Assembly: GCA_001179505.1 (NCBI GenBank)
Contig: CDMY01000027.1
Location: forward strand, 1 to 64,000
Length of the DNA stretch: 64,000 nucleotides
Origin: Vitrella brassicaformis CCMP3155
Lineage: Eukaryota; Protista; Chromerida
Direction of reading: 5' to 3'
Part shown: piece by piece, positions 1 to 64,000 of the stretch
How positions within the stretch are numbered: the stretch's first letter is position 1
How the letters are laid out: each line of letters opens with the position of its first letter
Translations under genes and position numbers: made by a program
Notes under the pieces: generated by a model
Databases searched by the model: none
What the model saw: only the letters and a program-made list of their open reading frames with translations
What the model was told of the DNA's origin: nothing

Positions 1-751
1 AGCTTCTGCGCCTCGTCGAAGCCCAGGCGCTGCGACACACACATGTACTAAGCATGAGCCGAGCCATCCACGGGCTGTGTCTGGTGTGCGAGGGATGATT
101 TGTTCTGTTTTGTCTGTGGTCTGCCTCGCTGCCTGTGTGGTGCGCATACCCTGGCTGGAAACGTCTTCATGCGACGTTTGCCGCTCTGGTCGTCAGTGAA
201 GTTGACACGCCACTCCTGCACACGACCACACCAGAACGGACAGAGTGAGTGATTGCCGTCACGTCTGTGTGTGTGTGTGTGTGTCGGATGGGTTACCTCT
301 CTGGGCGGCCAGTAGTAGACCCCCCGTATCTGCGAAGTGGGGCAGTCGGGGTTGGTGCCTCTGCTTGGTGCCTCTGCCACGCCATTCGCAGAGGCAGGGT
401 GCCGGTGCTGGTAGAGGCGGATGTGGGCGAGGGCCGTCCGTGCGTCGGTGAAGCGGACGGAGTCGTCCAGTGGCGATGGGTTGAGGAGCAGCATCTCCAG
501 AGAGCACACGGCGGCGAACAGGCCGCCATGCAGCAGAGAGTTGAAGCGCACGTCTAGGCTGGACACCTGAAGAGCAAGGGAGCCACGCATCCCATCGGTA
601 CGTGGACAGACACACTCTGTTGCGGCCCTCTCCTGACCTTATTGATGAGACTTCGGAAGGTGGCCACGTAGAGCACGGCGCCCTCATACAACGCCCTTTG
701 AATCTCCGCAGAGGAGTCGCTCTTGACATCCCCACCGATGCACCGCTCCAC
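1..751 (-). CDS. ApiAP2-family transcription factor, partial (runs off the left edge; start uncertain)
   Basis: Exons 751?-638, 566-297, 215-150 and 29-1 joined at GT-AG sites give GVYYWPPREEWRVNFTDDQSGKRRMKTFPARRLGFDEAQKL, which fits the apicomplexan AP2 pattern GVY..W....GK.....F....GF.EA..LA. Confidence 0.8.
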
Positions 752-1209
752 ACCATCCGCCCATACCGACCCGTCCCCTCAGCCAATCAGTCAGTCAGCC
801 AACTGGCCATCCATCACCCGTGAGATAAGCACATACACTCAAACAAACAACAACGGCCATCCGGTCAGTCGGTAGGCAGGCAGGGAGAAGAGAGGGAGGG
901 AGGGAGGGACAGAGAGGGAGAGAGAGTTCTAAAACAGATGGATAGCCCAACCCACCGACCAACCAACCAGCCAACCGAGCCACAACCCACCACCCCCCCG
1001 CCCATCCATCCATCCACCCACACAGCTCGCTACACATGATAAACACGACAAGACGCAGGTACAGACAGACGAAACAAATCACACAGGCTATGTACTGAAT
1101 ACAATAGGACTTGGCCTACGCTACCCTACCCTGCCCTACCCTACCCTACCCCCATCCCTCGTCAAATCGATTAGAAGGGCAGACCACCACAGACACTCGG
1201 ACAGACAGG

Positions 1210-1299
1210 CAGACGGACAGGCAGACGGACAGACAGACACTCGCCCAGCCCTCCCAGACGGACAGGCAGACGGACAGACAGACACTCGCCCAGCCCTCC
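1210..1299. repeat. 45-nt tandem duplication within a GACA/GGCA microsatellite-like tract
   Basis: cagacggacaggcagacggacagacagacactcgcccagccctcc occurs at 1210-1254 and 1255-1299. Confidence 0.85.
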
Positions 1300-1382
1300 C
1301 CCCTCCCCCCCCCTACGCAAGTGTCAAGTGAGGGTGAGGTGGGTGCTGCTCACAGCCGGGGCTGTGAGCAGCAGGCGAAATA

Positions 1383-3572
1383 TCACCCCCACCCCGACAC
1401 CTCCCCCAACATCACCCACCGGCTCGGCAGCCCGTGCTGCTGGGCCACGTGTGCAGGCAGCCACAGCAGCTCCTTCCAGGACCCCCAGCCGCACCCCTCG
1501 CGCACTACCCACCCTCCCTGGACCGCCACCTCGCCGTGGGGGGCGGTGAAGGTGAACTCCACCGCCTCCCACGCCACCCGCTCCCACTGCACACCCACCG
1601 GCTGGGCGGGAGGGGGGTACGTGGCCTTGGGCGACGGCGGCAGCGGCTTGCCCTTGGGCGGCATGGGGGTGCGGTGGTGGCTGGGCGGTATGGCGGCGGC
1701 GCCGTTGCCCTCCTCAAACACCTGGTACTCCCGCTGCCGCTCGCGCACCGTGCTTGCGGCGAGGCCGGGAGGGGTCGGGGGCGGCTGCCAGCCGGGCGGC
1801 AGCGGCAGCATGCGCGCGTTGGCGGCCTCCGCCGCGTCGTCCATGTCAAACTCGTTGGGCGAACGGTTGCGCTCTGATACATAGCATTGGAGCAAACACA
1901 GTGACAAAGCAAGTCGTTGCCCAATCGTGTGTATGTGTGTGTATCGGTGTGTGGGTCGTACCGTCTGTGGGAGGGCTCAGCCGCGACAGTGGCGTGCCGG
2001 GGAGGACGACCGGCGGAGGGCTGGGCGGCGGCGTCATCTCCTCGAGCCGCTGGCTGGCCATACGGGCGCAGTGGATCTCCCAGCTGGTGGGGGCGGGGCC
2101 GTGGCGTCGGGTGCGACGGGGCGGGGTGGGGGGCGGGGTCTCCGTGTCCTCGACCTCATACTGCAGCAGCTCGCCTGCACAGCCACACACATCAATCATG
2201 ACAAGAGCCGCATGGACATCACATTTATTTGCCTGTCTCCCCGAGTGAGTGTGTTGTGCCTGACCACTGTGGGTGCGGACGATCTCGATCATCCCGCCCT
2301 TCACGCGCAGCATCAGGTGGAGGGTCGACTCCTTCTGGATGTCGTAGTCCGACACCGTGCGGTCGTCCTCGAGCTGCTCGCCGGCGAAGATGAGGCGCTG
2401 CTCGTTGACCGGGATGCCCTCCTTGGCCTGGATCTTGGCCTTCACACTCTCGATGGTGTCCGAGTGCTCCACGTCCAACGTAATCGTCTTGCCTGCACAA
2501 CACACCAACACACGGACACCACACACATGTCTGTGGCCCTCTGCAGCGTGTGTGAGTGAGCGCGGCGCGGCTGACCACTTGGCGTCTTGACGAAGATCTG
2601 CATACCGCCCCTCACACGCAGCACCAGATGGAGGGTCGAATCCTGCACGCCAAGCGACAACAACCACAGACACACGTGTGGGTCACGAGGCCATCTCATG
2701 TGTGTCTCTGATTTGTGTGTGTGTGTGTGGCTGACCTTCTGGATGTTGTAGTCCGAGAGGGTGCGGCTGTCCTCGAGCTGCTTGCCGGCGAAGATGAGGC
2801 GCTGCTGGTCGGGGGGAATGCCCTCCTTGTCCTGAATCTTGGCCTTGACCTGCACACACGCCGCACACAGATCACAACACACGCGTGTACCAGTGGCTGT
2901 CTTGACGAAGATCTGCGTCCTGTCCTGCAGACGCATCACCAGGTGGAGTGCGCTCTCCTTCTGGATGTCGTAGTGCGACAGGGGGCGGCTGTCCTCGAGC
3001 TGCCTGCCGTTGTAGAAGAGGCGCTGCTGGTCGGTGGGTATGCCCTCCTTGTCCTGGATCTCGGCCTTGACAGTCTCGATGGTATCCGTGGGCTCCACGT
3101 CCAGCGTGATGGTCTTGCCTGCAGGCCAACACACCCACACCCATGGGTATCACTGCAGGATGGCCACCTGACGTGTGTTGCCCGACGTACCAGTGAGTGG
3201 TTCGTACACGTAGATGTGCATTCGCTTCAGGCGCATCATCAGGTGCAGTGTGTTCCCTTCATCGATGTGGTAGTCCGTCATGGTGTGGCCGTCCTCGAGC
3301 TGGTTGCCGGCGAAGATCAGACGCTGCTGGTCGGGTGGGATGCCCTCCCTCTCCTGAATCTTGGCCTTGACACTCCCCACGGTGTCCATCCCCTCCACGT
3401 CCAACGTAATCGTCCTGCCTGCACCACAGCACACAACGAACCAGGTGCCAATGCATCCAACTCATCCGGATGGTCATTTTGCATTGGCCATTTCCCCCCT
3501 TCAGCGGGCATACATCGTGTCTCAGACCCTCCCGGCCCTGGTACCTGTGGCGGTCTTAATGAAGACCAACAT
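1383..3572 (-). CDS. Degenerate poly-ubiquitin-like protein (4 UBL units) with a Pro-rich/acidic C-terminal extension (UBL gene A)
   Basis: Exons 3572-3545 ([10 protein letters not shown]), 3418-3191, 3118-2891, 2849-2736, 2642-2576, 2492-2265, 2174-1962, 1873-1383. Ubiquitin motifs include [36 protein letters not shown] and ESTLHL. Units 3 and 4 end RVRGG and RVKGG. There is one splice-phase mismatch at 2891/2849. Confidence 0.8.
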
Positions 3573-4134
3573 GCTCTTGCTGCTGTCAGCTCTGCTGCTG
3601 CTCTGCTCTCTCTCTCTCTCGGTCTTTTGGTCTTTTGCCCTTCTTCCCCTCGAAATGCGAGCTTTCTGGCTTGAAGCTCGCAGTTGAAGGAAGGGCGCGA
3701 ATCGCCTTCTAGGAGCTGAGGCACCGCTTATGTGGCCTTTGCGACGTCGAAGGTGCGAAAACACTGAAATGCAGCGACTGTGATGATTCATCTTGCCAGT
3801 CATCATCTGATCTGCGCTGTGGTGTATGTGGCAGATCTCACCAATGCAGCATTGCGATGCCATCGACACACACGGAGTGAAGACGGTCAGACACCGATGG
3901 CGCACTTACAGAGAAGGAGAGGCCTGAGGGATGATTTCACCTCCTCTGTTCGTGTGTGTCTGCAGAATTGGTCTGCAGCTCCCACGGTTGACGTGTGCGG
4001 CGCTGATAGATTGGCTCATTCTCCCATCGGTTGATTAATTTGCTTGTCGGGCAGTCGCCGCCCTCTCACCGGTAAGCACATGCGCGCGCGAGATCACAGG
4101 CGAGATCACAGACGGGCGAACTACACTCATTGCC

Positions 4135-6357
4135 ATGGTGTGTGTGGTGGTCTTCAGGCGTCGTGTGGGCTGCCTTGAGGCCAGCGGGCGGCAGTATGAG
4201 CAGCACATCGGCATCAGCTGCTGCAGGTGGGCTGACTCACTGAGAGAGGGAGGGGAGGGCTCACGTGTGTATGGTGTGGTTTGTGTTGGCCAGGTGGTGG
4301 TGGAGGTACCGGTGTGTCAATATTCATCAATCATAGCGTGATGCAAAGTAATACGCACTCGGTAAGCCATGATGCAGACTCACAACAGGCGATGACCGTG
4401 ATTGTCATCTGTCTCTCATTACGATGTGTGTATGTGTGCCTTTGCAGAGGTTCCGTGCGGTGGTGAAGCAGCTGAAGCACGCGCGCGATCAGGTAGGTGG
4501 CTCGAGTGGCTGCACTGGCAGATGAGAGCACCTGTGTGGCAGGGAGGGAGGTGGTGGGCTGTCGTGTGACATGTGTGTCGTGTGTATCCTGTATGGTGTG
4601 TGCGGTGTGCGCAGGCGACTGGCACGATCGACTACATCGCTGCGAAGGTCAGTGAGTCAACACGTCCGTTGCACAATGAATGAGTGAATGAGTGATTCTT
4701 TTGGTTGATCTGGTCTGTGGTCTGTGTGCAGGGTTCTGTTGCTGAGAGTCGTCTGGCGATGCTCGAGAGCGCCACTTCAGACCTCTGCAGAGCCCTTGGC
4801 CGACTGAATGCAGTAGCACTGGTGCGTTTTACACAGATACGTCCACGCAGCCATCGTCTGTCGACTGATGAATGGTGTGTTATAGCTGGAGGGCCATTCC
4901 AAGACCTTCAAGCTCATCCGTCGCGCCGCCAACGAGAAGACCACCAAAACCACCAACACCACCAGCTGGGGGGCATGGGGGGGATGGGGGGGATGGGGGG
5001 AGGGGTGGGTCGACACGTCATGCATGTTCCTGCTCACTTTCCCCTCCCTCAAGAAGAAGGTACGGCAGCGGCACCTCGGTCGCCATGACGGCCAATGTGT
5101 GTGGTGTGTGATGTGTGTGTGCAGGTTGAGGTGAATTCGAAGCGCCGCCGTGTTGACGCGCCGCCCGCAGAGCCGTCTGGTGCTGTCGACCCGCCCGAGC
5201 TGCCCGACCTGCCCACCGATGTCATGGGCGGCACCCTGCTGCCCTTCATCAACGGCCACCATGACGACGCCGCCACCCTCACCCCACAGCACACGATCGC
5301 CCTCTGCCGCACATCCGAGGCGGTCAGCGGCGCCGTCGAGGCCGACCTGGTCGCCAACATCGACAGCATCATCCGCCGCAACGGCCTCACTGGCGTCATC
5401 GGCTACACCCAACTGCGCCAGTCGACCGGCGTCCGTCGGCCATTCCGGCTGATCCGGCTGCACTACCTGATGGTGACGGGGGGCGACTGGCGGGGCAACG
5501 TGCCGGTGCTGCGGCTGGCCAATAGCTGCAGGAAGATCCAGCACCTGCCCATCGAGCTGACCAATGACGACCTGCAGCAGGTGGGCAGCAATGCCGTCAT
5601 CGACAGCCGCCCGCCCAGCATCCGCCAGTACGCCCTCTTCAGCCACCGACTGGGCGAGAGGATGCACCTGACGCGCGATGCCTTCGGGCGGGACAGGCTG
5701 GGCGGGGGTGTGGTGGTGGTGTACACCGAACAGACGGTGCCGGACAGGTATCGAGATCAATCCGATGCGGCCGATCACCCGTGCCGACGTGAGAGAGGGA
5801 GGGCCAAGCACAATGAAGTGGGGCAACTTGACATGGATGGTGTCTGCCGCTGTGTTTGCTTGTGTCTGCAGGCTATGGTTTCGACTACGGCAGCTTCAGA
5901 GGACTGATCATCAAGGAGTATACAGCGTCAAATTTGAGAAGAAAGAACACCAATGTGTCGTGTGCGCTGCGTTTCCCCTCCTTGCTCTTTCAGGTTGGCA
6001 GAGTGGTCGTCGCGTTTGGTGTCGCATCGGGCCTGAAGTCCGTCCTCTGCCGAGTATCGTCGCATCTGTGCCCTGGTCGACCAGGAGCCGCCCCTGGGGG
6101 ACGGCTGCCGCACCATCGGCTACCACGACCTCAGCTCCTCACGCCGACTCGTCATACTCTGTGGCGAGGAGGATGGCGACGACTTCGCGGCATACATCGG
6201 AATGAGAAAGTGGCCTGATGAGTCGGCATACATCGCCCTCCGCACCACTGGGGCGCCCCAGCAGATCGGCGATGGTCCTGCTGTCTTCCCCCAGAAGGTG
6301 GCCATGGCCCGCAACACCATGGACCGCCCCTCCCTGGAGCTGCTGCCAAACATCTGA
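4135..6357 (+). CDS. Hypothetical protein (coiled-coil N-terminus, DLPTDVMGGTLLPF-containing region); probable frameshift near 6045, possibly a pseudogene
   Basis: Phase-compatible small exons (FRAVVKQLKHARDQ, ATGTIDYIAAK, GSVAESRLAMLE...), a long exon ~5124-5788, then exon 5872 (RYGFDYGSFRGLII) and a last frame ending VFPQKVAMARNTMDRPSLELLPNI* at 6357. Coding-like codon usage. No named domain recognised. Confidence 0.6.
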
Positions 6358-6855
6358 CAGTACGCGTCAGGTGCGCACACGACACATGAAGGAAGAGGGT
6401 ATCGGTGAAATCTGTCCACGTCTGCAGCTGTCGGGGTGGCGTCGACGTGACTGAGGTGGACTTGGACGGCGGCACACACGAAGACATCGGAAGTAGCTGA
6501 CGTGCAGTGGGGCGGCAAGAGGGGTGTCTGCTAAATACCTGCCTTCTTTCTTGCTCATGTGTCCATGTGGTGCGTTTACTTCTGTGTTTGCATGGGACAT
6601 GCGCGCATGCACTAGTGGGTGAGCTGCCGGATTGCCCCTGTGCATGAGCATGCTCTGAATCGATGACACACGGCAAATGTCCATCTGAGTCTGTCGGTCT
6701 CTGTCATCATCACGACACCATCATATCACGACACCATCATGATAGACACCACCATCCGTCCGTCTGTCTACAAGCCTGCCAGAGGCTGCACACTGCACAT
6801 ACATCCCTCAACCACCGCCACCCCTCTCTCGCACACAAGAGTCTGTAAGTGCGCA

Positions 6856-7145
6856 TCATTGTTGAGCAGACAGAAGGACATCTACACAAGCCAGTCCGAG
6901 CGACACCGCAAGAAACACGCACACCGCCTCTCTCCCTCTCAATGGTTTACTTTTCCAACGAGCCGACATCAGACGAACCACCAGATATAAAATGTAGGCA
7001 GCGATGCCCACTCTCTGCACCTTCCCCACCTGCACCGTGACACACACTCAGCCGCATGGCAATATGTCCCGTCAGGGGCCATGCACCGTGTCTCAGACCC
7101 CCTCCCCGCCCTCATACCCGTGGCGGTCTTGATGAAGATGAGCAT
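6856..7145 (-). pseudogene. Orphan duplicate of the UBL first exon (MLIFIKTATG) with adjacent intron and a degenerate downstream exon
   Basis: Exon 7145-7118 followed by GTATGA matches 3572-3545 and ~9840-9810. The following intron (GGGTCTGAGACAC..TGCATGGCC) and the segment at 6990-7022 match ~9660-9810. Splicing it gives an early stop. Confidence 0.6.
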
Positions 7146-7519
7146 CGTGTTCAAACGGTCCCTTGGCTGAACACGATATCGAGTATATCGAATACACGTA
7201 GTGGCCTCCACTCCTCAGCGACAGCGGTTTTTCTCCCTCCTCTCTCTGCGGTTTGGCTTCAAGCTCGCAACCTTTCGGAGGGGCTGAGGAACCGGTCTCC
7301 AGCTATAACGAATGAACCGTCATGTGTCTCCCTGCGCACTGCTCCTGCCTCTTGCTCTGCTCGCTCCTGCGCTTACTGTGGGCGGAGCAAAGGGACGAAA
7401 TCTCTTTCTTTTCGCCTCTGCTCTCTCTCTCTCTCTCTGCCAGGCTGCACCTGCTGCGTCGGATGTCAGCGGATGAACGGGCTGCCCCACAAGAGTGCGG
7501 TCGTCCCCAAGTTAATCAC

Positions 7520-8800
7520 CCGCTCCAATGCATAATCAGCAGAGAAGAATCCCACTGATATAAAATGTAGTCAGCGATGACTCCTGAGAGACAGAAAGGA
7601 AACCGGTCATGCCTCTGTCTCTATGGATTGATCTGTTTCCATCTGCTGCTCACCCGCGCCACATCCAACGTGATGGTCTTGCCTGCACACACAACAACAC
7701 ACACGCAATCGTCATGTGCCCCTTTCTCATGTGTGTGGTCTGTGTGTGACGTGTGTACCAGTGGCTGTCTTGACGAAGATCTGCATGCTGTCCTGCAGAC
7801 GCAGCACGATGGAGTAGTCCGACAAAGGGCGGCTGTCCTTCAGCTGCATCCTCGCGAAGAGCAAACGCTGCTGGTCGGGGGAAATGCCTTCCTTCTCCTG
7901 TATCTTGGCCTTGACCTGTTGACACACAGAGAGCACACGAACGAGTGGGTCGATGAGTGTGTGCTGTGGTGTGGTGTGGTGCTGGTGGGTCGCATGACGT
8001 ACACTGGCGATGGTGTCAGTGGGGTCTACATTCAACGTAATCGTCTTGCCTGCACAACAACGCACCCACACCTCGAACTGCTCGTAGTGCCGCTGCCGCT
8101 CGCGGTCGCATATCGCAGCGAGTCCGGGAGGGGTTGGGGGCGGCTGCCAGCCGGGCGGCTCCCAGCCGGGCGGCAGCGGCAGCATGCGGGCGTTGGCGGC
8201 CTCCGCGGCATCGTCCATGTCGAACTCATTCGGCGAGCGGTTGCGCTCTGATGTCATTGAAGCAGACACAGTGACAAAGCAAGTCGTTGCCCAATCGTGT
8301 GTATGTGTCTGTATCGGTGTGTGTGGGTCGTACGGCTGGTGGGCGGGCTGAGGCGCAGCGGGCTGCCGGGCACCACACGTGGCGGGGGGCTGGGTGGCGG
8401 CGTCTCCTGGAGCCTCAGCCTCGCTAGCCACTCGGAGCGCGTCATGCGGCGGTTGGCGGGGCTGTGGCGGGGCGGTGTGGCGGGCGGGGTGTCCTCGACC
8501 TCGAAATCCAGCAGCTGGCCTGCACAGCCACACACATCAATCATGACAAGAGCCGTATGGACACCACATTTCTTTGCCTGTCTCCCCGAGTGAGTGTGTT
8601 GTGCCTGACCGCTGTGGGTGCGGACGACCATGATCGTCGCTGCACATAATGCGAGTGCATCTGCTCGAAGGTTGAGCCAAACGGGGCGGGGGGAGGGATG
8701 GGCATGCCGTCGTCGAACTCGTCCTCGCTGATGTCGGGGCGCCCTGACAAAGAGGGAACGCACACAGACCATTTATCTCCCGCGTGTGCGAGCGAGTGCT
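7520..8800 (-). pseudogene. Rearranged paralog of the 3' half of UBL gene A fused to further UBL exons
   Basis: ~8640-8070 closely resembles ~2270-1750 including introns (VRTHSG|[11 protein letters not shown]...|[29 protein letters not shown]). It continues into [16 protein letters not shown]|[10 protein letters not shown]... with an 8-codon deletion ([12 protein letters not shown]) and a truncated GKTITLDV exon. Confidence 0.6.
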
Positions 8801-11650
8801 CACCCGCTCCCATGCATCCGAGTCGCCAGCAGAGAACAATCCTTCAGATATGAAATGAAGTCAGCGATGTCTCCCTCCTGAGAAAGAAAAAAAGGAGGAG
8901 AGACAGAAAGGAAACCAAGGAAACCTCTGTCTCTTCGTATCTCTACCCGTCTTCATCGGCGGCACGGCGGCTGGGAGGAATGGCGGCGGGGCCGGCTCCC
9001 TCGTCAAAGATGGCGGCGTGGTACTCCCTCAGCCGCTGCAGGTAGTGGGCCTTCATTTCCTCCGGGCTCAAGCCGAAGGGGGCCGGGGGCGGAATCGGCA
9101 TCCCATCGTCGAAATCGTCCTCGGTGAGGACGGGGCGGACTGACAAAGAGGGAACACACACACACACCAGACCATTGCCAGCTGTGTCCTGTGTCCTGTG
9201 TGTGAGTGTGTGTCTGGGCCTTACCTATGGCGGGCGACAGGTTGAGCCAGGAGGCCGGTGTGGATGGTGGCGGCGTCTGGGGCCTGCTCTCCACTGCACA
9301 CACCACACAAGAAGGAACACGTGCAGACGTGTGTGAGGGTAGGTGGTTCTTCGTCACGCGTGTGTGATTCGTGTGGGTCTGACCGTGAGTGCTGGTCGCG
9401 CGCCCCCTGCCAACCCCTGGCTGAGTCGTCGTCATCGGCTCGTCCAGACGCAGCACCAGATGCAGTTTGCTGTCCTTCTTGATCTTATAGTCCGACAGAA
9501 ATCGATAGATATAGGCTGCAGGTAGCGATGACTCCTGAGAGAGACGAGAAGCAGAAAGAAAACCAAAGTGTCTCTCTTTCTCTGTCTGTCTCCCATCTGC
9601 TGCTCACCCGTCTTAACGTTCGACAGATTCCATCCATACGCACCAGTCAAGCAGGGGACCATCGGATATGAAATGTAGGCAACGATGCCCACCCTCCTCT
9701 GCACCTCCGCCCCCTGCACCACAACACACAATGAACCACATGCCAACGCATCCAATCCCCCCCCAGCGGCCATGCACTGTGTCTCAGACCCTCTCCCCTC
9801 CATCATACCCGTCGCGGTCTTGACAGAGACCCGCATGGTCCTCACGTGAGTGCTCTTGTGCTGTGCTGCTGGTGGCGGTGGGAGGGGCTTGCCCCTCGGC
9901 GGCATGGAGGTGCGGTGGTGGCTTGGTGGGATTGGGGCGGGGCCGGCTCCTTCGTCGAAGATGGCGGCGTGGTACTCGTTGAGCCGCTGCAGGTAGTGCT
10001 CCTGCTGTACATCCTCGAGGCTCAAACCAAACGGTGCGGGGGGCGGGATGGGCATCCCATCGTCGAAATCGTCCTCGTTGAGGACGGGGCGGCCTGACAA
10101 AGAGGGAACACACACACACCAGACCATTGCCAGCTGTGTCCTGTCCTGTGTGTGAGCGTGTGTCTGGGCCTTACCTGTGGGCGACAGGTTGAGCCAGGAG
10201 GCCGGTGTGTGTGGTGGCGGCGTCTGGGGCCTGCTCTCCACTGCACATACCACACAAGAAGGAACACGTGCAGACGTGTGTGAGGGTAGGGGGCTCTTCG
10301 TCACGTGTGTGTGATCCGTGTGGGTCTGACCGTGAGTGCTGCTCCGCCCCATTCCCACCCCTGGCTGTGTCGGCCCCATCGGCTCGTCCAGACGCAGCTT
10401 CAGGTGCAGGGTCGACTCCGTCTTGATCTTGTAGTCCGACAAGGTGCGTCCATCCTTGAGTGGCTTGTCTGTACCACACACACACACAGAGAGACACAGA
10501 CACAGACACACGTGTGCCAAAATGTCAGGGAGATGTGTGTGCGGTGTCTGCGGTAGGTGCGTACCACAGTAGATGAGGCACGTCTGGTAGGGCGATGGGC
10601 CCTCCTTGTCCTGGATCTTGGCCTTGACCTTCTCGATGGTGTCAAGGGGCTCCACATCCAACGTAATGGTCCGGCCTGCACCATAGCACACCACACCACA
10701 CAGATAGATGTGCGTGTGTGCAAGTCCGGCTGGCCACCTCACGTGTGTTGTCCGACGTACCAGTGATGGTGACAACGAAGATCTGCATGCCTTTTTTCCA
10801 ACGCATCCCGAGGTGGAGGGTCGACTCCTTCTGGATGTTGTAGTCCGATAGGGTGCGGTCGTCCTCCAACTCCCTGCCTGCACACACACAGAGAGAACCT
10901 GCAACACACGTGTGTGATTCGTGTGGGTCTGACCTGAGTCATCCCTCACTCCGACACCCGGCTGCAACGTGTTGGTCGGGCCTGCACACACCACAACACA
11001 CCAGGTGAGCGACACCTGAGTTGTTCCTTTCTGTGTACGAGACTGTGTGTGGCTTCTGTGTGTCATACCTGCCAGGGGCCGCAGCAGGTGCAGTGTGCTC
11101 TCCCTCCTGATCTGCGGCCGTCCTTCAACTCCTTGTCTGCACCACACACGCATACGCAGACAAGCGACAAAATGTCAGGGAGATGTGTGTGCGGTGTCTG
11201 CGGTAGGTGCGTACCAAAGTAGATGAGGTGCTGCTGGTATGGCGAGCTGCACGTGACGGGTGTCATATTGTCGGGTGTGTGCGGTGGGGGCGTACCTGCT
11301 GCAGAGACGAGCCGCTGCACGTCGGCGAAGATGCCCTCCTTGTCCTGGATCTTCTTGCCCTTGACGCTGTTGATGGCCTCGGTGAACTGCACACTCCAAC
11401 GCAATGGTCTTGACTGTATCGCAACACAAATGAATGGTTCAACAGGGCTTTTCTTCTCGTGGCGAGATGATGTCTTGAATGCCCCGCCTCCGAAGGGCGT
11501 CACGGTCCCTAGCGCATTGAGTCGGAATTGCCATTCCCCGCTGTCCTCCGAGGGCTGAGCACACGAAAACGACGGAACGATTGTGGCCTGTACTGTCGTA
11601 AACAGGCTCTGGGACTCACCTGAGTGGTATCCAAGTGCCATGCGGCTCAT
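8800..11650 (-). pseudogene. Mosaic UBL / acidic-proline module gene with frameshifts (gene or pseudogene)
   Basis: UBL half-exons [49 protein letters not shown] and [23 protein letters not shown], plus two copies of [17 protein letters not shown] and [24 protein letters not shown]. A 1-nt frameshift sits near 11393 (KTIALE-t-VQFTEAINSVK) and a frame-breaking deletion near 11115. A candidate first exon MSRMALGYHSG|GTGAGT starts at 11650. Confidence 0.6.
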
Positions 11651-12097
11651 GCCGACTTTAAGGCGTGCGAAGAAGGCACTTCACGGCAAAGGGAGGTGGC
11701 GTTTCTATCTGCGGAGAAGAAGAAAACAGAGGGCTTTCGCCTCTTCACAGATTTCGCGTCTTCCCTTCTTGCCCACTTCCACCAGCGGGAGCCTGACAGT
11801 GTCTTCTTCCAGGGTAACCACGACAGAAGGAACCCATGGCAGGCGGCTCTCGTGCAGCACGCCAAAGCAATTGCAGCGGGGTGGAGAAGCGCCGCCATGA
11901 AAGGCGTGTGGAGGAAGAAGGCCGAGAGAGGGAAGAGGGCGCCTGGCAGGCACGAAAATGGGACAAACAGGGGCGTGGCGAGGCGAAAAGCGTCTTTGCG
12001 GAGCGAGACGCGCGAAGGGCGTCTCTGGGGGTGAATTCTCGACGGAAAATCTCGACTTCTTTTGCGAGCTTCTTTTTCTTGAGACCTCGTGAAGAAA

Positions 12098-14074
12098 ATG
12101 GCGAAAAGCAGCGTCCAGTTGCGGGTGTACGACCTCAGCCAGGGCATGTAAGCCGCACATGAGAGAAAAGCGCCGCCTCGTAATCTCAAAACCACGATGT
12201 TCGCGCGTGTTGATTTTTGTGTTCCTCCCCAGGGCTCGTCAGATGTCGCTGCCGCTGCTGGGGATGCAGATTGACTACCTCCCTCACACAGGCTTGCATG
12301 TGTTCGGCAGGGAGTACTTCTTCGGTCAGTCTGACGCAGCAACGAACACGCATCGATGACGGAAACGCGGGATGGCATCGTTGCCGTGTGTTGTGCTGCG
12401 ACTGGATGCAGGTGGGGGGATCCAGGTGCTGACGCCCAGTGAGGTCGAGTCGACCTATGGCATGCGGCCCGTGGAGATCATCCCACTGGGCGACACGGAA
12501 GTGGCCGAGGAGGCCTTCCACGCGTAAGCACCAGAGCCAGCAGGAAGCAGCGAAGCGTACAGTGTGGCTATCTATCGCTTCTGATGGATTGGCTCATCAG
12601 GTACCTCCACGAGACCGCTCACATGTGGACGGAGAACACATACAGTGAGCACGCGACACACACTCACACAGAGAGAGAAGTCATCACCGTCTGCACTTTT
12701 TCGTCCCTCTGCTCAGACCTCCTGTCGCGCAACTGCAACAACTTCACCGACGAGGTACGGGCATGTTGCGAACGAAGTACTCACTGCGCCGCGGTGTGGT
12801 CACTGTGGTGTTTGTTCTCAGGCGGCCAAGTTCCTGCTGGGCAAGGGCATCCCCGAGCACATTGTCAACCTCCCTCAGCGCGTGTCGTCCACGCCCCTGG
12901 GCGCCATGATCGCAAGTGTGATGGGTGGCATGCAGCAGAGTATGCAGCAGCACCTCCACGACGCAAACCAGCAGTCAATCTGGACCGCCGGGCCAACCGG
13001 ACCCAGTATCCCGGCGGCCATGAGCGACCCCCCTCTGAGCCACGCAGGGGGTGACGAGCCGATCGACCACGCCATCGCGGTCATGATGGTGGCCGTGGAT
13101 GCGTCAGAGGACACCGGTGGCAAGAAGGCCAAGGCCAGGGCGACCGAGGCGCTCAGGATCCTCCTGAACCTGGCGGCCAACATCAGCAAGCACCCGGACG
13201 AGGCCAAGTACAGGACCGTCAAGAAGGACAACAAGAAGATGCAGACCAGCCTGCTCAACATCGACGGGGCGGCCGACGCCATGGCAGCCATCGGGTTCGA
13301 GGAGGCCACAAACGAAGAAGGGGAGGGGGTCTGGCGGTTCAATGATGAGAAGACGGGTGGCCTTGCGGCCGTTGAGGGCCGCATCAAGGCTCATCTGGAC
13401 CACGTTGAGGCGCTACGACCTGTCCCTGCGGCGGCCCCCGCTGCACCAGTGGTGGCTCCACCTGCCCCTCGTGCTGCAGTAACGGCTGGTGCTTCCACTG
13501 GCGGTGACGACCTGGCGGCATATGCCGAGAGCCTGCGCAACGACCCTGCAGCGATGGAGCAGTTCATGAACGATCCTGCGGTACGTTTGGCTGCCATACT
13601 TTCCTTTCCTCTCATCTGTGTGTGGATGTGGGTGTCTCTGTGCTTGATATTGACCCAGGTTCGTGCGGCGGCTGCGACCAATCCAGCGTTGGCGGCCATG
13701 CTGCAGAACCCCGCTACCCTCAGAGACCAGCTGGGCAACGTCCAGACCGGCACTCAGCAGCAGCAGCAGCAGCAGCAAACCAACCCAGGTGAGATTGCGA
13801 ACCGATACGAAATGCATCATGCGCATCTGTGCTGTTGCCCATCCGTGTGTGTATGTGGTACAGTGTTGACTTACGACCATCAGTTGAAGCAGCTCGAGGC
13901 GATGGGATTCAGCGACAGGGAATCCAACCTCAGGTACACGGCACACGGCCGCTGGACACTTGCAAGTGGCCTCACTCGACTCGAGGTGTGGTGCTTCCTG
14001 TGTGCAGGGCGTTGCAGTCTGTGGGGGGCAATGTCAACGCTGCGTTGGACCGGCTGCTCGCGGGCGGGGGCTAG
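12098..14074 (+). CDS. PPPDE/DeSI-family peptidase with PUB, STI1-like and C-terminal UBA domains
   Basis: Phase-consistent exons give VQLRVYDLSQGMARQMS..PHTGLHVFGREYFFGGGIQ..YNLLSRNCNNFTDE (catalytic His and Cys of PPPDE), ILLNLAANISKHPDEAKYRTVKKDNK..AIGF (PUB), NDPAAMEQFMNDPAVRAAAATNPALAAMLQNP (STI1-like) and [35 protein letters not shown] (UBA). Confidence 0.9.
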
Positions 14075-14235
14075 TCGTGAGCAAGCGCGTGTCTGAGCGA
14101 GCACGTGTCGGGTGAGGGAGGTGCAAAGGGTCGGCTTGGTTAGAGGCTGAAGAGTGTGGGTGTGCAGTCATGACTGGATGACCGTGACACGCGTGTACAT
14201 GTGTTTGTGTGTGCTTTGTCCATGTGATATCATTG

Positions 14236-15663
14236 ATGTCACACCAACAATCAACCATTCATTCATTCACGTGGGTAAGGCAAAGAGTGTCTGCACAACA
14301 ACACATCAGTCAGCATCATGTAGACCAGGACCGTTCATGGCTGCAACAACGATGCTGGCGCATACGGCAAAGGCACTCATCCCATAAAGGTAAGTCATGC
14401 ACACATCCAAACAGGTGTGTGTCATCATTGGCTGCCTCGTCTGTGTGTGTGTGTGTGTGTGACAGTTACTCACGCAGTGCTCCGTGAGGGGCAAATTTGA
14501 TCTGACAGACTATCGCGAAGTCCAGCAATTCATCCAAGAACAAACAGGCGCTAAGGATCCACAAGGAAAGGAAGGCACACTGGGAGAGAGGCAGGAAGGG
14601 AGGCAGAGAGGGAGGCCGGCCTGTCTGACCGGTGGATGGCTGCGCATCTGTCTGTATGTCTGTGTGTTGATGTCGTGCAGCGATGATCCGTCTCATGAAG
14701 GCAACGATGGGCTGGGCGGCGCCTCAGATGTTCCCTGCGCCGCCGGTCCTTCCCCAGCCGCTTCTCGAAGAACTCTCGGATATCGTGCGTCCCTATTCGG
14801 GCCACATCCCCCAGCCAAACAGGTATGCGACGCACTCAGCCTGCCGGGAGGCAGAAAGGCATGCAAGGAGACCAGGAGGGGGGCATGTCTGTCTGGCTGA
14901 CTGTCTGTGTGTGTGCCTCGGAATGTGTGTGTATATGCGCGTCTGATTGTGTGTTGTTTCAGATAGAATAGACCATTTTCTCGCGCGGTATCGATTCGTC
15001 GACAAATTCTGGACTCCTGCCCGTCTCACGCGCGTCTTGGACATCATAATGATACACACCGAGCACCCCCTCAACTACCCCATCTCTATCGTATACACTG
15101 GCGCTGTTGGTCAACACCAGTTCGGGTCTCTGCACATCGACAAGTCGGCCGGCATTGTGCCGACAGGACGTCTGCCGGACGGGTGGTCGGCAGAGGACCT
15201 CAAGTACGTCATTCCCGACAGGCCGAGGACTTTGCCTCCCAAGCACGCCGGCCCCAAAACGGCCCAGGCCATCAAGGAATCACTGCACGAGGCGCGCGTG
15301 AGAGGTAGACAAACACAAATTCGGATGGGTCATTGCATCCGTGTCTGTCTGTCTCTCTGTGTGTGTGTGTGTCTGTAGCTAGCAAGAAGGCGAACAATCA
15401 GTCTGCTGGTGGGTGCCGGCAGAGGGCACGAGTCGGGTGGGTCATTGCATCTGTCTGTGTGTGTGTGTGTGTGTGTATCTGTAGCTGGCAAGATATCAGG
15501 CAAGACGAAATTTGAGAAGAGCGTCGCGAGAGGAGGGCAGACATGGAAATGCCCACACTGTGGCGAGACGAAAGCGTGTGTCTCATCCGGACGTGAGGCA
15601 GGCTGGACAAGGGCAAGGCGCAACCACAAGCGAATTTGTAAAGAGTGGCCTCCAGAGGAATAG
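14236..15663 (+). CDS. Hypothetical protein with a C-terminal CxxC...HxxxC zinc-binding motif
   Basis: GT-AG exons splice in frame (TRTVHGCNNDAGAYGKGTHPIK|LLTQCSVRGKFDL..|AMIRLMKATMGWAAPQ..|DRIDHFLARYRF..) and end WKCPHCGETK...RNHKRICKEWPPEE* at 15663. Start codon uncertain. Confidence 0.55.
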
Positions 15664-16011
15664 TCAGGATATATGCAGACACAGATGGATGACAGATGGA
15701 CAAGAGGGGACTGCTTTCTCCCCTCTCCCTTCAGCAACCGAATTCCCTCTCGCTAAGCCGAGCTAAGCTAAGCCCCTCCCCTCCCTCTCCCTCACCGTTG
15801 CACGCATTCACGGGCCCGCTCGCTCACTCGTTGGCTTAAGCGAAAAGGCCATCTACACACGCCCACGGTCAATCAGTCACGAAAGCAATGGATGGATGGA
15901 TGGACCTACACTCGAGCATGTAGCAGCTCCCTGTACACATACAATCAATCTCCCTGACTAATCAGTCCCCAGCCACCCACCTGTCTGTCTGTCTGTCTGT
16001 CTGCCATCGCA

Positions 16012-18276
16012 TCACTCTGTGTGGACGTGCTGCCCCCGCTCCCCAACTGCTGTGTGTGGCGACTGCTCCTCGGCGCAAGAAGACACGCCGCCCGGCAGAG
16101 TGGTGGGGGTGCTGTCGTCCGTGTGGCTGCTCCGCCCACGCACCGAACGGCCGCCCACCTGCAGATATTTCAACCGAGCTGGGTTGTTCTGCTCGCCCCC
16201 GCCCCCTGCAGCATCGTCTTGCTCCACCGGCTGGCTGGAGTTGCGACCCCATGGAAACATGATGGGCAGAGAGAACAACCGCGTGACGCCTGACACCAAC
16301 CACATACACACGATCCATTCCCCCGTCCATCAAACCTTTTGTTTCTGTGTCAGTGGCTGTCTGTACCCATTTGTAGTGCGCCGGTTCGTGTGGCCTGTGA
16401 CTGTGGCGAGGCCTCGTCGTTGGAGTGAGTGGGCGTGGGCGACCCCGACGCAATGCAGTGGGTGTCGTCGGGCGGTGAGGGGAACGGCGAGGCGGAGGGG
16501 AGGGGGCACGGCAGCCGGCTTACAGGGCTTGGCTCCGCGGAACGGTCGGCCACGTCGACCACCAGCAGAGTGCGTGTGGCATCGGTCGCCCCCAGCCGGC
16601 CCAGCGATAGGTTGGTGCGGATGAAGGTAAAGCAACTGCGTGGGAAAGGCACGATATTCAATGGCTGGTTGCCAGGGGGGGGGGGGGGGGNNNNNNNNNN
16701 NNNNNNNNNNNNNNNNNNNNNNNNNNNNNNNNNNNNNNNNNNNNNNNNNNNNNNNNNNNNNNNNNNNNNNNNNNNNNNNNNNNNNNNNNNNNNNNNNNNN
16801 NNNNNNNNNNNNNNNNNNNNNNNNNNNNNNNNNNNNNNNNNNNNNNNNNNNNNNNNNNNNNNNNNNNNNNNNNNNNNNNNNNNNNNNNNNNNNNNNNNNN
16901 NNNNNNNNNNNNNNNNNNNNNNNNNNNNNNNNNNNNNNNNNNNNNNNNNNNNNNNNNNNNNNNNNNNNNNNNNNNNNNNNNNNNNNNNNNGGGGGGGGGG
17001 GGGGGGGTGCTTGTGTGTTGGTGTGTACCATATGAGTCCGTCAAGCGCCTGGAGTGCTGCAGCGGCCCACACGAGGTAGAGGAGGCTGTCGTAGAAGCCG
17101 TCGCTGATGCACACGTAGTCGCGGCTGAGCGCCTGAATCGCACACACACACACACACAGAGACAGGTGGGGTGAGCGATAGCCACATAGAAAACTCCTGT
17201 GTCTTCCTTCATGCGTCAGTCAGTCACCTCTTTGCCGGTGGGTTGGCCTATCCTCCCGAACGCGTTGCAGAGGTCCTTGATCAGATCGCTAAGCATCCCG
17301 CCCATCAAAGCGAAGCCACACGAACCCTGGCACACGCGACAAACCACACGACACAGACAAACACGCATCACCACATGGCATGGCGCGGCTGATGTCCCTC
17401 CCTCCTACAACCATATATTCTCACTCACCGCCGCGGCGACAAACGCCGAGAATGAGTGCCACAGCATGCAGCATCTTGACCGCCTCCGTTCCCTCGAGTG
17501 CATGCCCACCCCTCCCATGTGGCCGCTCAGCTCATGGGCCGTGCGGCAGCCCCAGGGAACCACCGCCAGGCACGCCGGAACTAACGCAAACGCCTGCAGC
17601 CAGGCCAGGGGCACAACACGGGCGGAGTAGATGCCATTCTCTGCCTGGCCGGCCAGCTGGCTGGCTGGCTGGATGGGCGTTTGTCTGGTCACTCTCGCTC
17701 ACCGCGGGACCGAGTGCGGATAGTGAAATGAGCAGGAAGGTGTTTTGGGCCACCTTGATCTCCTCCACACGCAGCACCTCCACACCCGGCAGCGTTTCTG
17801 AATCGCACACACAGACAGACAGACAGACAGCAGTGACGCCCAAGATGATGACAGCTGCCACGCCTTGCCTATCGCTTCGGTCGGTCGGTCGGTCGGTCGG
17901 TCGGCTTACGTTTCTTGCCATACAGTGCGAGAGCCATTGAGAGGAGCACCGCCACGGTGGTCCACTGCAGCACGGCCATGACCTCCGCCACACCCATCCG
18001 CCGAACCCACTCAAACAGCGACGCCAGCCGACACGTCAGGTGCCACTCCTGACCACCGGGGGACAATGTGGCCGTCCTTATCGCTGCCGGAGTATCGGCT
18101 GCCGCCCTGTGGGAGTGTGTGTGATCTGCTCTTGCGAGCAGCAGGCGTGAAGGGGAGAGGCCATCTGGGGCAGGCCGCAGGGATGCCGCGTCGGGGGAGG
18201 GCGGGGGGTCGGCGCTCACTGCTGCTGCTGAACTTGAAGCGACAGATCCTCTGCCAGAGCGCTGTGCTGTCAGCAT
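16012..18276 (-). CDS. Hypothetical multi-pass membrane protein, interrupted by an assembly gap
   Basis: Hydrophobic exons with GT-AG ends: VMAVLQWTTVAVLLSMALALYGKK, GVAAVIILGVTA, NTFLLISLSALGPA, LAWLQAFALVPACLAVVPW, SLLYLVWAAAALQALDGLIW. Low-complexity C-terminus. Confidence 0.5.
16691..16990. other. Assembly gap (300 N) flanked on both sides by poly-G runs
   Basis: N run seen directly; G homopolymers at ~16675-16690 and 16991-17007. Confidence 0.99.
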
Positions 18277-18383
18277 GGAGTCGACGCCTCTTCTCTCAAG
18301 GCACAATTCGCAGAACCAGCACAGGCGCCGATGTGTGTATTGGCGTAACTCTACCCCTGGACTGTCTTCGGATTCGGGTGGAC

Positions 18384-18404
18384 AAACCCCAAACCCTAAA
18401 CCCT
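18384..18404. repeat. Interstitial telomere-like (AAACCCT)n / telo-box-like tract
   Basis: AAACCCC AAACCCT AAACCCT lies between two divergent gene starts (18276 minus, ~18594 plus). Confidence 0.6.
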
Positions 18405-18593
18405 GCAGTCGCAAGGCCTCTGCGGTTTTCACGTGTTTAAGGGCCTCGCCACACGTCGACGAGTCAAAACAACCTGCAGATACACCTGGCTTCGATTCAA
18501 GTGAGCTCTGCACTTGACTCATGCACTGTATGGGTTCGGCTACACGTTCGTTCCGCGTGTTGGTGTGTGCCTGTGTGCCTGCAGCGTGCGCCG

Positions 18594-19262
18594 ATGAGTC
18601 AGGAGGACGCAGAGAGTGAGCCGTTTGGGCGGGAGACCGACGACGTCCGGGAGGGCCTCCTCTCGGCAGATGGAGCATCGTTTGAAATGACCTCTTGCGC
18701 CTGCAGCCACTCATTTCTACACCCAGCTGGATGGTCTACATCGACATGCCACTCGGTCGGATGACGGCCGCCCGCAGAAAGTCTCTGGCGCGCCGCCTCT
18801 GTTGTTCGATTGCGGCTTCGACGACCACGCCGGATGAGCACGGAATGCGGCCGCCCTGCTGGGCAGGATGATCTGCGGCAAAGACAGCGGCCATGGCAAC
18901 GTCATGCAGAGGTGGGGTCAGCCGTCGCTCAGGGGTCGGCGCAGCACTTTCTCAGCAGCGTGCTGACCGCTCTGCCGCTGAACATCGACATGATCTGCCG
19001 CGCGGCTATCGAGACGCTCAAGTGCGGCAAGGAAATCGGCAACACGCGGGACTTCGACGAGCACGTGCTGGCCAGCCACCGAGAGCTCCTGGGTCAGATC
19101 GAAGCGGCAGCAGCATGCAGGTAAGCTGGATAAGTAGGGCAAAGCTGGCAGACAGAGAGGCGGTTGGATGACGATTCCTGCTTTCCTTGGCTCGTCTGTG
19201 TGTGTGCTTGTTGGCTCAGCGATACGTCTAACAGAACGATGAGGCGCATGCTGGAGATATGA
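18594..19262 (+). CDS. Possible small hypothetical protein
   Basis: Coding-like frame (..QHFLSSVLTALPLNIDMICRAAIETLKCGKEIGNTRDFDEHVLASHRELLGQIE) with a GTAAGC donor at ~19121 and a terminal exon ending MRRMLEI*. The 5' structure is unresolved. Confidence 0.35.
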
Positions 19263-19551
19263 GCTGAAGACAATAAGGGTCGTGTCTATGAGGGGGTCAT
19301 CTCGTGATGACTTTGTATGTCGACGGGCTGGTGTGTATTTGTTGTTTGTAACGACTCAGTCGACTGTATGTGAGTGCCACAATACCGTCAACATTGTAGA
19401 TACATCCAATCGTCCTTGAATCAACAAAACCGCGAGAGTCAAACCCGCTCAACAAACGCATCCATTACCCACACACGCGAGCACTGGCCTGGCCCAGCTT
19501 CACCTGCAGACAACACCCTCCACCCTTCCCCCTCCCCTCTCTCTCTCTGCC

Positions 19552-20790
19552 TCAAGCCATCTGTTCCTGCGAGTTGTCCTGCAGCCCTTTGTATGCTGCA
19601 TCCATCGCCTCCTTGCACACCTCTCGCGCATACCCCACGCTGCTGCTCACCGACCGGTGCGTGTCAGGGGCAGCGCCGTTGCCCTCGCCGCCCGATTGCG
19701 TCACGTCCTTGAGGTTGCTCAGGTTGCTCTCGACGATGCGGTCAACCAGCCCAAAGGCAAACGAACCGCGAGAGACACGGTGCTGGTCGCTGCCAGAGTT
19801 GGCCGTGGAGATGACTCTCTCCTGTATCTCCTCCATGGCGCCGTCCTCGGTGGCCGTGGCCTCCTTTGCCTCGGCTGATGGGGACTCCGGCTCCTCAGCT
19901 TTCGCCTCTTCTCGGACAGGCTGTGGTGGCGCGGTCTCGGTGGGAGGGGCCTCGCCGGCCTCAGGCGGTTTCTTGGTTTTCTTTACGCGCTTTGGTCTTG
20001 TTACTTCCACCTTCTCGACGGGCCTCAGCATCGAGCGTGCCAGCTCGACACGCATCTCCTTCTTGGCGCCAATGCCGATACGTGCCTGTCAGCAAGTTGA
20101 ATACACACAAGCAAAGGGTCTGGTGAATGCGAATGTCCCTTTGACGAGAGAGTACCTCGACTTCGAACGATGAGTGGTCAGCCCGAAGGCGCCTCAATCT
20201 GCTGTGGAAGCTTCGGATGCTGTCAGTCCGCATGTAAGACCACTCAAGAGACTCTGGATGGGGTCCAGCAGCTGCAGCCTCCTCTGCTCTGTTGGCCGGC
20301 TGAGAGGTGTTCCGCGGCTGCATTGTGGGAATGGGGATGACCGGCTGTGGCTGGCTGTCCTTGCCCCTCCGCCGGTGCTGGAGTATGGTGGGCAGAATAT
20401 CCTGCTCGGCAGCGGCATGTGTGGCGGGGATGGGGGGGAGAGGAAGTGGGGGCAGCGATGCGGACGGCATTGAGCCAGCAAGGATGACGTGGACGGCTGA
20501 GCAAGGAGGCCTACAGCTTCCCCAAACACTCCGAGACTGCTCTGGAGATGGGGGCCGTGGGGGTCGTGATGCGAGCTTGATGGTGATTTTGAACCTTTTT
20601 CGTCCGTCAGAGCGCAAGCATGTGCCACCGGAGTCCTCTTCGGCATGCATATCGCTGTCGTTTGTCTTTCGCGCGCATACAGAACGACCCGACTCATCCC
20701 TGTGAACACAGCCCCCCCACTGCTCCCTCTGAAGGTCAGTTGCCCGTGCCGCACCGCACTCACCGAGAAGACAGCCACACCCATGCATGC
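19552..20790 (-). CDS. Hypothetical charged/low-complexity protein (3' exons; 5' end unresolved)
   Basis: Last exon after a CAG acceptor reads ARIGIGAKKEMRVELARSMLRPVEKVE...QDNSQEQMA*. The upstream exon ends ..SFHSRLRRLRADHSSFEVE|GT. Confidence 0.5.
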
Positions 20791-21220
20791 AGACACTTAT
20801 CCATTCATCCATCCATCCCATCCCATCCCGTTACGCACGGTAACCCAGACAGACAGGCAGCCAGTCGGGCCATACTCAAATGCACTCCACATCACGTTCA
20901 CGGACACACAGAGAGAGGGGGTGGTCATGAATTCATGCAGTAGACAATGCACGTGCACGAGCTCGAGTCAGTACACACATGTACACGCACAGACACACAT
21001 GGTACACATTCATTACGCATCAGTGTTACGCACGGACAGATGGTTTTCTCTGACTCTCTCTCTCTCTCTCTGTGTGTGTGCATGCAGATGCCAGATGGAT
21101 GGAATTGTGTTGGTGTGCTCAGGTGTCAGGTTTGCAGCAAGCACGAGGAGAGCAGGAAAACCTTCGTTTGACTTCGGCTGCAACACAAACGATGTCATTA
21201 AGCATACATCAGGCAAGCAC

Positions 21221-22100
21221 ACACGCACAGAGTGAGTCGTCAGTCACACTCTCACACACTCACTCACACTCACTCACACGCACACACACTCACAGGCACA
21301 CTCACAGGCACACTCACAGGCACGCGGACTCCGTCCGTCAAAACACCCAGCCTTGACGGCTCTGCGGGCAAGCAGGCAGAGGCAGGAAGGCAGGGTCCAT
21401 TAATCAATCAGCCGTCAGAGGGAGTGAGTGACTGACGCGCTTATCCACCACGCATGACGCTGCATGAGCAGACAGACAGACAGACAGACATTCACGCAGG
21501 CATCATTACTCATTAAAGGAGGGAGAAAGGAACAAACGATTCCGAAAAACGCCTTCGGTGAGTTAGTGGGAAGGCAGACTCCACCCAACACTTGCAAGTG
21601 CTGGCTGCACTGCCTCTCACTCACTCACTCACTTAATCACCTTTGTCTCTCTCTCTCTCTCTCTCTTTTCTCTCTCTGTGTGTGTGTGTGTGTGTGTGTC
21701 CTGCCTTTTCAGACAATGGGTCTCACACACGACGAGCGACCTTCAGCAGACAGACCTGTTACGCACCCGGACCGCCCACCCCGTCCCAGACATGCAAACA
21801 CGCATTACGCATCGAGCCGGTCTGCCCTGTAGCAAAATTCACTTCACTTGGACAAGTGAGCAAGACAGACAGACAGCCAGAAAACCTGTAGAGAGACGGG
21901 CAAATGTATGCATACCTTTGCTGCATATATATGGATACGTATATATATGTATACGATACACGCATACACATACACATACACATACACATGCACACGTACA
22001 CACGTACACGCGTGATATGGTGTATATACTTATGCACACAGGCATCCACACAAAGCATCCACGCACCCACCGCTCTCTCTCTCCCCCTGTCCATCTCTAT
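21221..22100. repeat. Low-complexity intergenic tract: (CA)n, (CT)n, (GT)n, (TA)n and short CACTCACAGG repeats
   Basis: Seen directly in the sequence. Confidence 0.85.
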
Positions 22101-22117
22101 TGCATGCAGGTATGCAT

Positions 22118-22150
22118 CTTGCAGGGTCCAGTGTCATCGGACCCTGCAAG
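22118..22150. other. Perfect 12-bp inverted repeat with a 9-nt loop
   Basis: CTTGCAGGGTCC-agtgtcatc-GGACCCTGCAAG. Confidence 0.9.
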
Positions 22151-22534
22151 CATTAGCCAGGGCACTTCTCCCGGTCCTCCTCCCCCCCCCCGTCGTCCCG
22201 TCTCTTCATGTATCACAGAATCACAGAAGGCCAATCGACGACATCGACACAGGTACGCGGCCAGGGCCAAGCTCCCTACGGCGATATGGTACACAAATAC
22301 GAAACTCGACACGCGCTCTATCATTCCTCTTTCTCTCCTTCATGCTTCCACGTCTCGCTCCCTCCCTCCCACTCACCCACCCACCCACCCAGCAGCCAAC
22401 CAAAAATCCGCCCTTGAAAGTGCGTGCACCCATCCCCTCCATTTGTGTATGTATGTATGTATGAATTGTGTACGTACCTATTGTATGTATGTGTACGCAT
22501 GTATCCACCTGTGTGTGTGTGTGTGTGTGTGCGG

Positions 22535-25108
22535 TCAGACATTGATCAAGACCTTGCTCGCCCAGAGGCTGTTACGGCGGGCCACCGCCGTCCGCTGCAG
22601 CAGCGGCGCGAACTGGTTGGCAGCCCCCACATGCTGCGGAGCGGCCATGGGCGCGGGCATCGGCACCGGCATGCTCACGGGAGCGTCGATCGTCATGCCG
22701 GGGAGTGGCTGGGTGCCGTCGTGCAAAATGTCCATCATGTCCGTCAGGGGCGGCGGTGTGAGTGAGAAGGTGGCGGACTCCTGCAGCGTCGGCATCACCA
22801 CGGGCACCTGGGGCGCGTGTTGCAGCGAGGCGAGGGGGAGTCCGGTCTGTGGGTGCCTGGGCACGAAGCCGCCGTCGGGGTTGAAGACGGGAGGTGGGAT
22901 GGATGGAGTGGTGTTGGTCGGGGGCAGCACGGGCAGCATGTGGTCCATCGGCGTCTGCTGCTGCTGCTGGTCGGTCACCACCCTGCCGCCACCGACGCCG
23001 CCCATCATCAGGGCCGGGAAGGCCTCCCGCCCCTCTGCGGCATGGTCCTGTCTCGGCGATGAGTGTTGCGAGCCCATGGGCTCGTCGAAGGTGCCCATGC
23101 CCATACCCATGCCGATGGTCTGGATGGGCTGGACCATGACCGGCGAGGGCGAGGGAGTCGGCGTGAGTGTGGGTGCGGGTGTGGGGCAGTAGCCGAAGGG
23201 CGACGCGCAGGGGGTGGGGCAGCTGCCGGTGAAGCTGTCGGGGGGCGGGATGATGCTGGCAAGAGGTGTGTGGTTGAGCGTGTGGGTGCGCCACAGGTAG
23301 GTCAGCACGGCGCTGTGGGCGTCGTTGCGCACAAACTCGAGTATGCCAAACGCTGAACGATGCACAACACATGCGTGTTGCCTTTCGTGTGTGTGTGTGT
23401 GTGTGTGTGTGCAGCTGACCGTTCCGGTCCGCTGCGAGGTTTCCCAGCATCTCAACCGCGGGCCTGTCACTCGCATGGATCCAGCTCTTGGACAGGGCCA
23501 CCTGGACGTGTCGCAGCGCCTCTTCGGGCTTGATAGGCCAGAACAACGGGTGAGCAGACACCTGCACCAACACATACCGCACCACACAGCACCGATCGAC
23601 CACGTTCCCCCCATCCTCCCCTCCTCTGTATCTGTGCGTGTCTATCTATCTGTGTACCTGCTGCATGGTGGGTCGGCTGTTGGCGTCGTGGTGGAGGAGG
23701 GATGCGACCAAAGTCTTGAACAGCGATTGGGGAGGGCACGCACCGCCCACGAAGGCCGGCTCGTACTCCCAGCCGTTGTTGAGAGTGTCCATCCTGTGAG
23801 CATCACCCACACAACCACACGCACACAGACATACACGTGCACACGAGCGGCTTCCTCCTTGTCCTTTGGCTCACTTGGGGCAGATGGTCTGGGGATTGGT
23901 GGTGTCGTTGCCGAAGGGATGCTCGCCGCCGTTCACGAGGTAATGCAGACACGCACCTACAGCCAGCCATACACACACCATACACACAAGGGACAGACAT
24001 CCATTCTCTCCCTCTCCCTGAGTCACTCGCTACTGACCTGCAGACCACACATCGGCCGTCTTGAAGAACTCTGCCGGCAGCTTGCCGTCATATTGCAGCA
24101 CGATCTCGGGTGGCGCGTGTCGGTGGGGGTCCGCGGCGTATTCGGCCAGCTCAAACAGCATCGTGCGCACCTCGGGCGCCATCCATCTGATCAACGGGGA
24201 CTGACGCAGCTGAACACACACCCACCCACACGCACACACACATACACAGACAGAAAGAGAGAGAGCGGTTGGTGAGAGGACCTGCTGTGTTGTGTGTGTT
24301 GTGCAGGTTACGGCTTTGATGGTATTGATGGCGAGCTCGAGTGCGCTGTGTCCGCCGCCCGTCTTAAGGGCCCTCACGGCCATGTTGAGGACAACGAGAT
24401 TGCCATCGAATCCCAACTGAAACAAAGGCAGAGACAGGCAACACACACAAAGAAGGTGTCACTTGGCGATGGGTATTGTGCTGTGTCTGTGCCACCAATT
24501 GATACCCACTGGCTGACCGTGGGTATGTTGTTGGTGACGCAGAGGCACTGGGGCGAGAGGGCCGTGTGGGCCCAGCCCTGCTCGTGCAGACCCGCCACCG
24601 ACTCGACGAACCCGTTCAGCACACGCAACACTACACACACACACACACACACACATGCATCCCCAATCTCTCTCTCTCTCTCTCTCTCTCCTGTCAGTGC
24701 CCCACGACTCACTCACCGTTGATGCTGGCGCTCAGCCCACTTGTGCCCATCCAGCCCTCCTGCAGCCCTCGGAGCATCGCGTCGTTGCCCAGCAGCAGGT
24801 GGTCAAACCGCGCCGTGACGATGTCCAGGACGGGTGCAGGCGGGCCCATGGAGGCGTGTGGGTGTCCTCCGTTGAGCAGGCCCATCCAGTGGACGCCCTG
24901 CAGCCCGCCCCACTGGATGTGGGTGAGGCTGCCGCTGTGGGTAATGGGTGTGGCTGTCTGGAAGAACGGGCTGGCGAGGTCTTGGTGGCAATCGATGACC
25001 CACTCGTAGGGCTGGTTGTGCTCCAGGGAGAAATGCTGGCACACAAACACAGGTACACACGAAGGGAGGGAGAGATACACCGATTGCGAGCGGGCATGCA
25101 GCCGCTTT

Positions 25109-25140
<32 letters not shown>

Positions 25141-27234
25141 GTGCGTGTGTGTGTGTGTGTTGTGTGGGGGTACCTGAATCATGACGGGCACGATGAATTG
25201 CCTGTTGCCGTTCACACGGCACTCCATGTTGCCGCTGAACAGACTGCAGAAGATGGGACTCTCGTAGACCTGACAGACACTACGCAACGGACACACGACA
25301 CAGTGCATGTGTGTACCTGTCCGGATGTGTTGTGCGCATGCAGTGTTGACAGCCCAACCCACCGGGAGAGGCGAGCTGGTGATGCGCACCGTCCTCTTGC
25401 CGTCGAGCGCCACGGCCATCGGGGCGGACGACCCGGGCCAGCCGCCCACACCCTGAGTGCCTCTGCCCGACACATACGACCTGACACACACACACACACA
25501 CACACACGTGTCCCTTCCTCCCTCCCTCCCTCCCTCTCTCTGTCTCTCTCCCACCACACCCACCTGTTGCTGCCGTTGGATGCTGCGTGGTTTCTGCGGT
25601 CGCGAGGCACGGTGTGGTGGCTCCCTCCCAATTCCAGCGACAGGAATCTGTCGTCGTACACCACCGGCAGAATCGCCTTCACCGCCGAGCGGTCATGGAC
25701 GTTGATCTCTGCGCAGACGCAGCAAACAGAACGGTCGGTGTGGTCGATGGCCGTGTCTGTCTGAGTGTGTGTTGTCGTGCTTGTTTACGCAGGTAGTCGT
25801 TGAGCTCATCAGTTGATGTCGTCGAACGGCGCTCGGCGTCGGAGTGGTCTGCGTAGAATGCAGGTCAGGATTGACGGATGGATTGAAAGAGCCATCTGTG
25901 CGTTTTGCCGTGTGTGTGTGTGTGTGTGTGCTTACAGCAGGGGCAGCAGCCGGGCGGGCACTGGCCGGGCTCATAGGGGCACGGGATCTGCTTGTACACC
26001 TGACCCAAATGCGCACACACAGAGGGAGAGAGACAACTGCCCGTGCGTGTAATTGGGCCGGTGAGTCTGCCTGTGTGTCTGTGTGTCTGTGTGTGTGCGA
26101 GCGACAAGGGGGTGGTAGAACTGCTCCTCCTACAAAGACACAGACAGACCCACACACAACACAAGAGGAGAACATGCACGTGTGTGTGGGTGGGTGGGTG
26201 TGTGTGTTCGTGCCCCCACGCCCACCGCACCCACCCGTGAGTGGCTGAAGTCACACTGGCGCCATCTGCAGGCCCTTGCAGGCACACCAACACACAGACA
26301 GCAATGTACAAGCCACTGTCTGCGCGTGTGTATATGCGTGTATATAGGCAAGCGAGTGGCTGGTTGGGTGGCGTACCTCTGGCAGCTTCTCTCCGTGATG
26401 ACGTCGACGTCATACTGGTGGGACCTGCCATCATCGTCCTTCCTCCAGCGGGACTGCCGCGTGATGGTGATGTGGGGGCACAACTTCGGCTTGTAGGCAT
26501 ACTAATGATGGATGTATCGATAACACACACACACACACACAAACAATCATACCCACACACAGGTGAGTGAATGCACTCGTTGGCCTGCTCACCTTGTGCT
26601 GGTGGTGCTGGTGGTGGCGTGGTGTGCGGTAGAAGTGCCGGTCCTGCTGTGCCGTGACTTCCGTCGGACGACGCAGCCAGTCCGGGCAGTGAGAGAACTT
26701 GCACCTGGAGCCGCACACACCACACAACACCACACAGCACAGCACGGTAGCTACGACTCTTGATTGTGTCTCCCTCCTTTGTCGTGTGTGCGTGTTGGCT
26801 GCCTCTCTGCCCCTCCCTCCCTCCCTCCCTCCCTCCCTCTCTCCCCTCCAATGCAGGTGCTCTCTGCTGCCTACCGGGCGCCGTATTCGCAGACGTTCTT
26901 GTAGCAAAGGGCGCACTTGGCCATGTGGTGCTCCTTGCATAGGTTAGTGTTCCAAATCTGCTTGAGGCTTTCGCCTGACGCACACACGCCACACAACACA
27001 GGTCAGCCAACGCACGCGAACACACACACACACACACACGCGAGACACAGCACACCTACCCCTCCCCTCCTCTCGCTTGTTGCCCTCTGTCCCCCTCTCT
27101 GTCTGTGTGCAGCAGCGTGTGTCTGACTCACATGGCCATCTGCGAAACTTGGACAGCTGCTCCTCTGTGAGCGTCGTGGAGCACCCACACCTCACACGAG
27201 GCGAGGTGCCCGGTTTCCACGTCGGTCCTCGCAT
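22535..27234 (-). CDS. Tandem CCCH zinc finger + IRE1/RNase L-like pseudokinase + truncated KEN-like region + Pro/Gln/Met-rich tail
   Basis: Spliced exons give CALCYKNVCEYGARCKFSH, YKPKLCP..SCQRACRWRQCDFSH and EEQFYHPLVYKQIPCPYEPGQCPPGCCPCYH. The kinase C-lobe reads RWMAPEV..TADVWSAGACLHYLVNGGEHPFG..SRPTMQQVSAHPLFW, followed by ILEFVRNDAH. Stop at 22535. Confidence 0.8.
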
Positions 27235-28216
27235 GGGGGTGGCCGTACGATGACACAAACGACGCAGCAGAGTGGAAAAGGCGACGCCGAGATCTCTCTC
27301 AACGATCGACCTACTCGAGAAGATTCGCGCAGGCGCGCAGGCGCGCAGGAATACGCACAATCAGGTGGCGGGGGCTGCCTGGAAGCTGTCTTGTCGAGTA
27401 AGTTGACTACTCCCAGTGCCCATATGTGATGTATTTTGAGGTGGGGGTTCAGCCACGAGGCCGCGGAAGCGATTGGAGGGTCAAGGAGCACAAACAATTG
27501 AGGGATTCTGCCAGGGGAAGGTCATCGAGGGGGTGATGGGAGAGCCAGGTGTCTCTTACGGGGCAGTAGGCTCACCAGGGGGCTGCAGATGAGAGGAGGG
27601 CGCAAGGGACGTGCGAAAAGATGTGAAGGCTGCAGTGAGCGACAGCTCACGGACACAGAAGAACCAATGGACTGAGCTTGCATGGATTTCACGGTCAAAA
27701 TGCGGAAACTGGGTGCGCCTGCTCAATGCAACGTGAACAGCACGCAGAAGGGCCTTTAACACGTGAAGAAAGGACGAAAAACCCTTGAGAACGACATACT
27801 TTCGAGCCATTCAGCTGCACACAAGCCCATCGCTGCCTCGAAAGGAGCCTCAAGCAGCCCAGGGTGTCAATATTGTGCTGCACTGAGTGCTCACAGGAGC
27901 AGAAAGCGATGGGAAAGCGCATCACAGGAAGCCCAACTGCATTTTTGGGTCCCTAGAGAATTGGGGCCACATAACAAGCGGTTCTCTGTTGCTCCCGTCG
28001 CTAAAAAACGCTCTCCTCGGCCGCTGGGATGCGCAACAAGGCGTTTTTTCTAGGGCCCCTCGACTCACGGGATTCCAAGATCGGGTCCACGCGAAGCGCC
28101 CCCATCCATCCGTTCGACCCCCATGTGCATCGCGTCCGCCAAATGTCGTGATCGAAAGCTGCACCGGCGTCTGTGCGACAGCGATACATGAGCCTGGCAT
28201 CAGAGGACTAAACAGC

Positions 28217-31200
28217 ATGCTCCTGACAGCTTGCCTCGTAATTGGTAGGCATTTATATGACATCTGAGTCAGCTCTCTTCCCTCTCCTGTCTGACGAAAA
28301 GAATGTCCCGTGTCTTACAGGAGGCATCCTGTTGCGGCCTTGCCAGGGCTCCACCAATTATGGAGAGCCAGCTTTCCCAGACGAGTGGATCTTCAGACCT
28401 TCATCGTGTTCCGTCAGTACAGGATGTATGTGTTGCGCTCTCATGTGTCCTTTTTTCCTTCTCTTCCACTCATTAGTACTACTACTACGACCCCGACGTG
28501 GAACAGAGCTTCGACAACGCGCAGAGCTCGTGTTGGAATACAAATACCTCCATGAGCGGTGACCTGGTAAGGTGAGGTGGAAGTCTTATGTATATCCCAG
28601 TCCACTTCCGTGTGTATGGTTATGCATGTCAGCTGATCGTGGACGACTCATATGAAGCTCAATGGGTCGCGGATCAGATCGTCTCGGCAGGCGACCACGG
28701 CAAGAAATTCTGGGCAGCCTTCAAACGAGTACGCAGACCAGTCAGGACGTTTATCGATGACAGCGTGCTCGTATCGGCCCTTTTCGCGCTCAGCACGGGG
28801 TTACTCCTGACGGGGAGCCCCCCATTCTGCCCGAAGTAGGAGGGACCAAAGCAGGTCAACTGACATGCATACTCCATGCATACATACACGCGTACATACC
28901 CACGGAGACACCATGCGCACCCCCTTGTTCTCGTTCCCGGCTTTTCTCTGTGTCAGATCGCCATGGTTGGTATCCGGCTGGCGAATGGGAGTGGACCTCT
29001 CCGTCGAGAGGGTTATGGGATATCGCATGGAGACCTCGTCAACCTTGGGACTATAATAAGGGTCGTCAAGTTGCTTCCACATTGATATCGAAAGCACGCT
29101 GCTGTGACCTGATGTGCTTGAATCTTTTACGTCAGATTATGGGCGCGTCGACGTCAGGAAAATCGAGTGGGAGGAACCTTGGTATCAGAGGAGCCAACAT
29201 GCTTCTGCTTTGTCTGGTACCATTTGAAGCCAATGATCATATTGCAGGCGGCTGGCGCTCTCCACGAAGGATCCTGGAAATGACAATCGAGCCATCGTAA
29301 GCGACGGAGACGCCATCGCTCCTGGAAGCAATCTTGTCACAATGTGCTGCTCCTTGTGCTGCTTTTGATGCTTGAACAGTGCGAGAAGAAGCTCAGCGGC
29401 TGCAGTAGGAAAGGAAGAACACACACATTTTTACCCCTATTGCATGTCTCCCTTCGTTTGTGTAGCCGAGCACCCCACTGTCATGATAACGACACCCACG
29501 AGCTTTCCCGACCCCAAAAAGAAATTCGTCGACGTAACCCTGACGTTCTCGGATGACATTTCCGACCTCACCTTTCCAGATTTCTCCGACTTGACAAGCT
29601 GGCAATGTGCCGGCGGGGTAAATGCGGCGATAGAGGGGATCAACTATACGAGCAGCAACGTGATAGAGGAGAGGCTCTGGCCCGTGCAGCCAGGCTGGCT
29701 TACGCTCCACGTGCCCAGCAATGTTTTCACTCGCACCAGCGACGGGCTGCCCAACACTCCATCAAACACACTCATCGTGTACTCGGGTGCGTATCACAGC
29801 AGGCTTTGCAGAGGGACTTGTATAAGGGACATATGGTGAGCAGCGTATGTGTGTCTGCCAGGCTGCAACACGACTTGGGGCTCGAAAAGATCGACCATCC
29901 CAATGGCAAGTGACACTGCTTACTCCTGGTGGCATTGCGGTAAGAGGTCAAGACATTCTTTACCTCTACGGGCCTTCTCGCAATCTGATTCATTCCACGT
30001 GTCAGGTCGACTCTGCTACGATGACCCCACGTGTGAGATGTACGCGTTCGACGCTCAGACGGGAATCGTCGGTGGAGCGGGGGGTAACCCAGATGCAACA
30101 GACTGTCTTCTCTACGGAGACACAGGCGATGCGGACATTCCAGCTGGGAGCATGATAACCAGCGTCAGGACATGCGCCACCAAAACCGGTGAAGGCGGCT
30201 GGAAATCAGACAAACGAGACATAGTTGTGTATGCGTCGTCTTTGTTGTCGATCCAGACACGCAACCGCCCGAGATATCGTTCGTACGGAAGATCGATCGT
30301 CTTGGGGATGAAGAAGACAATGCTGTGCCCGGTGGGGCCATCTTCGTCAATTATGACAGCCAAAACAACGTTCAGGTCGTGACTGAACTCCACTTCAGCG
30401 ACCTAGTAGAGAACGTCGACCACAGCGATCTCGAAATCACATGGACAAATGGCGGATCATCTGGCTCTGTGAGCTACACGGTCGACAACGTTGTCCTGGA
30501 AAAGGTTTTAAAAAGCCCGCCGCCTTCATGGGACCAAGAGCTAGGAGAGAAGCCGTCCAAGAAGTATAGATTTCAGGTGGAAAACGAGCAGGGCACTGCA
30601 AAAACATTCCTTTGTTTTCTCTGCGGTGTTGGTATATGTTGATAGCTTGCGCTCGTCAACAAGCCTGCATGGATCACCGCGGCCAACGTCACTATCGGGC
30701 TCAAGGGGTCCTCCGACATCACCGATTACTCAGGCAACACCATCAGCCCATCGCATGAGCCCATCACCTTCGTTATACGGCCTAGACGTGAGAAGCACAG
30801 GTGGAGAGACAGAGACAAGCGGGCACTCTTTGTCTTCTGTCATGTACGCAGCGTGTGACACGATGAAGATACTGAACGACACCGACCTGGCAGGAGGCGA
30901 TCTCATTCGCTACGGGGGATTAAAGGATATGACGTTTGAGACCTGTGCAGCCAAGTGCCGAGTGCTGCCAGAGTGTGAGGGCTTCGCCTTTGGAAAGTCT
31001 TCTGACAAGTGCTATCTCAAGTGGGGCAGCCAGGAGATGGGGGACAAGGGGTGGCAAGAGCTCACGTCAAAACCTAACTTCGACTCTGCGTATTTCGACT
31101 GCTCCTGTGCGGCGAACTGCTTCGGTAATCGACCATGTCTGTTCTTTTTGCATCATTGACGCATCTATGATCCTGTGCATTGCTGCCTCGCTATGTGAAT

Positions 31201-34200
31201 GTGTTCATCGATCAGAGGTGCCGTTGCCTGAGATCTGCGGCGACTTTGTTGTGGTTGGCGCCGAAACCTGCGATGGTCTGCAATCGCTTTCTTGACGCCT
31301 GACAAAGTGTCTTGACGCCTGCAATCGTTTTCTTGTTCCTTGGACTCAGACGGGAACACTGCGGCGGGCGACGGATGTTCAGAGACATGCCAGACAGAAC
31401 CAGGATGGACATGCCCCATCCCAGGAGAGCCTTGCTGTAAGCGCATGACAGGATGGCAGCGATACACTCATTCTTGTGAGCTCTCTGCTGGCTTGCATGT
31501 ACCTTCGGTCGCCAACCTCAGTTCTTGTGACGACCACGACAACGACATTGCCACCGTCGACAACCGCCCAACCTCCGCCAGCAACCACGGCTGCACCGAC
31601 CACAGGCGCTGTTGTCCCGTCAGTGCCCACTGCACCGCCGACAATAGCCCCTCAGCCAGAAACTTCCACGACGGAGCCGCCAATGGCGCCCACAAGTGAG
31701 TGAGAAAGATACGCGAGAGGCACAATGAACGTCGACCGGCTGGCTGCTGCTGCCTGCGTGTTTGTCTTTAGCTGGTGCGCCTCCGGTGGTTGCCCCGCCG
31801 GTGGACGTGGACGATGTCACAGACAACCTAGACGATCTCAAAGTGATTGGCCCCAACCGAGACACGAGACACTTGCATCGGTCCATGTATGTCTCATGTG
31901 TGCGCGTGTCTCTTTCACTTGTTGCAGAACCAGGATGCAGTTGACGTGTCGGATGCAGAGGACACCATCGGCGGTCTGCTGGGCGGTGAGGGCGAGGAAC
32001 CACCCACACCGCCGCCCGTCGAGTCTCCCAACGACTTCAGCTCTCGGCTCCTCAAAGCCATCAACGTCGCCAAAGTGGCCCGCAAAGAGGACATGGCCGG
32101 GCTGGCAAAGCCCAATTCCACACAGGAAGAGACCAAGGCACAAAGGAAAGCCGTCGTGAAGGCACTCATGCGCAACCTGCAAAAGGTATATGACGACACG
32201 CAGACAGGCAAGGACAGCACCCAATTTCTCTGTCCTGTGTGCGGCTGGTCAGGCTGCTGTCGATCGGTCGACAAAGTTGAGTGATGTGTCGAGCAGCCCG
32301 GCTGAAGTGCTCTTGTCCGCCGTCACGCTGGTCACCACCGTCGAGACGGCCGATGAGACAGGTACGGCGCGTAGAAAGGCCACAAGATCACCTGGCCGAG
32401 GTCTGCATCTCTTGTATCTGCAGAGAACGACGACATGGACACGGCGGAGGCGGGCGTCGCGACATTCAAGGCTCTCGCGGCCGTCTCGGCGGACACCATC
32501 TCCCAGCCCGACGACACCCCCGCGAATGCCGTCAAGGAGCTGCAGGGCCTTCAGTACTATCTCGATGGGGCGGCCGGCCTCCTCAGACAGCTCAACAGGA
32601 CAGCAAAGGCGGACCGACACCTTCGGCGGCTGACACCGGCTGCCAACGAGAGCTATCACACGTTGTCATCTGATATCATCGGCACCACAGCCCAGCTGGC
32701 CGACAGCCTCGCCACACGCGCAGCCGCACACTCAAACGGCACGGCCGAAGTGGCGGGCGCCAAGACGCGGCTGAAGGTCGCCCGCACAGACACGGCCAGT
32801 GGGGCCACACTCACGATCAAGGACACCAATGTAGTTGTGGACATGCCTTCATTGCCATCCATCCCGCCGGCCGTGTGCGCCGATGGTGGCGGGCTGCGCG
32901 AGAGTGTGCAGATGACCCTCTGGGCCGACGACCCATACGCTTATGCCGCTGACGAGGAGCCAATGGCCGACCTGACGGCCAACGACACTCTCACGAATGC
33001 AGCGCAGGGCACTTTGGCTGTGTCGGCCCGACAGTGCGGCAGCGACCTGCAGCTGACGGCGGGTGACGGTCAGCAAGAGCCCTTCCGGCTGTTCATCCCT
33101 CGCCCCTCAGCTGACAGCGTGCCGGCGGCTGGCAATGTCTCTGTCAATGGGACGGAGAGGGCGTACGACGTCCATGTGGTGTGCGGCTTCTGGAACACAT
33201 CGACGCACCAGTGGGACACACAAGGTCAGCCATGCACACGTGTGGCGCACGGATCAATCGGTCGACCAATGAATCAACGGGTGTGTGTATATGTGTGTAG
33301 GCTGTCAAGTGAATTTGGCTCTGTCGAATGAGACGACCCTCTGTTGCGAGTGTACTCACCTCACAGAATTCTCTTCACTCTTCAGGTCAGCTGACGTGAC
33401 ACACCCAGGCCATGATGCGTGTGTGAGTGCTTGCATTGTGTCTGCAGGAGTGTGATTGTTGACAGCCACATTGCAGGGGTGGTGGGTGGAGCTGGTGACT
33501 CCCTCGCCAGGATGGCCGACATCACCGCGTGGACACAAAACATAGCCGCCTTCTTCGTGTCGATAATGATCGCCATACACTCCACTTGTCTGCTGCTGTC
33601 TCTCTACTTCGACTGCAAAAACCCGTAAGCACACAAAACATGAACCACAACCGTCGTTGCTGTTCGTTGTCGGTTCGTCAGTATCACTGATCAGCTCTTG
33701 TTGGACATATGGTCAGTCAATACACAGCGCACCGCATCATTGTGTTCTGAATTTGTTATCCACCTGTGTGATTGGTTGGTTGTTTCATCAGGATGACCGA
33801 TCCACTGCTCGAGTGGGGACACCTATACATGTTTACTGTGTATATGCACCAATGTTCTCACTCTTGTTCTGTTGTCTGCTGTGTGCCGGTTGTCGCGACA
33901 GCACACGACACAAAGCCGTAAGCACACTCATGCCTATACCAACGGCAGGAGATGGACTCACATTCCCTTCGGTCTTGGTCTTCATGCGCAGCGGTCGAGA
34001 TTGCAGCGCAGCATCAATGGTTGTGTCGGCCGTCGGTGCTATCACCCCTGGTGGTGCGACTTCCTCGTCTGCCGCATCTTCGGCGGCATCTACATGCACT
34101 GCCGAAACAGAGAGCCCACTCTCCATCTCCAGGAACTTCGGACACTCAGGTGAATAAAATCCCGTAACGGAAGACATGCCAGGCCATGAGTATTTGTCTC

Positions 34201-37162
34201 TCCCTGTCCTTTTGCTATGCTGCAGGGCGGTCCGCAGCGATTTGCTGCAGGAGGGGGAGAAGCAGGCAACTGGATACGGGAGCTTTAGCAGTATCCACGA
34301 GGAGCACGCCGCGACATCTGTCGTCAGAGCCGCACCCAAGAGGAGGGCATCACTGCTGCAATCGTGGTCAGACAAACAACAGAGAGGCTCACAGCCATGG
34401 CACTATGCTCTCATCACTCTACAGGATGGGCCGTCTCTACACTCTCGATATGTCTGCGGCGAGCAGCGAGCCAGAGACCCGCGAGAAGCTCCGCAGCAAA
34501 GTGCACGAGGAGGTGCCCTCCTTGAGTGATTTTGTCAAGCACACGTGGACCAGACGGAGGCAGGCCGCCAAAAAACTCATACCGGCCGAGAGCACCCTCT
34601 TTGACGACGTCCACACCGCCCCCAAAAACTGGTCGATCATGTCGGCAGACGAGCAGGTCAAGTCACCCACTGGCGGTGAGATGCCGGTAGAGCAGCCGAC
34701 GACCACAAGTCAACGCGAAAGTGAAGGATCGAGTCCGCGCAAGAGAGCGCCGGCGTCAGTCCACAGCCGTGGCTTCTCGGGGACTTCAGTGGAGGAAGAG
34801 CGCACCCCGGCCTGGAGTGAGGCGACGCTCAAGCCGCAGGATCTCCGAGATATTCAAGAGATGTTGGGCGAGCGAGGCGAGCGAAGATATTCAGCTGGAG
34901 CCGGACTCCAGGGCGCGTGGATTCGGATGTTCTCATTTGGAGGCGGCAAAAAGCAAGAGGAGGCCAGGGACGTCAGCCTTATCAAGTAGGAAGCGAGAGA
35001 CATGACGTGTTGACGTGTGTGGCTCGACTTGTATATGTCTCGGTCTGTCTGCATCGTCATTGCAGGAGTGGCGTGCTCAAGGAGGCTTTGCGGAAGCGGC
35101 TGTTGTTGGAGCTGCAGAGGCAGCAGGCCGCCGCCGTACTCATTCAACGCTCTTTCAGTGCCATCCTGGAGCGTCAAAGGCAGCAGCAGCAGCAGCAACA
35201 GCGGCAGGCCGCAGCGGAATCGCTCCTCAATCCCACAGTCGTAGGCCTCCCGCAGACTGTCACTTCCCTGGACAACATCGCCGGCCAGCCGCAGGACAAG
35301 TCGCCTGATGGGAGTGCGACGGACAGCGTTGTCACGTCTCCCATCAGCTTAGGGCGCGAGGAGAAGCCGAATGTCATTCCATCCTTCTTTAGCGTTGACG
35401 ACGTCACCAGCCCTGTTTCTCCAAGCAGCCCCCTTGGCGACACCAGCCCCGACGCGACAGGCGTGCCCGCACCGCTACCCACCACTGCGGCCCCCGGTTG
35501 GAGTCAGGGGGTCGACGCCATGGAGCAAGAAGACACGGAGAGCAGCCGACCAGAGCTGCGCCGTGATTCGACAAAGTCAGTAATGATCTCCATCCCGCCC
35601 GCCGATGGCGTCGGCAAGGGCATGCGGCGGCGCAGCATGTCCGCCCAGGCGACTCGTCGAAAGAGCGTGACACAGCTGTGGGTGGATTTAAACGCCGAGG
35701 TTGACCTGATGGTCACCCGAACACTGCGTCGTGTCGGGTATGTGGAGTGGGGCGCTCCAAAGATGTTCCGTGAGGTTTGCCGTCGAGACCACCCCCTCCT
35801 CAAGGTGAAAGGCATACACACAGACGCATGAAAGGAAGCGCGATGGCATTCGCTGTGTGGTTGGCTGCGTGTGGCTTGTCACAGCTCTTCATACTCAACC
35901 CCACGTACTGAGGACGACAGACACTGAGGGAGGCACATAACAAGAGTGGGTCCCATTTTGTCTGATGAGTCAGGTTCACCGCCGTGCAACGGACCCTTTT
36001 CTTTGGGAGTATCAGTCTGGGAATCTTGACGATGTGCGCCGTCTTCTTCGACCAGGGCCGATACAGCCGTCGGCAGGACGACAGCACAGTGCTGATGGCC
36101 TGGCAGTCGGGCGGCGTGCGGTGGCTCCTCACACTCCGACAGATCGCCGTGCTCATCTGGTCGATCCTGCTTTCTAAGCCCATTCCGCTGACGCTGCTCT
36201 TCCTCTTCCGCAAAGCAGTCCCCCACATCATCCCGTCGGCCACTAGAGAGGGTAATGCACCGAGAGAGACACATTGGGGAACTGCACTGTGCATAGTGTA
36301 TGGGTATCGGCGTGCAGAGATAAAGTACGGGGCGATGGTGGGCGGCTTGCGTGCGCAGCAAAAGATGACCGCACAGAAGTTGGCATCGTTGCAAACGAGG
36401 CGCGCCACTGTCACGACCCTTCGACGCATCGCCGACCTGACAGGACGCCATTCTGGTAACGGGATACACAGAGACATCCATCCAACTGAATGCGTGTCTC
36501 TTGTCATGTGTTGTCGGTCAGGTCATTTCTCATTGGAAAGGAAGATCGCCGTGCTGGCCCGCTGGCGGCTTAAGGAACGGATCGGCATCACCATTGGGTT
36601 CCTCTATTGGTTCGCGTGCTGCTCCTTCCTGCTCCTCTTCGCATTCTCGTCGCAGCTGGTGGAGAGCGGCCTCGAGGGCCAGCCATCCTATCTGATCTAT
36701 CAGGACTTTGTGATGGTGTGCTCGGTCGAATTCCTAAACAGCTTTATCCTCCAGGTAGGTCTCTTTCAGCCTTGGAGATACTGCAGCCGATACTCGTTCA
36801 TCTGCTTTTTTGAAATGTTGCAGCCGATAATCTTCTTCTGCCTGCTGTCTCTCCTGCTGATGGCCGTGCTGCGGGTGGCGTCCTTCGACTGGGTCGTCTG
36901 GAGCTTTCCCCACTGGTTTGACTTCACCTTCTCGGTCAGTCGGGCAGCTTATCTGATCTGATCGGCACACGGGCCATCACGTGGTTATGAATGTTTGTGT
37001 CTCTGCCTACGTCTATCCATGCAGGGTGCCCAGTCGCTGCACGAGCTGACGGTTCAATTGCAGGCCATCAGCGATACACACGAACTCACACGTGGCCTCG
37101 TCGGCTTCGCCGGCTTGAATGTCGACTCGGTTGGCATGGTCCAGGACGTCTTCTCTTTCTAA
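28217..37162 (+). CDS. Polycystin-1 (PKD1)-like / adhesion-type GAIN-GPS receptor with C-type lectin, Ig-like, PAN/apple and Cys-rich ectodomains
   Basis: Signal peptide MLLTACLVIGGILLRPCQG; C-type lectin-like exons (YYY..SFDNAQSSC..FWAAF..WEW..W..RQP); two Ig-like segments (VTLTFSDDIS, ITDYSGN); two PAN/apple modules; ICGD..ETCDDGN..GDGCSETCQTEPGWTC; a Thr/Pro stalk; GPS motif CGFWN..WDTQGCQV..CCECTHLTEF; then TM1, FTAVQR, SILLSKPIPLTLLFLFRK and further TMs. Stop at 37160-37162. Confidence 0.85.
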
Positions 37163-37518
37163 ACAACCAAATGCAGACAGGCAAGCATACAGACACGCAC
37201 TTTGCTTTCAGAAGACGATCGTGAGTAGGGCGTTTCTTAGTCGATTGGTGCTTGGCAGTCGGATTGTTCGTAGAGGGGTTTCGATCCTTTAGGCCTGTGT
37301 GGGCCTCTTTATTTTTGATGTCCCATTGGGGGATTGCGGCGTTGGACTGTGGGTTTGAGGGAAATTAGGCCTGAGTGGCCCCAGGCTTCGTGTATTTTTT
37401 GTGTCTCGTGGCCGTGTTCGCTAGCAATAAGGGACTGCAGAACTGTTACAGAAGGAATTGCTCCCAAAGTGGTCAAATGAAGTCATGTAGGAGCCCATGA
37501 GTGTACAGCATCATTTAT

Positions 37519-38875
37519 TCACATCCCCTGCCCATTCCGTCTTCGATGATTGAGGTTGTTCTCCCTTGGCGACACCCAACGAAGATTCGCACTCCGATTA
37601 TCGCCGGGGTCGCCATTAATGTGGTCGACTTGAATGTAGCGAGGATCATCTATCCCTTCGTTCTGCAGCCTCTGCCGCAGGGTCTCCTTCGCCTTTGGAT
37701 GAAAGACTTCAGCAACCAGTCGATGCACAAGATAGTCCCGTGGGCGCAGCTTGACAATCCTGTATCCGTCAGGACGATGGCAACCCAGAGTTTTCCTCCC
37801 GCTTTTGAATCGCAATGGGTTCTCGCTGAGTGCACGTATCTCTCGGTCGGTTTTTTGCCCCGTTGAGAGTTTCCTCGGTCACGGGGCGCCATTTCTCCCC
37901 TTCCAAGTCGGGCCGTGCTCTCTTTGAAATACATAGTGTACCGCAAAGCTGCGCATCTTTGATGGCTTTTCGGATACCATCCGCGCTCATGCAGATCTTC
38001 TCAGCCGCTTCTCTCATTGACGGATACTCTCGGACTTCACCGGTGTTCCCACAAGTGGCAACGACTGAAACAGCACACGTAAGACCGCCGCATCTTCGGC
38101 TTCCGCTCTGATGGCTTCTCTTGACATTTTCGCCCTGTGATATCCATTCGAGATTATCCATATGGTTGTTCGTCTTGTTGGCATCAATGTGGTGGACGAC
38201 TGGGTTTTTTCCCGGATTCGCGTCGAAAAATGCCTGCTTCTCTTCAGGCCTCCAGACTTCAGCAACCAACCGGTGGGCATGCTGCGCCTTCCCCCTGCCC
38301 GCTGTCACCTTAAGATACTTTCCCCTGCCCGCTGTCACCTTAAGATAGCCATATGCTGTCTTCTGTCCGAATGTCCTGTAGCCACTTGGGTACTCGAACT
38401 CACCATGTTTGGACACGTTCAGACAGGCAAACGGAGATTCTTCCAGTCCCTTGATGTCTCCAACTTTTCGCCAATCATCATCATTCTGTGTCGTTGCCGA
38501 GTCACGCTCAGCACCAAGGTACGTGAGACGAAAGCAGCCAAAGAGCAGCTGCTGTGTGGCAAGGATGCGCCCGACGTTTCCCAAAGAGACGCCAGTAAGA
38601 TGAGCAAGATGTCCAGCAGAGCGGACGAATATGGCTGCCCCTGTCCGGGTGTCCTCGACCCTCAGCCACTTGGCCCAAGTCGCTCGACAGTTGCTCCTTC
38701 CCGTCCAGCGCTGCTGCCCTGCTCTGAAAAGAGCCTCCAGCTTCTTTTGCTTCTCGAGCCACTCAGCAGCGGGGACGCGATATGAACGACACTGCGTTGA
38801 TGAGGAACCGCGGGGTGCGAACACATCAGTGAGAGCCGCGGCAGCCCGGAGATGGGTAGATGGCGACTTGGGCAT
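37519..38875 (-). CDS. Intronless double HNH (HNH_3/NUMOD4-type, with NUMOD1-like HTH) endonuclease, split by a +1 frameshift at an A6 run (plus-strand T6 37851-37856)
   Basis: Module 1: WRKV..VSKHG..GYLKV..HRLVAEVW..HHIDANKTNNHMDNLEWISQGEN. HTH: REYPSMREAAEKICMSADGIRKAI. Module 2: EKWRPV / RFKSG..DGYRIV..VHRLVAEVF..DHINGDPGDNRSANLRWVSPREN. Confidence 0.85.
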
Positions 38876-39363
38876 CCACCTATCGGAAAGAGCGATGAGA
38901 CGGCTGCCCCCTAGAACGATTCACGACCCCCCAAAAGCACCAGCTGGGGGAGTGCTCTAGGCTAGTTCTTCTCCGCCCGTGCGCGAATCGCATATGGCGG
39001 ATGGCGTAACGGACTTCATGAAAATGCCCTCCTGGAAAGCGGAAACTTCGTGTGCTGATACTGAGCTACATGACGGCTCACCGAGATGTCTTTTCGGAAG
39101 GAGAAAAGCTCGTGCATGCTGTCAGAATAGGGGGGAGAGAGTCGGGGAGAATGGTGAAGAGAGGATCTGCCGGGCGGTCAGTCCCGGATAAAGGATTAAG
39201 TCAATGCAACGTAAGGTCTGTGGTTTTTGTGGAGAGTCCACGTAGGACATGTAGTATGCGTCAGTCCATCCTGTCTGACGTCCTGTCCGCCATGGCCTGT
39301 CTCATGGAACGGACAGACTCAACAGCCGTCCTGTCTCACAGATCAGTGGATCGTCGGTCTATG

Positions 39364-39426
39364 AACCCTAGACCCTAAACCCTGGACCGACTTGCACTTC
39401 TGACACCCCCTCTCAAGTCGGTGCAG
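39364..39426. other. Three telomere-like repeats followed directly by a hairpin
   Basis: AACCCT AGACCCT AAACCCT at 39364-39383; CTG-g-ACCGACTTG (39382-39394) pairs with CAAGTCGGT-g-CAG (39414-39426). Confidence 0.7.
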
Positions 39427-39728
39427 AGTTAGGACATGAATCTCCATAAAACTATAACTGAAACTCCGCGCGTGAGGTCTTCGCCACCTTGAGATCTGCA
39501 CATAGGAGCCCTTCGCAAGAAGAAAGATCAGAAAGAAACGCGTCCAAGGCCATCAGAGGGGCGCAAGGACAAGAGAAGCATAGTGAAGCCGCAGATCCAG
39601 ATAGCGGACATCACCATCGGAGAGAAGCGAAGGAGTGCTCCAGTGCAACCTCAAGCAAGTGGCTAAAACCACACAAGCGAGATAAACACTTCATAACAAG
39701 TTCTGCCTGCCTGTTATCCTCTGACTCA

Positions 39729-40028
39729 NNNNNNNNNNNNNNNNNNNNNNNNNNNNNNNNNNNNNNNNNNNNNNNNNNNNNNNNNNNNNNNNNNNNNNNN
39801 NNNNNNNNNNNNNNNNNNNNNNNNNNNNNNNNNNNNNNNNNNNNNNNNNNNNNNNNNNNNNNNNNNNNNNNNNNNNNNNNNNNNNNNNNNNNNNNNNNNN
39901 NNNNNNNNNNNNNNNNNNNNNNNNNNNNNNNNNNNNNNNNNNNNNNNNNNNNNNNNNNNNNNNNNNNNNNNNNNNNNNNNNNNNNNNNNNNNNNNNNNNN
40001 NNNNNNNNNNNNNNNNNNNNNNNNNNNN
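39729..40028. other. Assembly gap (300 N)
   Basis: N run seen directly. Confidence 0.99.
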
Positions 40029-40685
40029 GTGCATCAGGTGTGCCGTCACACGCGAGCACACACACACACACATCCATAAACACAGCACCCTCCCTCACTC
40101 TCCTTGTCTCCCTGGATGGTCAGTCAGGCGATCGATCTCTGCCTGGTCGAGAAGACAGGATTTGTCGCCCGGACGACCACCATACGTCTAAGCAAAAGAC
40201 AATGCCAGTAGGCAGGCCTTAAGAAGGCTTTCATCCATCCCGTGCGTGTGGTGCTTTGTGCGTGCCTGTCTGCTGCAGGTAATAAATCCAGCCTTGCCCC
40301 TCCTCTCCTACCATTACATAAGAATCAGGCGACTTCGGTCGTAACTTCCAGGAGATAAGAACACCGTCAAGGAGCTGCGCACTCTATAAGAACACCCTCA
40401 AGTGGCTGCGCACTCCCAAGTTAAGAAGGCTTATGGTAAACGGCCCCACTCGCTTGTCCGATGGCAAAGAATGGCAAAGCCAGGTAAACAAGGGCAAACA
40501 GAGAGGCATCGTAGCTTCCACATGACGACCATCTGGCTGTGTGCGTCGCTGATGTCGCTTGTATGAGATCTCTACGTGCATCAGGTGTGCCGTCACCAAC
40601 GACGGTGAAAAAGCCGTGGCCTCAGTGGTCAGGGTCGTTAGCGCGAATCGACATCAGGTAAGGTACCATGTGTATACACACGACA

Positions 40686-40722
<37 letters not shown>

Positions 40723-41360
40723 CTCCCACACAACAACGCCTCTCTCTTCTGTGTCTGCAAAGTTCGGAGCCGCCATCGACACAAACGACAAAGACACGAC
40801 CAGGAAACCGTCCAATGATGGGCTGGTGTCGTCACGACTCTGGGCAAGCTCCTGAAGAGCGTGGGCCAATGGGCTATCGTGCCAATAGGCTCGACATCAA
40901 GAAGGCACAGTCTTCTCACCGGTCATTTTTCGACGATTTAGCGGTAAATCACTTGTTTGTTGATCTGCGCTGTTTGTCTGCCCCCCTCGTGGTCCGCCCT
41001 TTCCCCCCACTTCATGATTTGTGCTGTGCGTCTTGTCCTTACCTGTGTACCTGTTAGTGTTCCTACCTATCATGACACATCCGCGGACAGACACACACAC
41101 AGCTCTACAAAAGGGAGAAGGACATGCATGCAATTGTATGTGTTCTTTAATTCATTGCATGGATAGTGTGATCGACGTGTTTTTTGGACACATCCGCATT
41201 CTCCGTCGAACGCGCAAATCGGCCCATCCACTGGGGGGGTCGTGCACCGCGCTCAGCTTGCCTGGGCGCCTTCCTTGTTATCACGGAATGTGCGAGCCTG
41301 TCTGAGCAGATCTGGGGATGGGATCGTCCACGGCGAGGCAGTTCACCTCGGGCTTGCTGA

Positions 41361-43037
41361 ATGCGCCGATGGATCACCAAGATCTGGCCTTATTGTGCAT
41401 CTTCGCGTGCCAGGCGACTGAGTGGCCATGCATCTGCTCTGCCGCAGGACGGCAACTACCGCGATGTTGCTGCTGCAGATGACGAGTGGGAAGGATGTGT
41501 TGCTGTGGCGTTTGGTGCGCTGCGGGATGAGCTGAATGAGAGAATCGTACGGTCTGCACTGAAGATGGAGGAGGTGCGGACTGTGGAAGACCTTGAAGGC
41601 CTCCTGAAGCTCGTCAGGTACACGACAATGCCAACAGTGTCCACTTTTGGGCGATCAATCCGTGGGGGATGTGTCAGGTATTCCACTAGCTTCGATGATT
41701 GCTATGGGTCGGGCACCCGCCATCTATCGACGTTCCCTCTGTTCTTGACAGTCGGCCGAATCGCACTCTCACTGCAACGGAGAACGTCTTCTGCTCGCGT
41801 CGACTCGTCTGTGCCCAGTGAGGGCTCCCGCCGTCTTGCCAAGCTGAGCGCCCAGCACGGCGCACCGAGAGAGATCGGCATCGGTGTTGGCAAGGAGTGC
41901 CCTCGAGTGCTGTTCGAGTCACGGCATATCATCGTCATGAGCAAGCCATCCTACTGGGTCGTCAATCCTGAGAAGGACGCTACATGTAATGGGGGAAACC
42001 GGAGAAGGAGGGAGCTGTCACTTGAGCGGCTGGTGCGGTCGGTGCATCCTGCTCCCTACCACGAGTTGATCCGTCAGCTGTGGGGAGTTGAGTCGGAGGT
42101 CAACCGTGATCCCCTCCGCTCCTATGGGCTGTGCAGCAGACTGGACCTGGAAACAAGCGGGTGGGTCAGCAAGGGAGAGGGGATGAGCGTGGGTGAATAA
42201 AGAAGTGTCTGTCTGTCTCTGTGTTTGGGGGACTGAATGGGATGGGCCAGGTTGCTTCCCATTGCGCGGTCTGACGTGGCCTATACGTGGCTTCGGCTGC
42301 AGTGGGATGCACGGATACCCGAGAAGGTGAGAAAGAGAGCAATACCAAAAACGACCGAAGCAACCCAACACGTTTGTCCCGTCACCGCCCTTCTCCTGCA
42401 TCCTTCTTCTCCTCAGTACTACGTCTGTCTGGTGCACGGTCACGTCCCTGAGGGCCTCCACACCTGCAGCCGCCCCATCAAGGCCACCCGCTTCACCCAC
42501 AACAGCCGCGAGTACAAGATCAGCACTGTCGACACCACGGCAGGGTCGCCCGCCCTCACCTACTGGCAGCCGCTCGCATATTTCCGGCGTTACGACATGG
42601 CGCTGACCCTCCTCTATGTCCGCATTGTGACCGGCCGGACACACCAGATACGGCTGCACTGCTCGGAACAGGGCTTCCCTCTCGTGGGCGATCGGAAGTA
42701 CTGTGGGAAGGGGAGGCTCGCATCGTCTGCTGCTGACGACAAGACCTGGTCCACGAGGATCTTCCTGCACGCCGCGAGGCTGTCCTTTTACGACTTGCCA
42801 TCTGATCGCTTCGTTGCTGATGGCGATGTGCGGTCGCTGGGCCCCCCCCTTTCGGTCAGCTGTCCATTATCTGGTGATTTGCGTCGTGTACTGGTGCATA
42901 AGCTGACGCCGGTGTGTCTGCCGAAAGATGACCAACTTGTAGTGGGTGAAACGGCTGTGAGCGTGCAGACGTGCATGCGTGATTTGGGGCTGGCGAAGCT
43001 GTATGATGCCTTGGCTTCCGAGAGAAGGGGCCTGTGA
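41361..43037 (+). CDS. RluA-family pseudouridine synthase (start uncertain)
   Basis: VLFESRHIIVMSKPSYWVV; CSRLDLETSG|LLPIARS (catalytic Asp motif); K|YYVCLVHG; VRIVTGRTHQIRLHCSEQGFPLVGDRKY; RIFLHAARLSF. Introns 42161-42250 and 42327-42416 are phase-consistent. Confidence 0.87.
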
Positions 43038-43602
43038 GGTGGGGGAGTTTTGTACAGCTTCTCTGTCTTTGTTTGTGTTCAGACGGCGGCGTTTGTGCGC
43101 GAGAATGGTACTGTAACGCAGTGAGTGAGGGATTCGGTGGCGGGGGGGGTGGGGGACGGTTGACAGGCGGACAGACGAATGTGTGTAGATGGCGTGAACG
43201 TAAGTATGTATGTGCAGGTATAGCTCGATGCCTGACTGCATGTGTGCGTGCCCAGATGGGTTAAGAGACACTTCATGAGTCCGCGACACCTCATACACGC
43301 GTCCACTTATCATTCAAGCACAAATAGTGGTCTCAAAGCTTAGTATCAGCCATGCTGAAAGACATGGAGAAGAACACCTCACTGCTCCACGGACATGCGC
43401 ACACGTGTCGTATCGATCAGCTGTACCAACCGTTTGATAGGGGTGGCGGGCAGAAGGTGGGGCAGAAAGTCAATGGGCATTCTTTGAGGGAAAATGCCAC
43501 ACTGAACCAACACCGTCATCCATCCAGGCCACAAATCACATCCATGCGCAGCCTAATATATATTGCACCTTGCAGGAGGGATAAATGCCGCAGCAATAGT
43601 CA

Positions 43603-45384
43603 TCAGAACGCTGGTCCGGGGTGCCAAAGGCCCTGATCCACACTGCACGGACAGACGCAGAGACACAGCAAACAAACACACACATACCGGTCCGTGCAGA
43701 GACACACCCGAAGAAAGACACGGACATGTTGTTGCATTCAATCTTTGGGGCTGTTTGTCTGTGTCTTGACACGTACGTGCGTACCGGTATGTTGCCTCCA
43801 TTCCGTACTCGTCCAGATAAGTCCCCTCCCCGTGCTGCAAATCATTCTCCCACTCACCGTCATAGAAGCGCTGCCGACCGAGCTTCCTTATGACGGCAGG
43901 TGACCCTCTGAACTTGCCGGCAGGTCCTTCACCGACTCTACCGCTGCTGTACATGAACTTGCCCCTCCCGTGGCGTAGGCCATTCCGAAATTGGCCTTCG
44001 TAGAAACCCTCCCCTGAAAGACAGAGGGACAGACAGACAAGACAGGGGAGTGTTTTAGGTCGCATGATTTCGAGTTGAGTTCTTGTGCGTGTACTCATTG
44101 AGAGTTGTCCTTGCCCATCAGGGAGGTCGTCTTTCCATTCTCCTCTGTACACCAGCTCGTCGCCCTTCACCAACTTACCTTGCCCACAAAAAACATATAG
44201 GTAGGTAGGTAGGTATGTGTGTATGGAAGAGTATGTATCCCAGCTACTTCAAGGTGAGCGAGTACCTGAGGGCCCATCGCGCTTGCCGTCGAGCAGCGGT
44301 CCGGTGTAGGCGTATCCGTCACCGCAGTCCAGCTTCTCGACATGCGCCACCCCCGGCGCGGCAGCAGCATTTTCTGTCCCCCTGTACCTCTCCATGATGG
44401 CTGTGATTTGCGGCATCCTCGCCGCTTTCTCCATGGGCGTCCATCCCTGTTAATTTTGTGGTACCAGGCCGTTCAGCCATTGATGCACAGTGTGCACATC
44501 TGTGTGGGATTACGCTGTTGTTTTTGACGTCAAGCAGCGATGAGCCGCCCAACTCCAGCCTGAGTCAGAAGAGGAGCCCAAGAAGGAGTGACCATGAGAA
44601 TGAATGTATTCGTCTGTGTCTCTCACAGCTGCGCCACAGTCTTGGAGTGGCGCTTTGATGTGGCATAGTGCAGTGGCGTGTCGCCAGTCTGTGTTTTCAA
44701 TGCGCAGCAAGAGACAATCCAGCTGTGAGGAATATTCATTCTGGGTGTCGCTCACCTTGCTCCTCTGTGTGAGCATCTCTTGTCCCCCTTTGACATAAAT
44801 AGCCTTCAGCACATCGACATGGCCCCAATCGGCGGCCCAGTGCATCACCGTCCGTCCGTCCTGCATTTCGTTCCGCATCACCACATAGCTGCACGCAGAG
44901 ATAGACTGTTTCGTTCCGCTGGTACTTACCGAGCCTGTTTGCTGCAGAATTGCCGGCCCATATCGGTCGATCATGACCGACATCATCTCAACATGGCCGT
45001 CACGCGCAGCCTCCAGAAAGGGGGTCACCTGCAGGTGAGAATTCACACACGCCAGGTTGAGTCAGACATACAGCCTCAAAATCTGCGCCTTGAAGTTGAC
45101 ACACACACGTCGATTTGCACACCCCGTATTCCCCATGTCGACTGTCGAGTATCTCTTTGCCATCCCTGTCGATTAGTGCTGCCACCGACTGCACGTCGAC
45201 GGCCCGAACTGCCTCCCAGATGCCATCCTGCACACAGCCATCACGTGGACGGTCACATCCGGGGCACATCTGGGGCATGCATTTGCTCATGTGTAGTACG
45301 TGCTTGATCTGTGACGAAGGGGCAGCCATAAGGATAACGATTGGCAATATCTTCAAGGGATGGGGGCCTCCGGGGGCCTCCTAG
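43603..45384 (-). CDS. Ankyrin-repeat + MORN-repeat protein (both ends approximate)
   Basis: Ankyrin exons TPFLEAARDGHVEMM, GRTVMHWAADWGHVDVL, GDTPLHYATSKRHSKTV and GWTPMEKA, then MORN repeats YTGPLLDGKRDG, YRGEWKDDLPDGQG, YEGQFRNGLRHGRG and YDGEWENDLQHGEG. Confidence 0.78.
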
Positions 45385-45819
45385 TCTGCATGTAAATGGA
45401 AGAAGGGGCTTGTAGAGGTGTAGAGTCTTGTACAGCTGGGTGTGTGTGTGTGTGTGTGTGTGTGAGCATAGAGGGGATCTGCCGTGAATGGATGGGTCAA
45501 TTGATATAAAAAGTCGTTTAAGCACCCTAAATGAAAGGAGTGTGTGCACCTCTCTGTCCATCCCTCAATGCGCCACCCAGCCAGCCATCCTAAAAACAAC
45601 ATGTAGTGGAATCGGCCCATCCACCACCACGACACAAAACTCAGACAGGCAGGCCGACAGGCAGGCAGGCAGACAGACCGGCCGGAAAAAGAAAACGGTG
45701 GCCGTCTCTCTCCCTCCCACGGAAAAATAGCAGCGTACTGGCGGGTGTGTTCGTCCATGAATACATATGTATGGATTCCATTCATTCCCATCTGCCCCGC
45801 CAGATTCGATGTCTATCAG

Positions 45820-48800
45820 TTAGATGACTTTGTTGTTGTCCTTGTCGACCATGCGGTTGTCGAGGTTGTAACGCCAGTCCTGAGACACACACACACACAC
45901 ACACACACCAGACATGCAGCACCCAATGTGGGCATCCCTTGAGGCATGATGGTGCCTGCGTAGGTACCTACCATGTACATCATGATCATGAGGCAGAAGC
46001 TGAAGCAGCCCGCCACGATCCAGCAGATACACACACGCAGCTGACATACGCGACACACATAAAGACACACACAGACACAGACACCGAGGAAGACAGACGG
46101 ACAGACGTGTCGGTGCGTCTATGTTGTGCTGCGTCATGTCATCGACGGGCTTGTGTGCCCACCATGTTTGAGACGATGTATCCACATAGGCCGTCGAACA
46201 TGCCGTTGAGACCTCTCAACATGAACTTGCAGTTGATGCCATCGAGAAGGTCTGCCGTCATGTCGAGCACGGGCTGGATGCTGCCCCTCAACTCTACGCC
46301 CAGCTTCCTCTGCGCCTCGTTTACCTCAAACTCCAGTGTTTCCTTCTGCACACACACAAACACAAACACACACACACGGCCATCAAACGGATGCATGCAT
46401 TAATTGGTGATGCAGCTGACCGCCATGGTGACTTCCTGTGAGATGCCTGGATCCGCAGCCGGGAGGGACTGATTGTAGCCTCTGCTCCACAGATAGTCGT
46501 AATAGTCGATCCCCGTCTACAGAGAGACGTAGGTACAACAGAGGCCCCATGACGTCTCCTTCTCGCCAACCCCGACCCACCGACTCACCAGCCCGCCTGT
46601 GTCCTGGTATTCGCATGGATTCAGCCCTCGCCCTGAATCCAGCGTCTCGCTGCCGCTGCTGGTGTCGGTCACGAGCTCGCCAGTTGTCGGATCGATGTGG
46701 TCGGTGTAGCTCGGACAGAACCACGCATCGTTGCCCGTGCCGGTCAGTTGCTGCATACAGAACGCCGGCAGGGAGTGCAAGACCCTTCGGTTGATTGATC
46801 TGTGTATGTATGGACACCAAGTACTTACGACTTTTTGCTTGGCCCAGTAGAGGAGAGCGAGGAACTCGCTTCTCTGCAAACCAGAGGTAGATGAACAACA
46901 GTGCTGTCAGTCTACGTTGTCCGTCCAGCTTGGTTGGCCTTTCAAGCTTACGGCTGGTTCAGCAGCCAAAGGGCCAACCAATTCGCTGTTCAAAGTGGGG
47001 TTGTTAGTCTGCACATGACACACGTGCAAACAGATATTGACGAGCGAGTCGGTCTGTCTGTCTGCGCAAGTGAGTGGGCTCATGTACGTACCGCAAAGGG
47101 TTCGACAAGACTGAAGCCGGCGTTAATCCTGTACTCTGTACCAGGCGGGTTGGCAAAAGGAGCGCCTGGTACTGGGACAAACAGCGACTCCAACCAGAAA
47201 TACGGAGTCCCCCCTCCCATTCTGCTGCGGATCTCAGCTTGGAGTTCTTCGAGGCCCTCGATGGGCCCATTCGGCTCAAGATCTGAGCGCATGATTGAGT
47301 GAGGGAGGAACAGACACATGGACGCAATCGGTGACAGACTACCTACCGGTATCGGTCTGATTCGTCTGCTCTTTTTGGATGCCAGTCGTGGGTATCTCCC
47401 AAGGTCGCGGTTCCTGCATGTACGAAAACCAGCCGGAAACGCATTCCATTGTATCTACCTCTCTCTCTCTCTCTCTCTTTCATTGACCGTACCGAATTGA
47501 GGGAAGGGTTCTGTGGGATGATGACCCAGCCCAGGGCCATGGCCGTCTTCTCAATCTACAAACAAAGTAACAAGCACTTGTCGATGTGTCTCTCTGTGTG
47601 TGTATATTGTCCGACCTCGTCGACTGCCGCGAAGCTAGCATTCTCACTCCTGAGAAGGGTGAATTGGGCGAACACACACAAAAGGCCCCCGTCCGTCTCT
47701 TCGCCGTGAGCGGGGAGTGAGTCATTTCTGTTTTGCTTGCTCACTCGTCCAGGTCGGCAAATGCTGCGTCGATATCCTTCTGGAAGTTGAAGTCGTCTGA
47801 AAAACGAGACGCGCGACACGCACGCAGAGAGGGACATGGCGACGCCGCCGTCTGGCTGCGTGTGTGGGGATTCCGTAAGTGTTTGCAATTCACCGACCTT
47901 CGATGCCCAGAGCCTCGACGAGGGAGCCGTTGCCTGTGGGTGTCAGGCACTGCACGGACGGACACGAACCATGTACTTTTCCATGCGTCCGTGCTGCTGT
48001 CTGTCTATGTAGCGCGGTACCTGTATGGCGATGTCGAGTGTGTCGGTGTCGAGGCCGACGTCCGTGCCCGGGCCGAAATACTTGTTCCAGCTCTTCTCGG
48101 ATTGCAGATCCTCCCTGCATATACACCGTACGTAAACAGTCAAGGTGTGCATATTTGATCGATTATCTGCCCAGACAGCCACGCACCTGACGAAGGTGCA
48201 TGCGTGTGCCATAAGGACGCCCACGAAAAGGACGAGACCGGCGAAGATGAATGCTGATAGTTAAGACGCAGCGAATGACATGTTTCTTGGCGCTTGCCGG
48301 CAGTCACTCACTGCCGATACTGCGCATACGTACCGAATACGGTGATGCCCATGAAGCAGCAGTACATGAGACAGGAATACACGGGAGTGGGATTCGGCGT
48401 ACGGCTAAACATCTGCACACAAATCGACAAATCGATGGGCGGGGCCGATATGTGTGTATGGTCCTCTCCCCTCCCTGCGTGTCTGTCTGCCTGTGTGCAT
48501 ACCGAGTATAGAAGTGCGAGCACGCCGAGTATGCCGGCCAGGCCGGCAATGACGCCCAGCACGATGAAGACGGCATAGCGGATCTTCTCGTTGTCCTCAA
48601 CCTGTGACACGCACACAGAGAAACCGATTCGCCTGTGCACCTGTCTGTGTACGTAGCCGCTGGAGCTCACCAGGTCGGTCGAGTCGGTGGCGCTGTCGAC
48701 GATGAGATTCTCCATTTCGTCCTTCATGTCCTTCAGAGACTTCGAGCCCGACTCTACACCATCTTTGACGTCCTGGCACATGACACGACGACCGGCATCC

Positions 48801-50929
48801 ATGAGCCCTTGTGTAGGTGTGCTGCCCTCTTCCTCTGGCTATTGTTTGCTGCGTACATCGAGAGTGCTTCCCGTGAGTGAGTCGGACACCTCGTTGCGCA
48901 CATTGGTGAGTGCTTGGACCACACCAGTCTTGATCTCATCCCTGGCCGCCGTGATTTTACCTGACGCCCACATCGTGTAGGTATGTCTCCCCTCTGCACC
49001 CACTGTGTGTGCACGAGTGAGTGTGGTTACCTGGCCCCTCATCGCATAGGACGCATCGGTGGTCGGAAGCAATTGCTTCGGGGGCGTTCTGCTCCAGCAC
49101 CTGAGTCACTCACAGGAGGAAACGTCCGTCGCTTCCGAGGAGGTGACCATCCCACTCACCAGTCCCATGAACTTGAGCCGATTGTCGAGCTCGTCCTTGG
49201 CTGATCCGTCACCGCACACACACACACGCGCGCGCACACACTATATGACCTGACCTGTGCAAAAGAATGTGTGTGGGTACCCATCTCGAAGTCGAGCGTA
49301 TCATTCAGGACCCTATCGATTTCGGCGGGGACGCCGTCGGGCTCGAGCTGATTCGAGATGCTCTCCATGCTGACCGCACGGCCACACAGGTACCCAGCAC
49401 ACACATCTCTTCTTGTCAGACTGTGGCACTTGGTTGTTCAGTCGCCCACTCACGTGTCGACGGCGTTGCTGAGTCCGATGAAGTAGCCGGTGGTGTTGGG
49501 CTCCCCGCTGCCGTAGAAGCTGTCCTCAGCGAACTGGGCCATCGCGCACAGCGTGTTGGTCACCCTACGTGTGAACGAACGTATACGAGAGAGCAGCACA
49601 TTCATTCAGTTTCGTTCTCCCACCCTTTGGTGAGGTCTTCGTTGTACTTGACTTGCAGGAACGACACAACCACCAGACCGGCGGAGAAGGCCTGCATGCG
49701 TGCAGTGTTTTCCATACGATCACAAGGACGGGCCGCAAACATACATCCAGACACCTATGTAAGACGTGTCTCTCTCTGCGTATTTGATTGAGACGTACGC
49801 AGAATATGATGAGAAATATGAGGTTGAAGAGGAAGGACCTCTTGCGGCGCTGCCTCGGCTCGCAACACCTGCAGTGAGTCCAGGCACACAGACAGACAGA
49901 CAGACAGAGGAATGGGCGGATGCAGGCATCCCTGAATACAATGACATCCATACCTTCTGCAGCATCGGCAGCACGCCATGTAGCAGCACACCGGCCAGAC
50001 GAAGACCAACAGTATCAAACCTGATAACCAACCATCCAAACATCCACACATACAAAGATTCACACATACACACATACAGACATACACACAAGAGAGATGT
50101 GCACTCATAGAATGCCCACCCACCGATCGCGACGGGCGTGAGTACGGCAGCGAGGGCCTTGATGTAGGGCTCCCAATTCTCCTCCGGATCCATGACCACA
50201 TCCAGAAACAAGCCGTAGTCTTCGCCACACAACAAGAGGGAGAGAGGGAGGGAAAAGGAGACAGGAATGCCCGATTCGCTGTGCGAGCGTGGGTTCTTGG
50301 TGCATGCCATGTCTTTACCGACGTATTTGCTGACTTCCTCCTGTGTGCCCTTCCCCTCCTCCCCGGGACGCTCTTTCCCCTTGATCTGTGGCAGACGGGT
50401 GAGTCGATGAGCACATGTAGCACTCGCTCATTCGTCGTTTGTGAGTGAATCCATTTGTGCATCTGCATGTGTGCGGCATCGTACCACGACGTCGGCCCTC
50501 CCGCAGACATCCTTGCGCACCTCCTTAAGCTCCTTCGAGTCATCAGCTGGTCACACCACACACACAAAGAACATCTCTCACATCCGCCCAATCTCTCAAT
50601 GAATGCATGATTGCATCCATCCCCTCCGCTCTCTCTCCCTCACCAAGTCGTCTCGTATGTGTCCCGTCGCCGTGCATCGTCGCCCGCAGATATCTCCTCT
50701 CTATCGGCCCCTCTCCCCACCGGAAAGGCGACAGCAGAAACCTCTCAACCGTTATGGCCACATGCAGCGTGTCGGTCAGCGGCGCATACGCCTCACGGAA
50801 CTGCGCCGGTGCCGCCGCGATGAGTTCCCGGACCTTCTTGAGCCTATCGGAACGTTCTGATGAGCTGATGAGCGTCGGTGTGGCCGCGAGGGCGAGAACG
50901 AAGACGAGTAGGCGGATTGGTGGCGTCAT
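45820..50929 (-). CDS. Prominin-like 5-TM membrane glycoprotein, paralog 1
   Basis: Signal peptide MTPPIRLLVFVLALAA; TM1 followed by a Cys-rich loop (VFVWPVCCYMACCRCCRRCCEP); TM2; large loop; TM3-Cys-TM4; second large loop; INCKF..NGMFDGLC; TM5; short tail. This is the prominin topology. Confidence 0.72.
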
Positions 50930-51261
50930 TGTGATGGATAGACGCCTCAGGAGAGCGACGGGGCGGCGTCACGACGCCCCGGGCGGTGGTGGGGCGCCCT
51001 TGCAATGGAGAAGTCGACTAAATCCTTGTCGATGCTCCTGTGAGAGCCGTACGGTGCGGAAAAGGAGGAAAAGCCCTCGGAGCACCAAACGACCGACCCT
51101 TGGACATGTTGCACAGATACCCTAAAGTGCATTCTGAGCTCGCACGGATTTATCTCCCCTCATCCCCTCCGTTCCCATGCCGCGTTGACGACGGCAGGCA
51201 ACCGTCACTCATCGAGATCTGCACAATCGGCCGACATCTGCATCACCGCAGCTGCGCCGCG

Positions 51262-52427
51262 ATGATGATCTTGTCTGATCTGTCCCTCCCATCCCTTGTT
51301 TCAATCGCCCTCGTCGCCCTCCCCCCCTGCCTCTCTTTCACCCCCCTCCCCCTCGACGCATCACGCACAGCGCTCTTTCCTGCGTCATCCACCCACCTCC
51401 ATAGGAGGCACACAAGCGATGCGGCGGCCTTTGCACCACTGGGTGTGCGGGGTAGGTCGTCGCCGCCCCTCCATGCACTGGGAGGGAGGTGCCGTGTTGT
51501 GTCGAGTGGCGTGCTGCCGTCGAGTGTGCTGATGATGGCTGTAGAGGACCCGCAGAGCGCCCTTGACACGACAAGTGGGCAAGGATGCATGGATGCACAC
51601 AAGGGAGATATGACTACTCATGGCTGTGTGCCCTCTGTCCACGTGGATCAGGTACCACCGCCACTATGGACGCGGGTGACGAGATGGTCATCCCGGCAGG
51701 CAGGGGCAGCCGCAAGTCTGCGAGGGCCAAGGTCATTCTCAGGCCAGGTGAGAGATGGATGCGTTGGGGCACGACGAGGCAGGCAGGCAGTGAGCCAGTG
51801 AGATGGATCCACAGCAGCGGCGTTTGGATGATGAGCGCTTGAAGGTAGTGTTGTTAGCTCTGTCGTGATAGAGCCATAGTGGCATGTTTCATGCACACGC
51901 CGCGGTGGCTCAGGGACGATAGCGATCTTAGCCTGACACGCACCGTATCATGCCACCCACCCACACACCACGCACACGGCCTCTGGATAACATGCAACTG
52001 TGTGTATGGTATGTCTGGTGTGTGCAGGTGAGGGTCGTTTGGTGATCAACGGTCGTGAGGGCGAGTCGTACCTCCAAAACAACGTCTGGTGGGTACAAGA
52101 AGTCAGGTCGCCCCTAGAGGCCACAGGTACGCCACCACGACACAGTCACCCGTACCGCCACACATCATGTGCCTTCACACATCCTCCATCCATCCATCAG
52201 GTCTTGAGAGTGAGTATGACATCATCGCGTTTGCGCGTGGCGGCGGGTACGGCGGCAAGGCGGGGGCCATCAAGAGTGCATTGGCGCGTGCGTTGGTGGT
52301 GGACCGCCCAGAGCTGCGGCCGGTGTTGAAGAAGGAGGGCCTGATGACCATCGACTCGAGGCGTGTCGAGAGGAAGAAATATGGCTTGAAGAAGGCCAGG
52401 AAGGCGCCTCAGTATAGCAAGAGATAG
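51262..52427 (+). CDS. rps9: Bacterial-type ribosomal protein uS9 with a bipartite (signal + transit-like) leader, probably plastid-targeted
   Basis: [78 protein letters not shown]. The N-terminus is hydrophobic then Ser/Arg-rich. Nuclear, plastid-targeted S9 is established in apicomplexans. Confidence 0.93.
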
Positions 52428-52736
52428 AGAGGCGGTGTCAAGGGGCAGGGAGGTGTGGGTGTGGGCGTGCCTTGCGAAGCAACGAATTTCGTGCTTGTTT
52501 GTACTACACACGCCGCATGTCGTTTCCGCTGCTGCACTGTCTGTCGAAAAGCTGCCAACGGCTACGCCACTCTGCATGCGCTTCTCGGCTGCTGTGCAGG
52601 GTGAGGTTGCCGAAGGCGGGCTGTTGGCGGGCAGTGCTAAGCGAGACGAAGCGACAGATAGCCGGCCCAGTGAGATTCACTCCTTCCGCTAGTTGATGTA
52701 CCCCTATCTGTGCTGCTCTTGAGCGGGTGTCTAGTG

Positions 52737-52798
52737 GGGCCCATCGACCATCCTCTGTGTCGCTGGAACAAACGACACAGCGGATGGTCGAGGGGCTT
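52737..52798. other. Long near-perfect hairpin (about 24 bp, 2 mismatches, 10-nt loop) between convergent genes
   Basis: TCGACCATCC 52744-53 pairs with 52782-91; CTGTGTCG 52755-62 pairs with 52773-80; outer GGGCCC pairs with GGGCTT. Confidence 0.88.
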
Positions 52799-53197
52799 GT
52801 GCTGGGACACACGCCGAGAGGCAGCTGGCAAAGAACAGAGGCGTAAGGACGATTGATACACTCACTACTGTGCGTGGATGATGGCTGTTTGTTGTCTGTG
52901 GAAATGAAGCTCATATGCATCTCTTGTTGCCCCATGCAGTACCAACACACTTCTGTCCCACCATGCCACACCCACACCCAGCGTCGAAAAAGAGGCCCAT
53001 CCATCCATCCATCCATGAATCAGTGTCTACTGAGGGACGGACTTCACTGACAGCAACAGGCACGCAGCGGGCGAATACCTACTCTCTACCTCAATAAATG
53101 GCCAGCAGCGCAGCGCAGAGCAGCTACATGTACAGCTGGGAGCAGCCGCTTCATCTGTGCAGTGTGCATCTACATGTCTCTCTACGAGACGAGACGT

Positions 53198-56100
53198 CTA
53201 CAGTGAGCTGGACAGTAGCTTTGTGTCTATCGTGAAACTGCGATAGCACAGAGACAGACACACACATGCAGCGAGCATTGGTGCAGGTTTGTGTCTCGTC
53301 CGTGTGTGGGTGCGTGTGCTGACCTCCAGGCAGCATACATCATGAACATCAGAATGATACCGAGGAAACCACTCACACACCTGACACACAGAGACAACAC
53401 ACACACACACACACACACTCGTGTGTCTCCTGTCCCTTCCCGCACCTCCCTCCCTCCCCCCCTCCCTCCCCCCTCTGACTGACTGACTGACTGACTGACC
53501 AGCACATGCTGATGAGCATGAGTGAGGGGACGACCTCGCCACACAGCCCCTCCAACATGCCGTTCATCCCACGATAGATGAACTTGCAGTTGATGGCGTC
53601 CAGCAGGTCGCTGACTTTGTCCAGTGTGTCGTCGAGCAGCGCCCGCAGCTGCACATTCAGCTCGTCCGTCGCGTCGCTCACTTGAGTGTCCAACGTCACG
53701 CCCTGCACTCACATCACAGCCAGGCATGGCATGGCCTGGACGGACAATCCCCATGTATGTGTTGTGCATTGCATCGTGCGTGTACGGCTGTCTGTATGGG
53801 AACGGCGAGGTCTGTGGTGACAAAGGTGCTCCACTGTCTGTTGGCCGGGTTGGTGTCGTTAAATCTGCACATGGACGTGGGCGTAACGTCGCCGAAGGCG
53901 CTGCAGTTGAAGTGCGTCACCGCATCGTCACGCAGACCCTAATCATCCACGACCCCACACACACTGGTCTGTCTGTCTGTCTGTCTGTGTGTTACTCACG
54001 GCTTTTGTTCTCATCCAGAAGAGCATGTTCTGGAAGTCTGTCGCCTGAACGGATAACGGATACATGTGGACTTTATCTGCACAATAGTCAGAGATTTGTA
54101 TGTCTGCTCGCTTACGTCAGCAGCCGGGAAGTAGCCAAGGATATTGCTGACCAGAGGATTCTAGAGACACGCACAGAGGAAAACATCGCCATGAGGTCAT
54201 TGTCCTCATTTGTCGGTCCTTTCTGTGTGCGCACGCACGGCGTTGGTGTGGTCGAAGCTGCGTGTGATCCGATAATCGGCCGCATTACCCTCACTGTTGT
54301 TGAACTGCGACGGGATCCCAGACGCTGACAGCAAAAGAAAGACACACACAACTTTTCCTCTTCCCTCTCCTGGCTATGCGCATCTGTCTGTACGGTGCAT
54401 GACGTCCATGTAGAAGAACTTGTCGTATTTGAGGCTGTCGGGCACAAACGGATTGGGGTTCAGCACCTCATTCAACAAGTCGCGGTTGACCCTCTCCAGT
54501 GTACTCAGCCCTGACCAGACAACACATCCACGTATTAAAGGTGTCTCCTTTCTCTGTCTGCGTCGTGTTGTGTGTACCAGGTACGACGTCGAAGGATATG
54601 CCTCCGCTGGGTGATGGGAGTGCGGCGAGTGCGTCTGCGTCAGTGATGGTGCCGTTGACGTTCTGGATGCCCACTCCCTTGACGAGGTCGTAAGTCGGAT
54701 ATGTCTAGCCGCACAGCAGACAGGGACATCCAGCGATGTCTCTCCCTCAACCGTGTCGCCTCACACTGTCGAAGACGTTCTCGTCTGTGAGCATCAGCCA
54801 CCCAAACTGTTGCGAGAACGTCACCAACTGAGCGAACGACAAAAGCCATACACTGATGAAGGTCGTTTGTTATCAGGTTCGTTACAGTGTGTCCGCACCT
54901 ACCGTATCAACTTCAGTGAGGTCGACGGACTGGTTCTGCTGCGCCGCCAGCTCGTCGAATTTCTGATCGATCTGCTCCTCGAAATCCAAATCCCCTGATA
55001 AGGCAGACAGCCACACACATACACATACACACACGGGGTGAGCTGCTTCCATGCTGCTGACCGACCGACCTGTGAGATTCAGGGCCTCCATCAGATCACC
55101 CGAGCCGGCCGGCGTCAAACACTGACAGAAAAGAGCGGCCACGAGTGAGACATGGAATAGATAATTGTCACACAGATGAGCGTGGACGGGTGGATGGGTG
55201 GGTATACCGTGATCATGATGTCGAGCGTCTGGTTGTCGAGCTTGAGAGTGTCGCCCGTGCCGTATGTATTCCAGCCCTCAGTCGTCAACAAGTCCTCGCG
55301 CACGAAGTTGCACACGCTGCCCAAAGCCACCGACAGGAACAGCAGGAACCCCGCCACTATCAACACTGGTTGGTTGGAAAGACAGACACATAGAATGAAG
55401 GGATGTGTGTGCACGCGCTCCTAGCGATACAATACCGATGCTTGAGCAGAGTGCGAAGCAGCACCAGACGCAGCATTGGGGCATGGCGATGGGGAACTTC
55501 TTGTTGGAGCACTTGGCCAGCAGCAACGCACCGATCCCCACAAACGCTATCACCTTCACACCCCACACACCAGCATACACATCCTTGCAAGTGTCTTCCT
55601 TTCACCATTGTCGTCTGATCGACCGACCGTGAATACGACGGACACAGTGATCAGGCCTGCCCCCATTTGAAGCCTTCGCTGGTCCACCTGCACACACAGA
55701 AAGAGAGAGCATTAGAAGAGACACGACGGCTGGGAGTGCGTACCATTTCCCTCTGGTCGACAAGAATGTCTGTGACGACGTCATTGAAGGATTTCTCGGC
55801 ATCTTCCAGCGGCTCCATCGCATCATCCAGCGCTGAATTGATGTCCTGACCACATGCATGCGCACCCCCGCACAGATTGCAATGCAGGTGAGTGTGTGAA
55901 GGTCGCGCGAAGCCACCGACCGTGAGTGTGGATGAGTTTTGTCCGAGGTTATTGTCGACTATTTCGCGCACATCGGCCAGCGCTTTGGTAATGCCCTGCA
56001 AGCACACACACGTGAGTGAGTGAGTGAGTGAGTGAGTCGAGGTCTCTGTGTGTCCTGCCTGCCGACCGATTCGAGGTCCGCGAGTGAGCTGCTGATGAGG

Positions 56101-58126
56101 CTGGCGGCCTCCTCGCAGAAAAGACACTTATGCTGCTCGGCAGACACTATCAGAGCGTTGCTCTCCAAAGTCTGTGGGCCGACACGCAACAGGTCGCCCG
56201 CTGGCTGGTGTCTCCTCCCTCTCTGTCGCGTACCTACCGTCTGCATGTGTGAGAGGCGCCCTATAAGTGAGTCCTTTGCTGACAAAAGGACAAGAGAAAT
56301 ACATCTTGTGTAGGCTGGCTGGCTGGCTGTCGAGTGTGAGGCGCGGGAGTGGCGCACTTTGTGTGAAGTCGAGCGTGTTGTCCAGGATGGTGTTGATGTC
56401 GGTGATCAGCTGACCCGTGGGAGTCAGGTCATCCTTCAGACCATTCAAGCTGCACGCAGACACACACAATATGCAACCTCTCCGTCACGTGACGTGGCCA
56501 CTCTGATGTGTACCTGTCGATGGCTCCCTTCACGCCTACCAGACGACAGAACACATCACACGAGTGAACGGGCGGCTCGACTTGGTGTCTGGGTGCGCTT
56601 ACCGATGAATGGCTGGCTGGTGTTCTCGGCCGAACCGTACAGAGCTGGACTCACACACGCACACACACAGACGGAGACAATCGCTGGAACAATTACTGCC
56701 CTTTATTAGTGCATTGGCCGGCCGGACCCTCGTCAGCAAAGTTGAACACGGCGCACATGGTGTTGCCAATGCTGCACACCGCACCCGCACATCCACACAC
56801 TTGTATGCGGCCCCCCCACCCACTGACCCGTTTCTGAAGTCCTCGATGTATCGAATTGACAGAAAGGCGAAGATCAGCAGACATAGCGTGAGGAAGCCGT
56901 ACAGCACCAGAAACACCAGCCCGCTCAGACACGAACCCTGTGGCACTTCACGAGGCTCCTTGCAGCACGGGCACCGCCTGCATGCATTCGCGCAGGGGGT
57001 GGGGCCCGTATGTATGTGTTGACTTCCCCTCTTTTACACACCTCCTGCATCCTCTGCAGCAGAATGCGCAACAGAGCCCCGGCCAGACCACACCCAACAA
57101 CACCAGGCCAAACACTGCCGGCACCATGAATGACCTGATCGATTGACGCACACAACTCAGCCGGTTTGGAGAGAATTTTGCCCTATCTGTCTCTCTGTAT
57201 ATCTGTGATGCGGTGACTCACGCGAGTTTCATGCCGAATGCCTGTCCGTTTGCTTCGGGGTCGTCAATCACATCGGCAATCGCACTTGTCCCGCCTGAGT
57301 GAGGGACACACCACACAGCAGCAAGTCAGCCAGCCAGCCAGCAAGCCACCAAAGCAATTGACAGAGGCCCATGTTCCTTTCTCCTTACTCATCCACTTGT
57401 CGACCAGTTCCAAGGCCTTCTTGCCCTTGTCGCTCGTACCGTTGAGCCTGCCGGTGATCTATCAAACACACGGACGACACGACAAGCGAGCTTACACACT
57501 CCAGAGTGGCCAACCGGCCGGCTGGCCCATCATTCAAAGCTCACGATCGTGGTGGCCTCATTGCACACGTCGTCCCTCTCCTTTCGCAGCTTGTCAGCGT
57601 CCTCGTCGGTCGTCCCATCTGACACACATCAGCCAGCCAGTCAGTCACGGCAGGACCAGTCTCTCAAATCTGTCGGGAATAGCCGGCGTCACTGTCAGAA
57701 TTGAGGCGTCGGAGGGCCCCTCTGAGGCCCGTGTAAGCATCCTGAGCCTTCAACAGCCACCTCAAAGGCAGCCTATCAATCACCTCCAGACCCAGCTGCA
57801 CCAAAGACACACAGTCGTGCGACCTTTAATGCATGTCGAATGTGATTCATGTTTCCCAACCTGTCGGGTGCGTGCGTAGCTCTCCTTCTTGGCGCGATAC
57901 TCTACCTCAAAGTGCTTCAGAACACACGACAATGCGTTTATCGAGTTGCGAGCCACCCGCCCTGCAGCCAGACAGCCTCTCATGCCCTCACATGCATGGA
58001 TTTGCACTCCTCTGCCTCACCTTGGTGCAAAGCTTTTCTCCTCTCGGTGCTGCCCGTGTTGATGGCAAGGATGATGACGGCAAGCAGGAGTCTGACGCAT
58101 GCGCCTCTTCGCTGACAGAGCGACAT
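53198..58126 (-). CDS. Prominin-like 5-TM membrane glycoprotein, paralog 2
   Basis: Signal peptide (VRLLLAVIILAIN); VFGLVLLGVVWPGLCCAFCCRGCRRRCPCC; NTMCAVFNFA; CNFVREDLLTTEGWNTY; INCKFIYRGMNGMLEGLC. All align by eye with paralog 1. Confidence 0.72.
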
Positions 58127-58224
58127 TGGAACGGGAGAGTACCAGAGCTACGCAGGTGTTAGGCCGCGTGAATTTTCAGATCATTTTCTGTTTTTAACCG
58201 CGCCATTTCGCGGCAAGCTTGCCG

Positions 58225-59293
58225 ATGCCGCTGCCAAGTAAAAAGACCAGAATGGAGGCTCCTGTGGTAGACGACAATGGCTCCGAGAAGGATGACAGGA
58301 CGATGCAGCGTGAGGAGAGTGAGCGCCGCCTGTTTGGCCGCCCCTGTGTCCCCGATGATGCTGCAGCATCTGCTGCCACACCCGCACAAGACGACAGTGA
58401 AGCGCATGCCGTACCAGCTGCAGATGACGAGAACGAAGATCATGCCCTATCAGTCGTGGCAGCTCCAGGTCCGGAGGAGGCGACGAGTGCTGTTACGACA
58501 CAGAAGGGACGGCGAGGCAAGAGGGCCAAGACCGACGACCTGCAGATGGAACTCGGTGGGTAACCAGGGCGGGATCGGATGCGGGATGGGATAGCTAGAT
58601 CCACGGGCGGATGTAACGACACGACATGCTTGGGATCTGTCTGTGTGTGTGTGTGTATGTGTGTGTTGGCAGGTTTTCTGAATGAGAAGAATGTTGGGCA
58701 GCTGCGCAAGTTGAACCTTGCCACCTTCCCCGTCGTGTACAAGGACGGCTTCTACGCCGACGTCGTCAACCACACCAAATACTCGCGCCTAGGTGAGTGA
58801 CCCCACACAGTCACAGAAGTCGTGTATAAATGTAGATCGATATGCTCTCTCTCCGTTGTGTGTGATGGTGGTGTATTGGACAGCCTACTTAAAGGACGTG
58901 TTGGTGGCCGGTTTGTGTTGTCGCGTCGAGACTGCCTCCTCAGCCCTCCCCATGCCGCCTGATGCAGCACCCGCACCAAACAACCATAGCAACGCAAACG
59001 GACTCACAGACGGTACGGTACAGCGCTCGCATGACACACGGGGGAAGGCGCGTGTGTGTGTATCTGGACACTTCTGGTTTGTTTCCACCTGCCCCCCATG
59101 TGTCTGCAGATGTGCCGTCATCGTCACTGCCCAATGGCCCCACCCCTCGTGTGTCGTCTGAAGGTGGCGGGTGCCGGCTGTACATCATGACACTGGGGGT
59201 GCTCAAACCATACAGGAGGCTGGGCATCGGTCAGACAGTGCAGTGCTCACGAGGGAGGGGATGGATACTAACATGTATACTGGGCTCATGTAC

Positions 59294-59324
<31 letters not shown>

Positions 59325-59666
59325 TGGGTGCGTGCATGTGTTCTCAGGCACTCGTCTGCTGGAGTGGCTGCTGGATGAGGTGCACAAGGCAAACGCGGAG
59401 ACTCCAGCGCAGAGGGGACACGGTGAGTGAGTACGGTGAGGCGAAACAAGGCGACTGACTACCTGCACGGATGGCTGGCACTTTGTGTGGCTGTCTGTGT
59501 GCCTGTAGGTGTGTTGGATGACATTTATCTGCACGTGCAGAGCAACAATGACGTGGCCATTGCGTTTTATCAGCAGTACGGCTTCAGCGTCATCAACAGG
59601 CTGGAGCACTACTACACCACACTCGACCCCTCCGACTGCTACGTCCTCAGCAAGAGACTCACCTAG
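58225..59666 (+). CDS. NAA50: N-alpha-acetyltransferase 50 (NatE catalytic subunit, GNAT)
   Basis: NEKNVGQLRKLNLATFPVVYKDGFYADV..RLAYLKDVLVAGLCCRVE..RLYIMTLGVLKPYRRLGIGTRLL..IYLHVQSNNDVAIAFYQQYGF..YYTTLDPSDCYVLSK matches NAA50/San motifs closely. Confidence 0.92.
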
Positions 59667-59973
59667 CGACTGCGTGAATGGAGGGATGGATGGATGGATG
59701 GATGAGTCTGGACTCGCTCTGGGTCTGTTCTGTGTTCCTCTTCCTGCTTCCTGCCCGCTACATGCGTTTTCATGCGTGTGTGGATACTCATCTTTCATCC
59801 AACGACTCAAAACATGTCCAACGACTCTCGGCCCACGTGCATGCACCCAGCAAAGATGAGTCAGCTGCCCAGGGTCGTTTTTCGCGTGTTTTTCAAGCTC
59901 GCGCGAGGATCGCTTTTTCGCTCATCAGAAGGCGGCCGCAGCGGAATCAAGATCCAACGATAGATCTGATCTG

Positions 59974-62059
59974 ATGTTGAAGCCGCCGCCCCCTTGCATA
60001 GCCTTCATGTGGCTTCCTGCACTCATCCAAACACTCCTCATCTCTTTATGGCTCACCGGCTTCGCCATGGCGACAGACAGCTACTCGTCGTTCGTGCAGA
60101 CACACACAACGGGGAGATGGCAGTGGGGAGGCCTTCATCGATTGTCGGGGAGGCCAAAGCCGCCTGGTGGGCTCCGTCGCGCGCACAGGGCAGGGCGGGT
60201 GACGATGGAGCAATCAAAAGGTCAGCAGCGGTGCGCAATGCATGCCAGCCAGCTGCATGCACAAACGTGCGATTGCATATCTCTCACTGTCTGTCTGTCT
60301 GTCTGTCTTTTCAGGCGGCCTTCGTCTCTTGGAGTGGACCGGTGGCATTGTATCGCAGGTGAGACCGACACATTCACAGAGCAGCACAATCACAGGCAGG
60401 TGAGAGTGTTTGTATGTCTGTGGCTGCCTGCCTCCCTCAGGGCACGTTGGTCAAGACGGCTCGCTTTGGGTGGCGCGAGGCGTGGCGGATCATGATGAAG
60501 GAGCTGGCGCCACAAAGCGACGAGGGCGACTTCGTGAGGCCCTCGTACGCCTATACAAATACCATCGAATTCGACCCAATACAGCCATACAAATACCACA
60601 TGTATGGACATTCCTCCACACACATACACATGAACATACATCCACATGGATACCTGTGGATGTTTGTCGATCCATTGATTGGTCTGACAGCTATGTGGGC
60701 AATGCGTGTCCATGGTGCCACCGGGTGCTGCTGAGCCTACACATCCGCAACCTGACCGACTACATCGGGTACACCGAGATGATCGACGACCCCGTCAAGG
60801 CATCCCGAGGGGGCTGGGCATTCGACGACACACACAGGGACCCAGTCATCAATGCAAACGATCTCAGAAAGGTCGGGTCGGCGGACAAATGCAATCAATG
60901 CACGCGTGTGTGGTGTGTGTGTTGGGGGTGGGGAAGAGAGAGAGGGAATGCATCCATCGTCAGTCACTGGTCTGTCCGTATGTGTGGTGTGGTGTGGTAG
61001 GTGTATGATGCGTTTGAGCCGGGCTATCGCGGTCGGTGCACGGCTCCCCTGGTGGTCGACAAGTACCGGAAGAAGCTCATCAACAACGAGTCCAGCCAGA
61101 TCATCAGATTCCTCAACAGCTTCGACCCACCGCAACAAACGTTATCGCCATCAGAACACGAGATAGACTTCCATCCCATTTTGTGTGTTATACTTGGATA
61201 GCCGTGGGTGTCTGTCTGTGTGTCAGGCCATCAGTCGACCTGTACCCTCCCTCTCTGCGCGGCACCATCGACGAGCTGAATGACTACTTCTACGAGAAGC
61301 TCAACAACGGCGTCTATCGCTGCGGCTTCGCAACCACACAACAGGTAGGTGCCCTCCCCGCCACCCTTTCCTCTCCCCCACACAAACACACATTCCATTC
61401 CATCCGCTGCATTGCATTTATCCGTTAGGCCTATGACCGAGCAGCGAGAGATGTCGATGAGGCCCTGATGCGTCTTGAGAGCATTCTAGCCGAGAGGAGG
61501 TTCATTGCAGGGCCGGTGGTCAGCGAGACGGACGTGCGGGTGCTGCCCACCATTGCGCGATTCGACGCTGCGTACGGCACTCTGTTCCGGGCGAGCAACA
61601 AGCGGGTCAGGGACCTGCCGAACGTGTCAGCATGGTGAGAGGCTCGCGCGAGCCTCGACAACAAGGAAGGACTGCATGTGTGCGTGGCGTGCTGTGTGTG
61701 TGTCAGGCTGTGTGAGATGTGGGCCTTGCCGGGTGTGCCGGAGACCTTTGATCTGGCGGCTGCTCACGACAGCTACTACCGCAGCCTCTTCCCTCTCAAC
61801 CCAAGTGCCATCATTCCGACTTGTCAGTCAGTCAGTCGAGACAACACACAACGAATGCACACACGCGTGTCCGCATCTTTGTGTCTCTGCTGCAGCCCCG
61901 ACGTTGCAGGAGATCGGCGTCACGGACGAGTCGATTAGGGCGGCACCGATCGCACGAGCGCGGCTGGGCGTGCTGCAGGGCATGAGCATGGAGGGTTCTG
62001 ATGTGGCCCCTGGTGATGTGTTTGCCTACAAGAAGCAGCCTGTCCTTGTCGAGGTGTAG
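59974..62059 (+). CDS. Glutathionyl-hydroquinone reductase / omega-like GST (YqjG/ECM4 family) with an N-terminal targeting leader
   Basis: LYVGNACPWCHRV; YRGRCTAPLVVDK..INNESSQIIRFLN; LYP..IDELNDYFYEKLNNGVYRCGFATTQQAY; DVRVLPTIARFDAAY; SYYRSLFPLNPSAIIP. Phase-consistent exons. Confidence 0.9.
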
Positions 62060-62790
62060 GTCGGTGTGCGTGCGGTGCCTGCCTTTTTGGTCTTGATGTG
62101 ATAGATGTGATGTGTGACGTGACTGAGAGAGATGCTGACTGACTTAAGAGGTGAGGGCACTTGCCGTTGTGCATTTTTTTGTCTTGTCGATGGATGCCTT
62201 TGATGGGGCACGGCAGGGGGGCCTTATTCTGTGTGTTGTCCTGTGGTCTTCTTCGGTTGTCCTGTCTGGTGGGGAGGTGAGAGCTGCAGCCGTCTCTGTG
62301 TGTCGAACGGCGGCAACGCCAACTCCCGACCGCGAAGGACGCACCACAACGAAGGCGACGTGACCACGTGAAGACCGAAAGCAAGAAACCAATGGGATCT
62401 GTGTATCTTGTCAGGGGTCTCAGCGAATGTATTCCGTCGATTGTATCAATCCATAGCATGCTTGATGGCAGCGACGAGTCAAGTGAAGCCAGCGCCACCA
62501 ACCACAATTACGCCTTGTGCGTCCGCATTGCCACACATCTGGACTCAACCTAGTCATGAGACACCGATCGTCCATCGGTTTCTCGCCACGGTCAACAAAG
62601 GCAGGGCGATGCGCAAACAGCGAGACACACAGCCAGCAGGATCCACGCATGCTATGCTCTCTGTACAGACGCTGCACGTTTCCATGTATCAATAAAAGGC
62701 AAAACTCCTGTACATCCACCCCACTTGACAAACAAAACTGTACACATCAAACGCTCCACGCACACATAGGTACACACACCGTCCTCTCGT

Positions 62791-63662
62791 CTATCCGCCC
62801 ATGACGGGCTCGTCGATCGACTCAGCCGGAGCCGCACCCTCATCGTCATCGGGTACCTTGCCGCCCTCTGCTGGTGATGGATCCTCCTCCTCTGCTTCAC
62901 CGCTCGCGTCACCCCCGTCACCATTCGATGATAAGGCGGCCATCTGCTGCTCCTCATGCAGCCACAGACCCTCGCAGAACTTCGCCCATGTCTGCACATA
63001 CACAGACACAAGCCACGAATCTCCTGCGTGTGTCTCTTTGTCTGTCTGTCTGTTTGTCTGTCTGTTGCGTACCAGTCCTCTTGGCGTGTAGATGGAGAGG
63101 ATGCCGATCTCGCTCACGTCAGTGATGTTCCAGTACTCGTTGTCGTAGAAGACTGTCCTCTCTCTGTCCACCCCGCTCTTGCGCACGATCTGGTTGAGGT
63201 GCCGCTGCTTGGAGCCCTGATACATCTCACGAATCGGTGCCACGCTGGCGACGCTCTGCCCACTCGACAGCTGGTACAGCTGCAGGGCGTGCTCAGCCCA
63301 TCGCGGCGTGGTTGTCCGGGACGCAATGGCTATGCGGATCTTGAGATCGACGCAGACATCGAGCACCCGAATGGCGTCGGGACAAAGGCGGAACACGTTG
63401 CCGCGCCTGTCGGTGATGGAGTCGTTGCTTCTCCGCTTGAATGGAGGGCCCTCTGTGTAGTCGATGTCGCCGACCCACAGCGTCTGACACACACAATGGA
63501 CACAGGCCACAGAGATACACATCTGTCTGCGTGCTGCTGTGTATGTGGACCTCGTCTTACATCATCCAAATCGAGGACAATCAGCTCCGGAAGGCAAGAG
63601 AGGCTGCGAATGCCATGCTCGGACCTCTCTTTGTAGACATCCTGATTCCGCATCAGCCGCAT
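62791..63662 (-). CDS. MDP1: Magnesium-dependent phosphatase 1 (MDP-1)-like HAD phosphatase with an acidic tail; start uncertain
   Basis: LIVLDLDD|TLW (DxDxT motif), IAIASRT, YQGSKQRHL, VFYDNEYWNI..GILSIYTPRGL|TW..F.EGL. Confidence 0.85.
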
Positions 63663-64000
63663 CGCAGAAAGCAGGGAAAGGTTCCTAGACCTCGCGACGA
63701 AAAGACAAAGCTCGCAAGGAGTTTAGGGTTTCGGACCGAGGATCGATCCGAAACTCATCCACCATCAATCATCACCTCACACCTACTCCCACGAACGAAG
63801 CAGTTGAGGATGCAGGCAACAACGGTCCCCTGGAGCGTCCCATGCGCCGTCCCTCCCATGCACATGGAGCATGGACACTTCTTCTACATTTCGACAGAGG
63901 GCCATGCAGAAATGGCGATGCAAGTCATGCAGTGAACAACTCAAAGTCCACAACTACATTTCGCAGCCCACCTAGGGAGGGAGATGACAAATGCATCCAG

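Follow-up and report, generated by a model that had tools for sequence, protein, structure and literature searches.

The window, a 64,000-nucleotide stretch of contig CDMY01000027.1 from Vitrella brassicaformis CCMP3155, carries a multi-exon gene on its minus strand. Exon assembly yielded an ORF of 954 residues in 19 exons, from an ATG at 27234 to a stop codon at 22535-22537, with GT..AG boundaries at 18 of 18 introns (Table 1). RNA contigs confirmed seven introns on this strand. The kinase half (exons 12-19) is backed by spliced contigs, and exons 14-19 are spanned by a single contig. The start codon in exon 1 is uncertain because the codon-usage score of the exon is negative (-9.1), and the RNA contigs show no splice junction for this exon. 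The donor of exon 6 is weak (GTCGCT), the contigs over the exon 4/5 intron are unspliced, and exon 9 has a codon LLR of +14.9. By composition, the tail encoded by the last exon contains 18 % Pro. The neighbouring gene lies on the plus strand.

Table 1. Exons of the proposed gene and the overlapping antisense transcript, in window coordinates
Feature	Position	Strand	Content and support
Exon 1	27132-27234	-	Proposed start ATG at 27234, the first ATG of the open frame; N-terminus FRRWPC...; donor GTGAGT
Exons 2 (26875-26974) and 3 (26593-26704)	26593-26974	-	CCCH finger 1
Exons 4 (26377-26501) and 5 (26235-26265)	26235-26501	-	Atypical CCCH finger 2
Exons 6 (26106-26129), 7 (25936-25999) and 8 (25789-25848)	25789-26129	-	Linker EEQFYHPL|VYK and CCCH finger 3; codon LLR positive for each exon
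Exons 9 (25564-25708) and 10 (25363-25480)	25363-25708	-	Linker from the fingers to the kinase; exon 10 uncertain
Exon 11	25174-25269	-	Start of the putative pseudokinase N-lobe; codon LLR +28.9
Exon 12	24717-25035	-	Remaining N-lobe and hinge, with an insert of about 35 residues; joined to exon 13 by an RNA contig; N-lobe aligned by hhalign
Exons 13 (24518-24630) and 14 (24312-24416)	24312-24630	-	Catalytic loop and DFG region; introns 24417-24517 and 24210-24311 confirmed by spliced contigs
Exons 15 (24038-24209), 16 (23875-23956) and 17 (23658-23793)	23658-24209	-	C-lobe: WMAPE, DVWSAG, GGEHPFG, SRPT; all introns in one 1598-nt RNA contig
Exon 18	23420-23561	-	End of the kinase (AHPLFW) and about 40 residues (..ASDR..); intron boundaries confirmed by RNA
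Exon 19	22535-23352	-	FGILEFVRNDAH, followed by about 240 residues of proline-rich tail; stop 22535-22537; RNA contigs contiguous to 22405
Spliced antisense transcript across the zinc-finger half	25053-27600	+	Introns 25053-25242, 25733-25791, 26689-26856 and 27002-27112; GT..AG joints; RNA contigs of two runs

The three CCCH fingers proposed in the first-pass annotation are present on the minus strand together with their linker EEQFYHPLVYK, which crosses the exon 6/7 junction. Units of the CCCH (C3H1) pattern C-x6-14-C-x4-5-C-x3-H were found. Finger 1 reads C-x7-C-x5-C-x3-H across exons 2/3 and is complete only after splicing, and finger 3 reads C-x6-C-x4-C-x3-H and is split across exons 7/8. 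Finger 2, in exons 4/5, ends in C-x5-C-x3-H and is atypical, as its first Cys lies 30 residues upstream. This layout presumably recalls the second cluster of Unkempt, with a long first spacer, H-x-x-E-x-x-F/Y-H-P-x-x-Y-K, and the next finger. Unkempt has six CCCH fingers in two clusters of three, a disordered region, a coiled coil, and a C-terminal RING, and it has no kinase; no RING motif was seen in the 954-residue gene model.

The CCCH exons are supported as real coding exons on the same strand and in the same frame chain as the kinase. Their GC3 is 0.815, versus 0.847 in the confirmed exons, and their codon LLR is +50.9 in the frame of the model and negative in the other five frames. A Pfam scan of the ten exon-level ORFs gave no kinase, KEN, CCCH, or ankyrin match because the pieces are too short. 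Searches of solved structures with single exons, including those for Unkempt/CCCH likeness, returned nothing useful. A word search with the last ORF gave no match, which carries little weight because a control ORF from the HNH gene of the window is itself absent from the collection. The sole match (P0001) of a large HMMER search with exons 14 and 15 was low-complexity junk and was discarded.

We infer that the fingers and the kinase belong to one protein. An alternative of low but appreciable probability is that the locus gives two separate products, or is partly non-productive, with the fingers and the pseudokinase unjoined in the main mRNA. The kinase transcript might then begin around 25400-25700, in a head-to-head arrangement with the plus-strand transcript. 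The fusion ORF might be an artefact of model building or be confined to a minor isoform. In accordance with such an arrangement, none of the RNA contigs connects the zinc-finger exons with the kinase; the contigs show all of the 3' junctions but none of the nine junctions predicted upstream of 25363. In the finger region, the contigs show plus-strand splicing and retain the minus-strand introns. Furthermore, the RNA junction between exons 10 and 11 (25363|25279) frameshifts the fusion model: its acceptor lies upstream of the 25269 of the model, 10 nt off the in-frame junction, and use of the RNA-supported acceptor 25279 shifts the best coding model out of its frame and leads to a stop at residue 407. 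The exon 10 donor at 25363 is itself observed in RNA, and in the frame of the model this exon has a GC3 of 0.87 and an LLR of +5.7. An alternative exon 10 (acceptor 25452) that is compatible with the RNA junction was rejected as coding (GC3 0.62, LLR -22.5).

Several observations argue against two separate products. First, the finger exons carry the codon usage of the gene in the model frame only, and the predicted splices are needed to complete the fingers. Second, a finger-only gene would meet no stop until after a junk extension of about 170 residues, and a kinase-only ORF would have no start before the N-lobe except for one in a microsatellite-derived stretch; from exon 9 to the kinase, an in-frame stop is absent in every splice variant tried. 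Third, wherever sense RNA overlaps antisense RNA, contigs lose the less frequent variants. Finally, a fusion of CCCH fingers with a kinase-KEN module has already been recorded (PMC3710099). The antisense transcript is no part of the protein but is relevant to the gene model; a plus-strand gene across the finger region was rejected, as there is no ORF on that strand.

In the kinase half, the C-lobe strings that had been read as IRE1-like (WMAPE, DVWSAG, GGEHPFG, and RPT..QVSAHPLFW) are all found on the minus strand where they had been placed, and alignment to an IRE1 profile bears out the degenerate catalytic motifs, with HTALSPQC for HRDLKPxN and NMA for DFG. The reported lack of a G-loop and the change of VAVK to VPVM (in the string VPVMIQ) are backed by hhalign at low confidence, which is also the level of the N-lobe alignment as a whole. 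Of the features of active kinases, the aligned domain thus lacks the glycine loop, the Lys of beta3, the Asp of both HRD and DFG, and the catalytic Asn. Readings of RQFIVPVMIQ as beta5 and of GRGTQG as the glycine loop were dropped after hhalign, and GRGTQG lies in exon 10, upstream of the aligned domain. The global mode of hhalign was uninformative, and a mixed MAFFT alignment of IRE1 rows and window exons scattered the fragments and was not used as a query, since genuine IRE1 sequences would have dominated its results.

Comparisons with known sequences support the assignment of the domain as a putative pseudokinase of the IRE1/RNase L type. A profile built from 35 IRE1 genes matched residues 429-643 with 46.5 bits, and pairwise matches to annotated green-algal and plant IRE1 proteins reached 23-31 bits, nearly all of them ending just past HPLFW. 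It is unlikely that the domain is instead a fast-evolving pseudokinase of another group in which HPFG and HPLFW arose by convergence. Such an origin would be consistent with the unstable tree support, as the protein was placed beside the IRE1 clade with an SH-aLRT of 89 among 35 IRE1 sequences and with a support of 43 among 63, in both cases on a very long branch (2.3-3.3 changes per column) and with giant-virus kinases as the sole outgroup and RNase L absent. It would also be consistent with this narrow outgroup sampling, which left out RNase L and the broad eukaryotic kinome, and with the single-exon Pfam and PDB searches, in which no kinase was found. However, the late C-lobe scored 41-44 bits on the corresponding IRE1 sub-profile, above all of the 47 giant-virus kinases (maximum 35-38, median 4-5). 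In 35 of 35 references, the IRE1 kinase domain closes with HPxFW, and the match stops exactly at this boundary. Both this terminal motif and GxHPFG are in register with the profile, and LHEQG...H precedes the catalytic loop as it does in green-algal IRE1. Two giant-virus kinases that fell near IRE1 in the larger tree were set aside, as they have no family motifs and long branches.

The segment that follows HPLFW had been described as KEN-like, an interpretation that was not supported. KEN profiles (PF06479, a domain of about 130 residues after the kinase) gave no match beyond HPLFW, and the tail scored like its shuffles or marginally above them. The whole tail reached 10.1 against the KEN profile, versus a shuffle mean of 10.8; a profile of the N-terminal half of KEN gave a p of 0.02-0.04, and only 12 of 2000 shuffles scored as high as the SDR block (p 0.006). 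One pairwise alignment to an annotated IRE1 continues to residue 686. The approximately 40 residues of exon 18 after AHPLFW may represent what is left of the first KEN helices, in which case the tail would descend from KEN. In IRE1, the catalytic Tyr is located 13 residues upstream of the Arg; at this position, the protein described here has no Tyr. The string ILEFVRNDAH, with its His at R+4, is indeed present, but its proposed likeness to the RNKxHH helix is not significant (-1.7 bits, with 362 of 2000 shuffles equal or better). RNDAH is an Rx3H motif with Ser at R+5, and it fails the Rx4-6H rule of HEPN nucleases, whose His is indispensable (PMC3710099).

An active minimal zinc-finger-guided RNase, in which the R and H of RNDAH would serve a compact HEPN-like nuclease activated by dimerisation of the pseudokinase, could draw on the position of the RN..H string (about 45 residues past HPLFW, on the side that KEN occupies in IRE1) and on the weak likeness to the first KEN helices, but it is very improbable given the Rx3H motif, the absent Tyr, the scores of the RNKxHH profile and the whole tail, and the space of about 75 residues for a domain of about 130 before the proline-rich low-complexity tail begins. 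The cytosolic RNA-sensing nuclease that the first-pass annotation had envisaged is likewise unlikely because the KEN assignment is unsupported and the Rx4-6H rule failed.

The protein would be soluble, as had been noted, since neither a signal peptide nor a TM segment was found (maximum 19-residue hydropathy 1.14). Its N-terminus is polar and carries the zinc fingers, and the signal peptide, lumenal sensor, and TM helix of IRE1 proper are absent. Residues 1-200 consist of CCCH fingers and linkers, and the ankyrin repeats of RNase L proper that bind 2-5A are not among them.

Compared to IRE1 (Ire1p/ERN1), the protein has a C-lobe that aligns along its whole length, with GxHPFG and the terminal HPxFW included, it falls beside the IRE1 clade in trees with unstable support, and a short stretch past HPLFW faintly recalls the first KEN helices. 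In contrast to IRE1, it has no lumenal domain, membrane segment, detectable KEN, or Rx4-6H motif, all of its catalytic kinase residues are replaced, and it possesses N-terminal CCCH fingers and a proline-rich tail. In RNase L, ankyrin repeats bind 2-5A and the pseudokinase still binds nucleotide. The protein resembles RNase L, which was compared by description only, in being soluble and in having a putative sensor domain before a pseudokinase of the IRE1 lineage; it differs in that zinc fingers would act as the sensor and in that it lacks the nuclease, whereas RNase L has a complete and active KEN with Rx4H (PMC3710099). CCCH fingers (PF00642) that share a chain with an IRE1-type kinase are common in green-algal IRE1 (Chlorella vulgaris, Volvox, Auxenochlorella, Micractinium, and Coccomyxa) and also occur in metagenome ORFs L034, L047, L066, and L077. 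The green-algal proteins share with the protein described here both this combination in one chain and LHEQG..H before the catalytic loop. However, they carry their fingers C-terminal of an intact KEN (PF06479), and they also have a lumenal part and an intact kinase (HRDLKP, D[FM]G), while the present protein has Unkempt-like fingers at its N-terminus and both of its enzymes are dead or lost.

The explanation that we favour, albeit by no wide measure of confidence, is a single minus-strand gene encoding a soluble protein of about 950 residues in four parts. First, three tandem CCCH fingers in an Unkempt-like layout would bind RNA, as judged from the motifs. Second, a kinase fold of the IRE1/RNase L lineage would have lost its glycine loop, the lysine of beta3, the aspartates of HRD and DFG, and the catalytic asparagine. 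Because of these losses, the fold is predicted not to phosphorylate and probably not to bind ATP; it may serve as a scaffold or dimerisation module. Third, no more than about 75 residues would remain at the former site of the KEN nuclease, and this remnant is expected to have no RNase activity because the catalytic Tyr and the histidine of Rx4-6H are absent. Fourth, the tail of about 240 residues, which is proline-rich and disordered, could recruit partners. As a whole, the protein would be a non-catalytic regulator of the mRNAs bound by its fingers. Of the two options left by the first-pass annotation, a nuclease or a dead-enzyme mRNA regulator, the latter is therefore the favoured one and the nuclease is unlikely; the protein is probably a non-catalytic RNA regulator and an unusual relic rather than a new RNA-cutting enzyme.

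A wider reading, to which we give little credence, is that the IRE1/RNase L module was released from the ER membrane and joined to fingers that read RNA in a small family in this alga, as a third independent mode of steering after lumenal and 2-5A sensing. This copy, or a less eroded paralogue, would then work by RNA-induced dimerisation of the pseudokinase and perhaps cleave RNA.

No new nuclease mechanism is implied because the combination of CCCH fingers with kinase-KEN is known and the nuclease is gone here. Apicomplexans are described by reviews as being without canonical IRE1 (PMC13076163). If the fusion is true, an IRE1/RNase L-type module can persist in a soluble RNA-binding protein purely as a pseudoenzyme scaffold, and such a pseudoenzyme would exist in free-living algal relatives of apicomplexans. 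It would also provide a data point on the diversification and decay of the IRE1 family in alveolates and a candidate post-transcriptional regulator. The source of the window is a chromerid alga and not an apicomplexan.

The best reading of the minus-strand gene studied here is a soluble, putative RNA-binding CCCH protein whose IRE1-type kinase is dead and whose nuclease is reduced to a vestigial stump; such a protein would act non-catalytically. Its 19-exon model was assembled by reading the minus-strand DNA, after three-frame translation and motif mapping had located every string quoted in the first-pass annotation on that strand where the annotation had placed it. Starting with an ATG at 27234 and ending in a stop at 22535-22537, the model gives a spliced ORF of 954 residues, and its 18 introns all follow the GT..AG rule. 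All three zinc fingers are interrupted, each by an intron, and become complete only after predicted splicing. No transmembrane segment was found, as all 19-residue hydropathy windows of the protein fall below transmembrane level. Nearly all introns (window 22400-27100) carry (AC)n/(GT)n or (GGGA)n microsatellites; in ORF lists these show up as spurious long runs of His-Thr, Cys-Val or Arg-Glu, and they account for the single match of a large protein search.

Searches of Pfam and PDB with single exons gave no match. Profiles were therefore built locally from 35 non-redundant kinase+KEN slices of IRE1 genes, cut from 116 metagenome loci that a degenerate DNA pattern matching the KEN helix had retrieved. 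First, hhalign matched the protein to the IRE1 kinase profile with 98.9 % probability. Second, with a sub-profile limited to subdomains IX-XI, where the catalytic motifs give no help, the protein scored 41-44 bits, compared to a maximum of 35-38 and a median of 4-5 for an outgroup of 47 giant-virus kinases. Third, annotated green-algal and plant IRE1 proteins matched the same region pairwise at 23-31 bits. In trees, the protein attached basally to the IRE1 clade (SH-aLRT 89 with 35 IRE1 sequences, 43 with 63), and its branch was very long. The profile alignment confirmed the degenerate motifs proposed earlier (HRDLKPxN to HTALSPQC and DFG to NMA), and hhalign gave, at low confidence, the same placement for VAVK to VPVM and the missing glycine loop; APE, DxWS, GxHPFG and RP..HPxFW are retained. 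From these comparisons we conclude that the domain is a predicted pseudokinase of the IRE1/RNase L type.

That half of the first-pass interpretation stood, but the KEN-like remnant read into the post-kinase segment did not. KEN profiles gave no match downstream of HPLFW, the end of the kinase domain. The tail without HPLFW scored 10.1 by hhalign versus a shuffle mean of 10.8 (176/300 shuffles as high), and the string RNDAH is Rx3H, outside the HEPN definition of Rx4-6H with an essential His (PMC3710099). In block-by-block shuffle tests, neither the RNKxHH-helix block (362/2000 shuffles as high) nor the PDGF/RFP block was significant; the SDR block of the first KEN helix was the only one to stand out (12/2000). 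A deeper profile of the KEN N-terminal half (144 sequences) gave p 0.02-0.04, and one pairwise alignment with an annotated IRE1 extends to residue 686. About 75 residues past HPLFW, a tail with 18 % proline begins. Judged by sequence, no more than one or two helices from the start of KEN would survive, and its catalytic half appears lost or past recognition.

Near the C-terminus of the proline-rich tail (residues ~920-935, window ~22590-22620, minus strand), ..AANQFAPLL.. is similar to the A-x-x-F-x-P half of the PABP-binding PAM2 motif, a likeness that could be due to chance.

Contigs from X4 and X5, two of the sequence runs covering the window, are spliced and hence RNA-derived. One 1598-nt contig covers the gene from exon 14 up to 130 nt beyond the stop; therefore, the kinase C-lobe, post-kinase segment and proline-rich tail are on one mRNA. 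The introns are listed in the table.

Introns supported by RNA contigs, finger patterns and the neighboring gene
Feature	Position	Strand	Pattern or evidence
CCCH finger 1			C-x7-C-x5-C-x3-H
CCCH finger 2			first spacer of 30 residues
CCCH finger 3			C-x6-C-x4-C-x3-H
Confirmed intron	23353-23419	minus	spliced RNA contigs
Confirmed intron	23562-23657	minus	spliced RNA contigs
Confirmed intron	23794-23875	minus	spliced RNA contigs
Confirmed intron	23957-24037	minus	spliced RNA contigs
Confirmed intron	24210-24311	minus	spliced RNA contigs
Confirmed intron	24417-24517	minus	spliced RNA contigs
Confirmed intron	24631-24716	minus	layout of one RNA contig
Plus-strand intron	25053-25242	plus	RNA contigs, two runs
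Plus-strand intron	25733-25791	plus	RNA contigs, two runs
Plus-strand intron	26689-26856	plus	RNA contigs, two runs
Plus-strand intron	27002-27112	plus	RNA contigs, two runs
Polycystin-like gene, next to right	28217-33385	plus	

The exon 10/11 junction offers two acceptor AGs, 10 nt from each other (window 25269-25281, minus strand). An RNA contig shows the minus-strand intron 25280-25362 and takes the acceptor upstream of the frame-keeping one, with the exon starting at 25279; the best coding model is then frameshifted, with a stop at residue 407, and this transcript may be an unproductive isoform. Exon 10 is coding-like in the model frame (GC3 0.87) and not in the alternative frame that fits the RNA junction (0.62). 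A codon model trained on RNA-confirmed exons and applied to the spliced finger CDS in six frames favored the model frame (+50.9 bits), the other five all scoring negatively; GC3 was 0.815, compared to 0.847 for RNA-confirmed exons. Exon 1 alone scored negatively. No stop separates exon 9 from the kinase in any splice variant tried, and a kinase-only ORF has no sensible start. None of the X4/X5 contigs links finger and kinase exons, but these contigs drop rarer variants, so the missing link does not disprove joining. It is quite likely that fingers and kinase are fused in one product, the 25279 acceptor being an alternative, probably unproductive splice.

In the finger-exon region, spliced contigs carry only plus-strand GT..AG introns, and the minus-strand introns are retained. 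This plus-strand transcript (window 25053-27600) is antisense to the zinc-finger half and continues toward the polycystin-like gene. Because no plus-strand ORF was found over the zinc-finger region and the right-hand neighbor lies on the plus strand, it is probably the leader of that gene or an antisense RNA.

In contrast to this gene, whose finger exons precede the kinase exons, green-algal IRE1 carries one or two CCCH fingers C-terminal of the KEN nuclease. About 20 metagenome IRE1 ORFs (including L034, L047, L066 and L077, of green-algal type) encode an intact KEN followed by PF00642 fingers, and the same holds for most members of the set of 120 best database relatives (P0037-P0156) of one such ORF. 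PF00069, PF06479 and PF00642 occur together in named Chlorella, Volvox, Auxenochlorella, Micractinium and Coccomyxa proteins.

An intronless HNH-type ORF of 368 residues (window 37769-38875, minus strand), used as a control, is itself absent from the protein collection. The collection therefore seems to be without this genome's proteins, and the blank searches made there with the zinc-finger/kinase gene do not show that it has no relatives. The best database relatives of the HNH-type ORF, including a Cladocopium goreaui HNH endonuclease, are only 25-44 % identical.
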